Part shown: positions 1 to 64,000 of the stretch, in pieces
Numbering within the stretch: position 1 is the stretch's first letter
How the letters are laid out: each line of letters begins with the position of its first letter
From: an uncultured Chloroflexia bacterium
Lineage (GTDB): Bacteria; Chloroflexota; Limnocylindria; Limnocylindrales; CSP1-4
Assembly: GCA_963833225.1 (NCBI GenBank)
Contig: CAWHXD010000008.1
Location: 864,001-928,000, forward strand
Direction of reading: 5' to 3'
Length of the DNA stretch: 64,000 nucleotides
The notes under the pieces: generated by a model
Told to the model about the DNA's origin: nothing
Databases searched by the model: none
The model's input: only the letters and a program-made list of their open reading frames with translations
Made by a program: the position numbers and the translations under genes

Positions 1-311
1 ATGTCGTGTTCCCGGCAGCCATGGCGGGGCTTGCCGTCGGGCTGATCGCCGGACGGCGAGAGGTCGTGGCGGCCGCGGCCGGGATCGTCTTCGGGGTGGG
101 GTTGTCCCTCGCCATGGGACCGGCCATCGGGATCGTGGTCGGCGGGCTCGTGGGGCCACTGGCCGGGATGGCCGTGCCGGCAGCGCCGGATCGCGGCGAC
201 GAGGGACACCCGCCGTCACCCGTGTCTCTGGGGACGAGCCACCTGGACGAGGCGCTCCGCGAGCTGGACACCGTGCCTGCCGACGTCCCGGACCCGGAGA
301 CGGGGCGATGA
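1..311 (+). CDS. AzlC-family branched-chain amino acid exporter, C-terminal part (5' truncated)
   Basis: Hydrophobic 'FPAAMAGLAVGL...' segment; stop overlaps the start of the AzlD-like gene (ATGA). Confidence 0.6.
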   Translation, partial: VVFPAAMAGLAVGLIAGRREVVAAAAGIVFGVGLSLAMGPAIGIVVGGLVGPLAGMAVPAAPDRGDEGHPPSPVSLGTSHLDEALRELDTVPADVPDPETGR

Positions 312-634
312 CCACGGAGCTCGTCCTGCTCGCGATGCTGATGGCCGCCGTCACGTACCCGTCCCGGGCGATCCCGCTGCTCGCGCCCGGGATCGAGCGC
401 CTGCCGCCGGCCGCGCTGCAGTACCTGCGGCTGGTGGGGCCCGCGGTGCTCGCCTCGCTGGCGGCGGTCAACACCCTCGTCGTCGGCGGCCAGGACGGAC
501 CGCGAACCCTCCACGTCGGCATCGAGACGATCGCTGTCCTGGCCTGCGTCGCCCTCGTCGCCTGGCGCCGGAACCTGTTCCTGGGGCTCGTCCTGGCGGT
601 CGCGATGGTCGCGCTCCTGCGGGCGATCGGGTAG
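308..634 (+). CDS. AzlD domain membrane protein
   Basis: 108 aa hydrophobic; 'MAAVTYPSRAIP...LQYLRLVGPAVLASL...WRRNL' is the typical AzlD pattern. Confidence 0.75.
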   Translation: MTTELVLLAMLMAAVTYPSRAIPLLAPGIERLPPAALQYLRLVGPAVLASLAAVNTLVVGGQDGPRTLHVGIETIAVLACVALVAWRRNLFLGLVLAVAMVALLRAIG

Positions 635-742
635 CCCGCGCATTTCCACTTGACGCCGAGGCCAAGACGGGGAACGCTTGGAGCCTCGGGACCGTGGCTG
701 CCCCACGCGCCCATGCCCACATCTCATCCCGGAGGAGAGCAC

Positions 743-3700
743 ATGCACCGGAGGAGGCTCCTCATCACGATCGGCGCATCCGCGCTGATCGCCCTCGGCT
801 CGCTGCCGCTACCCGCGTTCGCCGCGGGTCCCGACCGCGTTCCACAGCAGATCGACTTCAGCAAGATCGATCCGACCTTCCGCTCCCGCCTGGCAGAGAC
901 CAACCAGCCGGTCAACGTCGTCCTCGAGCTGGCCGCCCGGCCCGCGATCGGCGTCGCCACCACCCGCGCCGGCCAGCAGGCCGCAGCCGAGCGGCTGCGC
1001 ACCGCCCAGAAGCCCGTCGTCGCCGCGGTCAACAAGACCGGCGCCAAGGTCATGGCCCGCTACCAGTACGCCTACAACGGCCTCCGCGTCCGGACCAAGA
1101 TGGGCAAGCTCGGCGAGCTTGCCGCCATCCCCGGCGTCGTCGCCGTCCGGCCGCTGCGCACCTACGAGCGCACGAACGTGACCGGCGTGCCCGCCATCGG
1201 CGGTCCGGTGGCGTGGGAGCAGAGCGGCGCCACGGGCGCTGGTGTGGTCGTCGCGGTCGTCGATACCGGCATCGACTACACCCACGCCAACTTCGGCGGG
1301 CCCGGGACCGAGGAAGCCTACGCGGAGAACGATCCGCTGACGATCGAGGCCGGCACCTTCCCGACCCGGAAGGTCATCGCCGGCTACGACTTCGCCGGCA
1401 ACGACTACGACGCCAACGGCGACGCCGGCTCGACCACCCCGACGCCCGACGAGGACCCGCTCGACTGCGGCGCCCACGGCAGCCACGTGGCCGGCACGAT
1501 CGCCGGCGAGGGCGTGCTCGCGGACCACTCGACCTACACGGGCACCTACAACGAGTCCACCATCGGCGACCCCGCCGACTGGACGATCGGCCCGGGCGTC
1601 GCCCCCGAGGCCAAGCTCGTGGCCCTCAAGGTCTTCGGCTGCGAAGGCTCGACCGATCTCGTCGTCGACGCGCTCGAATGGGTCGGCGAGTACAACGCCA
1701 CGCACGTCGTCGGCATCGACGTCGTCAACATGAGCCTCGGATCCCCGTTCGGCGACTCGACCGATGTCGACGCCGTCGCCTCCAACAACCTGGTCGCCTC
1801 GGGCGTCGTGGTCGTCGCCTCGGCCGGCAACGAATCCTCGGTGCCGTTCATCACCGGCGCCCCGGCCGTCGCCACGGGCGCGATCAGCGTCGCCGCCTAT
1901 GACGCCACGCCCTCGCTGCCGATGGCGACCATCGAGAACTCGGGTGACGACATCCCGGCCATCAACCAGAACGCCTACCCGGGCCTGCCGGTCAGCGGCG
2001 ACCTCCACGTCCTGAGCGACGGTGGCAGCGGCGTCAGCCTCGGCTGCGAGGTCGGCGACTATGACCTCGCAACCGAGGGGACGATCGTCGCGGTCAAGCG
2101 CGGCGACTGCCCCTTCGTGGACAAGGGTGCGGCGGCCGAGGCCGCAGGTGCCATCGGCATCATCGTGATCAACCGCGATGACACCGATCCCGGAGACCTG
2201 CCGACCTTCATCGGGTACAACCCCGAGGAGTTCGAGATCCCGATGATCGGGACCGACAAGACGGCCCAGGCGGACCTGATGGCGATCGACGGCGAGGCCA
2301 TCAACCTGGTCTCCGCCGGCACGCGAGGCCAACCCGACCTACAGCGAGATCACGGACTTCTCGTCCTCCGGCCCGCGCTGGGGCGACAACGCGCTCAAGC
2401 CCGACGTCGCCGCCCCCGGCGCCAACGTCATCTCGACCCTCAATGGCAGCGGCTGGAAGGGCACGACGTACAGCGGCACCTCGATGGCCGCCCCGATGAC
2501 CTCGGGCGCCGCGGCCCTCGTCATCCAGGCCCACCCGGCCTGGCCGCCGCTCAAGGTCAAGGCCGCCCTGGTCAACACCGCCGACGCCGACATCGTCGTC
2601 GACTACAGCCCCGAGCGGGCCGGATCCGGCCTGATCGCCGCTGACCGGGCAACTGAAGGCGAACGTCGTCGCCACGACCGGCGCGGCGACCGCCTCGCTG
2701 TCCTACGGGTACGTCCGCGCCAGCGGGGCGTGGTCGGCCAGCAAGACGATCACCATCTGGAACGACGGCATCGAGCCGGCCACCTACACGCTTGCGGCGA
2801 GCTCGTCGCTCGTCACCCTGTCCCCCACGACCGTGACGGTCCCGGCGGGCTCGTCGATGGACGTCGTCGCCACGGCCCACCTGTCCAAGGCGACCGTGAG
2901 GGCGCTCGACACCGTCGACCAGTTCCTGACCGGTGACTTCACCGGCCTGTTCACGATGAGCGGCGTGGTGGTCGCCACCCCGTCCGGGTCGATCACCGGC
3001 CAGCAGTCGCTCCGGATCCCGTATCTCGCGGTGCCGCGCGGCGTGTCCAACGTCGTCGCAACGCAGGCCAGGAACTGGTCCTCGGCGGCCGGCATCAAGT
3101 CCGGCAAGCTCCGGCTCACCAACTCGGCCGGGCACTCGGGCTGGGCTGATGTCTACGCCCTTGGCTTCAAGGATCCGTCCGGCGACGGCGCGCACGGCAC
3201 GGACGTGGCCGCCGCAGGCGTCAAGGTCGAGTCGGCCGAGGCGCTCGGGGTCGACGATCCCGACGATCGCGCCATCACCTTCGCCGTCAACATGCACGAC
3301 CGGTTCTCAACGGCGGCGCCGCACGAGATCGACGTCGCCGTCGACGTGGACGGTGACGGCAGCGCGGACGCGTACGTCATCGCCTACGACGTCGGACTGC
3401 TGTTTGCCGGTGCGTACTCCGGGCAGACCCTGTCCCTGATCACCGACGCCGACTTCAACATCATCGACTACTGGGAGGCGAATACGCCGCTCAACGGGTC
3501 CACGATGCTGCTGCCGGTGCTCGCGTCGGAGCTCGGTCTCGCGGACGGCGCCGGCTCATTCAAGTACCGGGTCTACGCCTTCGACGGCTACACCGGTGAC
3601 GCCGACATGACGAAGTGGTCGAAGACGTTTGACGCCTACGACCCCACGATCTCGACCGGCAAGTTCAAGGAAGTCGACGCCAAGTCGGCGACCAAGGTCA

Positions 3701-3807
3701 AGGTCTGGTTCAACAAGGCCGACGCGCCGCGCGGCTGGATGGTCGTCACCCTCGACGACTGGAACAACTCCCAGGCCGACATCGTGCGGGTGCCCCTCAA
3801 GAAGTAG
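743..3807 (+). CDS. Secreted S8 subtilisin-like protease with propeptide and PA domain (frameshifts ~2325, ~2655)
   Basis: RBS GGAGGAG 731-737; signal peptide; VDTG, HGSHVAG and (shifted frame) KPDVAAPG...SGTSMAAP catalytic motifs; PA motif 'KRGDCPFVDK'. Confidence 0.9.
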
Positions 3808-3832
3808 GAGACCCCGCTCCCATCGAGCTCAC

Positions 3833-3865
3833 GAAACCGCCCCGGCCACCGGCCGGGGCGGTTTC
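3833..3865. terminator. Intrinsic terminator hairpin between convergent genes
   Basis: GAAACCGCCCCGGCC-ACC-GGCCGGGGCGGTTTC, perfect 15-bp stem. Confidence 0.8.
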
Positions 3866-3920
3866 ACGTTCAGCAACGGTCAGCGGATCGAACCCTCGCG
3901 ACCCCGCACGTGGCGCCGGG

Positions 3921-5171
3921 TCACAGCGCCGCGCCCGCCCGGGCCAGCCGTTCGGCCCGCCACCGACCCACCTCCGGGTCCCGCCCGATGGCCGCGATCA
4001 GCGCCGCCAGCATCGTCGTGCGGGGCACGATGGAGGCGACCTCCAGGTACTCGCCAGGTGAGTGATCCAACCCGCCGATGGGTCCCAGGCCGTCGATCGT
4101 GGGGACCCCCATCCCGGCCGTCGTGTTGGCATCGGACGCACCACCCGTGGCGGCATCCCGGAGCGGGAAGCCCAGCTGCGCGGCAAGGGCGACCGCATGC
4201 TCCACGAGCCGACCCGAGCGGTCCAGCTTCTCCATCGGCCGGTGGCGGCCGCTCTCGGTGGTCTCGACGGTGACGCCGGGGACCAGCCTGGGGACCAGCG
4301 TCTCGGTGATCGCCGCCTCGACCGCGTCGAGTTCCGCGCCCGTGACGGCCCGCACATCCACCTCCAGTGTGCACCGCGCGGCAACCACGTTGGGCCGCGT
4401 CCCGCCCTCGATCACCCCGACATTGACGGTGACGCCGGGCCAGCGCCCGTTGAGCGTATGGAGGTCCTGCGTGATGCGGGCGGCCTCGAGGATCGCGCTG
4501 CGACCCTTCTCGGGCTCGACGCCGGCATGGCTGGCCCGGCCGTGCACGTTGATGGCCAGGTCCAGCGTGCCCTTGCGCGACGAGACGAGGTCCCCGTTCG
4601 CCCGCGCGCACTCGAGGACCAGGCAGGCGTCGGCCTCTCGAGCGAGCCTGCGGATGTGCGGCGAGGAGGCCGGTGAGCCGATCTCCTCGTCCGGGTTGGC
4701 CACGAACACGAGCCGCGCCAGCGGCACCCCGCCAAGCGCTTCACGCAGCGCGCCGACGGCATACAGCCCGGCGAGCAGCCCGCTCTTCATGTCCGTGACG
4801 CCAGGCCCGGTTGCGATCCCGCCCTGGATCTGGAACGGTCGCTCCGCCGCGCTGCCCTCGTCGAACACGGTGTCCATGTGGCCGATGCACAGCAGGGTTG
4901 GCCCCGCGGGATCCGTCCCGCGCAGCGTCCCCACGACGGTCTCGCCCAGACCCAGGTCGTTGGCATGAACGGTCACCGAGAATCCCAGGGTCCTGAGGCG
5001 CTCGGCCGTCCAGCGCCCGATCACGTCGACCCCGGCCCTGGTGTAGCTGCCGCAGTCCACGTTCACCAGCCGTTCCAGGTCGCCGAGGAAGGCCGGATAG
5101 GTGCGCTCCACGCTCGCCCGGATGGCGGCGAGCTCCCCGGGAAGCACGAGATCGGGATCGGGTGTCGCCAT
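3921..5171 (-). CDS. M20 family metallopeptidase (glutamate carboxypeptidase-like)
   Basis: GHMDTV, GPGVTDMKSG, DEEIGS, GRASHAG, GGASD, C-terminal H(SPGE) motifs; TAGACT -10 seven nt before ATG 5171. Confidence 0.9.
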   Translation of the reverse strand: MATPDPDLVLPGELAAIRASVERTYPAFLGDLERLVNVDCGSYTRAGVDVIGRWTAERLRTLGFSVTVHANDLGLGETVVGTLRGTDPAGPTLLCIGHMDTVFDEGSAAERPFQIQGGIATGPGVTDMKSGLLAGLYAVGALREALGGVPLARLVFVANPDEEIGSPASSPHIRRLAREADACLVLECARANGDLVSSRKGTLDLAINVHGRASHAGVEPEKGRSAILEAARITQDLHTLNGRWPGVTVNVGVIEGGTRPNVVAARCTLEVDVRAVTGAELDAVEAAITETLVPRLVPGVTVETTESGRHRPMEKLDRSGRLVEHAVALAAQLGFPLRDAATGGASDANTTAGMGVPTIDGLGPIGGLDHSPGEYLEVASIVPRTTMLAALIAAIGRDPEVGRWRAERLARAGAAL

Positions 5172-5246
5172 GCCCACCAGTCTATCGGGCGCCGTGGCCC
5201 ATCCGGTCGCTCCCGTCCCCGTCCGCTCGCGTAGAGTGTCCGGACC

Positions 5247-6974
5247 GTGCGACTGCTTGAGATCCGGCTGCTCGAGGGGCCCAACGTCTACCGGCTGGTT
5301 CCGGTGGTCAAGGTCGAGGTCGCCGTCGGCCGGTCGCACGCCTGGCGGGGCTCCCGCTCGCCCTCGAATGACGCCCTGGTGCACCTCGCCCGCGATGTCC
5401 CCGCCCGTGAGTGGCCGGACCCCGTCGCGGATGTCGTGGCCTGGACGCGCCGGCTGCGGGCGGACCACGGGGAGCAGGCGGGGCCGGTCAGGGTCCACCG
5501 GTCCTCGGATGCGGGGCGCTGGGCGATCACCTGGCCGTGGTCGGGTGCGGCACGGGCCAGGCTCGTCGCGGAGGCGGCGGTGGACCTCGCCGGGCGCTCG
5601 GTCTCGCCGGCGCGACACGTCCGGCTGACGATGACCCAGGCCCGCTGGGTCGACGGCTGGGAGGCACGCATCGCCGCAGCCACGGCCGCGCCGCCATCCT
5701 GGATCCGCGATGCCGACCGGCGGATGCCGGTCGCCTCGATCACCGGGACCAACGGCAAGTCCACGGTCACGCGCCTGATAACCCACATCCTGCTGCGGGC
5801 CGGGCGCCACGTCGGCACGACCACCAGCGACGGGATCCTCGTGGACGAGCGGATGATCGAACCGGGCGACTGGACGGGTCCGGGTGGCGCCGCCGCGATC
5901 CTGCACCGATCCGATGTCGACGCGGCGGTGCTGGAGACGGCGCGCGGCGGCCTGGTGCTGCGTGGCATGGGCTACGAGTCCAACGAGGTCTCGGTGTTCA
6001 CCAACGTCTCGTCGGATCACCTCGACCTCCAGGGGATCCACACGCTGCCCGAGCTGGCCGAGCTCAAGGCGACGGTGTGCCGCGTGACCCGGCCCGACGG
6101 GCTCGTGGTCCTCAACGCCGATGACCCGCTGGTGGCCGCCGTCGCGCGTCGGGTCCGGGCCCGGGTCGCGTATTTCTCGATGGATCCGGCGCGCTTCCCG
6201 CAGGTCGCGCGTCACCGGCAGCGCGGCGGGCTGGCGTGGCTGCTGCTGGGCCACCACCTTGTGGAGTGCGAGGGACCGGCAGAGCACGAGCTGCTCGACG
6301 TCGCGGACCTCCCCGTCGCCCTCGGCGGGCTGGCCAAGCACAACGTCGCGAACGCGCTGGCGGCGGCCGGTGGAGCGCGAGGACTCGGAGCGTCACGCGC
6401 CGAGGTCGCCGAGGGCCTGCGCCACTTCCGCCCGACGGCGGACCTGTCCCCCGGCCGGCTCAACCTGTTCCGTTTCGGCCACCAGACGGTGATCATCGAC
6501 TTCGCCCACAACGAGGCCGGGACGGATGCCATCCTCGACGTTGCCGCGGGGATCGCCGGCGGGACCCCTGGGCGCGCTGCGCCGGTGACGGCGATCATCG
6601 GCACGGCGGGCGACCGCCCGGACGACACGCTGCGGGGCATCGCGCGCATCGCCGCCGGGAAGGCCGATCGGGTCGTGATCAAGGAGACGCTCGACTACCT
6701 GCGCGGGCAGGCTCGTGAGCAGATCGTGCGACGGCTGGGGGAGGGCCTGGCGGAGGCGGGCGTCGATCCGGCGACCGTGCCCGTCTACGAGAGCGAGACG
6801 GTGGCCCTGGAGGCGGAGCTCGCCAGGCCAGGGTCGCCCGCGCCCGGCATCGGCGCCGCGGATGCTCCCCGCGTCACGGTCCTGTTCTGCCACCAGGACC
6901 GCGACCAGGTGTTCGCGCTGCTGGAGCGGCTGGGGGCTCGCAGCCTGGATGCGCTCGCCCCGGACCGTGGCTAG
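5247..6974 (+). CDS. CphA-like protein: degenerate N domain plus Mur-ligase (M) domain, no ATP-grasp
   Basis: N-terminus 'MRLLEIRLLEGPNVY' resembles the CphA start; ITGTNGKST, LETARGG, TNVSSDHL, PGRLN, IDFAHN, GDRPD motifs collinear with the CphA M domain; one intact ORF. Confidence 0.85.
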   Translation: MRLLEIRLLEGPNVYRLVPVVKVEVAVGRSHAWRGSRSPSNDALVHLARDVPAREWPDPVADVVAWTRRLRADHGEQAGPVRVHRSSDAGRWAITWPWSGAARARLVAEAAVDLAGRSVSPARHVRLTMTQARWVDGWEARIAAATAAPPSWIRDADRRMPVASITGTNGKSTVTRLITHILLRAGRHVGTTTSDGILVDERMIEPGDWTGPGGAAAILHRSDVDAAVLETARGGLVLRGMGYESNEVSVFTNVSSDHLDLQGIHTLPELAELKATVCRVTRPDGLVVLNADDPLVAAVARRVRARVAYFSMDPARFPQVARHRQRGGLAWLLLGHHLVECEGPAEHELLDVADLPVALGGLAKHNVANALAAAGGARGLGASRAEVAEGLRHFRPTADLSPGRLNLFRFGHQTVIIDFAHNEAGTDAILDVAAGIAGGTPGRAAPVTAIIGTAGDRPDDTLRGIARIAAGKADRVVIKETLDYLRGQAREQIVRRLGEGLAEAGVDPATVPVYESETVALEAELARPGSPAPGIGAADAPRVTVLFCHQDRDQVFALLERLGARSLDALAPDRG

Positions 6975-7651
6975 GACATGCAGTCCGTGCACGCGACGGC
7001 CGAGCGCACGACGACGAACGGGGACGAACCGGCGGCGTTGACCGCCCGCACCACGAACGCGAAGTAGCTGGTCCCGTCGACAGAGGCGAGGACGGGGCCA
7101 TCCACGTCGGCCTCGGGCCACTCCCACGAGACGGATCCCGGCTCGGCGGGACCCTTGGCGATCAGCGTCCGGATCTTGGCCGGGAGCGGCGTGCGGTCGG
7201 TCACGCACGGCGGGTTGTCGGCGGTCGGCTTGTTCGGGCAGGTGGTGATGCCGAACACGCGGATGGAGGTCCCCGGATCAAGGGGCATCGTCCAGGAGAC
7301 GGTGTACCGGGTCATGACGAGTCCACCCTCACCGGTCACGCCAGGGTCGACGTTGTAGTCGAGGCCATCGGGCGCGGCGGGGGGCTCGGTGGCAGCGGGA
7401 GCCGTCGCGGGCGGCTCAGTCATCGGCGGCTCGGTCGCGGCGGGCGACTCGGTGACGACCGGCGTGGCCGGCGGCTCGGACGGCGCCATGGACGCCACCG
7501 GCGAGGGCGTCGCGGACACGCTCGAGGGGCTCGCGGGCAACGACGTGGACGGCGACCCGCCGGCGGAGCATGCCGATGTGACCGTCGCGATCACGAGCGC
7601 GGCACCGACCAGGGCCGTCGCAGGCCAACGGAAGCACGGGACGAGGTGCAT
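6971..7651 (-). CDS. Pro/Thr-rich putative lipoprotein, unknown function
   Basis: RBS GAGGGAG; hydrophobic leader ending in lipobox-like TSAC; PST-rich linker; small C-terminal domain with Cys pairs. Confidence 0.65.
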   Translation of the reverse strand: MHLVPCFRWPATALVGAALVIATVTSACSAGGSPSTSLPASPSSVSATPSPVASMAPSEPPATPVVTESPAATEPPMTEPPATAPAATEPPAAPDGLDYNVDPGVTGEGGLVMTRYTVSWTMPLDPGTSIRVFGITTCPNKPTADNPPCVTDRTPLPAKIRTLIAKGPAEPGSVSWEWPEADVDGPVLASVDGTSYFAFVVRAVNAAGSSPFVVVRSAVACTDCMS

Positions 7652-7788
7652 CTTGGTCTCCCTCTCTTGCCTCGAGGCGGGGGCGGGGGCAACGAGCCTG
7701 CTCCCCCGATGCGGCTGGGACGGCAGTGGACGGCGGGATGCGACGTGCGAGCCGGTTTCGGCCCGACCCGGGCCGACGTGGACGCGTT

Positions 7789-7863
7789 CCCCGGCGGTTC
7801 GCCCCCGGGCTCCCGGCGGTTCGCCCTCCCGCCTCCCGGCGGTTCGCCCCTGGGCTCCCGGCG
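7789..7863. repeat. Three imperfect ~21-22 bp tandem repeats (CCCGGCGGTTCGCCC core)
   Basis: Core CCGGCGGTTCGCCC appears three times, intergenic. Confidence 0.75.
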
Positions 7864-7995
7864 CTCAAGCGGTTGCGCGGTGGGGCGATCCGGGCTGCTG
7901 GAGACCCATTCGTCACGCGGAGGGGATGAGGTGCGTGACACACCGGGCGCCGGGGGCCAGATTCGACTCACAACGCGCTGGTTGGGGCGCGCACC

Positions 7996-8048
7996 GCCCG
8001 GCACGTACGACGCGCAAGGCCCGGCACGCACGACGCGCAAGGCCCGGC
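7996..8048. repeat. Two 23-bp tandem repeats GCCCGGCACG(T/C)ACGACGCGCAAG
   Basis: Read directly, just downstream of the cphA stop. Confidence 0.75.
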
Positions 8049-8086
8049 CCGGCGCGCACGGCGCCGCGGCAGCGCCGGGACCGCTG

Positions 8087-10938
8087 CTACCCGAGTGGCG
8101 CCTCGAGCTCTCCCGGGTCCGCAAACGCCGTCCCGCCCTGGCCGCGCCCCGCGAGCGCCATCGCCTGCCGGTAGACGTCGACCGCGTCGTCCGCGCAGAC
8201 CACGACCAGGTCGCCCGGGGCGCACCGCCGGAGCGCGGCCCGCACGGCAGCTGACTCCTCGAGGATCTTCTCGACCTTGATCGCGCGGGCCTCCCCCTCG
8301 CCCCGGACGGCGCGGATCCCGGCGACCACGTTGCCGGCCGTCTCGCCGGGCGCTCGACCACGCAGGTTCCGGTCCTCCCGGATCACGATCTCGTCAAAGG
8401 CGGTTGCCGCGAGCGCGCCGTACTCGCGCTGGTCCTCGTCGCGCCGGTCGCCGGGAATGCCGATGACGCCGATCGCACGCCCGCTGCGCGCAGGCACGGC
8501 GGGGCTGCCCAGCATGCCGGGCCGCGTCTGCGGCTCGACCATCATCCGGTTCACGAAGTCGGCAAGCTGCCGCATGCCGTCCACGTTGTGGCAGTAGTCG
8601 ATGACCACCCGGGTGCCGGCGACCTCGACCATGTTGAGGCGGCCGGGGGCCTGGAAGAACGACGTGGTGAAGGTGCGCAGGCCCTGGCGGATGTCGTGCA
8701 GGTGGGCCCCCATGGACCACGCGGCCGCAGCGGCGGCCAGGGCGTTGGCCACGTTCATCCGCGCGCGGCCGCCGAAGGTGGACGGCATCAGGTGCGTGTA
8801 CAGCACCGGCATCTTGCGAGGGCCGTGCTTGAGCACGATCAGCTCGCCCTGTGGCGTGTCCTCGAGGCAGAACGCGGCGTTGCCGCGGTTGGTGTGGCCG
8901 TCGACCCGGTCGTAGCCGTCCTCTCCCTTGTCCTTGGCCATGCTGAACAGCACGACCCGGCCGTCGCAATGGCGGCCCATGCGGTAGACGAGATGGTTGT
9001 CGGCGTTGAGCACGGCCGTCCCGGAGCGGGGTACCGCCTCGACGACGACGCCCTTGACCCCCGCGAGCTGGCCGACGGTATCGATGCCGCCGAGACCCAG
9101 GTGATCGCCGGTCACGTTGGTGACCACGGCCACGTCGTTGCGGTCGTAGCCCAGCCCCTCCCGCAGGATGCCGCCGCGGGCCACCTCGAACACGGCCGTG
9201 TCCACGGTCGGGTTCTGGAGCACCATCTGGGCGCTCTTGGGCCCGGACATGTCGCCGCGCTTGATCAGCCGGCCGTCGATCACGATCCCGTCGGTGGACG
9301 TCATGCCGACCCGCTTGCCCATCAGCTTGAGGATGTGGGCGATCATCCGGACGGTCGTCGTCTTGCCGTTGGTGCCGGTCACGGCAACGATCGGGATGCG
9401 CGCCGTGGCACCTGCCGGGAAGAGCAGGTCGATGACGGGCTTCGCGACGTACTGCGGCTCGCCCTCCGTGGGGTGGGTGTGCATCCGGAACCCGGGCGCC
9501 GCGTTGACCTCGACGATCCCACCACCGGTCTCGCGGACGGGGACCTCGATGTCAGGGCAGATGAAGTCGATGCCGGCGATGTCGAGGCCCACCACCAGCG
9601 CGGCGGTCTCGGCGATCTCGATGTTGTCGGGATGCGCCTCCATCGTGCGATCGATCGAGGTGCCGCCGGTCGACATGTTGCCCGTGAGGGCCAGCTTGAC
9701 GAACGCGCCCTTGTCGGGGACCGAGTCAGTGGTGTAGTCCTGTCCGGCCAGGACGCCCTCGGCGGCGGCGTCGAGGCTGATCCGGGTCAGCACCTTCTCG
9801 TGCCCGATGCCACGGCGGGGATCGGCGTTCGCCTCCTCGACCAGCTCGCGCACGGTGCTGGTGCCATCGCCGGTGACGCTGGCCGGGACCCGCTCCGCGA
9901 CCGCGGCGACCTTGCCGCCGATCACCAGGCAGCGGTAGTCGCGACCGGTGATGAAGCTCTCGACGACCACGTCCCCGCCGCGGCTCTGGCGGACCGTCTC
10001 CGGCCAGGCGGCACGGACCACGGCCTCGTCCTGCAGGTCAAGCGCGACGCCGCGGCCGTGGTTGCCGTCGAGCGGCTTGATCACGCACGGATAGCCGATC
10101 CGGCGCGCGGCGGCCACCGCGTCGTCCTCGGTGTCGACCACCTCGGAGTGCGGCACCGGGAGCCCAGCCGAGTCGAGAAGGCGGTTGGTCAGCTTCTTGT
10201 CCGACGCGATGTCGACGGCGATGCCGCCCGTCCGGCTGGTCATCGTGGCCCGGATCCGCTGCTGGTGGACGCCCTGGCCCAGCTGGACCAGGCTGTAGCG
10301 GTCGAGGCGGATGAACGGGATGTCGCGGCCGGCAGCCTCGTCGAGGAGCGCCTGGGTGGACGGCCCGAAGGCCAGCCGCTCCGCGAGCCGGATGAGGGAT
10401 TCCAGCTCGGGCACCAGTCGAACGCGAAGGCCTCGTCGTGGGGAGCCACCAGGTGGTTGACCAGCGCGACGGCCTTGCGGCCCGCCTCGAGGCCGACCTG
10501 CTCCTCGCGGTACTCGAAGATCACGTTGTAGCGGCCATGCTCACCGGTGCCGCGCGTCTTGCCGTGGCGGACCGCCATGCCGGCCAGATTCTGGAACTCG
10601 AGCGCGATGTGCTCGGCCACGTGGCCCGCCCAGGTCCCATCGCGGAGCCGGGTGATGAAGCCGCCGCGGCGGCCGAGCGAGCAGGCGTGGTCCTCGAGGC
10701 TGGGGAGGATCTCCACCAGGGCATCCACGAAGCCGGGGATCGTGTTGCTCGGGTACTCCTCCAGCACACCCAGGTCCACGACCTCTCGGATCACGGGCTC
10801 GCGGGCCCAGTAGTTGGCACCGCGCAGGACACGGGTCTCGAGGATGCGCAGGGTGGGTTGCGGGCCAGCGGCCGTTGGCTCGGGGGCGGCGGCGCGCGAT
10901 CGCGACCGCTTCGGGGTACCGGGATCCGCCTGGGACAC
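8087..10938 (-). CDS. cphA: Cyanophycin synthetase (frameshift ~10415)
   Basis: N domain with C-x19-HVAEH; FGPST; ATP-grasp KPLDGNHGRGV and EVNAAPGFRMH; M domain VTGTNGKTTT, EVARGG, DYCHN. Confidence 0.95.
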
Positions 10939-11046
10939 TGGTCCCTCCTCGACTGCGTGGGACCGGAGTGTACGCGCTGGGAATGTCCGGGTGGCGGAGC
11001 GCGCCGGAGGCGCCCGGTGGCGGGAGCACGGCGCGCGGGCGCCGGG

Positions 11047-11877
11047 TCAGCTCGAGGCGATCTCGCCCTGGATCGACTGCAGGTTCGGTCCCACGACACG
11101 CGTCCGCCGGCGCAGGTCGAAGCGGTAGCCGTCCGGCAGGCTGTGGAGCACGACCCCGCTGATCATCAGGGGGCGATGGCCCCGGATCTCCCAGGCGTCG
11201 GTCTCGGACGCCGCGCCGTCGACGACGGTGATCGAGCCACGGCCGATGACCTCCATCACCTGGTCCGGGCCGACGACGCCCGCGGTGTCCTCGTCCACGC
11301 CAAGGCCGAGGAGCGACGGGTTCTGGGCGATCAGCGACAGCAGCGCCCCAGGCGGTTGCGCTGCTGGAAGTGCTGGTCGACGATGACGCCCGGCAGCAGC
11401 CCGAGACCCGCCGCGATCTGGGCCATCCGATGCTTGGGCGTGGCGCCCGAGGCCCCAAAGGCGATCATGTGCGACGATCGCGCTTGCGCCCGCCGAGGTC
11501 CCGGCGACGACGGCGCCCGTCATGAACCGGGACATGATCGCCTCCGCGAGACGCGTCCCGCCCAGCATCGACGACAGTCGCAGCTGGTTGCCGCCGGTCA
11601 TGAAGATGCCGCTCGACTCGCCCACGATCCGGGCGTTGTGCTCGTCGTTGGCCTGCATCCGGGTCACCGCGTTGAGCGGCACGACCTCGCCGGCGCCGAG
11701 CTCGGTAAACACGGAGCGGTAGCGATCCCCGGCCTCCATCCCGAACGAGCTGGCCGTGGCGATCACCGCGATCTTCGCCTCAGGGCCGCCGGCGAGCGCG
11801 ACGAACCGGCCGAGGATGACCCGGTCGCGAACCTTGTCCTCCGCTCCGCCGATGACGATCACGGTTCCGTGCGGCAT
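11047..11877 (-). CDS. cphB: Cyanophycinase (compensating frameshifts ~11345-11475)
   Basis: IGGAEDK, FMTGGNQLRL, GTSAGA nucleophile, alternate-frame IVDQHF..RNR, GVDEDT; directly upstream of cphA. Confidence 0.92.
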   Translation of the reverse strand: MPHGTVIVIGGAEDKVRDRVILGRFVALAGGPEAKIAVIATASSFGMEAGDRYRSVFTELGAGEVVPLNAVTRMQANDEHNARIVGESSGIFMTGGNQLRLSSMLGGTRLAEAIMSRFMTGAVVAGTSAGASAIVAHDRLWGLGRHAQASDGPDRGGSRAAAGRHRRPALPAAQPPGALLSLIAQNPSLLGLGVDEDTAGVVGPDQVMEVIGRGSITVVDGAASETDAWEIRGHRPLMISGVVLHSLPDGYRFDLRRRTRVVGPNLQSIQGEIASS

Positions 11878-11979
11878 GGTCCCGGGAGTCTAGCAGCGCC
11901 TCGTTGAAGCCCAGACGTCCCGAGGTGGCGGGGCCGCGTACCCTCGTGAACGATTCATGCTCGCCGATCGTCAGGTCGT

Positions 11980-12567
11980 ATGAGCGGAGGCGGATCGATG
12001 CTGGGGAGCCTCGTGGGGGAACCGGTGATGAAGCGGGAACGGCCGGCTGTGGTGCGGGTCGCCGACGAACGCGCCCACGCGTTCCGCCAGCTCGTCGACC
12101 GGCAGCTCGACGGGGCGTACCGCCTCGCGGCCGTCATCCTCGGCGACCGGGTCGAGGCCGAGGACGCCGTCCACGACGCCGCTGTATCCGCCTGGAGGAC
12201 GTTCGACGACCTGCGGGATGCCGCCCGGTTTGAGGCATGGTTCCAGCGGATCCTCGTCAACGGGTGCCGAGACCGTCTCCGGGCGCGGGCGAGACGCCGC
12301 GTGGTGGATCTCGGGCGCGAGCTGGGTGAGAGCGAGCATCCCAGCGTGGCCGATGCCTCAGAATCCACCGCGACCCGCGACGCGCTCGAGCGGGCGCTGG
12401 GCGTGCTCGACGCCGACCACCAGGTCGTGGTGGCGCTGCGGTTCGGGGCGGACCTGACGGTTCCGCTGATCGCCGCGACGCTCGGGATCCCCGAGGGGAC
12501 GGTGAAGTCGCGGCTCCACCACGCCCTCGGCCGCCTGCGCGCGGCGATGCGGGAGGCCGACCGATGA
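11980..12567 (+). CDS. ECF RNA polymerase sigma factor (start may be 12028)
   Basis: EAEDAVHDA, FEAWFQRILVN (region 2); LGIPEGTVKSRLHHA (region 4). Confidence 0.92.
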   Translation: MSGGGSMLGSLVGEPVMKRERPAVVRVADERAHAFRQLVDRQLDGAYRLAAVILGDRVEAEDAVHDAAVSAWRTFDDLRDAARFEAWFQRILVNGCRDRLRARARRRVVDLGRELGESEHPSVADASESTATRDALERALGVLDADHQVVVALRFGADLTVPLIAATLGIPEGTVKSRLHHALGRLRAAMREADR

Positions 12568-13556
12568 GTGAGCTCGAGACCCGCGAAGCTCGCCTCGAGC
12601 GCGAGCTGCGGGAGGTCTTCGGAGACCGGAAGCCCGACTCGGCACCCTACGGGCTGCGCGGTCGCGTCGGCCGGATCCCCGACGAGGTCGGCTTGTCGGT
12701 CGCGGGGCGAGCCCACCTGGCGCGGGTGATCCCGCTCCTCGCGGCCGCCGCGGCCGTCGGCGTGCTGGTGACGATCGGGAACGGCCTGCTGGCCGGGCTG
12801 GGCGGACCGCGAACGGTGTCGGGGCTCGGTGCGTCGGTCGCGCCGCTGGTGTCGTTCGATCCGCACCTGGTGGGCCCGGGCGTGGCCGCCACGCCGGCCG
12901 GGGATCCGGGATGGCTGGTGGTCGTCGGACTGATCCTGCTCGCGGTGGCCGGCCTGACCACGAAGGGATGGTGGCGGGTGCTGCCGGTGGCGGGTGCCGG
13001 GATCCTCGCCGCCTACGCGCTGGTCGCATCGCTGCTGCCGGTCAGCATCGGCGATCGCGGCTTCGGTCAGGGCATCGCGACCACGATGGCCGAGGAATCG
13101 CCCGCCTCGGACGAGGTCATCGTGTTCGAACACGCCGCGGCCGGGGAGCCGTTCTCGGTCCACCTGTTCCTCTACCCGGACTCGCCGGTGCCGATCACGC
13201 TCGAGGGCATCGTGGTGCCCTTCTTCGACGAGCAGACGCCGGTCGGGTACCCCCTGTGGCAGGCAGTCTGGCTCGACGAGGCGCGGAACTCCGGGTCTGG
13301 AGGTGCAGATGGCCCCGGGCGGCCGTTCGAGCCGGTCGTGATGGATGACGGCACCGGGGCGGTCATCTGGCTGGTCGGCCGTGCCGGGATGTGCGCCATG
13401 GGACCGGCGTTCGACCCGCAGCACCCGGCTCCAGGCAACGACTATGCCGTCCTCACCGAGATCACGTTCCAGGTGCGGGTCCTGGGCTGGCCACGCACCG
13501 TGACCATGCCGCTCCCGTTCCGGCTTGCCGAGCCGATGGGGACCTGCCCTCCCTGA
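12564..13556 (+). CDS. Putative membrane anti-sigma factor
   Basis: ATGA overlap with the sigma gene; short cytoplasmic N-terminus, ~3 TM segments, extracytoplasmic domain. Confidence 0.6.
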   Translation: MSELETREARLERELREVFGDRKPDSAPYGLRGRVGRIPDEVGLSVAGRAHLARVIPLLAAAAAVGVLVTIGNGLLAGLGGPRTVSGLGASVAPLVSFDPHLVGPGVAATPAGDPGWLVVVGLILLAVAGLTTKGWWRVLPVAGAGILAAYALVASLLPVSIGDRGFGQGIATTMAEESPASDEVIVFEHAAAGEPFSVHLFLYPDSPVPITLEGIVVPFFDEQTPVGYPLWQAVWLDEARNSGSGGADGPGRPFEPVVMDDGTGAVIWLVGRAGMCAMGPAFDPQHPAPGNDYAVLTEITFQVRVLGWPRTVTMPLPFRLAEPMGTCPP

Positions 13557-13560
13557 TCGG

Positions 13561-13839
13561 TCAGCGCCGGATCTCTCGCTCGTACGCCGGGAAGTAGTGC
13601 CCGATCACCGGCAGCTCGAACCGGCGCAGGATCGAGGTCTTGGGCTCGCGGGCAAGCAGGAACGCGAACGAGCGCTCGACGAGGTCGACAGGGTCCGCGG
13701 CGCCGGGCGCCAGCCGCTCGAGGTCGGCGTCGGGCACGGAGACCTCGTGTGTCGTCGGGGCACCGGGACCGCCGACCGTCACGCGGCAGGTCCAGCCGCC
13801 CGGCGCGGGCTCGCAGGTCACTTCGACGGGATCAGCCAT
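13561..13839 (-). CDS. Small hypothetical protein
   Basis: Protein-like sequence 'LVERSFAFLLAREPKTSILRRFELPVIGHYFPAYE'. Confidence 0.7.
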   Translation of the reverse strand: MADPVEVTCEPAPGGWTCRVTVGGPGAPTTHEVSVPDADLERLAPGAADPVDLVERSFAFLLAREPKTSILRRFELPVIGHYFPAYEREIRR

Positions 13840-13942
13840 CAACGGGAGCATCGCACAGGGACGCGAAGGGCGGCAGCACCGGTGAACCGGCGCTGCCGCC
13901 ACGGGCGGGACGCGTGGGACGCGGGACGCTGGGGACGCGCGA

Positions 13943-14581
13943 TCAGGACCCCGCGGGCTCCGGCTCGGTGACGACCTCCTCGCCGTCGGCCGGGAGGCCC
14001 AGGAGCATCAGGAACCGGGTGAACATGGCAACCCCGGTGATCCCGATCAGCACGATGCTGCCCCACAGGATCGGCTCTGCCAGGCCGAGGTTCGAGGTGC
14101 TGATGAGCGCGCTCGGCAGGTCACCGAGATACGCCTGGTCGGCGGCCTCCATGCCGTACACCTGGGGGACGATGTAGAGCACGGACGCGATGATCAGGAG
14201 CACGCTCATCAGGCGGTAGTCGGACGGGTTCTCGTCCGGGTCACGGATGATCTTGACGACGGCGGCCCAGAACAGGACGAGGGCGGCAATCGGCGCCGTG
14301 ATCGGGGCGCCCACCTTGAGGTACAGGTTGGGAAACAGGAACACGATCGACAGGCAGAGCGTGATCACCAGCAGGGCGTCCCGGGTCAGCACGTAGCTCA
14401 GCCACCAGACGTCACCGCCGAAGCGGAGGGTGAGCTTCTGGAGGAACCGCAGCACGTACGGCCGGGCGAAATGGAGCGACAGGGTGAAGGCCCACAGGAT
14501 GGGCAGCACGGCCGCAACCGAGAGCATCATCCATTCGGAGCCACCGGAGGTGAAGGCGGCGGCGAGATCGTCGGCAGACAT
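13943..14581 (-). CDS. Unknown multi-pass membrane protein (paralog B)
   Basis: RBS AAGGAG; ~5 TM helices; motif LHFARPY...LTLRFGGDVWW..YV..RD. Confidence 0.8.
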   Translation of the reverse strand: MSADDLAAAFTSGGSEWMMLSVAAVLPILWAFTLSLHFARPYVLRFLQKLTLRFGGDVWWLSYVLTRDALLVITLCLSIVFLFPNLYLKVGAPITAPIAALVLFWAAVVKIIRDPDENPSDYRLMSVLLIIASVLYIVPQVYGMEAADQAYLGDLPSALISTSNLGLAEPILWGSIVLIGITGVAMFTRFLMLLGLPADGEEVVTEPEPAGS

Positions 14582-14591
14582 TCGGGACTCC

Positions 14592-15203
14592 TTACGCGGC
14601 CCGCGACGGCTTGGTCGCGGAGAGGCGGAGGTTGTAGATCGCCGCGCCGATGCCCATCACGCCGATCAGGGCAGCGGACAGGTAGCAGAGCGGCAGCGCG
14701 AGGTCCGGGTTCCGGGACGACACCAGGAAGTCCGCCGCCTGGGCCGACAGGTTGCCGTTGAACATCGTCATCTGGGTCCCGAACAGGTAGGGCGTGATGT
14801 ACAGGGCCGCGCCGAGACCGACCAGCAGGACCTGGAGCCGCATCGAGCGCAGGTCCGCGTCACCCTTGGTCATCAGCTTGAGCAGCAGCGCGGCGAACGC
14901 GCAGGCCGCCGCCAGGCCGCCGGTGATCGGCAGGTCCTGGCCCGAGACGACGTCGGGATACAGGTAGATGATCGAGCCCAGGAACACCTGGAGCAGCAGC
15001 AGGTCGCGCAGGGCGACGTAGACGATCCACCACAGGTCGGCGCCGAGGCGAAGCGTGAACTTGCCCGTGGTCCGCACCATGTACGGCCGCGCCACGTGGA
15101 GGGCCACGGAGAGGATCCAGAGGATGACGAGCGCCGCGGCAATCGTCCCCTCCACGAAGCCCTCTCCGGCATCGAAGAAGCCGGAGACCTGGTCCGGAGT
15201 CAC
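14592..15203 (-). CDS. Unknown multi-pass membrane protein (paralog A)
   Basis: RBS AGGAGG; GTG overlaps the upstream stop; motif LHVARPY...FTLRLGADLWW..YV..RD. Confidence 0.8.
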   Translation of the reverse strand: MTPDQVSGFFDAGEGFVEGTIAAALVILWILSVALHVARPYMVRTTGKFTLRLGADLWWIVYVALRDLLLLQVFLGSIIYLYPDVVSGQDLPITGGLAAACAFAALLLKLMTKGDADLRSMRLQVLLVGLGAALYITPYLFGTQMTMFNGNLSAQAADFLVSSRNPDLALPLCYLSAALIGVMGIGAAIYNLRLSATKPSRAA

Positions 15204-17206
15204 TGCGCACCTCCTGGCGTGCTGGTGGTCGCGTGCGACGCGGACGTCGCGGGCACACGGTTCGGGGTTGGGATGGATGGTCCGGTCCGGCTGTCGGCGG
15301 GGCCGCGACCGGCCGCGACCGAGACGGACGGGCACCCGTAGACGGCATCGCACCGGAAGCAGCGGGACGCCTCGGCGCGGGCGGCCGCCTCGTCGAACCC
15401 GGGCTGGGTCGCCCGGAAGGAGACGGTGTCCACGACCGGCAGGGCGGGATGGGTCCGGGCCCGCTCGGCGATGTCGAGACGGAGCGACGGCTCGGGAGGC
15501 GTCCGGTAGCGGACGGTGTCGAGAATCTCGGCTTCACCTTCCGTCACGCCCGCGAGGTACTCGTGGACGGACGCCGCGGCGCGGCGCCCGGCGGCGACCG
15601 CATCGATGATGGTCTTGGGGCCCGACACGACGTCGCCACCCGCGAAGATCCCGGCCCGGCCGGTGGCAAGGGTCCGGGGATCGGCGACGATCCCGGCCCA
15701 GCCGCTGACCTCGATCCCGGCGCCCTCGGGGAGGATCGACGGATCGGGCTCCTCGCCAATCGCGACGAGGATCGACGAAGCCGCGATCTCGTGGGTGTCG
15801 CCGACGGGTTCCCAGGTGGCGCGACCGCCATCTGGCGCAGGTGCCGCAGGCCGCATCACGTCGAACCGGAGGGCAACGACGGCGCTGTCCCGGCCGACCA
15901 CCTCGCGCGGCGCCAGCCCCTCGAGGACGACGATGCCCTCGCGCTCGGCCGCCTCGACCTCCTCCGCCTGGGCCGGCATCTCGGCGCGTCCGCGGCGGTA
16001 CACGATCGTGACCGAGGCCGCCCCGCTCCGGCGAGCCGAGCGTGCCGCGTCCATGGCGGTGCTGCCACCGCCGACCACAAGCACGTCGCCCGCGAGCCGC
16101 GGATCCTCGCCGAGGTTGACCTCCTTGAGGAAGCGCGTGGCCGGGATCACGCCCCGGAGCTCGTCCCCGGGGACCCCGAGGCGGCGGCTCTTTGACGCGC
16201 CCGTCGCGAGGAAGATCGCCCGGAACCCTTCCTGCTCAAGGTCGGCGATGCCGAAGTCGCGCCCCATCACGCTGTTCAGACGGAGCTCCACGCCGGCGTC
16301 GACGATCCGCTTGAGCTCCGCCTGCAGGACCTCGCGGGGCAGCCGGTACTCGGGGATGCCGATGGCCATCATGCCGCCCGGGATGGGCATCGCCTCGAGC
16401 ACCGTCACCGGGTAGCCGAGGCGGGCCAGGTACCAGGCGGCCGACATGCCGGCCGGGCCGCCGCCGACGATGGCAACGCGCTCGGTCCGGCGACGGGCCG
16501 GGGGCGGGACGGCGGGCAGCGAGCCATTCTCCACGGCGTAGCGCTTGAGGCCGCGGATGGCGATCGGCTCGTCGAGGACGCCGCGGCGGCACGCCGCCTC
16601 GCACGGGGCCGTGCAGATCCAGCCGCACACGGACGGGAACGGGTTGACCTCGGCGGCGACGGCGTATGCGTCGGCATACTTGCCCGCAGCCACCAGCCCG
16701 ACATAGCGGCCGGCGTCGGTGCCGGCCGGGCAGGCCGCCTGGCACGGCGCGGCGGGCGTGGCCGGCCGCTCGTCGACCATCGTGGTCCAGACCTGCCACG
16801 GCTGCGGCCGCGATCGGGTCCGCCACGGGAACAGGTCGCCCCACGGGGAGTCATGGCGGGGCTTGAGCGCTTCGCGGGTCACGGCGGACAGTGGGAGCCA
16901 GCCGTCGTGGGCGGGGACCGGGCGGTCGATCGGCCCCTGGCGCTCGGCAAGCGGCACGGCGCCGTCCATCGTCGCGAGGCTCATCACCATCGGCGGGCAT
17001 TCGCGGATGCAGATGCCGCAGCCGATGCACTCGCCCACCTGGAGCGGCTGCTCCATGGCCCACGGCAGCGGCGCGCCGGGGCCCGGCCCGGTCTCGATGC
17101 CCGGGGCCTTGGGCCGGGTCATGTCGAGCGCCTCGACCGGGCAGACGTCCATGCAGATGCCGCAGGTCATGCAGCCCTGCTGGTCGATGTCGATGCGATA
17201 GCCCAT
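15200..17206 (-). CDS. Fe-S flavoprotein: N-terminal 2[4Fe-4S] ferredoxin fused to a GltD/NfnB-like FAD/NADPH oxidoreductase
   Basis: CMTCGICMDVCP and CIGCGICIRECP; APCQAACP, CGWICTAPCEAAC; VGGGPAG; GGGSTAMD; VYRR; FAGGD; C-terminal RCFRC; RBS AAGGAGG. Confidence 0.9.
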   Translation of the reverse strand: MGYRIDIDQQGCMTCGICMDVCPVEALDMTRPKAPGIETGPGPGAPLPWAMEQPLQVGECIGCGICIRECPPMVMSLATMDGAVPLAERQGPIDRPVPAHDGWLPLSAVTREALKPRHDSPWGDLFPWRTRSRPQPWQVWTTMVDERPATPAAPCQAACPAGTDAGRYVGLVAAGKYADAYAVAAEVNPFPSVCGWICTAPCEAACRRGVLDEPIAIRGLKRYAVENGSLPAVPPPARRRTERVAIVGGGPAGMSAAWYLARLGYPVTVLEAMPIPGGMMAIGIPEYRLPREVLQAELKRIVDAGVELRLNSVMGRDFGIADLEQEGFRAIFLATGASKSRRLGVPGDELRGVIPATRFLKEVNLGEDPRLAGDVLVVGGGSTAMDAARSARRSGAASVTIVYRRGRAEMPAQAEEVEAAEREGIVVLEGLAPREVVGRDSAVVALRFDVMRPAAPAPDGGRATWEPVGDTHEIAASSILVAIGEEPDPSILPEGAGIEVSGWAGIVADPRTLATGRAGIFAGGDVVSGPKTIIDAVAAGRRAAASVHEYLAGVTEGEAEILDTVRYRTPPEPSLRLDIAERARTHPALPVVDTVSFRATQPGFDEAAARAEASRCFRCDAVYGCPSVSVAAGRGPADSRTGPSIPTPNRVPATSASHATTSTPGGAQ

Positions 17207-17400
17207 GGGCTGCCTCCTTGGATCGCCGGTCCGCGCCGCGTCGTGATCCGAGGATCGGCGCCCGGCCGCTCCAGCGCCACGTCCATCGGGGCGGGCGGGA
17301 GGCCTACCCGACTGGGTGGGGCCCGACGGGCCGGACAGCCCGGGCCGACTGGGCAACGCAGGCGGCGCCGCGGGCCGCGGGACAGGTCACGGGGCGCGTC

Positions 17401-17454
17401 GCGGCGCGGGTCCCGGCGGCGCGGGTCGCGGCAGCGCGGGTCGCGGCAGCGCGG
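17401..17454. repeat. 15-bp tandem repeat GC(G/A)GCGCGGGTC(C/G)CG, about 3.5 copies
   Basis: Read directly in the intergenic region. Confidence 0.65.
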
Positions 17455-17588
17455 ACGGCGCAGGGGCAGCGTGACTCCCCGTCAAGGTTTCTGGGCCGAA
17501 CGAGCCCGCGACCCGTCCCACGGGCCGGAAGCGTGACCGACAGTCGGCAAGTTGGGCCCATGGGGCGTCTCGCCACGATCGAATCCAT

Positions 17589-17738
17589 GCCTGAAGCCGA
17601 AAGCGTTGACGGCCGGTCAAGTTCCGCCGGGGGCGCCGCCGGGGGCGGCTGCCGCTGGCCGCCGGCGGGAGCCTGAAGCGGAAAGCGTTGACTGCCGGTC
17701 ACGTTCCGCCCGCGCGGCGCCCACGGGGCGGCTGCCGC
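17589..17738. repeat. Two imperfect ~67-bp direct repeats (period 82) carrying a GCGTTGAC-N5-GTCA hairpin
   Basis: GCCTGAAGCCGAAAGCGTTGACGGCCGGTCAAGTTCCGCC vs GCCTGAAGCGGAAAGCGTTGACTGCCGGTCACGTTCCGCC. Confidence 0.85.
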
Positions 17739-17794
17739 GCGCCGCCGCCACTGGCGGGCGCGCCGCGGCCATGCCGCCGCAAATTCGCGCCCCG

Positions 17795-18448
17795 TCAGTC
17801 GGCGGGAAGCAGTCCGTCGCGGATCGCTCGGGCCGCGGCCTCCGCGCGGCTCTGGGCGTGCAGCTTGTCGAGGATGTTGCGCAGGTGGAACTTGACCGTG
17901 TTCTCCGACACGCCGAGGCGCGCGGCGATCTCCTTGTTGCGCAAGCCGTCCACGACGCCCCGCAGGACCTCGACCTCACGCTCGGTGAGGCGATCGGGAT
18001 CCCGTGCGGCCGGGGTCTCCGCGGTGCTCCGGTCGCCTCGGGCGAGCTCGGCGATGATCCTCGCCGCGATGGCCGGCGTGATCGCGGCCTCGCCCCGGGC
18101 GACGGCGTCGAGCATCGTCCGCAGCTCCACGGACTCCAGGTTCTTGAGCAGGTAGCCGCGTGCTCCGGCCTTGAGCGCCGCGAACAGGTCGTCGAGATCC
18201 TCCGACGCCGTGAGCATCACGATCGCGACCTCCGGCATGGCGACAGCCAGCTCGCGGACCGCGGCCAGGCCGCCGCCGCCGGGCATCGCGACGTCCATCA
18301 GCACGAGATCCGGGCGCAGCTCGCGGGTCAGGGCCACGGCGCTGGTGCCGTCGGACGCCTGGCCCACGACCTCATGATCCCAGGCGTCCAGCAGCGACGC
18401 CATGCCGTCGCGAAACAGCGCGTGGTCGTCGGCAAGGAGGATCCGCAT
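17795..18448 (-). CDS. NarL/LuxR-family response regulator
   Basis: LADDH, VLMDVAMP, GYLLK; HTH LTEREVEVL...GLRNKEIA..L.VSENTVKFH. Confidence 0.95.
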   Translation of the reverse strand: MRILLADDHALFRDGMASLLDAWDHEVVGQASDGTSAVALTRELRPDLVLMDVAMPGGGGLAAVRELAVAMPEVAIVMLTASEDLDDLFAALKAGARGYLLKNLESVELRTMLDAVARGEAAITPAIAARIIAELARGDRSTAETPAARDPDRLTEREVEVLRGVVDGLRNKEIAARLGVSENTVKFHLRNILDKLHAQSRAEAAARAIRDGLLPAD

Positions 18449-18450
18449 CG

Positions 18451-19807
18451 TCAGACCTCGGCCGAGAGGGGCGCGGTCTCGACGGCGGCACGACCCGCCA
18501 GCGGCACCCGGAGCGTGACGGCGGTCCCGCGCCCGGCCGACCCGGCGCGCACGTCGAGCGTCGCGCCGATCGCCGCCGCGCGCTCGCGCATCGCGCGCAA
18601 GCCGTAGTGGGGCACGGCGCCGTCGACCGCCGCCGCCGGCAGCCCGCGACCGTCGTCCTCCACCGCCAGGTCGAGCACCCCGTCGTGGACTCGCATCGCC
18701 ACCCGGACCCGGCCGGCGGCGGCGTGCTTGCGGATGTTGGTGAAGGCCTCCTGGACGATCCGGTAGGCATGGGCCTCGGCGTCCGGGTCAAGCCGGAGGT
18801 CGCGGGACTCGGTGTCCACGGTCGCATCGAGGGCGAAGGTCGAGGCGGCGGCAGCACGCTCCGCGTAGGCGAGCACCGCGGCACCCAGGCCCTGCCCGGG
18901 CTCGATCGGGCCGCGCAGGCCGAGGATGGACTCACGGACATCCACGTAGACCGCGCGAGCCGCCGCGCCGAGATCGGCCACCTGGGCCCTCGCTTCCGGG
19001 ACGCGCCCGGCGGCGAGGTACTCGTCCACGGCCTGCGACTTGGTGTTCACGTAGCCCAACACCTGCGCGATGCCGTCGTGGAGCTCGCGCGCGATCCGCT
19101 CGCGCTCCTCGACGACGGCGAGCTCCCGCAGGCGGGCCTCCAGGCGAGCGTGCTCCAGGGCGATGGTCGCCTGGTTGGCGAGGGACGCGAGCGTCTCCAC
19201 CTCGTCGGCGTCGAACCCCCGCGGCCGCGCGCAGCCGACGGCGAGCAGCCCGATCGTGGCGCCTCCGCGCTGGAGCGGCGCCGCAAGCCGCACGACCGCG
19301 GTCGCCGGATCCACGAACGAGAGCATCGCTGCCGCTGGGTCATCCGCCCCGGCGAGCATGGCGGCGCGCGGGCGCGCGGCGACCGGCGGCGAGACGGCCC
19401 GCGCCTCCAGCTCGCCATCTGCGCCCGGCCAGGAGCAGGACCGCCACATCGGCACCGAGCAGCTCGCGCGCATGCATCACGACCGCGTTCAGCACGAGCT
19501 CGACGTCGGAGAGCGACGTGATCGCCAGCGAGACGCGGTGGAGGGCTCGCGCCGACGCGCCGCGCGCCTCCAGCTCCTGGTTGCGCGCCCGCAGCGCTCC
19601 GGTCAGGGCATCGATCCGCGAGAACGCGAGCGCGCCGAACGCGACGCCGAAGATGGCCGTCGCCACGACGATCAGGATCGTGTCCCGAGGGAACGGCAGC
19701 GCCTCATCGAGGACGGTGTCGGACAGGACCTCGAGCGCCGCCACCACCGCGATCGGGACGAGGACGAGCAACCACCGCGCCCCCCCGGATCGGGCCGCCT
19801 GCTTCAC
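18451..19807 (-). CDS. HisKA_3 sensor histidine kinase with 2 TM and GAF (frameshift ~19420)
   Basis: EERERIARELHDGIAQ, IVQEAFTNIRKHA, VEDDGRG, YGLRAMRERA; TM segments in the upstream frame. Confidence 0.9.
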
Positions 19808-19871
19808 CTTCGGATCTCCGTCTGGGTCCGGGTTGCGCCACACGACCCGAGCATAGTCCCCTCGGCCATCA

Positions 19872-20648
19872 TCACCGGCCGGTCCCGACCTGGCAGCGTG
19901 GGCACCAGAAGGTCAGGCGCGGCAGCTCCGAACCCTGGTGCTCCACGCGGATCGGTGCCCCGCAGCGCGGGCACGGACGACCCGCCCGGCGGTAGACGTG
20001 GCGCGGCCGGCGGCCGGTCTCGGCGCCCTCTCGGAGGACCACTCGGGCGAGGGAGACGAGCTCTTGAAGCGCTGCGTCGTCGAAATCACGAACCGCCACG
20101 AACGGTGATCGACCGGCCTGCCACAGCACCTCGTTCTTGACCTCGTTGCCGATGCCGGCAAGCGCCCGCTGGTCGAGCAGCGCGACCGCGATGGGCAGCT
20201 CCGCGCGGGACGCATCGCGCAGACGCCGCACCGCCTCGTCGACATCGACCGGGTCGCGCAGGAGATCCGGTCCAAGGCGCGACAGGGACGGGTGCAGCGA
20301 CTCGGTCCGCAGCTCGAACAGCTCCACCGTTGGCGCGTCGAAGCAGACGGCGACCGTCCCGGGCACCTCGATCACGAGCCGCGCCCTCGCCGACGCCCGC
20401 CGCCAGCGCTCCCCCGGCCGGTAGCGGTGCCACGAACCGTGCATCCGGAGGTGGGTGCGAACGGCGAGCCCGTTGTCGAACCGGAGCAGGAGGTTCTTGC
20501 CCACCGCCTCGACGGCGGTGACGGTCGCCCCGACCAGGCGCTCCGCCCGCGGCCCCGGCTGGCGGGCTGACGCTGTCGTCACCCGCCGTCCCAGGAGGTA
20601 CGGGCGCAGCCCGGCGGCCGTCCGGACGAGCGTGTCGCCCTCGGGCAC
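19872..20648 (-). CDS. nei: Fpg/Nei family DNA glycosylase
   Basis: N-terminal PEGD, GKNLL, HLRMHG, LLDQ..LAGIGN, zinc finger CPRC...CPRCQ. Confidence 0.93.
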   Translation of the reverse strand: MPEGDTLVRTAAGLRPYLLGRRVTTASARQPGPRAERLVGATVTAVEAVGKNLLLRFDNGLAVRTHLRMHGSWHRYRPGERWRRASARARLVIEVPGTVAVCFDAPTVELFELRTESLHPSLSRLGPDLLRDPVDVDEAVRRLRDASRAELPIAVALLDQRALAGIGNEVKNEVLWQAGRSPFVAVRDFDDAALQELVSLARVVLREGAETGRRPRHVYRRAGRPCPRCGAPIRVEHQGSELPRLTFWCPRCQVGTGR

Positions 20649-20679
20649 CTAGGCCAATCCCGCGGGCATGACGTCCCGC

Positions 20680-23600
20680 CTACCGCGCCGGACGGACCGG
20701 GGCCGGGCGCGGGTAGGTCCGCTCGGATGGCGCCGGCGTCGCGCGCAGCGCGTACCCGCGGTACCCGGGGACGAACCCCGCGGCGAGCAGCGCGTCCTTG
20801 AACCGCGACCCGCCGACCGGCTCACCGTCCATCTTGCCGATCACCAGCTCGCGCACCCGCCCATCCGCGACCAGGTCCGCCAGCGACCGCAGGGCCGGTG
20901 CCAGCAGCTCCGGGTCCTCGGCCGCGGGCAGCGCCTGGAGCGACGACGCGCCCCGGTCCAGGTAGAGGACGGCCTGGCCATCGACCATCGCGACATACGC
21001 CCCGGCCGCGCGCTGGAAGGGCCGGCGGTCGCCCTCGTCGCGGCGTGGCCACGGGAGCGCGGCGCCATAGGGGTTGGCCGGGTCCGCGGCGGCGACCAGG
21101 TACGCGACCCGCCCCCGCTCATCGGCCAGCTCGCCGGGCTGATCGCGCATCGCCCGCAGCCGGTCCACGGCTCCCGGCAGCGCGAACTGCGCCGCGCCGA
21201 GCCCGTCGACGAAGTAGCCGCGGCGGATCCGGCCGCCCTCCTCCAGCAGCCGCAGGACGGGGTAGATGCCCGAGAAGCCGCCCTCGACGGCCTCGCCGGC
21301 CACCGCCTCGCGGGTCAGGACCCCGTGGCGCTCCAGCAGCGCCATCGCCTGGGCATGGACGCGCTCCGTGCGCGAGGGTCCGGTCGGCGCGACCTCCGCG
21401 GGACGCGCCTCCTCGCCCTCCCCGAGACCGGCCTCCGCGACCTCCTCGCGATCGGCCTCCTCGACCTCCACCAGCGACCACCGCCCTGCGGCCTCCGGGG
21501 GACCCAGCGATGTCAGCCGGCCCGCCCGTGGCCGGTGGTCCTTCGCCGGCCGCTTCCAGCGCAGCGCCCGGAGCGGCGCGAAGGTGTCGTTGGTGACCTC
21601 GCCCGCCCAGACCAGGTCCCACAGGGCGTCCAGCGCCTCGCGATCCGCTCGCGCCCCGGACGCCGTGTACAGCTCCCGGTAGAAGCAGGCGCCGCGACGC
21701 TGGAGATGGGCACGGAGCCGGTCGTGGATGTCCCCACCCGGGCGCTCCACCCCGTCCGGCGGCCCGGTGGGTCGCAACGCCTCTCGACCCGGGCGGAGGA
21801 GCACGACGCGGCCGTCATCGCGACCGAGGCTCCCCCGCCCCACCCACGTGACCTCGCCCATCGCGCCGAGCTCGTCGAGGAGCCGCGGCTGGTACCCGGG
21901 GACTCGCGCCGGGAGCACGTCGCGCTCGAGGACGGACGCCGGGATCGGCAGGCCGGCCAGCTGGTCCACGACCTCGGCCAGGCGCTCCAGAGCCGCGGAG
22001 CCACGGAACGGGGGGCCGGCACTCCCCGTGGCCGACGGCGAGGGAGCGACGCCCTGCCACGCGACCAGGAACCGCGCGAGCGTGACCGGGTCCACCGGCT
22101 CCACCTCGCGACGGAGGGTGGCGAGTGATCGCCGGCGCAGGAGCCGCAGGACCTCGGGGTCGCACAGCTCACGCTCCGCCCCGCCCGGACGGAACTCGCC
22201 GGCGAGGATCGTGCCCGCGGCGACGAGCCGGTGGAGCCCATCGTCCACGACGCCCTCGGGCAGGCCCCAGCGCCGCGCCGGCTCCGCGGCGAGGAACGGT
22301 CCATGCGTCCGCGCGTACCGCGCCAGCAGGCCATCGAGCGCTCCTGCGACCGGCGCGAGGAACGCCTGGGGCACGCCGGGCGGCGCGCTGACGCCCACGC
22401 CGTCGCGGTACCGCGCGACGTCCTCCATCGCGATCCAGCGCTCCTCGCCCGCGATCCGCGCCCGGACCGCCCGCCGGGTCGACGCCAGCTCCGCGAGGTG
22501 GAGGCTTGCCTCCACGCGCCCGCCCACCGTCCGTGCCCCCGCCTCGTCCGGCGACAGGTCGCCCAGCCGCCGCAGCAGGTCGTGGACCTGGTCAGCCGTC
22601 CTGGCCTGGCGGTCCTCGGCGAGCGCCTGCAGGCTGAGCTCCAGGTCCGCGAGGGCCGCGGGATCCAGCAGCTCCCGGAGCTCCTCCTGGCCCAGCAGCT
22701 CCCGCAGCAGGTCCCGGTCCAGCGTCAACGCCTGCGCCCGCCGTTCGGCCAGCGGCGCGTCGCCCTCGTACATGTAGGCGGCGACGTAGTCGAACAGCAG
22801 GGAGCTCGCGAACGCCGACGCGCGCGCCGTCTCGACGCTATGCACGGTGAGCTCCCGCCGCTGGACGCCCGCCAGCAGCTCGCGCAGCGCCGGCAGGTCG
22901 AACACGTCGGCGAGGCATTCCCGGTAGGTCTCCACCAGGATCGGGAACGATCCATAGCGGCTCGCGACGGCCAGCAGGTCGGCGGCCCGCTGGCGCTGCT
23001 GCCAGAGCGGCGTCCGGGTCCCCGGCCGGCGTCTCGGCAGGAGCAGCGCCCGGGCGGCGTTCTCCCGGAAGCGCGACGCGAACAGGCTGGACTGCCCCAC
23101 CCGGCCCACGACCAGGTCCTCGACCTCGTCGGGATCCGGGAACAGCAGCTCCTCGACGCCGTCGAGGCTCGAGTCGCCTTCCGGCAGCCGGATGGCGATG
23201 CCGTCGTCGCTGTAGATCGTCTGGACCTCGATGCCCAGCCGCTCCGCGATCCGCGCCTCCAGGGCCATCGTCCACGGCGCATGCACGCGTCCGCCAAACG
23301 GGGTCAGGATGACCAGTCGCCAGTCGCCCAGCTCGTCCCGGAAGCGCTCGATCACGATCCGCCGGTCGGTCGGCAGGACGCCTGTCGCCTCGCGCTCGTC
23401 CTCGAGGTACGCGAGCAGGTTCTCGGCCGCGAGCTCGTCGAGGTCGTGGTCCCGCCGCAGGCGCTCCGCGGCCCGGGCCCGGCCCTTCGCCCCCTTCGCC
23501 AGGTCCGCCTCGACCTCGCGAGTGAACGCGCCGATGGCCCGGCCCAGCTCCACCGGCCGCCCAACGGCGTCGCCGTGCCAGAACGGCAGCTTGCCCGGCA

Positions 23601-25385
23601 CCCCGGGTGCCGGCGTGACGGTGACCCGGTTGGCGCTGATGTCGGCCACGCGCCACGAGCTGGCCCCAAGGACCACGACGTCGCCGTGCATCCCGGCACG
23701 GAGCTCGTAGACCATCTCCTCGTCCAGCTCGCCCACGCGGCGGCCGGGCGTGCCCGCCTCACCCTCGAGAAAGACCGGGTACAGGCCGCGATCCGGGATG
23801 GTGCCACCGCTGGTGACGGCGACGGTGCGGGCATCGCGCCGCCCTTCGACCACGTCCGTCAGCCGGTCCCAGGTGATCCGCGGCTTGAGCTCGGCGAACT
23901 CGTCGGATGGATAGGCGCCCGAGAGCATGCCCAGCACGCCCTCGAGGACCTCGCGGGTCAGGGTCTCGAACGGGGCGGCGCCCCTGACCAGCGCGAGCAG
24001 CTCGTCGACCGTGAACCGCTCCCCGATCGTCATCGCGACCAGCTGCTGGGCGAGGACATCGAGCGGGTTGCGGGGCAGCACGGTGGGCTCGATCCGGCCC
24101 TCGCGCATCCCGCGCACGACGACAGCGGTCTCGAGCAGGTCACCGCGGTACTTGGGGAAGATCACGCCCTTCGACGGCTCCCCGACCTGGTGTCCGGCCC
24201 GCCCGACACGCTGGAGGCCGCGGGCGACGCTGGTCGGGCTCTCGACCTGGATGACGAGGTCCACGGCCCCCATGTCGATCCCGAGCTCGAGGCTGCTCGT
24301 CGCGACCAGCGCGGGCAGGCGACCGGCCTTGAGCTCCTCCTCGATCTCCAGGCGCTGCTCCCGGGCGATGCTCCCGTGGTGGGCGCGGACGAGGTCCTCG
24401 CCGGCGAGCTCGTTGAGGCGCTGGGCGAGGCGCTCCGCGAGGCGGCGGCTGTTGGTGAACACGATCGTGCTCCGGTGCTCGCGGATGAGCTCCAGGATCC
24501 GGGGGTGGATCGCGGGCCAGATGCTGGTCCGGCGCTCGCCGCCAAGGACCGGGCCGCCCGGCTGCTCATCCAGCGGCAGCACCTCGCCCAGGCGCGCCAT
24601 GTCCTCGACGGGCACGACGACGGTCAGCTCCAGCGGCTTGCGCGTGCCCGCGTCGACGATGGCGACCTCGCGGCCCTCCCCCGCCCCACCCAGGAACCTC
24701 GCGATCGTCTCCAGGGGCCGCTGCGTGGCGCTCAGACCGATGCGCTGGAGGGGCGGGACACCGCCGTCCGGAGCCGCGCCCACCCGCAGCCGCTCGAGGC
24801 GCTCGAGGCTCAGCGCGAGGTGGGCGCCGCGCTTGGTGCCGGCGATCGCGTGGATCTCGTCCACGATCACCTGCTCGACGCCGCGCAGGATCTCGCGGGC
24901 CTGGCTCGTGAGCAGCAGGTACAGGCTCTCGGGCGTGGTCGACCAGGATGTCCGGCGGGTGGCGGACGAGGCCCCGGCGCTCGTCCTGCGGCGTGTCGCC
25001 GGTCCGGCTCGCGATGCTGATCCGCGGCGGCTCCAGGCCCAGGCGCTGCGCCGCAAGGGCGATCCCGGCGAGTGGCGCCCGCAGGTTGCGCTCCACGTCG
25101 TAGGTCAGCGCCTTGAGCGGGCTGATGTAGAGCGTGCGAACCGTGCCGGGATCCTGCCTCGTGGATACCGGGCTCGGGCGATCGACGCAGGCGGTCGAGG
25201 CACCACAGGAACGCGGCCAGGGTCTTGCCACTGCCGGTGGGGGCGTGGATGAGCGTGTTGCGGCCGGCGGCGATCGCGGCCCACCCCTCGGCCTGGGCCT
25301 GCGTGGGCGCCTCGAACGTCGCCTCGAACCAGGCCCGGACGGCGGGCCCGAAGGGTGCGAGCGGATCCTTGGTGCGGGCAGCCAC
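20680..25385 (-). CDS. lhr: Long-form Lhr ATP-dependent helicase (frameshifts ~24940, ~25180)
   Basis: [56 protein letters not shown], plus C-terminal domain. Confidence 0.95.
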
Positions 25386-25416
25386 GGGACGCCGAGTATA
25401 GGCGCGGGGGCCAGTT

Positions 25417-25432
25417 TCGTACAGATGTTCTA
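25417..25432 (-). promoter_or_regulatory. Putative LexA (SOS) box over the lhr promoter
   Basis: Minus strand TAGAAC-ATCT-GTACGA resembles GAAC-N4-GTTC; TATACT -10 at 25395-25400. Confidence 0.65.
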
Positions 25433-25437
25433 GCCGT

Positions 25438-25487
25438 GCTCCCCGCTCCCCGCTCCCGCTCCCCGGCTCCCGCTCCCCGCTCTCCCG
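25438..25487. repeat. (GCTCCC/GCTCCCC)n short tandem repeat
   Basis: About seven pyrimidine-rich units read directly. Confidence 0.7.
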
Positions 25488-25638
25488 GGCGTTGACTGCC
25501 GGTGAACGGTTCGCGCTTCAACAGCCTGGGAAGCTCGCTCCGCGACCCCGATGTTGGCGGCCCGTCAACGCTCCGCATCGAGCGCCCCTCAGATCCCCGG
25601 GAAGCGACCGTTGAGTGCCGAGGTGTCCACTGCGCGTC

Positions 25639-26455
25639 ATGACCGTCAACCTGCGCCAGGTGCGTGGCCGCCGCCGAGATCTCCTCCGGGCCCTCGGCGT
25701 CGACATCCGGCGCCTCCGGGAGGACGCCGGCCTGACCCAGGCCATCAGCGCCCGCGCCGCCGGGATCTCCCCATCGCATCTCTCGCTATGTCGAGGCGGG
25801 CCTGCGTGAACCGAGCCTCGAGGTGCTCCTCCGGCTGGGTGCTGTGCTCGGGGCCGACCTCTCGATCCGGTACTTCCCGGCCACCGGTCCGAGGATCCGG
25901 GACCGTCATCAGCTGGCGATGGCCGAAGCGCTGCTGCCACTCGTCCGGGCCACCTGGCACGCCAGACCGGAGGTCGCCGTGTACCGGCCGGTTCGCGGGG
26001 TGATCGACCTGGTGCTCGATCACCGGACACAGGCGGTATCCGTCGCCACCGAGCTGCAGAGTCAGCTGCGGCGCGTCGAACAGCAGGTGCGCTGGGCGAA
26101 CCAGAAGGCCGACGCTCTCGCCGGGCTCCCGGAGCTGGAGGACCGGTCCGTATCGCGGCTGCTGATCGTCCGCAACACGCATGCGATGCGCGAGGTCGTT
26201 CGCGCCGCGGAGGCAACGTTGGAGGCGGCGTACCCCGCGGATACCGAGCACGCGGTCGCAGCCCTGCGCGGGTCCGCGGACTGGCCCGGTCCCGCGCTCA
26301 CCTGGATGCGGATCGATGGAGGCCGGGCGACGCTGCTCGACGGCCCGCCGCGCGGCATTCGCCTGGGGAGGTCATCCGGTGCGGTTCCCGCAGCGCGGCA
26401 GATGACCCCGGAATCGAAGACGGCGGGCGCTGGCACGCCCACCGTCTCCTGGTAG
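25639..26455 (+). CDS. XRE-type HTH fused to a PD-(D/E)xK-like nuclease domain (frameshifts ~25740-25805)
   Basis: IRRLREDAGLTQ...AGISPSHLS HTH; 'RPEV...RGVIDLVL...VATELQSQL' restriction-endonuclease-like pattern. Confidence 0.6.
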
Positions 26456-26628
26456 CCCGTGTCGATCGCGCCGTGGAGGGGGAGGAGAACCTGCGCGATC
26501 GATTTCTGGTCCGCGGCCATCTTCCCGGGTCGGGCTGATGGTTGCCCGTGCCGCACCTCCTGCCCTTCGATGACGGTCCGGGACGAACGGCCCGGGATGG
26601 GCCCGGGCCGCACGGGACCATAGGCCCG

Positions 26629-28432
26629 TCAGTGGCTCGCGAGTCGTGCGACCACGGTGCGCGGGTCGTCGCGCGCGATGTCCGGGGAGACGGGCTGGAG
26701 CCGGAACCCGGCGCCGACGAGCAGGCGTCTCGCAGCCTCGAGGCGGACCCGGACATCGCCCGGGTCCACCACGTCCCGCTCGGCAACCCCGACCCGCGCC
26801 TCCATCTCCGTGCGAGGCGGGCGCCCGGCAACGAGCGCGGCCAGCAGCGCCCGGCCAAGGCCCTGACCGCGATACGCCGGCGCGACCCCCACCGCCAGCA
26901 CGGACTCGACCGCCGGCCCGGTGGCCGAAGCCAGCCCGGTGGCCGAAGCCGGCTCGGTGGCCGAAGGGGCCGCGACGGCCAGCCCCACGATGACGTTCCC
27001 ATCGGTGGCCGCCATCACGCGGGCGCGGTCCCGCACCGCCGCGCGGAGCAGGGCGATCGCATCGGCCGCGTCGAACGGCGACACGACCCGTGGTGCGAGA
27101 CCCAGCCCGTCGAGGTCCTCCGCGGCCAGCGACGTGATGGAAGGAGTGCCGGGCGCCCGGCCCGACAGCGTGGACGGGGACCCGGACCCGCGACCGCCAC
27201 CGATCCCCTCGATGACCGCCTGGCCCGCCCAGGTGAGGGCCGGTGCCCACCATCCGCGATCCTCCGCCTCGCGCACCAGCCGCGGCAGGACAGCCCCGCG
27301 AACCCGGCCCAGGACCGCGAGCGAGCGTGCATCCGCCCGTCGTTGGGCCTCCCCCGCCTCGAGACCCGCGTTGGGCGCATCGAGCATCGACCCCGGCATG
27401 CCGGGAGATCCGTACAGGGCCGCCTCGGCCGCCCACCGGTCACGCCAGGCGGCCGGCGTCGTGCCGGGGGCCTCGAGGTGCGCGCCGGCCAGCCAGGTCA
27501 GCGCCCACGTCCGTGGCACCACCCGGTACGCGTCATAGCCGCCGCCGCCTGTCGCGAGCCAGCGGCCCGCCGCCCAGCGGTGGGCCACGGCGTCGACCAG
27601 GCGCGCCGCTTCGGCCATCGCGGTGGTGGTCACCCGCAGGTGCGCGAGCGGGTCCCACGCGTGCGAGTCGGCACCGTGCTGCGAGACCACGACGTCCGGC
27701 CCGAACACCGCGGCCAGCGGAGGGCAGCAGGGCCCGAACCGCCGCCAGCCAGGCACCGTCGCCCGCGTACGGCTCGAACGGCATGTTCACCGCGGTCCCG
27801 GCTGCCGCGCCGTCGCCCAGCTCGTCGACGAACCCGGTGCCGGGGAACAGGGATCGTCCGCTCTCGTGGAATGACAGCGTCTGGACGCCCGGGTCATCGC
27901 CGGTGAGGGCCTGGACGCCGTCCCCGTGGTGCACGTCGAGATCGACGTACAGGACCCGGTGCCCGTCCGACCGTGCCCGGACAACCGCGAGCGCCACGTC
28001 GTTGTAGATGCAGAACCCCGACGCCCCCGATCGCCATCGCGTGGTGGAGCCCGCCACCGGGGTGGTGCGCGTGAAGGGCGCGCTCGCCCAGGATCGCATC
28101 CATCGCGGCCAGCGAGCCGCCGGCCACCGAGGCCGCTGCGTCGTGCATCGCCGCTCGAACGCCGGGTTGTCCGCGAGGCCGATGCCCATCGCCCCCGCGC
28201 CGTCGGGATCCGCCGACAGCCGCCGGACGACCGCCAGGTAGGCCGGTGTGTGGATCCGAAGGAGCGCCTCGTCCGAGGCAGGCTCAGGCGCCAGCCCGGG
28301 CTCGCGCCCACGATGGCGCAGGAGGTCGATCCCGGGTCCGAACCGTCGCGGGGTCAGCGGGTGCGCGGGCCCGAAGTCGTACGTGGTCGACCGCGGGCCG
28401 AAGACGAGGAGTGGCTGGTCCGGGCTGGGCAC
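26629..28432 (-). CDS. AcuC/HDAC-family deacetylase fused to a C-terminal GNAT domain (several frameshifts in the 5' half)
   Basis: HPLTPRRF, GGLHHA, GFCIYND, VDLDVHHGDG, HESG..LFPGTG, QHGADSH..DPL, GGGGY; then VGVAPAYRGQGLGRALL in the same ORF. Confidence 0.85.
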
Positions 28433-28486
28433 CCGCCGACGATACCGCGCGAACCGCCGATGGCCCGCGCTGCTACCATCGGACCC

Positions 28487-28627
28487 ATGGATGTCCTCGT
28501 TGTCCTGATCATCGTGCTGGTGGTGGTGATCATGTGGCGCGGTCCCAAGACGCTCCCCCTGCTCGGGCGCGCGTTCGGCCAGGGCGTGAAGGAGGCACGG
28601 CGCGAGCTCGAGGAGCTCAAGGAGTGA
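28487..28627 (+). CDS. tatA: Twin-arginine translocase TatA/TatE family subunit
   Basis: TM helix then 'GPKTLPLLGRAFGQGVKEARR' amphipathic helix; TACCAT -10 upstream. Confidence 0.8.
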   Translation: MDVLVVLIIVLVVVIMWRGPKTLPLLGRAFGQGVKEARRELEELKE

Positions 28628-28790
28628 CGACGCCGACAAGGACGAGACCAAGACGTCCTAGTCGAGCGCCGGCAGCCGCCGGCCTGAGATCGCTTCCGGG
28701 GTTGCCGCATCGCGTGTCCGCATGCCCTCGGCGCGGGCGTGGCTCCGTGGCCACCCGTGCGCTCGGCGGGCGTGACCGGGACCACCTGGG

Positions 28791-30892
28791 TCACTGGCCG
28801 ACCAGCAACGCCGCCAGCGCCTCGGGCTCGTGCACCGGCTGACGGCAGGCGAACTCTCGGCACACGAATGCCGTTGCCCGCCCGTTGAGCGCGAAGCGAT
28901 CCACCAGCAGCGGCACCACCGAGGCGACCCCGGGCTCGGCCACGGCGAGGACCCGGAACGGGTGATAGCCCCGGTCGGCGACGGCGAGGAGCCGGCGGGT
29001 GTCGGCCGCGGCGCGATCCCCGACGATCGCGAGCTCGGTGAACCCGGCGTGGGCCATCTCCAGCGCCGACAACCACTGGGCGAACCCGGTCGGATACCGG
29101 GCGAGATACGGACCGACGGTCGCGAGCGCCGCCTCCGCGGCCGTCCGGTAGCGAGCGTCGCCGGTCAGCGCGGCGAGCCGCAGGAGCACGGTCGTCGCCA
29201 TCGCCCCACCGGAGGGAACGGCGTTGTCCTGGAGCCCCTTGGGCCGCACGACGAGCCGCTCGCCGTCATCGGCGGTGTCGAAGAAGCCACCCGCCGGGTC
29301 GGCGAACCGGGTCGAGGATCATGTCGGCAAGCGCGACGGCCATCGAGAACCAGCGCTCCTCGCCGGTCGCCTCGTAAGTGGCCAGCAGCCCGTCGGCAAG
29401 GTCCGCGTAATCCTCGAGGACGCCGTCGGCGCTCGCCCGGCCGTCCTTCCACGACCTGCGCAATCGCCCGTCGGCACCCAGCAGGGCGCCGGTCACCGCG
29501 CCGGCAGCGGTCACCGCCGCCTCCCGGTACCGCGCCGCGCTGGCATCGTGACCCGCCTCGGCGGCGGACAGGGCGCGCGCCGCATCGGCGAAGGCGGCGA
29601 TCGCGAGGCCGTTCCACGCCGGCCAGCACCTTGTCGTCGCGTGCCGGCTGGGGCCGCTGGGCGCGCCGTTCGAGCAGTCGTGCGCGGGCCCGCGCCAGGC
29701 GGCTCGAGACCTCGCCCGGGGGCAGCCCGAACTGCTCGCCGAGCTCGGCGTCGTCCCGGACCCGGGACAGGATCGTGTGGCCCTCCCAGTTGCCACCCTC
29801 GGTGGCACCGAACGCGGCGCAGGCCAGCGCCCCATCGTCGCCCGCGGCCTCGCGGATCTCCGCCGCGCTCCACACGAAGGTGGACCCCTCCTCGCCCTCG
29901 GTGTCCGCGTCCTGGCTCGCCGCGAACCCGCCGTCGGCGCGTGCGCAGCTCGCGCAGCAGGTAGTCCAGCGTGGCCGTCGAACGTCTCGAGATACGCCGG
30001 GTCCGCGGTGGCCGACCACGCATGCAGGTAGACCCTGGCCAGCTGGGCGTTGTCGTACAGCATCTGCTCGAAGTGAGGCACCAGCCAGTGGGCGTCCGTG
30101 GAGTACCGGTGGAAGCCGCCGCCGAGCTGGTCGTGGACGCCGCCGGCCGCCATCGCGTCCAGGCTGCGCCGGGCGATCTCGAGGGCCCGGTCCGGTCCCC
30201 CGGCCGCGTGCCGCCGGAGCAGCGCCTCGATCGTCATCGGCTGCGGGAACTTGGGCGCCCGGCCCCAGCCGCCGTTGACCGGGTCGAATGCCTCGTCGAT
30301 GGCCGTGAGCGCCGCGTCGAGAACGTCGCGAGCCGGAAGCCCGGGCGTGGCCGACGCGGCGCGCTGCTGCTCCGCGAGGGCCGTGACCAGGCGGCTGCCG
30401 GCCTCCTCGAGCTCGGCCCGCTGCTCGAACCAGGCGAGGCGCACGCTATCGAGCACCTGGCGGAACGACGGCATCCCGTGGCGGGGCTCGTCGGGGAAGT
30501 AGGTGCCGCCGAAGAACGGCCGGCCCTCGGGCGTCAGGAACACGCTCATCGGCCAGCCGCCCTGGCCCGTGATCGCCTGCACCGCGCCCATGTAGAGCGC
30601 GTCGATGTCGGGCCGCTCCTCGCGATCGACCTTGATCGCGACGAAGTGGGCGTTGAGCATGGCCGCCGTCGAGGTGTCCTCGAACGACTCGCGCTCCATC
30701 ACGTGGCACCAGTGACAGGCCGCATAGCCGACCGACAGGAAGATCGGCCGGTCCAGCTCCACGGCGCGACCGAGCGCCTCGGGGCCCCACGGGTACCAGT
30801 CGACCGGGTTGTGGGCGTGCTGCGAGCAGGTAGGGGCTCGTCTCGCCCGCGAGGCGGTTTGGGGACCGGGGCGGCAGATCTGTTGCGGCCAT
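28791..30892 (-). CDS. YyaL/SSP411-like thioredoxin-domain protein (multiple frameshifts)
   Basis: NRLAGETSPYL, HAHNPVDWYPW, CHWCHVMERESF, GGWP, APKFP, PHFEQMLYDNA, DDKVL, LEDYA, DNAVPSG. Confidence 0.92.
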
Positions 30893-30923
30893 GCACCGAT
30901 GGTACGCGTGACGACTGGGGCCG

Positions 30924-32945
30924 GTGCGTGGGCGCCTATTCCCACTACGCGGGGTCGGGCGTAGATTAGGGCTGGACGTCTGTGTCCTCGTCTGCCCGCC
31001 GCATGGAGTCGGATCGCTGGATCGCTGGCTGCGCGCGACCGTCATCGCGCTCCTCGTCGCTCTTGCTGGCGCCACGGGTGCTGTATCGCCCGTTGACGCT
31101 GCCGCACGCGTCCCGAGGGTCGTCCTGATCGTTGGCCCGGCGGGCTCCGTCACCGACGAATACCGGAGGCTCGCCGATGAGGCCGCGGTCGCCGCCACGG
31201 CCGCGGGTGCGGAGGTGATCAAGGTCTACTCCCCGGATGCCACGTGGCCCGCGGTCAAACGGGCGACAGAGGGTGCGTCGATCGTCGTCTACCTGGGCCA
31301 CGGCAACGGCTTTCCGAGCCACTACCGGGACGCCCTCTACCCGCCCACCCAGGACGGCTTCGGCCTCAATCCGGTCGATGGCGGCGACGACAGCGTCCAC
31401 CAGTACTTCGGCGAGGCCTCCGTCGGCCGGCTCCGGCTGGCGCCCAACGCCGTGGTCGTCCTGAGCCACCTGTGCTACGCCAGCGGCAACTCTGAGCCTG
31501 GGCTCCCGGAGGGCACCCGCGCGGAGGCCATCGCGCGCGTCGACAACTACGCGGCGGGCTTCCTGCGCGCCGGTGCCGGGGCGGTCGTTGCGGAGGCCGG
31601 CGCGGGACCCGCGTACTACGTGCGGGCCCTGTTGCGGGCCGGCGGCAGCATCGAGGCGATCTGGCAGGCTTCCCCCACCGCCAACGGCCGACACCCCATC
31701 CTCGCCTCCAGCACCCGCACGCCGGGCTACGCGCTCCACCTCGATCCGCAGCGGGCGAGCAGCGGCTTTACGCGCTCGCTCGTCTCGCGGGGCCTCACCG
31801 CCGCCGAGCTCCGCGCCGGCGCGATGGGCGCCGCGGGCGTGCTCGTCGACCCGGTGACCATCCCGTCCCTCGCGACGGTGGGATTGAGCTTCCGCGAGCC
31901 GTCCCTCGCATCCCTGCCGATCGCCGGCGCCGCGACGCGCCTCACGCTGCCCGTAGCATCCGGGCGCGTGACGCAGATCCCGGCCGGCGTCGAGGTTTCC
32001 GTTCGCTGGGATCCCATCTCGCTCGCTGCGCCACCGGCTCCCCCGCCCACCGTGATGGCGGCCCCAACCGCCTCACCATCGGAGACGCCGGCACCCGCAC
32101 CGATCGCGCCGACCCCGGACCCGCTCGGGCCGTCGCCGACCCCGAGCCCGGCGCCGACGGTTGACCCCAACGCCGTGGCGAGGTTCCTTCGACCGCACGC
32201 CTCCCCACCCGTCTCCGAATCGACGCCAGCTCCCTCACCGATGCCGTCTCCGTCGCCCGTACCCGTGGCGCCGGCTATCGACCTCGTGGTCGCCGAGCAG
32301 GCGGGCGCCGTGGTGGAGCCGGTCAGGTCCGTCCCCGGGCCTGGTGGCATCACGCTCGACGTGCGCTATCCGACGGCACCGGGCCTGTACCGGCTGACCG
32401 CGACGCTGCACACGCCGGAGGGCGTCGCGTATGACGCCGCCACGCAGGCGCTGCTCACGCCGGTGCTCGTCCGCGTCAGCGGGCCGTTCGCCGTGGCGTA
32501 CGGCGTCCCGGCGACCCTGTCCGTGGGTGCCGGCGGAGCCTCGAGCGTGCCCGTCCGGGTCCTCAACGCGGGCTCAGCCCGGTGGAACGCGGTCGTGGCC
32601 GCGCCACCCGGGCCGGACGGCGAGCCGATCGGGAGCGCCATCGTGCTGCCGTCGCTCGTCGGCACCTGGGTCTCGACCACCGGCAGCGAGGTGCCGGGGC
32701 CCATCTCGGTCTCGCTTCCCGGCGATGCCTGGGCGCCCGGCGGCAGCGCCGACCTGGTCCTGGACCTCGTGGCCCCCGCCGAGCCCGGGAGCTACCTGCT
32801 GCTCCTCGACGTCGTGGCCCCCGAGCACGGGCCTCTGTCCTCGCTGGGTGGGGAGCCGGCGATGATCCGGGTCACGGTCAACGCGCTGGCGACGCCGGCA
32901 CCCACCCCGGTGGTGAGCGCCCCGACGTCCGCCATCCAGGATTAG
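30924..32945 (+). CDS. Secreted multidomain protein with a possible clan-CD Cys-peptidase domain, Pro-rich linker and Ig-like C-terminus (start uncertain)
   Basis: Signal-like segment; 'IVVYLGHG' and 'VVVLSHLCYA'; C-terminal 'VRVLNAGSARW...APAEPGSYLL'. Confidence 0.6.
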   Translation: MRGRLFPLRGVGRRLGLDVCVLVCPPHGVGSLDRWLRATVIALLVALAGATGAVSPVDAAARVPRVVLIVGPAGSVTDEYRRLADEAAVAATAAGAEVIKVYSPDATWPAVKRATEGASIVVYLGHGNGFPSHYRDALYPPTQDGFGLNPVDGGDDSVHQYFGEASVGRLRLAPNAVVVLSHLCYASGNSEPGLPEGTRAEAIARVDNYAAGFLRAGAGAVVAEAGAGPAYYVRALLRAGGSIEAIWQASPTANGRHPILASSTRTPGYALHLDPQRASSGFTRSLVSRGLTAAELRAGAMGAAGVLVDPVTIPSLATVGLSFREPSLASLPIAGAATRLTLPVASGRVTQIPAGVEVSVRWDPISLAAPPAPPPTVMAAPTASPSETPAPAPIAPTPDPLGPSPTPSPAPTVDPNAVARFLRPHASPPVSESTPAPSPMPSPSPVPVAPAIDLVVAEQAGAVVEPVRSVPGPGGITLDVRYPTAPGLYRLTATLHTPEGVAYDAATQALLTPVLVRVSGPFAVAYGVPATLSVGAGGASSVPVRVLNAGSARWNAVVAAPPGPDGEPIGSAIVLPSLVGTWVSTTGSEVPGPISVSLPGDAWAPGGSADLVLDLVAPAEPGSYLLLLDVVAPEHGPLSSLGGEPAMIRVTVNALATPAPTPVVSAPTSAIQD

Positions 32946-32954
32946 GTCCGGTCG

Positions 32955-33683
32955 GTGGCCGGCAACGCGGTCGCCGGCTTCCTGCCCTCCGTTCACGGCC
33001 TCCCGTTCGCCAACCGGTTTCCCCCGGGCCCGACGGTCCACCTGGGGCCGGTCGACACCCGCCTGTTCGGGTTCGGCGATGCGGCGGCCGGCCTGTGTGG
33101 TGGCATGGTCCTCACGGCGAGGGACCTGTTCGAGGCCGGGATCGTCGCGCCGGCGTCGCCGGCCGGGCCACCGGACAACGGCTCTCCCCGCTTCCGCGCG
33201 CTGGTCCGCCGGCAGGTGGAGTCGCTCGACTGGTTGCGAGTGCCGCTTCGCTACCTGGACCTCCAGGCCCTGCGACCGGATCCCCCCACGGGTCTCGCGC
33301 GCCGGCTCGGCCGCGAGCCACCGAGGGTGGACGCGGTCCTGCGCGAGTGGCCACGGATCCGCGCGGAGATCGATGCCGGCCATCCCGCGGTCGTCGGCCT
33401 GATCCGCGTGGCCGGCCTCTCGCCATGGGCGCTGGCCCACAACCACCAGGTCCTCGCCTGGGCCTGGCAGACCGAGGAAGGGCGGACGATCATCCGCGTC
33501 TACGATCCAAACCACCCAGGGCGGGACGACGTCGAGCTGCGGGTGTCGGTGGCGCCCGCGTCGCCGGATCCCGTCGCCCCCTGGCGCGAGCGGATCACCC
33601 TGGCCCAGAGCACGGGCGAGCCCCTGCTGGGCTTCTTCCGCCAGCCGTACCCGCCGGCGAGGCTGTCGCGCGCCTGGCGCTGA
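32955..33683 (+). CDS. Hypothetical protein, possible papain/C39-like Cys peptidase
   Basis: GLCGGM ... HQVLAW ... VYDPN in Cys-His-Asp order. Confidence 0.6.
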   Translation: MAGNAVAGFLPSVHGLPFANRFPPGPTVHLGPVDTRLFGFGDAAAGLCGGMVLTARDLFEAGIVAPASPAGPPDNGSPRFRALVRRQVESLDWLRVPLRYLDLQALRPDPPTGLARRLGREPPRVDAVLREWPRIRAEIDAGHPAVVGLIRVAGLSPWALAHNHQVLAWAWQTEEGRTIIRVYDPNHPGRDDVELRVSVAPASPDPVAPWRERITLAQSTGEPLLGFFRQPYPPARLSRAWR

Positions 33684-33702
33684 CCTCCCCCGCGAGCCGC
33701 CG

Positions 33703-34077
33703 TCAGCCGCGCCGGCGCGTCCGCTGCGTGCGGCCCGCGCTCGGACCGCTCGGCGCCTCGGCGTCGGTGGGGACCGGCGCCTCGGCCTCCTCGCGTGTTG
33801 CGCCGCAGTGGTAGCAGCGCGTTGCCGCCACGCCGTTGGAGGAGTGGCAGCGGTCGCAGAACCAGGGGGTGGTGGACAGGCCCGGCCGATGGTCGAGGGT
33901 GCGCCTCGTGGCCACCGGTCCATAGGTCCGCAACAGGGCCACGAGCTCGTCGATCGTGCCCATCAGCGCCCGGCGGAACACGGCCGCGAGGACGACCAGG
34001 AGCACGGCCACAAGGACGATCGGGATCACGACCTCGGGGGCGAAGGTGACCCCCTCGCCGCCCGTCATCGGCGTCAT
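33703..34077 (-). CDS. Small membrane protein with RanBP2-like zinc ribbon
   Basis: One TM helix; W-x-CxxC-x3-N-x6-CxxC (WFCDRCHSSNGVAATRCYHC). Confidence 0.6.
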   Translation of the reverse strand: MTPMTGGEGVTFAPEVVIPIVLVAVLLVVLAAVFRRALMGTIDELVALLRTYGPVATRRTLDHRPGLSTTPWFCDRCHSSNGVAATRCYHCGATREEAEAPVPTDAEAPSGPSAGRTQRTRRRG

Positions 34078-34154
34078 GGCGGCATCGTCCGCCCTGGGCG
34101 CGTCGCGTGCAAGGGGCCGGCGGAAGCCCGTTCGTCCCGCCGGTCCACGGCTGC

Positions 34155-36943
34155 CTACAGCGGCGGCAGGACCTGCCGATCACCCGGGAGCCCGGCCCAC
34201 AGGTCTCCGATCTCGGCGAGGCGATCCGCCAGGTCGTGCACGGTCCAGCGGTCCGGCGCGAGATCGGGATCGTCCAGCTCCGCCCACCGGATGGGGGCGG
34301 ACACCGGGGCTCCGGGGCGCGGCCGGACCGCGTACGGGGCGACGAGCGTCTTGATCGCGGCGTTCTGCGTGTAGTCGAGGCGCGCCCGGCCGCCACGATC
34401 GGCCTTGGACCACTCCCAGGACACGAGGTCGGGCACGGTGGCGCCAACGGCCCTCGAGAGCGACTCCACCCAGGCGCTCGTGTCGGCGTAGGTGTACCGC
34501 CCACGCTCGATGGGGATCCAGGCCTGGATTCCCCGGCTGCCCGTCAGCTTCGGATAGGCCCGGACCCCGAGGTGCTCGAGCGCCGTGCGGTACAGGCGCG
34601 CGAGCACGAGGGTCTCGTCCCAGCTGGTCGCGGTGCCGGGATCGATGTCGATCAGCGCGTAGGTCGGGGTCCAGGGATCGTCGGTCGTGCTCGTCCAGGC
34701 GTGGATCTCGAACGCGGCCTGGTTGCCCAGCCAGCACAGCGTGGCGGCGCGGTCGGCCACGAGATGGTCGTTTGGCTTGCGGTCCTCGCGCTCGCGGAAG
34801 CCCGTTTCGTGCCAGATCGTCAGCCACGCGGGGGCCGACGACGGGATGTCCTTCTGCCAGAACCCCGGCGCGCTGGCGCCATTGGGAAATCGCTGGAGGT
34901 TGAGCGGGCGACCGACGAGGTGCGGGAGCATCGCGGGTGCGATCCGCGCGAAGTACCCGATAAGGTCGCGCTTGGTGACGGGCGGCTCGCCCAGGCCGTC
35001 GCGGGGCGGGAACAGGACCTTGTCCAGGTTGGTGAGCTTGAGATCCTGCCCGGCCACGTGCCAGCGACCCTCGGACCCGAGGGCGGCGAGCGCGTCGAGC
35101 TCGGCGTCCGTGACAAGCCAGGCGGGGTCCGGAGTCACGCCGGGCGACGCGGCAGTGCGGCGGGATGCCGGCGACCGGGACGCCAGCACGAGGGGCTGGA
35201 CCGGGGGCCGGGCCAGCTCGGGTGACCGCCACGAGGCTCGCCTCGTCCGCTCGCCCGGCGGCTGCCGGGTTCACGGCCCGCTCCCGGACGACCTCGCGGG
35301 GATCACGATCGGGCTCAATCCCCTTGTAGGCCGTCTGGCGGACGTGGCCGTCCCGCGTCCAGCCGCCGATCTCGGCGCGGATCACCAGCTCCGGGCGTGT
35401 CCAGTGGACGCCCGCCAGGTCCCCGCCCCAGCGCCCGCGGTAATCCTGCGCCGGCGCGGGGTCGAAGGCCGGGGCATCCGTCCCAAGTTCATCGAGCCGC
35501 TGCCTGAGCATCGTGCGCGCGCGCCCGCCGAGGCCGGATCCGACCTTGCCGGCAAACCGGAGGTGCTCGCCCTCGTAGACGCCGACCACGAGCGCGCCGA
35601 GCTCCTTCGCGCTCCCCGCTCCCGGCGTCCACCCGCCGACGACCAGCTCCTGCTCCGGGCGCGCCTTGATCTTGAGCCAGGTCGACGCGCGACGTCCGGG
35701 CTCGTACCGGCTCCGCCGGTGCTTGGCGACGATGCCCTCGAGGCGCTGTGCCCTGGCGGCCTCGAAGAAGGCCACGCCCTCGGTCTCGATCGACGGCGGG
35801 ACCTGGACCCGGGCCGTGGGCCGCACGACCAGCTCCAGGAGGCGCTTGCGCTGCTCGAGCGGGACATCGAGCAGCGACTGCCCGTCGAGGTGGAGCAGGT
35901 CGAACGCCTGGAACACGAGCGGCACCGGCCGCCCCGACCGGCCGGCGCGTGATCCGCTCCTGGAGCAGGCCGAAGTCCGGCCGGCCGTCATCGTCGAGCG
36001 CGACCACCTCGCCGTCCACGATGGCCTCACGCGCCTCGATCCACGAGGGCGGCGTCAGCAGGCGCGGGAAGTAGGTCTCCGCGTCGTGGCCGTTGCGCGT
36101 GAACAGGCTCACCTTCCCGTCGCGGACCACCGCCTCCACGCGGTAGCCGTCCCACTTCACCTCGAACAGCCAGTCCTCGTCCCGGAACGGCTTCGTCGCC
36201 AGGGTGGCGAGCATCGGCTCCAGGTAGCGCGGCATCGGGGCCACGCGCGCGCCGGCAAGGTCGATCTCCGCGGTCGCGGCCGGGGCCTCGCTGACCCAGA
36301 TGGCGGGGGCGTTCGCCTTGACCTCGTCGTTCGTCCGGCCGGATCGGACGCTCGCGGGATGGTCCTCGGCGTTCCAGCCGGCCTCCGCCTCCGCATCGCG
36401 CTTCTTGATCAGCAGCCACTGCTCACCCTCGTCGTCCTCGAAGGCGGCGCGGGGAGCCGTGCCGGGACGCCGACTGGTCCGCACGATCGTGAAGCGGCCC
36501 TTCATCTTCGTCCCGTGGGCCGTGAACTTGAGCTCGCCCGCCCCGATGGCCTGGCCCGGGTCGGGCGTCTCGGGCTCCGGCTCCCAGGTCCCCCAGTCCC
36601 AGACGATGACGTCGCCGGCCCCGTACTGCCGGGCCGGGATCACGCCCTCGAAGTCGAAGTACTCGAGCGGGTGGTCCTCAACGTGGACGGCCATCCGCCT
36701 CGTCGCCGGGTCCTGCGTCGGCCCCTTCGGAACCGCCCACGAGACGAGGACGCCGTCGATCTCGAACCGCAGGTCGTAGTGGAGGCGCGTGGCCCGGTGC
36801 CGCTGGACGACGAACCGGCGACGGGACCCAGGGGGCACTCCGCCGGGACCGGGTCCGCCGGCGGTCGCCGGGGCGAGGTCGGCCGGCGGCGGCTCGGGCG
36901 TCTTCGCGAAGTCGCGCTTGCGGCGGTACTCCTCGAGGGGCAT
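34155..36943 (-). CDS. ligD: NHEJ DNA ligase D, order phosphoesterase-ligase-polymerase (frameshifts ~35945, ~35190)
   Basis: YRRKRDF..TPEP, HYDLR, SWAVPKGP; EVKWDGYR, EGIVAK, WLKIK; LTNLDKVLFP, IDIDP, KLTGSRG, VAPYAVR. Confidence 0.95.
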
Positions 36944-37104
36944 GGCGGGGAGTATGCCGGGTCGGCGCCGGAGCAAGGGGGCGATCGGCATGGGCCGGGG
37001 GGTCGGACGGGAACCCCATCGGGCGACCCATGGCCCATCCGGGCGCCCGACGGACACTGCATCGTCGTGCCGCGCGTCCGCTCCCCATTCATGAGGGCTG
37101 ATCC

Positions 37105-37551
37105 ATGCATCTCCAGGCCCGCCCCGCCGACGCCTCCCTGCCCCGCCCCCGCTGGGTATGGGTGGCCGTCGTGCTCGAGCTGTTCACGGCGCTGGGCGCC
37201 ATCCCCGTAGGCCTCCAGCTGATCACCGACCCCACCGGAGCCGCCGTCGGCTTCCCGCCCGGGTGGATCGAGGCGACGCCATTCGGCAGCTACCTGGTGC
37301 CTGGCCTGTACCTCCTGCTCGCGAATGGCATCGGGATGCTCATCCTCGCGGGGCTCTCGATCGGCCGCCACTGGGCTGCACCCTGGCTCACAGCAATTCT
37401 GGGCGCCGGCCTCGTGATCTGGATCGGGGTCCAGCTCGTGGTGATGCCGGAGACGTCCTTCCTGCAGGCGATGTTCGGAGTCATCGGCATCGCCCTGCTC
37501 GTGCTGGGCGCCGCCTGGCTGCGGCTGACCGGCCAGCTCCGGATCGGCTAG
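37105..37551 (+). CDS. Four-TM membrane protein, unknown function
   Basis: Hydrophobic ORF with 'TPFGSYLVPGLYL', 'IWIGVQ'. Confidence 0.7.
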   Translation: MHLQARPADASLPRPRWVWVAVVLELFTALGAIPVGLQLITDPTGAAVGFPPGWIEATPFGSYLVPGLYLLLANGIGMLILAGLSIGRHWAAPWLTAILGAGLVIWIGVQLVVMPETSFLQAMFGVIGIALLVLGAAWLRLTGQLRIG

Positions 37552-37607
37552 GCCGTTCCCGGCGGCCCGGCGTTGGTCCCCAACGTTCGCCGGGGGACCT
37601 CGCCGCC

Positions 37608-38560
37608 CTAGGACGCCTTGCGGCGGCGGGCCGGCTTCGGCTCGGTCCCGCCTTCGTCGGCGGCGGTCGTCTTCGCGGCCGAGGACCCCGTCCTCCCTTT
37701 CGCTCCGCGGGCGGCGCGCGCCTTCTTCGCGTCGGCCACCGAGACGGGTGCCGTTGTGCCCTTCGCCTTCTCGTCCGTCGCGGCCTTGACGCTCGCCTGG
37801 AGGAGCTTCATCAGGTCGACGAGGTTCGCGCTCTCCGCGACCGGCTCGGGCTGGGTGACCTCGACGCCGTCGATCTTGGCCTGGATGACGGACATCAGCG
37901 CCTCGCGGTACTCGTCCTTGTACCGCCCCGGGTCGAACGAGTCGGTCATCGTCTCGACGAGCTGCTCCGCCATGGCCAGCTCGGCGGGCTTGAACTCGTA
38001 GCGTCTCGTCGGGCAGGTCAAGGTCACCCGCTGACCGGATCTCGTCCGGCCAGTGGAGCGTCGTGAGCAGCATCGTGCCCTCGAACGGATCGAGCGCGGC
38101 GAGCGCCTCGCGGTCCCGGATCACGACCTTGCAGATGGCCGTGAGCTCCTTGGCGGCCAGCACCTGGCGCAGCAGGTAGAAGGCCTTGCGGCCGATCTTG
38201 TCGGGCTCGACGTAGTACGCCTGACGGGTGAACTGGGCGTGCTGCCGGGTGGCGTCGTCACGGGGCGCGAACTGCTCGATCTCGATCGACCGGACCGTCT
38301 TGAGGGGAACCTTCTCGAGGTCCTCGTCGGTGATCACCACGTACTGGTCCGGGCGCGTACTCGTAGCCCTTGACGGTCTCGCCGCGCGAGATGACCTTCT
38401 CGTCCTCGGGACACCAGACCTTCATCTGGATCCGCGACAGGTCAGTCTCGTGGAGCATGTTGAAGCGGATCGCGTAGTCGGATTCGGTCGCGGTGTAGAG
38501 CTTCACGGGGATGGTGACGAGGCCGAACTGGATGGCCCCCTTCCACATCGAGCGTGCCAC
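37608..38560 (-). CDS. ku: Ku protein (frameshifts ~38350, ~38005)
   Basis: RSMWKGAIQFGLVTIPVKLY, VKGYEY, AYYVEP, LHWPDEIR, YKDEYREAL, VDLMKLLQASV, basic tail. Confidence 0.95.
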
Positions 38561-38704
38561 GGGCAGTGCTCCGTCTCGCGCGGTCTCGGGCTCCCGGCGG
38601 GTTCCCGGCCCGCCTGCCGATCCGGGACGGTGACTCTACCACTCGATGGCAAGCCGATCACGCGCCCCTCCGCGCGGTCACGGCCGATGGGCCCGCAGCC
38701 AGCG

Positions 38705-41014
38705 CTAGCGGACGATCACGAACGCGTCGACGTCCACGCGGTGGCGATGCCGGGTCCCGAGGACCTTGATCCTGAGCTCATGCGAGCCGGACGTCGCCCA
38801 CGATCGGGTCCAGACAACGGCCTGGTGCAGGACCTTCGCCCGCCGCAGGTCAACGGTCGCGACGCGCACGCCGTCGACGTAGACGGCGGCCCGACCCCGC
38901 TTGGCGCCCTTCGCGCCGATCCAGGCGATGGCCCTCCCGGTGAATGACCGGGTGACCGACGGTCCCTTCACCGTGGCCTTGAGCACCGTCCCGCCCGATG
39001 CCCACGACGGGCTCACGCGCTTCCAGGCGCCCGTGCGCTCGAGCGAGCGGCTCGTGTCCTGCGAGAGGACCGGCGCGGCCTCGTCGCTCTCTGCCCAGGC
39101 GCTCCAGTTTCCGGCGGCGTCCCGGGCCCGCACCCGCAGGGCATACGTGTGGCCGGGAACCATCCGGCGCTCGACGCTGCGGCTGGACGAACCGAGATCC
39201 GTTGCCGATCCCAGGCTGCCATCGACGCGCCATCGAACCTGGTAGCGACTGATGGAGCCGCCGGGGTCGGTCGCCGGTGACCACGTCGCGCGGGTGGCGA
39301 CGCCGTCACCGAGGACCCCGCCGGACCGGACCGCGATGACTGGCGCGACGGCCGTCGGCGTCACGCTGTCCACGGTCAGCGGGAACGTGGAGGTGCGCTC
39401 GCGGGTGCCATCGGTGGCCGTCACCGTGATCTTGTAGGTGCCGCTCGGGGTCGCCGGCGGGACGCTTGCCTCCATCGTCGTGGCGACGGCATCCTGGCCG
39501 GTCAGCTGCGTGTCCGCGAGCGTCACGTCGAGCGGCGGATCGGCCGCGACCTCGAGATCCACCGCGTCCGGGAAGTCCTCGGCACGGAACAGCTGGATCG
39601 GGAGGTCGAGGGTCCCGCCGCCGGCGTTCACCAGCGCGGAATGGGACGAGCCGGGGGTCGCGTCGACCGTGAAGTCGCCGAGGGCCACGATGTGCGACAC
39701 GTCCAGCAGCGGCTCGTGCCGGGAATCCGGGTCCGTGGACAGCTTCCAGTCGAACGTCCCGGCCGCGATCAGCGCGTCGCGGACCTGGGCGGGCGTCGCG
39801 CCGGGGCGAGAGGACAGGTAAAGCGCGGCCGCCCCGGTCACGTGCGGCGCGGCCATCGAGGTGCCCGAGATGTACCCGTACGCGTTGCCGGGCAGCGTCG
39901 AGAAGATGCACTTGCCGGGGGCGATGAGGTCGACGTCGTGGCCGTAGTTGGAGAAGTCCGCGAACGTGTCGTCGACGTCGTACCCGCCCCAGGAGTAGCA
40001 GAGCGGACCGCCCAGGCCTCCGGGCTTGCCGTCGGTGTCCGCGAGAGCAGAGACCGTGATGACCTCGTCGTAGCTGGCCGGCTTGAGCTTGCTGGCGTTG
40101 AAGTGGTTGTTCCCGGCCGCCGCCACGACCGTCACCCCCGCCGCGACCAGCCGGCAGATCGCCCGGTGCATCACGTCCTTCGTCGTGTACCCGCAGTTGC
40201 CGTCGTCGCTGCCCGACCGGGCGACGGACATGTTGACGGCCTCGATCAGCGGCCGGCTGGGGTCGTTCGGGTCTCGCTGGGCGGCGATCCAGTCCAGCCC
40301 GCACACGTACCACGAGACCAGGCCGTTGCCGGCCGAATCGAGGATCCGGACCGACCACAGGCGGACGCCGGGCGCCACGCCGACCACGCCGATGCCGTTG
40401 TCCAGCGCGCCGACGGTGCCGGCGACGTGGGTGCCATGGCCGTTGGGATCCCCCCAGCTGTTGGGGTTGTCCGTGGAGCACGAGATCCCACCCACGATGT
40501 TGAGGTCCTCGTGGGCGCGCGTGGTCCGCCCGCCGATTCCCGTGTCCACGATCGCGACGTCCGCGTCGACCTGGGGATCCGCGCCGTTGATGTCCGCGAC
40601 GAGGCTGTCCTTGCCGCTGACCCGGCGGACGCCGGTGGGGACGGACTGACCGGCGATGGAGATGATCTCGTCGGGAACGATCGGCGTCGACATCGGGGTC
40701 GAGACGGAGCGCCGCCAGCTGGCCCGGGGTGAGCCTGGCCGAGAAGCCGTGGACCGCGTACCGGAAGGTCGCGGTCGGCGGTGACGCCCATCCTGCCGGC
40801 CCGCAGCTCGATGTCGTCGGGGCCCTTGCCGTCCTTGAGCAGGACGATGTAGCGCCCATCCGCCGTGAGCGGCGCCATGGATGGCCGCGTCCTCGGCGGC
40901 CGCCAGCGCCTCCGCGCTCGCAGGGCCATGGGCAGCCGCGGCGGGTTGCGGGGCTGCGGGGCCCGCGGCGAACGCGAGCAGGAGCGCGAAGGCGAGGGGC
41001 GTCGCGCGTCGCAT
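38705..41014 (-). CDS. Secreted S8 protease with C-terminal beta-sandwich/FN3-like domains (frameshifts in the propeptide)
   Basis: Signal peptide; IVDTG, HGTHVAG, AAAGN, SGTSMAAPHV; 'VRARDAAGNWSAW'. Confidence 0.9.
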   Translation of the reverse strand: MRRATPLAFALLLAFAAGPAAPQPAAAAHGPASAEALAAAEDAAIHGAAHGGWALHRPAQGRQGPRRHRAAGRQDGRHRRPRPSGTRSTASRPGSPRASWRRSVSTPMSTPIVPDEIISIAGQSVPTGVRRVSGKDSLVADINGADPQVDADVAIVDTGIGGRTTRAHEDLNIVGGISCSTDNPNSWGDPNGHGTHVAGTVGALDNGIGVVGVAPGVRLWSVRILDSAGNGLVSWYVCGLDWIAAQRDPNDPSRPLIEAVNMSVARSGSDDGNCGYTTKDVMHRAICRLVAAGVTVVAAAGNNHFNASKLKPASYDEVITVSALADTDGKPGGLGGPLCYSWGGYDVDDTFADFSNYGHDVDLIAPGKCIFSTLPGNAYGYISGTSMAAPHVTGAAALYLSSRPGATPAQVRDALIAAGTFDWKLSTDPDSRHEPLLDVSHIVALGDFTVDATPGSSHSALVNAGGGTLDLPIQLFRAEDFPDAVDLEVAADPPLDVTLADTQLTGQDAVATTMEASVPPATPSGTYKITVTATDGTRERTSTFPLTVDSVTPTAVAPVIAVRSGGVLGDGVATRATWSPATDPGGSISRYQVRWRVDGSLGSATDLGSSSRSVERRMVPGHTYALRVRARDAAGNWSAWAESDEAAPVLSQDTSRSLERTGAWKRVSPSWASGGTVLKATVKGPSVTRSFTGRAIAWIGAKGAKRGRAAVYVDGVRVATVDLRRAKVLHQAVVWTRSWATSGSHELRIKVLGTRHRHRVDVDAFVIVR

Positions 41015-41152
41015 GAGGCCTCCGGAGTTCACTGGCGCCGATCCCGGGGGACGCTCGCGCCTCTCCCGGTCGTCACACAGGGTGCCTCCCCGTGATCGTG
41101 CCGAGTATGGCCCAGTGGTCCTGCCCGCACCAGTCCGGGCGAGTCCGTGACC

Positions 41153-42460
41153 TCAGGACGCCGTGCCGCCGGTCAGCCGGAGCTCGGCTTCCGCCTCCGT
41201 GACGCGGGCGAGGATCCCTGCCCGCATGGTGTCCAGGCCATCGGACACGGCCTTGCTCACCGTGGCCATCGACGTCAGCTGCGTCTTCAGGCTGCGGATG
41301 GCCTCGAGCTGCTCCTTGACCCCGGTCAGGGCGCGGCTGATCGCCGTTGCGTCCACCTCCACCTCGCGGTCCCCCAGCTTGACCAGCGCCAGGAGCCGGG
41401 CCAGCCGGACCGCGGCCTCGAGATACGACGGGTCCGGTGCCTCTGGGTCAACCACGACATGGACGTCCTCGCCGACGACCGTGAACGGCGCGATGCCCGT
41501 GGGGGCGTGCCGGGTGCTCCAGGCCGCGATCGCGACGGTGGCACCGCGGTTCTCGCGCGCCTCACGGAGCTCGTCACGCATGGCGCGTGGCGACATCGTG
41601 CGGTCCTTGGCCTCCACCACGAGCCGGACGTCCGCGCCGCGCGTCAGCCGCGGGTCCAGCGTCAGCACGAAGTCGCCCTTCTTGGTTCCCGACGAGGGCG
41701 CCGGTCTCGGTCGCCGGTCCGGTCCAGCAGGTCGCCGGCACCGCGCGCCAGCGTCGCCGAGCATGCGCCTCGAGCAGGTCCTCGAAATCGCCGCCCTTGG
41801 CCGCCGACCGCGAGCGCTCCTCGGCGCGCGCCCGGCTCGCCGCCTCGATGGCGGCCAGGCGCTCGTGGACGACCGCGGAACCCCTCGCTGATCTCCTGGC
41901 GGAACTGGTGGAGCGGCGAGCCGAGGCGCGTCGGGTCAAGGAGCAGGGCCAGCCTGGAGGCGTCCCCGTCGAAGTAGGTGCCCAGGAGGCCCCCGCATCC
42001 GGCCGATCGCCGAGTCCCGCTTCGGTCTCATCGAACAGCTCGTTGACGAAGGTGGCGCAGCGCGCCGCGATCGCCAAGGAACCGCTCGAGGGTGCGCGGC
42101 AGGCGGCCGTCACCGTCGGCGAAGTTGGCCCGGAGCACGTCCTCGACGGCTTTGGCTGCCTGCTCGTTGGCCGCGGTCGTCTGGGCGATCAGCTTCTCGA
42201 ACTCGCGCCGGACGACATCGGTGTCCATGGACGTGGCGGCATCCTGGAGCGCCAGCAGGCCGATCCGGCAGCGCCCGCTCCACGATCGCCGGACGGTCCG
42301 CCTCGTCGCGCTCCGCGAGCGAGGCCGCGAGCGCCCCGTCGGCCAGGATCAGGCGCTCGACGAGGATCCGGTCCCCGTGCACGCGCACGGAGGGGCCGAC
42401 GGATGGCCGGCGCACCGGCGAGCTGGCGGGGGTTGGCAGCGGGAGGATTCGGGCTTCCAT
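41153..42460 (-). CDS. Coiled-coil protein with a RmuC/DUF2130-like nuclease-fold domain (several frameshifts)
   Basis: Coiled-coil segments; 'KGGDFEDLL', 'KKGDFVL', 'VVEAKD'. Confidence 0.55.
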
Positions 42461-42489
42461 GGGCGCATCCTGGACGCCACCCGTGCCAC

Positions 42490-43123
42490 CTAGGGTGTCA
42501 CTCGGCGAAGGTGAGGCGATCTGCCCGCGAGATCCCGATCAGGACGCGATGGGACGCACCGGCGACGGCGGGCCGCACCCCGATCGGCCGCCGCGACCGT
42601 TGGCGGCTGCGCCGCCGGTGACGGCTCCGCCCGCAGCTGCACGGCGATCTCGGCCGCCCAGGCACGCACCCGCTGGACGTTCACAGGCCCCATCTGCGTC
42701 GACGGGATCGGCGTCGGCCGGCAGGCCGATCGGCCCGAACACGGCCGCCCCACGAGCACCGACGGACCGGGCCACGGCGCTGACGCTGCAGTCGCCGGGC
42801 GCCGCGGGAGCCGGGCCGACACCCCGCAGCCCGCGGCCGATCGGACCGGCGGAGAACAGCCACAGCGGGCGGCCCTCGATCGCCGTTGCATGGCGCGTCA
42901 GGAACCCCCCGCCGTCGGATCGCCGGCGCGGCACGAACACGCCGCTGCCGAGCACGACAGCCGCATAGGGGGAAGGATCGGCAACCTCGGATGCCACGCG
43001 GCAGTCCACGGTCAGGCCCGAGCGACGCAGCACACCGGCGATGGTGGCCGCGATCCCGGCCGTCGAGCCCGCCTGGCTGGCAAACGCGACGAGCACGCGC
43101 GTGTCGCTCCGTGTGTCGCTCAT
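42490..43123 (-). CDS. Flavodoxin-domain protein (HemG-like; 3' frameshift, end uncertain)
   Basis: VLVAFASQAGSTAGIA, YAAVVLGS, LWLFSAGPIG, alternate-frame VRAWAAEI. Confidence 0.75.
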
Positions 43124-43296
43124 GGCTGCTCCCGTGGTGCTTGCGGGGATCGTGGGGCGGGGCGTTGGCACACGGGAGGGTCGGGGGCCCCGTATTTCGG
43201 GGGGCCGGTGCAGGCCATGACGGGGGCTCGACGGCCCGGGCCGAACGGCCGGTGATCCGCGGGCCTGCCCCCGTGATCCCGGCCCGACGGTGCCGC

Positions 43297-44748
43297 TCAG
43301 GCCTCCAGCATCCGGCCCGGGATTGAGCAGGTTGTGCGGGTCCAGCGCGTGCTTGATCGAGCGCATGACCGCCACCGCGTCCTCGCCTCGCTGGCGGACG
43401 AGCCAGTCGCGACGCGCCGCCCCGATCCCGTGCTCGCCCGTCACCGTGCCGCCCAGGGACAGGGCGGCCTCGTACAGGTCGGCCCGAGCCGCGTCCAGCC
43501 GCACCACGGCCGCATCTCCCTCGGCGCGGTCGAGCACGAATGTCGGGTGCAGGTTCCCGTCCCCGGCGTGGCCGAACGTGCCGATCGACCAGCTGGTGGC
43601 GCTCCCCGATGGCCTCGATCTCGCGGAGCAGCGCGGGCACCCGGCTCCTCGGGACGCCGACGTCCTCCATCCGGGCCACCCCGAGATCCTCCAGGGCCCG
43701 GTAGGCAAGCCGCCGGCCCTGCCGCAGCCACTCGGCCTCCTGCGCGTCCTGGGCCTGGAACACGCTGGTTGAGCCTGCCGCCTCGCAGACGGGCACCGCC
43801 GCGGCGACCTCCGCCTCCGCGGCGCGCCGGGGCAGGTCCGACTCCGACCAGCAGCATCGCCGCGGCGTCACGGTCCAGGCCGAGCCGGTGGACGTCGTCC
43901 ACGGCCCGGATCGTCGTGCGGTCCATCAGCTCCAGGGTCACCGGGCGCAGGCCGGCGGCCGTGAGCCCCGCGACGGCGTCGCCCGCGGCCTCGAGCGACC
44001 CGAAGAAGGCGATCAGCGTGGCCCGGGGCGGCGGTGTCGGCAGCAGGCGCAGCGTCGCCTCGGTGACCAGCGCGAGCGTCCCCTGCGACCCGACCAGCAG
44101 CGGGATGAGGCCGTAGCCGGCCACGTCCTTCACGTTCTTGCCCCCGAGACGCAGGATCGTCGCGTCCGCCATCACGACCTCGAGGCCCAGGACCGCGTCC
44201 CGGGTCACGCCGTACTTCACGCAGCACAGCCCGCCGGCGTTGGTCGCGAGATTGCCGCCGATCGTGCATGTCTCGTACGAGGCCGGGTCGGGCGCATAGA
44301 ACAGGCCCTGCGCCGCCACCGCGGCCTTGAGGTCCGCATTCACCACGCCGGGCTGGGTGGTGACGGTCAGGTTCGCGGGGTCGATCTCGAGCACCCGGTT
44401 CATGCGGGTGAACGCGATCGTGAGCGCGCCCTCGATCCCGGCCGCGGCGCCGGACAGCCCGGTGCCCGCGCCGCGGGGAACGATCGGCACGTCGAACTCG
44501 CCGCACAGCGCCACCAGCGCGGCCACCTGCGCCGTGGTCGTGGGCAGCGCGACCCCGAGCGGCAGCCCGGCCCGGTAGTAGGCGGTCTCGTCAAGCCGGT
44601 ACGACTCGCGATCGGTGGCATCGGCGAGCAGGCGCACGTCGGGCAGGCGAGCCCCGATGGCACGCAACAGGCCGGGGCCGTCGCCGCTCGAGACAGGCCC
44701 GACGGGGGGCTGGGTGCCGGATGGGTGGTCCATGTGCCAAGTATCCAT
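43297..44748 (-). CDS. FAD-linked oxidase, GlcD/D-lactate dehydrogenase family (frameshifts)
   Basis: PRGAGTGLSG, PDPAS, IGGNLATNAGG, KYGVTRD, GHAGDGNLH, TGEHGIG, DPHNLLNPG. Confidence 0.92.
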
Positions 44749-44771
44749 GCTGCGGGGGTACGATCCCAACC

Positions 44772-46200
44772 ATGCTGGGATCCATCGACCGTCGTTCGCT
44801 CCGGGGATTGGCAGCACTGGCGCTCGCCGGCTGCCTGATGGCGGTGGCGGCGCCTGCCCCGAGCCGGGCAACGACCCCGGTCGAGCCGGCCGCGCGACCG
44901 TCGGGCGCCGAGGCGGCGGCCGCCGGCGACCCCGTGCCGGCAGCCGTTCCCGCCTCGGCCATCATCCCCGGCTCGGTCCACCGGGCCTCGCTCCGGATGA
45001 CCGCGACCTATGCCGTGACGGCCCGGCTGGCGCTCGAAGGATCGACGGCTCGCGGGCAAGGTCACCATCACTGCCCGCAACGACTCGGGTGCAGGCGTGG
45101 ACCGCGTCCGTCTCAACACCGTGATGGGCCCGCTCGGACGCCTGTCCCTGCGCGAGGTGACCGTTGACGGCGTCGCTGTCACGCCCTCGATCCACGACCA
45201 GACGATCACCGTCCAGCTCGGCGGCGTCCTGCCGGCCGGAGCGAGCGCCGTGATCGTCGTCCCCTTCCGGGCGACCCTCCGGTCCACGACCTCCGGCAGC
45301 ACCTGGCTGTTCACGCGCGCGAACGGCATCACGTCGATGTACCGCTGGGTGCCCTGGATCAGCCGCACCACCCCCTTCGACCGGCCCAACTTCGGCGACC
45401 CGTTCGTGACCCCGGTGAGCCCGTCGGCCACCCTGCGGCTGCGGACCGACGCCCGGGTCAAGGTCGTGGTCAACGGAACCCGAACCTCGATCTCGGACGA
45501 CGGGCTGGTCACGACCTGGGCCCTCACCAACGTGCGCGACATCGTGGTCAATGCGTCGGCTGACTACCGGACCGCCAAGCGTGCGGTCGGCGACACGCAG
45601 ATCCGCGTCCACACCCGACCCGGCCAGCCGTCGGGGGCCATCCTGGACGCCGCCGAGAACGCCCTGCGCAAGCTTGAGAAGCGGCTGGGACCCTACCCGT
45701 GGCGCGTGCTGCGGATCGTCCAGTCGTCAGGCGGTCTCGGCATGGAGGGGCCTGGCATCGTCTGGATCCCGGCCGGTGTCGCCCCGTCCAACCTGCGCTA
45801 TCTCCTGATGCACGAGGTTGCCCACCAGTGGTTCTACGGCATCGTCGGCAACGACCAGGCCCGGGAGCCGTTCGCGGACGAGGCGATCACGGACATGGTG
45901 GCGCGCTACCTCACGGGCACCCGGCGCGGCTCGCGCTGCGCGAAGGGAACGCTCGACGGCTCGATCTACGACTACTCGTCGGCCTGCTACTACGAGCGGG
46001 TCTACATCCAGGGCGGGAACCTGCTCGACAACACCCGCGACCGGATCGGCACGCACACCTTCTTCGCGGCGCTTCGGCGGTACCTGGCCGACAACCGCTG
46101 GGGTCTCGTCCACACCCGCACGCTGCTCGACGCCCTGGACGACGCGACGCCACTCGACCTCGCCGGGCGCTGGAAGTCGCGCTTCCCCAGCCTGTACTGA
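44772..46200 (+). CDS. Secreted M1-family zinc aminopeptidase (frameshift ~45040)
   Basis: Signal peptide; GMEGPG; HEVAHQWF...DEA; Y..VY..G. Confidence 0.85.
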
Positions 46201-46214
46201 GACCGGGCGCGGCC

Positions 46215-46813
46215 GTGTCTGGATCTCGCATCCAGGTCCGGCTGGCCACCGTCGATGACGCCGCCGCGTGCGCGGCGATCTACGCACCGTACGTGACCGA
46301 TACCGCGGTCTCGTTCGAGCTGTCGCCCCCGGACGCCGACGAGATGCGTGGCCGGATCGCCCGCACCATCGAGCGAACGCCGTGGGTGGTGGTGGAGGTG
46401 GACGGCGTCGTGCGTGGCTATGCGTACGGGACGCGGCACCGGGATCGCGCGGCCTACGACTGGACGGTGGAGACGACCGTCTACGTCGACCGCGCGTACA
46501 CCCGCCGGGGCATCGGCCGGGTCGCGATGGAAGCGCTGCTCGCCATCCTGCGGCTGCAGGGTGCGCACCTCGTGGTCGCCGGGGTCACGCCGCCGAACCC
46601 GGGCTCCGTCGGGCTCCACGAGGCCCTGGGCTTCGCGAGGATCGGCCGGTTCGAGGCGATCGGCTGGAAGCAGGGGCGCTGGCACGGCGTCGAGTGGTTC
46701 GGGCTGGAGCTCGGCCCTCGCGGCAGCCACCCCGCGCCACTGGTCCCGCTGCCACGGCTTGCGGGATCGGCCGCGCTCACAGCCGCCCTCACGCCCAGGC
46801 CCGGGAGGCCTGA
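46215..46813 (+). CDS. GNAT N-acetyltransferase, YncA/Pat family (end inferred; probable 3' frameshift)
   Basis: IYAPYV, SFE, AYDWTVETTVYV, RRGIG, N..S..LHEALGF, GWK.GRW. Confidence 0.85.
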
Positions 46814-46829
46814 CCCGGCGCGGGTCCGC

Positions 46830-47765
46830 TCAGCCGCCGCCCGTCCGACGGTCGGCCGCCAGCGCCTGCGGGAACCACCGCGAGCGCTCCGGGAACACCG
46901 GGCGCCACGCCCGCCACGCGGTCACGAGCCAGGCCGCCAGCACGCGTTCGCGGGCTCCCCAGGGGAACCCGTACGCGTCCCGGATGGCAGCCGGCAGGAG
47001 GCCGATGGCCGGGACCAGGAGCCACGAGGCGGCGCCGGCCGGGACTCGCCCGAGCGCGCGGCGAGGGGTGCGGAGGCCGCACCCAGGCGCACCGCAAGCG
47101 GGCCGTTGGCCACGGCCGGGGCGAGCGGCGGACGCAGGATCGTCCGGGCCAGGTCCCGCGAGGTGGCCGATCGGGTGGACCGGGCCTCCGGCCGCCCACT
47201 GCGCGGCCATCCAGGCGTCGAAGGCGTCGATGTCGGCCGGCAGGAGCGCCTCGGGGATGCCGAACAGCCGCCCGACCGGGCGCGTCTCCGCGTAGAACCG
47301 GGCTCGCCGCTCCGGCGAGAGTGGCGCAAGCCACGCATCCACCGTGGCCAGCGTCGAGTCGATGAGCGTCGCGTGGACCCAGAGCGAGAGCTCCGGATCC
47401 CGCGCGGCATAGGAACCGCCGAGTCGGGCGGCGGCTCGCGGGTCTCGGACCGGGCCGGTCACGCCGCCGTGCAGCCGGTTCAGCCGCCGGATCTCGGCCC
47501 GCGCCTGTCCCGTGGTCCCGTACACGATCCGGAGGTACGAGCGGAGCGTGCCCGCGAGCCGTGCCCAGGGATCCACGCGGAAATCCGAGTGCTGGTCAAC
47601 CCCCTCCGCGACGAGCGGGTGCGCGAGCTGGAGGAGCAGCGCGCGCGGACCGGCACCGAGCAGCAGCGCGGCCTCGCGGTTGAGGTTCCACGCCTCCGAG
47701 CCCGGGCCGTACAGCCCCGGGTCGGACGTCAGCGGTCGCTGGGCCGGCGCCCGACCACCCACCAT
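46830..47765 (-). CDS. Oxygenase MpaB/DUF2236 family protein (start uncertain)
   Basis: GPRALLLQLAHPLVAEGV..HS.F..DPW.RL..T; H..V; Y.A.DP.L..WVHATL. Confidence 0.88.
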   Translation of the reverse strand: MVGGRAPAQRPLTSDPGLYGPGSEAWNLNREAALLLGAGPRALLLQLAHPLVAEGVDQHSDFRVDPWARLAGTLRSYLRIVYGTTGQARAEIRRLNRLHGGVTGPVRDPRAAARLGGSYAARDPELSLWVHATLIDSTLATVDAWLAPLSPERRARFYAETRPVGRLFGIPEALLPADIDAFDAWMAAQWAAGGPVHPIGHLAGPGPDDPASAARPGRGQRPACGAPGCGLRTPRRALGRVPAGAASWLLVPAIGLLPAAIRDAYGFPWGARERVLAAWLVTAWRAWRPVFPERSRWFPQALAADRRTGGG

Positions 47766-48373
47766 GCCGCCGGGAAGACCACGGCTGCCGCGAGGAGCTT
47801 GAGGGTGTCACCGACCAGGAACGGCAGCAGGCCCGTGGTGATGGCGTCGCCGGCGGACAGGCCGACCACGACGGCGAGCCACGGAACACCGAACGCATAG
47901 ATCACGACGGTGCCCAGCGCCGTGGCGCCGACCGCCCCACCGATGCGCCGATCCCAGCCGAGCTCCGCGAGGCGGCCCACCAGCGCCGCGGCGGCAACGA
48001 AGCCCACGAGATAGCCGCCGGTCGCGCCCCAGATCACCGTCAGTCCGCCCCTGCCCTCGGCAAAGAACGGCAGGCCGACGACGCCCAGCAGGACGTACAG
48101 CAGCGCCGCAATGCCGCCCCGCCGCAGCCCCAGGGCGCCGCCCACCACGAGGATCCCGAAGCTCTGCATCGTGAACGGCACGGGGTTCCCGGGCAGGGCC
48201 ACGGAGATCCGCGCGGTCAGGAAGATCAGCAGGGCGCCCGCGACGATCAGGCCGACGTGCCGAAGGCGGGGGGACGCAGCCTCTCCGACGCGGACCGGAA
48301 CGAGGAAATCCGCGATCGTCAGCCCCTTCTCGGTGGCGGGCACCCTGGTGAAGGATGGGATCGCGTGGGTCAT
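47729..48373 (-). CDS. bioY: Biotin transporter BioY
   Basis: PVPFTMQ, LYVLLGVVGLPFFA, TGGYLVGF, PFLVGDTLK. Confidence 0.92.
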   Translation of the reverse strand: MTHAIPSFTRVPATEKGLTIADFLVPVRVGEAASPRLRHVGLIVAGALLIFLTARISVALPGNPVPFTMQSFGILVVGGALGLRRGGIAALLYVLLGVVGLPFFAEGRGGLTVIWGATGGYLVGFVAAAALVGRLAELGWDRRIGGAVGATALGTVVIYAFGVPWLAVVVGLSAGDAITTGLLPFLVGDTLKLLAAAVVFPAAWWVVGRRPSDR

Positions 48374-48490
48374 GGTCTCCCTCGTGCGCCGGCGGCTGGA
48401 CGCCAGCGTCGCGCGGAGTCTACAAGGCGGCTCGCCCGTCGGCCAGCGCCGGACGGCCCACAGTGGCCGCCGGCAAGTCCGGCGGCCGGG

Positions 48491-51044
48491 CTATTCGCCG
48501 CGGACGGCCGCGACGATCGACCGCCGGCCGGCGATCCGTGCGGGCTGGGCCGCCGCGAGCATGGCCAGCACGACGCCCGTGACCAGCGCCAGGGCGATCG
48601 TGGGCAGCGGCAGGCGGATCCCGGCGTCGAGGCGCCCGCCGGCGGTCACGACCAGCAGCACCCCCACGACGGCGCCCGCCGCGGACCCGACGACGGACCC
48701 GATCAGGCCCAGGATCCCCGCCTCCACGACCACGCTGCGCCAGACCTGCGAGCGGCTCATCCCCACAGCCCGCAGCATGCCCAGCTCGCGCACCCGTTCC
48801 GAGGTGTCCATGGTCAGGGTGTTGACGATACCGAGGCCGGCCACGAACACGGCTGCGAGGGCCAGCACATCCAGCAGCCCGAACACGCGATCCAGCGCAT
48901 CGCCAACCGCTCCCTCGACGCTCGAGACGGGAGCCACCGTGAGCGCATATGCCTGGCCGAGCTCGGCAACGGCAGCGTGCGCGGCGGCCGGCGCCCCCGG
49001 CCGGAAGCGGACGGCAAGGGCATCGGCGCCGGTCACCCCGAACCGGGTCTCCGCGTCGCCCCAGCCGACGAGCGCGGTCTGCCCGGCCTGACCCGGGAAC
49101 GAGCTGTCCACGATGCCCACGACCACCAGCTCCGCCGGACCGCCGATCCCGCTCACCAGGAGGGTGTCACCGAGCCCGACTCCCAGGCGATCCGCCCGTG
49201 TCCGCGCCAGGACCACCGCCCCGCCCCGGTCGATGGCGGCGAGCGCCTCGGCCCGATCGCCCGCCGTGAAGGTCAGCCGGCCGTCGAGCGCGAAGTCGGC
49301 ACCGCGGATGGCGGTCGCCTCGAGCCGCGTGCCGGAGAACGCCAGGTCGAACGAAGCCAGCGGCGTGGCCACCGCGACCCCTGGGATGGCCCGAAGCTGC
49401 TCGTCCACGCCACCCTCGCCGACCGGCGCCGGGGCGATGGCCGTCAGGATCACGTCGCCGGGGACGACGTCCGCCAGCCACGCGGTCGCCGCGATCCTCG
49501 CGTTGGCGCTCACTGAGCCGAGCGCGACCACCATCCCGAGCCCCACGACGAGCGTCCCGACGGTCAGCGTCGTCCGCGAGCGATCGCGTCCGACCGCGGC
49601 CCGCGCCAGGCGCTCCTCCAGGCGCACCACGATCGCGAACGGCAGGCCGGCGAGACGCCCCAGCGGCCCGAGCAGGACCGGCGTGACCAGGACGCCGAGC
49701 AGCAGCACCGCGTAGACGGCAACGGCACGCAGCGGCCCGATCGGTGACGCCGCACCGACGGGGAGCAGCACGATCGCGATCACGCCGACGACGGCAATGA
49801 CCACCACCAGCCAGCGGACATGGGCGCGGGCCGCGGCGGCGGGATCGGAGCGCGAGCGCAGCGCGGTCACGGGGCTCACCGAGGCGGCCCGACGCGCCGG
49901 CTCGACGGCCGCAACGAGGGTCACGATCACGCCGACGGCCATGCCCGCCAGGGCCACGGTCGGCGAGATCACCGGCGCGTCCATGGTGACGTTGCCGGCC
50001 GCCCGCAGCCAGCCGGTCACGACCATCGACAGCCCGGCCCCGAGGACGAGACCCAGGAGCGATCCCGCCACGCCCAGCACGAGCGCCTGAATCTCGACGA
50101 TCCGCAGGATCTGGCCGCGGCTCGCCCCGGCCGCGCGCAGGAGGCCCAGCTCCCGGATCCGCTCGACGACGGTCATCGCGGTGGCGTTGAGCACGAGGAA
50201 GGCCGCCGCGAACAGCGTGATCGAGGCCAGCAGCGCCATCGTCGCTCGCAGGTCGGCCGTCGAGGCGCGCATGGACGCCCCGACGTCACCGGGGACCGAC
50301 AGCAGGTACGGCTCGGCGACGAGGGTGCGCTCGATGGCCGCGATCACGTCGTCCAGGTCCGCGCCCGCGGCCAGGACGACGTCGATCCGTGTGAGGCCCG
50401 TGAGGGCATCGGCCGGTGGCGGCTCGTCGCCCGTCGAGGAGGAGCTGGTGCGCCGTCCCGATCGGGAGGACGACCGTCCGTCCCGAGGAACCGAGCGCCG
50501 GTCCATCGCCGGCGAGAATCCCCGTCACCGTGACGGACACGGGCGCACCGCCGCCCAGGATCGACAGCGAGGAGCCGAGCTCGAGACCCTCGGCCGCGGC
50601 CAGCGTCTCCGTGATGAGCGCCCCCGTCCCCCACGCGCCGGCGAGTGGCTCGCCGCTCGCGAGGTCAAGGTCTCGGACACGCGGCTCGCGATCGGGGTCG
50701 ATGCCAAGCACCGTCACCGGGGCCGTTTGCGGGGGGCCGCCTGGCGCCGGCGCCAGGAATGATCGCCGCTCGATGGCGGGTGCGGTGAGCGCGACGCCGG
50801 GCACCGTGTCCAGCGCCGTCAGGCTCGTGGCCGACAGCCCGGACTCGGCAAAGGCGGCGACCCGCAGGTCTGCCCGGCCGACCAGCGATGCGACGGTGCG
50901 ATCGATCGAGGCGTCGAGGCCGGCGTTGGTCGCGAGGGCCGCCACCAGCACCGCGACGCCGATGGCGATCCCCAGGATCGTGAGGATGCTGCGCGTAGGG
51001 CGCGCGGCGAGCCCGCGCCACGCGTACGGGAGGAGACCGCGCAT
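48491..51044 (-). CDS. FtsX/MacB-type ABC permease with duplicated halves (frameshift ~50430)
   Basis: RSILTILGIAIGVA; two 'ER.RELG.LRA.G.SR.Q' motifs. Confidence 0.9.
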
Positions 51045-51060
51045 CCGGGTCCGGCCGCCG

Positions 51061-51864
51061 CTACAGGCCCAGCTGGGCCAGCCGGGCGATCAGCGGGGTG
51101 GCGGCGTGGTCCGACCGACGACCGAGCACGATCTCCTCGCGGATGGTCCCGTCGCCAACCACCAGGACCCGGTCCGCGAAGGCCGCGGCCTTGGCGTCGT
51201 GGGTGACCAGCACGATCGTCTGGCCGCGGGTCATGCAGGTTCGCCACAGGGCGTCGAGGATGTCCGTGCCGGTCCGGAAGTCAAGGTTGCCCGTGGGCTC
51301 GTCCGCGAACAGGAGCGCCGGGCGGGTGACGATGGCGCGGGCAACGGCAACGCGCTGCTGCTCGCCGGCCGAGAGCTGCTCGGGCTTGTGGCGTTCCTTG
51401 CCCGTGAGGTCGACGCCGGCGATCGCGTCGCGAACCCGCGCCGCAAGCTCGCCGCGCCGCGGGTCCTGGCCAGCGATGGTGAACGGCAGCCCCACGTTCT
51501 CCACCACGTCGAGCAGCGGGATCAGGTTGAACGACTGGAACACGAAGCCGGTGCGCTCTCGCCGCAGGCGGGTCGCGGCGTCATCCGACAGCCGGCTGAT
51601 GTCCTCGCCCTCGAACAGCACCTGTCCGGATGTGGGCCGGTCGAGACCGCCGAGGAGCTGGAGCAGGGTGGACTTGCCCGATCCCGACGGGCCCATCAGC
51701 GCCACGAACTCGCCGGGCTTCACGGCCAACGACACGCCGCGTACGGCGTCCACGGTCTCGCCGGGCATCCGGTACTGCCGGGTGACGCCGCGCGCCTCGA
51801 GGATCGGGAGGCCCGGGTCGCGGGTCGCAGAAGTCGTGGCCGGGGCCGCTGCTGACTGGATCAT
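51061..51864 (-). CDS. ABC transporter ATP-binding protein (LolD/MacB-like)
   Basis: GPSGSGKST, FQSFNL, LSAGEQQRVA, ADEPTGNLD, VTHD. Confidence 0.95.
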   Translation of the reverse strand: MIQSAAAPATTSATRDPGLPILEARGVTRQYRMPGETVDAVRGVSLAVKPGEFVALMGPSGSGKSTLLQLLGGLDRPTSGQVLFEGEDISRLSDDAATRLRRERTGFVFQSFNLIPLLDVVENVGLPFTIAGQDPRRGELAARVRDAIAGVDLTGKERHKPEQLSAGEQQRVAVARAIVTRPALLFADEPTGNLDFRTGTDILDALWRTCMTRGQTIVLVTHDAKAAAFADRVLVVGDGTIREEIVLGRRSDHAATPLIARLAQLGL

Positions 51865-51970
51865 GCGCGAGATCGAGCCTCGTGAGGCGGGTGGGTTCCC
51901 ACCGTACTGGTGCGGTGCGGTGCAGTCAGCGGACCGATGGTCCCGGGCGCCGATGGGACCCCGACGCGGA

Positions 51971-52916
51971 TCAGAAGCCGAAGAACTGGGAGGTGACGGT
52001 GAACAGGATAGAGTCCACCAGCCCCCGGTCGGCGGGCGCGTCAACGATCCGCAGGCCTCCGGCCGGGAGGAGTGCCGCCGTTCCAGGCGGGGAGGTCCGC
52101 CTCGGCCGGCTCCGGCAGCAGACGCCGGGCTGGGCTGCGGGACAGCGGGGCTCGGGGTCGGGCCAGGAGTGGGTGATGCCGTCGGGGCCGGTGACGGCGT
52201 GGGGGCGTCGGTCGGCCGCGGCTTCCTCGTCGGTTCCGGGGTGGGTGCCTTCGTGCGCTCGGGCTTGGGCGTCGAGTGGGCGGTCGCGGCGGGCTTGGGC
52301 GTTGGCTTGGGCGTGGGCTTGGGCGTGGGCCGGCGCCTCCACCGCCGCACGGTCTGCGAACAGCACCGTCCACACGTAGTGGTCGCCCGTCGTCCGGTAG
52401 GCACCCACCGCGACCACATCCCAGTCCTTGCCCATGATGTTCTTCCGGTGATCCGACGAGTCCATGAACAGGTTGAAGACGTAGGCGGTGACGTCCATCC
52501 TCGGACGCATCCGGCCAGGTCGCGTTGCCGATGTTCTCGCCGGCCAGGTTGAAGCAGTAGTCGTACTTGTACTGCATGTACCAGAACACGTTGTGGTCGG
52601 CGCCGGGTCCCGGGATCGTGTGCGAGAAGTAGTCCCGATCACCATGTCCTTGCTTCGCCAGCGCGCGATCGTCCGCAGCGCGGTGTCCAGCTTGAGCGTG
52701 CGCCGCCCGGCCCGACGCGCGGGCCTGGTTCTGCAGCGAGATGAGCTGCGACTCGGAGCCCGAGCTGAAGGCGTTCTCGTCCCAGGCCGCGCCGTGGGGC
52801 GCCAGCACCAGGCCCGCGAACGACGACAGGGCGACCGCCAGCGCGATGACGGCCGACAGATGCCTCGATGGGCGTGCCGGGAACCATGAGCGGTGGAGCG
52901 TCGCAAGCAGGGTCAT
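51971..52916 (-). CDS. Secreted CAP/SCP-domain protein with Pro-rich tail (frameshifts)
   Basis: Signal peptide; NQARA, ARWRSKDM, YFSH, GENI, FMDSSDHRKNIM, WTVLF spread across frames. Confidence 0.82.
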
Positions 52917-53162
52917 GCGGGGCAGGGTTCTCGCAGGTCGCCCGGCGGGGAACCGGGCCTGGCTCCATGATCGGCGCCTGCGGCCTGCGTTTCTGCCGCG
53001 CAAAGGTCCCGGCCGCCCCGAACCGCGGTACGGGGCACCCCGGGGCATCCGGTACCCCTGGCCGCCGAGGCTGCGGCACCATGGGGGCTCGCCGTTTCCG
53101 GTACACTCCGCGACGCCCCATGGGTCAACGCGCGCCACGAGCGCCTCAGCACCCGGGCGCTT

Positions 53163-53238
53163 GGTGGCCTTAGCTCAATGGCAGAGCATCGGATTGTGGC
53201 TCCGAAGGTTGCGGGTTCGAGCCCCGTAGGCCACCCCA
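53163..53238 (+). tRNA. tRNA-His (GTG) with G-1 and encoded CCA
   Basis: Acceptor GTGGCCT/AGGCCAC, anticodon arm TCGGA-TTGTGGC-TCCGA, T-loop GTTCGA, C discriminator. Confidence 0.97.
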
Positions 53239-53364
53239 ACTCCCGATCGGCGACTCGTGGCAGGTCGGCCCGCTTCGCCGGCGACCAACCCGATGCGCCG
53301 GGTCGCGGTAGCATCGCGAGCGCCAGACCCGTGTCCGGCACCAGGGGCGCAGCGCGGAGCATCC

Positions 53365-54667
53365 ATGACGCAGGACCGGCGCATCTCCATCATCGGCCTC
53401 GGCTATGTCGGCCTGCCGCTCGCGATCGCGTTCACGGAGGCCGGCGTCGAGGTCGAGGGAATCGACGCCTCCGCGTCTCGCGTCGTGGAGCTCAACGCCC
53501 GCCACTCCCCCATCGACGACGTCAGCGACACGCGACTGGCGACCGCCCTGGACGGCGGGCTGCGCGTCGTCTCGCCGGCGGATGCCCGTATGGGGGAGTC
53601 GGACGCGATCTTCGTGTGTGTCCCGACGCCCATCACCTCCACCAAGGATCCCGACCTTGGTCCGGTCCTCGCCGCCGCCGCGCTCGTTCGCGACGGCCTG
53701 CGGCCCGGCCACCTCGTCATCCTCCAGTCCACCACCTACCCGGGAACCACCACCGGACCCTTCGCCGAGGTGATCGAGCAGGGTGGCCTCAGGGCCGGCA
53801 CCGACTTCGATCTCGCCTTCGCGCCCGAGCGCGTCAACCCGGGCGATCCGGCCAGCGCCGGGCGCAACGTCCCGCGACTGGTGGGCGGGACGACTCCGGC
53901 CGCCACGAAGCGCGCCGCGGAGCTGCTGCGCCCACGTCAATGACCGGGTCGTCCAGATGTCCTCTCCGGACGCCGCCGAGATGGCGAAGCTGCTCGAGAA
54001 CACGTTCCGCAACGTCAACATCGCGTTCGTCAACCAGCTCGCCCTCCTGTGCGAGCGGATGGGGCTCGACGTCTGGGAGGTGATCGACGCCGCGGCGACC
54101 AAGCCGTTCGGGTTCATGCGCTTCACCCCCGGCCCCGGCGTCGGCGGCCACTGCATCCCGGTCGATCCGTACTACCTGGCCTGGCGCGCCCGCGAGTTCG
54201 AGTTCACGGAGCGGTTCATCGAGCTCGCGGGTGACATCAACCTCGCGATGCCGCGCCACGTGGTGGATCTCGTGGCCGAGGCGCTCAACGACCGCGGCAA
54301 GGCACTCAAAGGGTCGCGCGTGGGCGTGCTGGGCGTCGCCTTCAAGCCGGACGTCCAGGATCCGCGCAACTCGCCGGCCGGGGCGATCCTGCCCCTGCTC
54401 GCGGAGCGCGGGGCTGAGCTGCGGTACCACGACCCGCTGGTCAAGTCGTTCCGCGACGACGGCGGGTTCGTCCACGAGGGAGTGGGGCTGGACTCCCTGT
54501 TGCACTGGGCCGACGTGTTCGTCATCGTGACCGCCCACCACTCGATCGAGTGGGATCACCTGTTCGACCAGGCTGGGCTCATCGTGGACACGGTCAACGC
54601 CTCGCGTGACCGCACGACGCGCGAGCGGCAGGTGCTCCGCCTCGGCGCGGGCTGGTCGCGGGCCTGA
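53365..54667 (+). CDS. Nucleotide-sugar dehydrogenase, UDP-GlcNAc/ManNAc 6-dehydrogenase family (frameshift ~53935)
   Basis: IGLGYVGLP, CVPTP, STTYPGTT, PERVNPG, KLLENTFR.VNIA, GGHCIPVDP, GVAFKP. Confidence 0.93.
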
Positions 54668-54719
54668 ACCGGACACCGGGCGATCCGGGGTTCCGCGATG
54701 ACCGATCTCCAGACGTCCG

Positions 54720-56134
54720 GTGACGTCGTCGCGCCTCCCGGCGCCGCGCCTCGGGATCCTCTCGTTCTCGTCCGGCGAGTTCGACGCCCGCACCTTCCGA
54801 ATCGCCTCGTCGGCGATCGACGCGGGTTGGCAGGTCACGGTCTACACCCGCTGGTTCCCGGGCCTGGCGCCCACCGAACAGCGGGACGGATACCGGCTGA
54901 TCCGCGTCGATGCGGATCCGCGCCAGGCGCTTCCCATCGTCGGCAGGCTCGTCCGCCGCCATCGTCGCGCGACCGCGCTGCGCACCGCCGTCGTCGGCCG
55001 GGCCGAGATCGCACCCGCGGCATCCGGTCCCAACGTCATGCCGCCGGCGCCGGCGCCGAAGCGCCGTCGATTCACCGGAAACCCGCTGACCTGGCCGGCA
55101 AGGTTCACGCTCCGCAAGCTGCGTGGCTGGCGACGCAAGCTGTCACGCTGGCGGATCACGCTCCTGATGTTCCCCCTGCGGCCGCTCGGGTGGTCACGAG
55201 CGGTCGATGAGGTCGCCGAACCGGCCGACATGTGGCATGGGATGTGGGCCGGGAGCCTGCCCGCGCTCAATCGCCTGCAGCGGCGCCACGGCGGCGGGAC
55301 GCTCTACGACAGCCGCGACGTGTACATGCTGTCGCGCAACTTCATGCACCTCGAGTGGCCGCTGCGGCCGCTGCTCGCGGCGCTCGAGCGGCGATGGGCG
55401 CACCGGGTCGACCAGGTCATCACGGTCAACGACGCCTATGCCGATCTCCTGGCGCGCCAGCTGCGGATCCCCCGGCCCCCGGTGGTGCTCAACACGCCAA
55501 AGCGGTGGTCACCGCCGGACCCGCCGCCGGACCTGATCCGGGAGGCAACTGGCGTTCCTGCCGACGACGAGCGTCGTCCTCTACCAGGGCCAGCTCATCT
55601 CACAGCGGGGCATCGAACAGTCGATGCGGGCGATCCTCGACGTTCCCGGCGCGGTGCTCGTGCTGCTGGGGTTCGGCAACTGGGAGACGCACCTGCGGGC
55701 GCGCGTCTCGGAGCCGCCGTTCGCGAACCGGGTGTTCGTCCTGCCCGCCGTGGCCCCCGAGGACCTCCTGGCCTGGACGGCGTCTGCCGACGTGATGGTG
55801 ATGCCGATCCAGCCCACCTCCACCAACCACGAGTTCACGACACCCCAGAAGCTGTGGGAGGCGATCGCGGCCGGCGTGCCGGTCGTCGCCTCCGACCTGC
55901 CGGGGATGGCCGAGATCATCCGGTCCGCGGGCGTCGGCGTGCTGTGCGACCCGACCCGGCCGGAGTCCATCGCGGATGCGATCCACTCCCTGGTCGAGCC
56001 GACCACCGGACGCCAGGGCCGCGCTCCGCCGCCATGTCCTCGAGGTGGGTCACCACCGCTACACCTGGGAGCGACAGGCCAGGGCCCTGCTCGACCTCTA
56101 CGGAACCCTGCGGCAGGGAGGAGATGGCCGATGA
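54720..56134 (+). CDS. GT4 glycosyltransferase (frameshifts ~55565, ~56010)
   Basis: YDSRD, VITVN, LYQG, PQKLWEAIAAGVPVVASD, YTWE. Confidence 0.85.
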
Positions 56135-57415
56135 GCGGCTGGATCGGCAGGGCCGTCGCCCGCTGGCGGCGATCGCCGGTGCCATCCGGCCGCGGCGCTC
56201 GTGCCGGGCACGCGCGTGGCGTCCGAGGTCCAGGACGATCCGGATGTCGTCGGCGCCGGCCGCCGCGTCCCGTCGGGTGAGGCGGGCTCTGTCGTTGCCG
56301 AGGCGCTCGACGCCCTGAGGGACCTCGGTGCGGTCCACCCGGCCCCGATCGTGCTCGGCTACCACCCGGTGCTGCCGGGGAACCCGTACGCGGCGCTGCT
56401 CTACCAACGAGCCTGGGACGCCGGGATTGCGCCTGTGCCCGTCGCGACACGGGCCCAGCTCGCGGAGCTCACCCAGCTCGCGGCACAGGGCCACCGGGTC
56501 GTGCTCCACCTCCACTGGCTCAACCGGCCGCTCCGGCGAGCGTCCACCCCGGCCGAGGCCGAGGCGTCCGGGCGGGCCTTCCTGTCGCTGATCGACACGC
56601 TCCACGAGGCCGGTGGGCGTGTGGCGTGGACCGTCCACAACCTGCTGCCCCACGCGGCGCGCTTCGAGGAGGAGGAGGGCCGGTTCCGTGGCGCGGTGGC
56701 CGAGCGTGCCGACCTGATCCACGTCATGGCGTCAGAGACGCGGCGCCTGGTCGCCCCCTATTTCGAGCTCCCGGAAGATCGCATCCTGCCCGTCCCGCAT
56801 CCCAACTACATCGGGGTCTACGCGGACACCGTGGGACGCGGCCAGGCTCGCCATGACCTGCGGCTGCATCCGGACGAGCTCGTGTACCTGGTGCTGGGCA
56901 GCATCCGGCCCTACAAGGGGATCGATGAGCTGCTGGACGCCTGGAACGACCTGCCCAGGGACGGCACGCCGCGCCGGCTGCTCATCGCGGGCCGGCCCGG
57001 GCACGAGCCGGGGATCCCCGAGCTGCTGGAGCGCGCGAGCTCGCTCCCCGATGTCGTGCTCCACGCGGGTCGGATCGAGCCTGACGCGATCGGCGCATAC
57101 CTCCGAGCCGCGGATGTCGCCGTGCTGCCATACCGGCGCTCCCTGAACAGCGGGGCGCTGATGCTCGCGATGTCGTTCGACCTGCCCGTCATCGTGCCGG
57201 CGGGCGGCGGGCTGGCCGAGCTCGTGGACGGGCGCAACGGGATCACCTTCGAGGGCGGCGATCGAGCGGCCCTGGTCGACGCGATGCGCCGGGCGCCGGC
57301 GATCGCGACGCCGGCCGGGCGCGCCGCCGCCGGTGCCACGGCGAGCCGGTTCGACGCGGCCGAGATCTCGGAGCGATTCGCGGTAGGCGTGCGCGAGCGG
57401 CTCGGCTGGGCCTGA
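56131..57415 (+). CDS. GT4 glycosyltransferase (5' frameshift)
   Basis: NPY, HLHW, WTVHNLLPH, GSIRPYKG, ADVAVLPY...SGA. Confidence 0.85.
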
Positions 57416-57442
57416 GGCCCCAACGGCCGGCGGCGGCCGCGA

Positions 57443-58330
57443 TCAGCCGGCCTGCGCCCTGAGGACCGCGAGCCCGTGCTGGGTCGCGGTGATCTCGGGG
57501 CTCAGGTCCGTGCGCTCGGAATGCCACCGCTCGAGCATCCGCTTCTCGGCGTCGCGCCCGGCATCGTCGACGATGACGACCGAGCCCGGGGCAAGCTTGG
57601 CGCCCAGGACGGGCAGCGCCGGGTAGCGCGGCGTCCCGTGGCGATCGGTCGCCTGGGGCGGGCCGTCGACGAGGAGCAGGTCCACCCGGTCGAGCGCAGC
57701 GACTGCGTCGGGCACCAGGTACCAGGCGTACGTCTCGGAACCGAGGGTGTATGGAACGAGGGGCGCGTCGAGCACTGAGACGACCGCCTCAAGGTCGAGC
57801 GCGCGGACGTGCCGCCGGGTCCGCTCGGCGTATGCGGGGTCGTGTTCGAGCGAGTACAGGTGGCCCCGCCCGGCGCGCCGCAGCTGCAGGCCGATGACCA
57901 GGGTTGACGCGCCCGAACCGAGCTCCACCACCGACTCCGGGACGCCGGTGGCAACCTCACGGGCCAGGATGGCCGCCGCTTCGTAATCGAGCGCCCAACC
58001 GCCAAGGGGCAGTGGGTAGGGCACATCCATGGCGGAGAAGGCCGCAGCCGCCTTGGCCTCGCGCACGTGGCGCTCGAGCTCGGTGAGGCGCGCGGTGAGC
58101 TTCGTGGAGGCCGCCCGCACCTGGCGATCCCGCCGCTGGGCGGTGATGCGGGCGCCCTGCCGCCCGCGAACGCCCGTGGCAACCACCAGCCCGCTGACGA
58201 TCGCCACGGGGACGACCGCCTCCACGTCCGTGACGCCGGCATACGCGAACAACGCCGTGAGCCCTCCGGCGACGAGCCCTCCGGCAAGCCCGTAGGCCTC
58301 GGGAAGGGTCAGCCAGCGGGACGGTTGCAT
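57443..58330 (-). CDS. Membrane-anchored class I SAM methyltransferase
   Basis: Two N-terminal TM helices; VVELGSGAST, SLEHD, LLLVDGPP, VIVDD. Confidence 0.85.
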   Translation of the reverse strand: MQPSRWLTLPEAYGLAGGLVAGGLTALFAYAGVTDVEAVVPVAIVSGLVVATGVRGRQGARITAQRRDRQVRAASTKLTARLTELERHVREAKAAAAFSAMDVPYPLPLGGWALDYEAAAILAREVATGVPESVVELGSGASTLVIGLQLRRAGRGHLYSLEHDPAYAERTRRHVRALDLEAVVSVLDAPLVPYTLGSETYAWYLVPDAVAALDRVDLLLVDGPPQATDRHGTPRYPALPVLGAKLAPGSVVIVDDAGRDAEKRMLERWHSERTDLSPEITATQHGLAVLRAQAG

Positions 58331-58368
58331 GAGGGGATCCTACTCGGCCTGCACCGCGCGGGACCGCG

Positions 58369-59580
58369 TCAACGGGTCGCCTGTCTGCCCGAGGAACCAC
58401 TGGCCACGCTCCAGCCATCGAGCACCGCCGACGCCACGGGCCGCCCGACCACGGGCACCGTCATCGCCAGCCGGAGTGGCCAGCGCTTGGATCTGGCCCT
58501 GATGCTCCTGATCAGCCCGTGGTCGATGCGGGCGGCCACGATCGCCAGGTCCAGGAATGCGCGTCGCGCGGGCGGCGCCAGCTCGTGCATCTGTCGCCCG
58601 AGCGGGTCGATCACCTCCACCCTGACGGCGTCCTCGGCCCCCGCCACGGCCGCCTCGGGCACGTGACGCAGCAGGTCGCCAAGCGCGTTCAGCATCAGCG
58701 GCAGGTCCGGGTCCTGGCGCTCCACGGCTCGGTGGAGCTGGGCGCCGAGGTCCGCCCGGATCAGCCGGCGCAGGTACAGGCCCTCCATGCGCCCGGCCGA
58801 GACCGGGTCGTACGCTTCGGAGAACGCGCCGGCGGCGACATCGAACGCGACCCCGGCCATGCGCACGGCCTCGGCCCCGAGGCTGGCCGACCGCTCGCGG
58901 GCACTGGTGATGGTCGGCACCCCGGCGTCGGGACGCGGCCGTCGCCACTCGTAGACCAGGTCGTCGATGACCTCGATCCGGTCGCCTGCCCGGACGAGGG
59001 CCCGTACGACCCACGGCTGATCACCCACCATGCGCCCCTCGAACCGCAGGCCGGAGGACGTGGAGCGGTGGAACAGCTTGCCAACCGGACCCACGTAGTA
59101 GAGGAGGTCGGGGTGGGCCAGGAGCGACTTGCGCCCGGGCTCGCGGATGTCCGGCAGGTCGTACAGCTTGGGGAACCACGTCCGCTCGCCGTCGGTCGAG
59201 ACCCGCTGGCCGACAACGGCGAGCGCGGCCGTCTCGTCGCCACGCCGCACCAGCGCTCCCAGCCCTCCGGGGATCAGCCGGTCGTCCGCGTCGAGGAAGG
59301 TCAGCCACTCGCCGGTTGCCAGCTCCAGCGCCCGGTTTCGGGCCGCGGACACGCCGCCGTTCACGGCCAGCCGGTCCACGACCAGGCGCGGGTCGCCGGA
59401 TGCCAGCCGCGCCAGGATGGCGGCAGTCCCGTCGATCGATCCATCGTCGATCACCACGCACTCGAGGTCGACGTCGCGCTGGTCGAGGGCGGACTGCACC
59501 GCGGTCTCGATCGAGGCTTCGACGTTCCAGGCCGCCACGATCACGGACAGGCGCGGGGGTGCGGCTCCGGGGGTCGCCAT
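58369..59580 (-). CDS. GT2 glycosyltransferase
   Basis: SVIVAAWN, IDDGS.DGT, NGGVSAARN, FLDADD. Confidence 0.9.
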   Translation of the reverse strand: MATPGAAPPRLSVIVAAWNVEASIETAVQSALDQRDVDLECVVIDDGSIDGTAAILARLASGDPRLVVDRLAVNGGVSAARNRALELATGEWLTFLDADDRLIPGGLGALVRRGDETAALAVVGQRVSTDGERTWFPKLYDLPDIREPGRKSLLAHPDLLYYVGPVGKLFHRSTSSGLRFEGRMVGDQPWVVRALVRAGDRIEVIDDLVYEWRRPRPDAGVPTITSARERSASLGAEAVRMAGVAFDVAAGAFSEAYDPVSAGRMEGLYLRRLIRADLGAQLHRAVERQDPDLPLMLNALGDLLRHVPEAAVAGAEDAVRVEVIDPLGRQMHELAPPARRAFLDLAIVAARIDHGLIRSIRARSKRWPLRLAMTVPVVGRPVASAVLDGWSVASGSSGRQATR

Positions 59581-59612
59581 GTGTGCAGGATACGGTCCCG
59601 TCCGCCCGGGGA

Positions 59613-60409
59613 TCAGGCCGCGAGCGCGCGCCCGACGGCCCGCCGCAGCCTCGCCGCCACCTCGTCGAGCTCGGAGCTCGGCTCCCCGGTCGCCTCATCC
59701 ATGTAGACGTCCCGGCGGACCTCGATCATGAGCGATGCCACGCGGTGGTCCGTGCCATACCAGCGAAGCGGGACGACCGAGCCCGACGAACGGCCGGTCG
59801 ATCGCCACGCGAAGCCCTTCTCCGCGCAGGGCCTCAGCGAGTCCCTCGACCAGGGGCGCGGGCGTGTGGAACGGATCGGTGCCGAGGCAGACCTCCGGCC
59901 GGCCGGGATCCTGGTCGGACTCCGAAGGGAGCGGGACGCTCGCAGAACGAGTGGCCATCGAGGATCACGCAGGTCCCGAACCGCGCAAGCGTGGCCGCAA
60001 CGACCAATTCGAGCGTGCGGTGATAGGGCCAGTACCAGCGGTCCATGAGCCGCCCACGCACCCGGTGATCCGCATCACGAAGGCGAGCGCCGGTGGTCGT
60101 GAGCGTGTAGACGGCGCCCTGGCCGACGGCCGCCATCGGCTCGGCCTCGTCCTCGGGGAACCGCTCCGGGTCCACCACCAGCCGGCTCACCCCGTTGACC
60201 AGCATGACGCCGCCGAGCTCCCGGATCCAGCCGTAGAGCCGGTCGGTGTGCGCGTCGGTGAGGCACAGGAGCTCGGCGGCCAACGCGGCCTCGTCGAGGA
60301 GCAGGCCGGCGCGCTCTCCCGGCGGGAGGAACCTCGACGCATGCGGCACGTGACCCACGATGGGCCGCGTGGGTCCGACTGGGTCCAGGAGACGGTAGGC
60401 GGCGGTCAT
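59613..60409 (-). CDS. N-formylglutamate amidohydrolase family protein (frameshifts)
   Basis: HVPHAS, TDAHTD, SRLVVDPERF, YWPYH, DGHSF, CLGT, MIEVRRD. Confidence 0.85.
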
Positions 60410-60459
60410 CCGTGCCATCATCGCCCTCCGGGGCGTGGTCCGCGGGATGCGCGAATCCG

Positions 60460-60502
60460 TTGACCCAGCCCGTGCGCTCACGTATGCTCGATAATCGATG
60501 AT
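60460..60502 (+). promoter_or_regulatory. Sigma70-type promoter with overlapping operator
   Basis: TTGACC (60460-65), 17 nt, TATGCT (60483-88); palindrome TCGAT-A-ATCGA; 22-bp site repeated inverted at 63519-63540. Confidence 0.75.
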
Positions 60503-60543
60503 ACGACCGCGGCGACGCCGAGCCGCTGCAGAAAGGGAGCACG

Positions 60544-61330
60544 ATGGGCTATCTGGACAGGTTCGCGCTCGAAGGCAAGGTCGCCTTGGTTTCCGGCGGC
60601 GGCGGTGCCATCGGGTCCGCGATCGCCGGGGCCCTCGCGGCGGCCGGTGCGAAGGTGAGCGTGGTCGACGTGACGCAGGAGCGCGCCGACGAAGCCGCGG
60701 CCAAGGTCGGCGAGGGCGGCGCCGAGGTGCTCGCGCTCGCGGCGGACGTCACCACGGAGGCCGACTGCGACCGCATCGTGGCCGCCACCGTTGAACGCTT
60801 CGGCCGGCTCGACATCATCGTCAACTGCGTGGGCGGCGGCGCCGGCAAGGTGCTGTTCGACGCGCAGGAATACCCCCGCGACGCGTGGGACTGGATCATG
60901 GAGCTCAACCTGCGGAGCACGCTGCTCGCCACCCAGTCGGCCGTCGCGCGCCATGATCAAGGCGGGCCACGGTGGCGTGGTCGTCAACATCAGCTCGGTC
61001 CGCGCCTCGCTGGGCATCAACGCCGGCTACTCCGCCTACGTCGCCGCCAAGGGCGCGATCAGCTCGCTGACCCGCCAGTGGGCAACCGAGTGGGCGAAGC
61101 ACGGCATCCGGGTCAACGCCATCGCCCCCACCTTCGTGGACACGCCGCAGGTCGCGATGCTGCTCGGCGACCCCGAGTTCCGCTCCAGCGTCGAGGCACG
61201 GATCCCGCTCGCCCGCGTCGGCGGCACGGACGACATGACCGGACCGGTCGTGTTCCTGTGCTCGGACGCCGCGGCCTTCGTCACCGGCCAGATCCTCGGG
61301 GTCGACGGCGGCCTCACCGCGACCCAGTAG
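60544..61330 (+). CDS. SDR oxidoreductase (frameshift ~60950)
   Basis: SGGGGAIG, NISS, YVAAK, RVNAIAP, VTGQ...VDGG; RBS GGGAG. Confidence 0.92.
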
Positions 61331-61356
61331 CCCCAACGGAAGGGAGCCCAGCCTCA

Positions 61357-62250
61357 ATGGAGCAGGTCACCAGCCGCATCTTCGCCGAGACGAAGGTGCG
61401 GGGCTGCAACCCGAGCTTCGTGCTCACGTCGAAGGGCCCGGTCGTCATCGACACCCCGCAGCTGCCGTCGAAGGCCGTGGAGATGCGGAAGGCGGTCGAG
61501 GAGCACGGCTCGATCCAGTACGTGATCAACACGGAGCACCACGTCGACCACATCTTTGGCAACTACTGGTTCAAGGGTGCGGGGCCGATCATCCACCACC
61601 AGGGTGTCCATGAGCGGTTCATGACCGTGTACCCGGAGCTCGACCCGTTCGCCTACGCCCTCGAGGCGCTGCCGACCGACGATCCGGATGGGGCCGCGCT
61701 GGTCCCCGATCGCGAGACCTACTACGCGAACATGGGCACGGCGGACATCGTGTTCACCGGAGACGTCACGCTCAAGGTCGGCGACCGGACCTTCCACCTG
61801 CTCCACACGCCCGGCCATACCCCGGGCCAGGTCGCGGTGTACGTCCCCGAGGAGCGGGCCGTCTTCACCGGGGACACGATCTTCTCCGAGTGCACGACGT
61901 GGCTGATGACCTCGGACGTGGACCAGTGGATCACGTCCCTGGACCGCATCCGGGCGCTGGACTTCGACCACGTGATCCCCGGCCACGGGCCGGTCCAGAC
62001 CAAGGCCTACCTCGCCACCCAGCGCTCGTTCATGCTCGAGTGGAAGACGGCGGTGGCGGTCGCGATCGCGAAGGGCTGGAGCCGCGAGGAGACGATCGCG
62101 CGGGTCAGCTTCGCCGAGCGCTACCCGGTCGATATCGGGCAGGAATACATGATGGACTACATCCAGGAGCGAAACGCCGGCGCGCTCTACGACAAGCTCA
62201 CGGCGCCGATGACGACGACCTACCCGGCCAAGGACGCTCCGCCCCGCTGA
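61357..62250 (+). CDS. MBL-fold metallo-hydrolase
   Basis: VIDT, TEHHVDHIFGN, TPGHT, FTGD, IPGHG; RBS AGGGAG. Confidence 0.9.
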   Translation: MEQVTSRIFAETKVRGCNPSFVLTSKGPVVIDTPQLPSKAVEMRKAVEEHGSIQYVINTEHHVDHIFGNYWFKGAGPIIHHQGVHERFMTVYPELDPFAYALEALPTDDPDGAALVPDRETYYANMGTADIVFTGDVTLKVGDRTFHLLHTPGHTPGQVAVYVPEERAVFTGDTIFSECTTWLMTSDVDQWITSLDRIRALDFDHVIPGHGPVQTKAYLATQRSFMLEWKTAVAVAIAKGWSREETIARVSFAERYPVDIGQEYMMDYIQERNAGALYDKLTAPMTTTYPAKDAPPR

Positions 62251-62258
62251 GGCGGCCG

Positions 62259-63195
62259 ATGCACGGCCGGATCGCGCCCGTCACCGTCCCGGACGACTTC
62301 CGGGTCTTCGCGGCGTCCGACCTCCACGGCCAGCTGCGGGCGACCGACCGGCTGCTCGCCGCCGCCGGGCTGACCGATGGCGGCGCCACCTGGATCGCGC
62401 CGCCGGCGACCGCGCTGGTCGTGACCGGCGACATGGTCGACCGGGGGCCCGACTCCGTGGGCCTCGTGCGCGCGGCTGGTCTCGCTGCGGGACCAGGCAC
62501 CGGCCCGTGGCGGGCTCGTCGTCCTGCTCGAGGGCAACCACGAGGTCCAGGTGCTCGGCGGGCTCGATGGGGTGCCCCTGGTCCAGCGCGCGTTCATGAC
62601 CTTCGGCGGCGCCGCGACCCTGCTGTCCGCGGGCCTCACGGAGGTCGACTGGCGAGACCGGCCGGCCGCCGACATCGCCGAGCGGTTCGACCGGGCAGCT
62701 CCCGACCTGCGGCGCATCCTGTGGGGGTTCGCGCCCTACGCCCGGTGGCGAGACACTCTCCTGGTGCATGGCGGGCCGGTCCCCGGACAGGACCTCGAGT
62801 CGTTCGAGGCCAGCTCGCGCCGTCTCTGGATCCGGCGTGCCTTCTTCGAATCCGAGGCTCGCTTCCCCGATGGCGAGCCGTGGCGACCGCACCGGCTGGC
62901 CGGGACCCGCCAGGTCGTGTTCGGGCACACGCCCGTGACCGAGCCCACGCTGTTCCATGGTCGCCGGGCGCTCAACCTCGATACCTGGCGCGGCGACACG
63001 GTGACGCTGGCCAGGCTGCCCGAGAGCGGCGACCTCCGCGATGTCGAGATCCTGTCCTCGCCCGCGGAGCCGCGGGCCGTGGCGGACGGCGCCGTGACGC
63101 CAGACCAGATCGCGCTCCTCGACGTCGAGATCACGAGCGTGGTGGACGAGTACTGGCAGGGTGTCAAGGGCCCCGGCCGGGTCGCGCGTCCCTGA
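62259..63195 (+). CDS. Calcineurin-like metallophosphoesterase (frameshift ~62475)
   Basis: SDLHG, GDMVDRGPDS, GNHE, VHGG, FGHTP, LDT. Confidence 0.88.
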
Positions 63196-63204
63196 CCCGG
63201 TCGC

Positions 63205-63391
63205 GGGGTGTTGCCTGCCAGGCACCGATCTCGCCCCTGGTCGCCCGGTGGCCCCCGGGGTGTTGCCTGCCAGGCACCGATCTCGCCCCTGGTCGCCCGG
63301 TGGCCCCCGGGGTGTTGCCTGCCAGGCACCGATCTCGCCCCTGGTCGCCCGGTGGCCCCCGGGGTGTTGCCTGCCAGGCACCGATCTCGCC
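63205..63391. repeat. Perfect 52-bp tandem repeat, about 3.6 copies, with internal hairpin
   Basis: GGGGTGTTGCCTGCCAGGCACCGATCTCGCCCCTGGTCGCCCGGTGGCCCCC at 63205, 63257, 63309; partial at 63361. Confidence 0.95.
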
Positions 63392-63518
63392 GCCCGACCC
63401 GGACGTGGTGCCCCGGAGGCCACGTTCCCGGTCCCGGGAGCCGCCTGCCGGCGGTTTCAGTGCCTCACGGGCAACGCCCGACGGGCAACAGCCGCCAGCC
63501 CGTACGCTATCCTTCAGG

Positions 63519-63540
63519 ATCATCGATAATCGAGCATACG
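63519..63540. promoter_or_regulatory. Second copy of the operator, just downstream of a TATCCT -10
   Basis: ATCATCGATAATCGAGCATACG; its reverse complement matches 60481-60502 at 21/22 positions. Confidence 0.7.
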
Positions 63541-63605
63541 CTCGATCAGTCGTCGTCCCGGGCGCGCGATACTCCCGACGACGACGTCGCCCAGGAGAAC
63601 CCCCG

Positions 63606-64000
63606 ATGCCCACCCTGCCCGCGACCATGGAGGCCCTCGTCGTCCTCGAGCCCAGCGTGCTCGAGATCCAGGAGGTGCCGGTCCCGGCCCCAGGACCCAA
63701 CGAGGTCCTTGCGCGCGTGCGGGCCGTCTCGATCTGCGGCACCGACGCCCACCTGATCCGGGGCGACTACCCGGGCTTCTGGCCGCCCTCGTTCCCGTTC
63801 ATCCCGGGGCACGAGTGGGCGGGCGAGATCGCGGCCCTGGGCCCTGGGGCCGAGCGATTCGGCTGGCAGGTGGGCGACCGGGTCGCCGGCACCAGCCATG
63901 ACGCCTGCGGCGTGTGCCGCGAGTGCGTGGAAGGCCGCTACAACCTGTGCGAGAACTACGGGCGCGAGGGCCTGCACCGCCAGTACGGCCACAGCGTGCA
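63606..64000 (+). CDS. Zn-dependent alcohol dehydrogenase (MDR family), 3' truncated
   Basis: RBS AGGAG; own translation gives SICGTDAH, PGHEWAG, VGDRV, CGVCREC..GRYNLC. Confidence 0.92.
   Translation, partial: MPTLPATMEALVVLEPSVLEIQEVPVPAPGPNEVLARVRAVSICGTDAHLIRGDYPGFWPPSFPFIPGHEWAGEIAALGPGAERFGWQVGDRVAGTSHDACGVCRECVEGRYNLCENYGREGLHRQYGHSV

What the first reader, a model, noticed from the sequence alone, without database searches (positions are those of the whole stretch)
5247..6974. CphA paralog with no ATP-grasp domain inside a cyanophycin locus
Seen: an intact 575-aa ORF whose start mirrors the neighbouring CphA (RLLEIRLLEGPNVY vs RILETRVLRGANYW). After ~160 aa it runs straight into an apparently intact Mur-like M domain (GTNGKST, ETARGG, DHL, DFAHN). 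It has no ATP-grasp motifs and no C-x19-HxxEH. Known: in CphA1 the G domain extends poly-Asp and the M domain adds Arg; CphA2 keeps G and has an inactive M. Inference: this is the mirror image of CphA2, a stand-alone side-chain ligase. It could add a different residue to the polymer, make beta-Asp-X dipeptides, or hetero-oligomerise with CphA. I do not know of a characterised enzyme with this layout.
Basis: partly seen in the sequence, partly recalled or inferred. Interest (0 to 1): 0.82.

Follow-up and report, generated by a model that had tools for sequence, protein, structure and literature searches.

The report
G-less cyanophycin synthetase paralog (N+M ligase)
This gene encodes a cyanophycin-synthetase relative that keeps the polymer-anchoring and side-chain-ligase parts but lacks the backbone-building part, and it turns out to be a conserved, uncharacterised member of cyanophycin gene clusters in many bacterial phyla.

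Summary
Window 5247-6974 (+) is an intact 575-aa ORF with a shortened CphA-type N domain (aa 1-~148) joined directly to a complete CphA-type Mur-ligase M domain (aa ~155-575). It has no ATP-grasp G domain and no Cx19HxxEH motif.

It is not a misassembly. All 120 listed homologs are 531-624 aa, and short-read contigs of relatives bridge the N/M junction without gaps.

It is not a recent copy of the neighbouring cphA1. Its M domain falls outside the CphA1 clade, in a large N+M family.

In 40 of 40 loci examined from two families of the same class, the order is M20 peptidase <-> N+M | cphA1-cphB. Related N+M genes sit next to cphA1-cphB in Pseudomonadota, Myxococcota, Planctomycetota, Acidobacteriota and Actinomycetota.

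All ATP, Mg and catalytic residues are invariant. The predicted amino-acid specificity loop and a polymer-contacting residue differ from CphA1.

The best reading is an active, trans-acting ligase of cyanophycin metabolism. Its substrate is unknown and may not be Arg. Neither Pfam nor NCBIfam holds a dedicated family for it, and I found no paper on it. I rate it a new variant of a known kind.

The parts
5247..6974 (+). N+M gene (575 aa + stop): the G-less CphA-family ligase
   Evidence: ORF and translation. 120 listed homologs are 531-624 aa and 69-91% identical. AF2 model has pLDDT 90.6 and pTM 0.91.
5247..5690 (+). Shortened CphA-type N domain (aa 1-~148). GPN loop at aa 11-13. Lacks the Cys...HxxEH segment.
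   Evidence: hhalign against the CphA1 N-domain profile gives prob 99.2%, E 3e-19, 147 columns. VIA alignment to CphA1 chains spans model 1..565 against chain 1..872-877 with 506 residues aligned. G11 and N13 are invariant in 50 N+M sequences.
5709..6431 (+). M core (aa 155-~395). Contains the P-loop GTNGKST (5745-5765), E230, D257-H258 (6015-6020) and K274.
   Evidence: Aligns to SuCphA1 483-~720. The residues correspond to TeCphA1 K499/T500/T522/E558 and to SuCphA1 D585/H586, whose double mutation inactivates the M domain. They are invariant in the family.
6432..6971 (+). M lid / Mur_ligase_C (aa ~396-575). Contains R404, H421-N422, D456-R457 and the predicted specificity loop KETLDYLRGQ (aa 479-488, nt 6681-6710).
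   Evidence: Pfam Mur_ligase_C at 403-528. R404 and H421 correspond to TeCphA1 R731 and H748. The loop aligns to the DEDPRGE (DNPR-type) loop of the genome's own MurE and differs from the CphA1 'EDxN-LRGR' loop.
5173..5246 (.). 74-bp divergent intergenic region between the M20 start and the N+M start. TAGAGT lies 9 nt before the GTG.
   Evidence: Sequence read. The consensus promoter scan found nothing. The -10-like hexamer is my own reading, not a test.
3921..5172 (-). M20 family metallopeptidase, divergent partner of N+M in this class
   Evidence: Pfam Peptidase_M20 + M20_dimer. NCBIfam PRK06133 scores 286 bits, below its 349 cut-off. It sits next to N+M in 40/40 loci.
8087..10938 (-). cphA1 (N+G+M, with Cx19HxxEH), convergent with N+M. 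Split here by a 1-base frameshift near 10414-10420.
   Evidence: TIGR02068 scores 936 bits for the 775-aa part and 174 bits for the N part. Frameshift sequence. A relative's contig has one extra base behind 10417.
11047..11877 (-). cphB cyanophycinase. The middle (about aa 135-178) is out of frame in this assembly.
   Evidence: TIGR02069 scores 167.7 bits in two stretches. Relatives' contigs carry +G behind 11342 and +GA behind 11475.

Best explanation
The gene encodes a catalytically competent, stand-alone CphA-family ligase. A shortened N domain, which anchors the polymer in CphA1, is packed against a complete Mur-ligase-type M domain exactly as in CphA1, with the ATP-grasp G domain absent. 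It is a dedicated component of the cyanophycin module and works in trans beside a complete CphA1.

Inferred mechanism, by analogy with the CphA1 M domain and Mur ligases:
1. ATP binds the P-loop (K171), with Mg2+ held by S172/S194/E230.
2. A carboxylate of a cyanophycin-type acceptor, held in the N/M cleft, is phosphorylated. The most likely carboxylate is the beta-carboxyl of an un-arginylated C-terminal Asp. D257/H258 and K274 assist this step.
3. The alpha-amino group of an amino acid bound by the lid (R404, H421/N422, D456/R457, Y484/R486) attacks the acyl-phosphate and forms an isopeptide bond.

Shown here: the architecture, the fold, conservation of the catalytic residues, and linkage to cphA1/cphB.

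Inferred only: the acceptor, the incoming amino acid and the physiological role. The specificity loop and a polymer-contacting residue differ consistently from CphA1, so the incoming residue or the acceptor may not be the same as for CphA1's own M domain.
For: Architecture and fold:
- Pfam finds Mur_ligase_M + Mur_ligase_C only.
- TIGR02068 scores 367 bits on HMM positions 474-836 only.
- The N-terminal profile matches the CphA1 N domain at prob 99.2%, E 3e-19.
- The AF2 model (pLDDT 90.6) superposes on TeCphA1 7wae_A with Z 40.4, rmsd 2.7 A over 506 residues, spanning model 1..563 and chain 1..877. The best Mur ligase reaches Z 26.

Catalytic competence:
- In 50 N+M sequences the invariant columns include G167-K171, T173, E230, R233-G235, N253, D257, H258, K274, N369, R404, N422, D456 and R457.
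- These map to TeCphA1 K499/E558/R731/H748 and to SuCphA1 D585/H586, whose mutation kills the M domain.

The polymer site is retained:
- The N-domain loop that contacts M (Su Y14/I17) corresponds to the invariant GPN loop.

Linkage:
- In 40/40 20-kb loci from two families of the class, the order is M20<->N+M|cphA1, with cphB also present in 38/40.
- In the class-wide search, 157/301 genomes have a match, and 155 of those 157 have two or more matches. Families f2, f3 and f5 have 0/106.
- In the genome-contig scan, 20/80 loci carry an N+M gene, and 16/20 have a CphA1 G-domain hit in the same locus. One further locus has a reduced cphA. Most run cphB>cphA1>N+M on one strand.
- Of 5 N+M genomes without visible linkage, 4 hold CphA1 elsewhere in the assembly.

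It is not a stand-in for a dead M domain:
- The partner CphA1 M domains keep their motifs.

It is an old family:
- 73 of 81 N+M rows lie outside the CphA1 clade, which has 99% SH-aLRT support.
Against: - No activity, expression or composition data exist for this protein. No RNA run was listed.
- The acceptor and the amino acid are inferred only from homology.
- CphA1 conserves acidic residues (E at 279 in 26/30, D at 481 in 28/30) where N+M has R/K/H or T/K/L. N+M also has an extra Tyr in the lid loop. The reaction could therefore differ more from CphA1's than I assume.
- Why a genome with a complete CphA1 needs a second M domain is unexplained.
- The base of the M-domain tree is unresolved and is rooted on a single long MurE branch.
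- The 65 sequences used for the N-domain profile were chosen partly by a GPN-like pattern in their first 45 residues.
Confidence: 0.6

Rival explanations
1. It is a side-chain ligase with a different specificity. The N+M protein attaches a residue other than Arg, possibly neutral or acidic, to Asp beta-carboxyls. It might instead cap or extend chain ends. Either would change polymer composition, solubility or length. This is a specific version of the best explanation.
For: The columns that separate N+M from CphA1 fall in the lid loop that aligns with the DNPR-type loop of MurE. CphA1 reads 'EDxN-LRGR' and N+M reads 'KExxxYLRGR'. D481 is present in 28/30 CphA1 but is T/K/L in N+M. Position 483 is N/D in 22/30 CphA1 and mostly H/R/K in three N+M subgroups. 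Position 279 is E in 26/30 CphA1 and corresponds to SuCphA1 E607, which contacts bound cyanophycin. It is R in 35 of 41 sequences of four N+M subgroups.
Against: RGR, GDR, PGR and AHN are shared with CphA1. The Arg-binding residues of the CphA1 M domain could not be checked because the primary structure paper is not held. Position 481 varies between N+M subgroups, so it may not be a specificity determinant.
Confidence: 0.25
2. It is a primer or dipeptide synthetase. It ligates Arg to the beta-carboxyl of free Asp or of very short peptides, supplying beta-Asp-Arg units or minimal primers for CphA1.
For: The minimal CphA1 primer is (beta-Asp-Arg)-Asp, and primer supply can limit synthesis. N+M lacks the N-domain peptidase site that makes primers in CphA1.
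Against: The partner CphA1 carries Cx19HxxEH, the primer-independent type, in 39 of 41 loci of this class. The two exceptions have the cphA1 N domain off the edge of the locus. Retention of the polymer-anchoring N domain and the N/M cleft argues for a polymeric acceptor.
Confidence: 0.12
3. It is an accessory subunit. N+M joins CphA1 oligomers to raise the ratio of M sites to G sites, or to regulate them, rather than acting as an independent enzyme.
For: Other cph clusters divide labour between paralogs. Tandem cphA/cphA' pairs, with a truncated M in the first copy, were seen in L087, L089, L090, L096, L115, L123, L135 and L151. In CphA1, Mcore contacts the G cores of other protomers.
Against: In this class N+M is transcribed convergently to cphA1 and divergently from M20, not in the cphA1 operon. 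Invariant catalytic residues show that it is an enzyme in any case.
Confidence: 0.1
4. It is an unrelated Mur-type ligase (cell wall, folate or poly-gamma-glutamate) that merely lies near cph genes, or it is an assembly artefact of cphA.
For: It belongs to the Mur ligase superfamily. The assembly has indels in neighbouring genes.
Against: MurE, MurF, MurD, FolC and PgsB models all score far below their cut-offs and far below the CphA model. The genome has its own MurE-like gene elsewhere. Synteny with cphA1 holds across phyla. All 120 listed homologs have the same length class. Relatives' contigs span 5396-5834, 5472-5758 and 6239-6948 with 0 gaps.
Confidence: 0.03

Closest known systems
Cyanophycin synthetase 1 (CphA1; e.g. 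SuCphA1 7LG5, TeCphA1 7WAE)
   Same: The N domain fold, the M domain (about 39-45% identity), the relative N/M packing, and all ATP, Mg and catalytic residues of M.
   Different: The roughly 330-aa ATP-grasp G domain is missing. The N domain lacks the Cx19HxxEH peptidase site. The lid loop and position 279 differ. The TIGR02068 score of 367 is far below the cut-off of 850.
Cyanophycin synthetase 2 (CphA2)
   Same: It is a CphA paralog that has dispensed with one of the two ligase activities.
   Different: CphA2 keeps G and has a truncated, inactive M (passages of PMC10273328). Here G is gone and M is full-length with its catalytic residues intact.
MurE and other Mur ligases
   Same: The Mur_ligase_M + C fold and the acyl-phosphate mechanism motifs.
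   Different: The N-terminal domain is the CphA type, not the UDP-binding Mur domain. MurE models score 103-109 bits against cut-offs of 257-373 or higher. Structural Z is 26 against 40-42 for CphA1.
Tandem cphA/cphA' pairs of Betaproteobacteria
   Same: A second CphA-family gene sits beside cphA in the cluster. 'Neighboring copies' are noted in PMC10687191.
   Different: In those loci both copies keep a G domain.
Other G-less or G-reduced forms nested inside the CphA1 M clade (P0222, P0235, P0252, P0267; P0210, P0273, P0201)
   Same: An N domain is followed directly, or after a short G remnant, by M. Lengths are 532-645 aa.
   Different: Their M domains branch inside the CphA1 clade, so they appear to be independent, younger losses. 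Their gene context was not examined.

Membership tests
CphA1 (TIGR02068 cya_phycin_syn) | Whole-protein score at or above the curated cut-off (850 bits) | tested here: not met
   367.3 bits, covering HMM positions 474-836 only.
CphA1 | ATP-grasp G domain between N and M | tested here: not met
   No ATP-grasp Pfam family at E<=0.01. The neighbouring cphA1 hits ten families, eight of them ATP-grasp. Only about 6 residues separate the end of the N-domain match from the start of the M match.
CphA1 | CphA-type N domain | tested here: met
   hhalign prob 99.2%, E 3e-19. Structural alignment spans residue 1 onward. PF18921 itself does not hit.
CphA1 | Cx19HxxEH primer-generating site (present in 83% of CphA1 per PMC9262961) | tested here: not met
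   No HxxEH in the sequence. The segment is deleted in the family profile.
CphA1 | Active M domain: P-loop Lys, Mg ligands, DH pair, lid Arg/His | tested here: met
   K171, S172, S194, E230, D257, H258, R404 and H421 align to TeCphA1 K499/T500/T522/E558/R731/H748 and to SuCphA1 D585/H586. They are invariant or nearly so.
CphA2 | Active G domain with a truncated, inactive M domain | tested here: not met
   No G domain. M is full-length, with Mur_ligase_C at 403-528. The definition is taken from PMC10273328.
Mur ligase superfamily | Mur_ligase_M and Mur_ligase_C above Pfam cut-offs | tested here: met
   75.4 bits against 24, and 33.5 bits against 28.4.
MurE / MurF / MurD / FolC / PgsB | Score above the curated NCBIfam cut-off | tested here: not met
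   MurE scores 103.5 against 257.3, MurF 50.2 against 288.6, MurD 47.6 against 212, FolC 42.2 against 162.7, and PgsB 26.5 against 222.7.
N+M family (defined in this report) | About 530-620 aa, an N-terminal GPN loop, a CphA-type M domain, a 'YLRGR' lid loop, and linkage to cphA1/cphB | tested here: met
N+M family | ATP-dependent ligase activity on a cyanophycin-type substrate | not testable with these tools
   This needs biochemistry.

The most novel reading that the evidence does not exclude
N+M is a second, previously unrecognised biosynthetic enzyme of cyanophycin metabolism in many soil and sediment bacteria. It would attach a residue other than Arg to the polymer, or cap or extend chain ends. 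'Cyanophycin' in these phyla would then be a chemically different, two-enzyme product whose composition and solubility are set by the CphA1 to N+M balance.
Probability: 0.25. Interest if true: 0.85.

Novelty: new variant of a known kind. Interest (0 to 1): 0.72.

Why it matters
Cyanophycin synthesis is described as the work of one enzyme, CphA1, or of CphA2 for re-polymerisation. A catalytically intact, G-less CphA relative that travels with cphA1-cphB in at least six phyla suggests an unstudied step in making, modifying or recycling this nitrogen-storage polymer. It would give enzymologists a natural, isolated M-domain enzyme to study. It could also be a tool for making cyanophycin variants, which are of industrial interest. 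It matters for annotation too: sources label these proteins 'cyanophycin synthetase', 'Mur ligase family protein' or 'hypothetical', so surveys that count cphA copies may be counting a different enzyme.

Tried and rejected
- Complex prediction of N+M with the G domain of the neighbouring CphA1 returned no verdict, with score 0.00 in two runs and no controls folded. It says nothing either way.
- The look-up of sequencing runs listed no holder with half or more of the sampled words (best share 0.15) and no RNA holder. The source reads were therefore not examined, and expression is untested. The runs laid were contigs of relatives only.
- The promoter scan found no sigma-70-like site in 4900-8200. 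It found one terminator-like hairpin inside the ORF, at about chance level.
- Recurrent upstream neighbours of the actinomycete N+M genes proved to be FabG/FabI-type reductases and MoaA. I read this as housekeeping synteny that says nothing about function.
- Primer-supply idea: the partner CphA1 has Cx19HxxEH in 39/41 loci, so I ranked it low.
- 'Dead M in CphA1' idea: the partner M domains keep their motifs. The regex-based CphA1/N+M labels in that call were unreliable for some rows.
- Literature: nine searches and term look-ups in PMC10206079, PMC9974463 and PMC10687191 found no description of an N+M-only CphA homolog.
- The primary CphA1 structure paper (PubMed 34385683) is not held, so its Arg-site residues could not be used.
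- Supplements were closed, so I could not see which 'shorter cphA copy' PMC10687191 means.
Full report
**1. What is there**

The window has about 72% G+C and lies in a 3.89-Mb, 20-contig genome estimated 86% complete. ORF 5247-6974 (+) gives 575 aa.

Its neighbours are:
- an S8 peptidase upstream that looks frameshifted;
- an M20 metallopeptidase at 3921-5172 (-), divergent from the target across 74 bp;
- a 226-aa ORF without a Pfam match at 6971-7651 (-);
- cphA1 at 8087-10938 (-);
- cphB at 11047-11877 (-).

In this assembly cphA1 is in two frames that meet near 10414-10420. The middle of cphB does not match the family model.

**2. The observation**

Pfam finds only Mur_ligase_M (165-375) and Mur_ligase_C (403-528). 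By contrast, the cphA1 fragments hit eight ATP-grasp families and PF18921.

NCBIfam's cyanophycin synthetase model matches residues 155-526 to HMM positions 474-836 at 367 bits. MurE models reach about 103-109 bits and PgsB reaches 26.5 bits. Against PDB sequences, SuCphA1 scores E 1.3e-71 (155-525 against 483-843), and the best Mur ligase scores 6e-16.

**3. It is not an artefact**

A word-indexed search listed 120 best homologs, all 531-624 aa and 69-91% identical, mostly covering 97-100% of the query. Sources name them 'cyanophycin synthetase', 'Mur ligase family protein [Candidatus Limnocylindrales bacterium]' or 'hypothetical protein [Chloroflexi bacterium]'.

No public run held the stretch itself; the best share of sampled words was 0.15. 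Logan contigs of relatives, laid at 88% likeness or more, cover 5396-5834, 5472-5758, 5172-5440 and 6239-6948 with no gaps. No indel was reported inside the ORF.

The same call shows an extra C behind 10417 in one contig, which would restore the cphA1 frame. It also shows +G behind 11342 and +GA behind 11475 inside cphB. The lesions in the neighbouring genes are therefore assembly indels or strain-specific changes. I could not decide which.

**4. The N-terminal 150 residues**

Pairwise similarity to the neighbour's N domain is weak (E 0.002, 28 aa). Pfam PF18921 does not hit this protein or any of 10 diverse family members.

I built a profile from 65 N+M N-termini. They came from the exhaustive search and were selected by length, P-loop position and a GPN-like pattern in the first 45 residues, which is a mild selection bias. 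This profile aligns to a profile of 14 CphA1 N domains with probability 99.2%, E 3e-19, over 147 columns. The alignment has a gap where CphA1 carries the Cys and the loop preceding the HxxEH helix.

An AlphaFold2 model built from a 50-sequence alignment has mean pLDDT 90.6 and pTM 0.91. Foldseek ranks CphA1 chains first, at E 9e-38. VIA-align superposes 506 residues on 7wae_A (Z 40.4, rmsd 2.7 A, model 1..563 on chain 1..877) and on 7txv_A (Z 42.0, rmsd 5.3 A). The best Mur ligase reaches Z 26.

So both domains, and their mutual packing, are those of CphA1 with the G domain removed.

**5. Catalytic residues**

Across the 50 N+M sequences the invariant columns include G11, N13, G167-K171, T173, R176, G207, D208, E230, R233-G235, N253, D257, H258, K274, N369, R404, N422, D456 and R457. 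H421 is conserved at 90% or more.

Using the alignments, these residues correspond to:
- TeCphA1 K499, T500 (Ser here), T522 (Ser here), E558, R731 and H748, described as ATP and Mg ligands in section 10 of PMC9427784;
- SuCphA1 D585/H586, whose double mutation is used as the M-inactive control in PMC9262961.

That K274 is the counterpart of the carbamylated Lys of Mur ligases is my recollection, not a test.

The same papers state two relevant points. [quoted passage not shown] A hydrophobic N-domain loop (Su Y14, I17) contacts the M domain. That loop is the invariant GPN region here.

**6. Family and phylogeny**

The exhaustive HMMER search found 9838 proteins at E<=0.001 and 1220 at E<=1e-30. 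Among the best 150 representatives, 65 passed my N+M filter and 14 were full-length CphA1 of 870-943 aa.

I built an M-domain tree of 114 rows (IQ-TREE quick search, SH-aLRT support only), rooted on the genome's own MurE, which is a single long branch. All 30 CphA1 rows fall in one clade with 99% support. Seventy-three of the 81 N+M rows lie outside it, in three large groups and two single rows. The target's group also contains the N+M of the second family of the class. The base of the tree is unresolved.

The target's M domain is therefore not derived from its neighbour. Eight short rows nest inside the CphA1 clade. One is a fragment. The other seven are N-M or N-(G remnant)-M proteins, which suggests independent G losses.

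**7. Linkage**

In 301 genomes of the class (including this one), 157 have a match at E<=1e-20, and 155 of those have two or more matches. By family, excluding this genome, the counts are f1 59/91, f4 97/103, f2 0/12, f3 0/92 and f5 0/2. These tallies include six genomes flagged unpublished (G159, G249, G123, G087, G096, G296; all f4, all positive). I fetched no locus from them.

I fetched 20-kb stretches around the N+M match from 20 f1 and 20 f4 genomes, chosen for long contigs. In 40/40 the M20 gene is divergent from N+M, and a cphA1 lies downstream and convergent. In 38/40 cphB follows. In the other two, cphA1 runs off the edge of the stretch. N+M identity to the target falls to 39-41% in f4 while the order is kept.

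A scan of one genome per species with a profile of the 'RRLTGPN' subgroup returned 80 loci.
- 20 of them hold an N+M-type gene and 56 hold only CphA1.
- 16 of the 20 have a CphA1 G-domain hit in the same locus.
- L079 has a reduced cphA beside cphB.
- L073, L130 and L147 have none in the DNA held, but CphA1 or pieces of it occur elsewhere in all three assemblies.
- Overall, CphA1 was found elsewhere in 4 of the 5 genomes searched this way. The fifth, G304, showed none.

The record titles name Lysobacterales, Luteimonas, Steroidobacteraceae, Rubrivivax, Nannocystis, Plesiocystis, Planctomycetaceae, Acidobacteriota, Thermoanaerobaculia, Kribbella, Terrabacter, Nocardioides, Thermomicrobiales, Sphaerobacteraceae and Limnocylindria. 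In the proteobacterial, planctomycete and acidobacterial loci the usual order is cphB>cphA1>N+M on one strand. The M20 partner was seen only in Chloroflexota loci.

**8. What distinguishes it from the CphA1 M domain**

I compared 73 N+M and 30 CphA1 M domains.

| Position (target numbering) | N+M | CphA1 |
|---|---|---|
| 214 | G or A | S in 27/30 |
| 239 | R in 90% | E in 17/30 |
| 279 | R in 35 of 41 sequences of four subgroups; H/R/K-mixed in the fifth | E in 26/30 |
| 481 | T, K or L by subgroup | D in 28/30 |
| 484 | inserted Tyr (60 of 71 in the five subgroups) | gap in 28/30 |

Position 279 corresponds to SuCphA1 E607 (numbering). PMC9262961 lists E607 among the residues that contact cyanophycin bound at the N-domain site.

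Positions 479-488 align with the DEDPRGE loop of the genome's own MurE. That this loop selects the amino acid in MurE (the 'DNPR' motif) is recalled knowledge. These differences are the basis for suspecting a different incoming residue or a differently charged acceptor. They do not show it.

**9. Function**

Two ideas can be ranked low.
- The partner CphA1 carries Cx19HxxEH in 39 of 41 loci of the class, so N+M is unlikely to be needed for primer supply there.
- The partner M domains keep their motifs, so N+M is not replacing a dead M.

I commit to an active, trans-acting ligase of the cyanophycin module that acts on a polymer or oligomer carboxylate held in the N/M cleft. My confidence is about 0.6 for the mechanism as stated, and higher (about 0.8) for 'active ligase tied to cyanophycin metabolism'. 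The rivals are listed separately.

**10. Known or new**

Neither Pfam nor NCBIfam (release 20) has a model that claims this protein. The ESM Atlas clusters nearest to it are auto-named 'hypothetical protein', 'Mur ligase family protein' or 'putative Cyanophycin synthetase'.

Nine literature searches and look-ups in three cyanophycin genomics papers found no description of it.

PMC10687191 (passages read) reports a 'longer' and a 'shorter' cphA copy in Tetrasphaera MAGs, both transcribed. Terrabacter, which I recall as a relative of Tetrasphaera (no call checked this), has cphB-cphA1 with an N+M gene about 1 kb away (L122), so the shorter copy may be this family. That is my inference; the supplements were closed.

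Subscription-journal papers, including the 2021 CphA1 structure paper and a 2007 genome survey cited, were not available. Prior mention cannot be excluded.

Noticed in passing
window 3921-5172 (-): An M20/CPG2-like metallopeptidase is divergently paired with N+M in 40/40 loci of the class. The genome (86% complete) showed no IadA over cut-off, no Asparaginase_2 (IaaA) and no AstE_AspA_cat (CphZ-type) match. This M20 enzyme is therefore a candidate for the missing beta-Asp-Arg dipeptidase.
   Followed up: partly
window 10414-10420 (cphA1) and about 11342-11475 (cphB): There is a one-base frameshift in cphA1 and an out-of-frame stretch in cphB. Contigs of relatives carry +1 base behind 10417, +1 behind 11342 and +2 behind 11475. 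It is undecided whether these are assembly indels or real lesions.
   Followed up: partly
window 650-3807 (+): An S8 subtilase with a PA domain appears broken into two or more frames. ORF 650-2644 ends in an Arg-rich tail, and ORF 2833-3807 matches the C-terminal part of a relative's gene in L037.
   Followed up: no
L087, L089, L090, L096, L115, L123, L135, L151: These loci hold tandem cphA genes. The first has N+G and only the first roughly 250 residues of M. The second has a weak N match plus G and a full M. This fits the 'neighboring copies' mentioned in PMC10687191.
   Followed up: no
P0137 (972 aa): A protein with two Mur-ligase M+C modules in tandem and no N or G domain. One module branches with CphA1 and the other with the 'RRLTGPN' N+M group, on a long branch.
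   Followed up: no
P0222, P0235, P0252, P0267, P0210, P0273, P0201: These are further G-less or G-reduced CphA relatives whose M domains nest inside the CphA1 clade. They suggest repeated loss of the G domain.
   Followed up: partly
L079 (Thermoanaerobaculia) 11759-13528: The cphA next to N+M matches only parts of the G domain (q3-87 and q250-335) and the first 255 residues of M. It may be a reduced or broken cphA.
   Followed up: no
window 5232-5246: TAGAGT lies 9 nt upstream of the GTG start of N+M, within a 74-bp divergent intergenic region. The transcript may be leaderless. This is my reading only.
   Followed up: no
L085, L101, L122, L130, L140, L152: In Actinomycetota the N+M gene lies directly downstream of two FabG/FabI-type short-chain reductase genes and near moaA.
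   Followed up: partly
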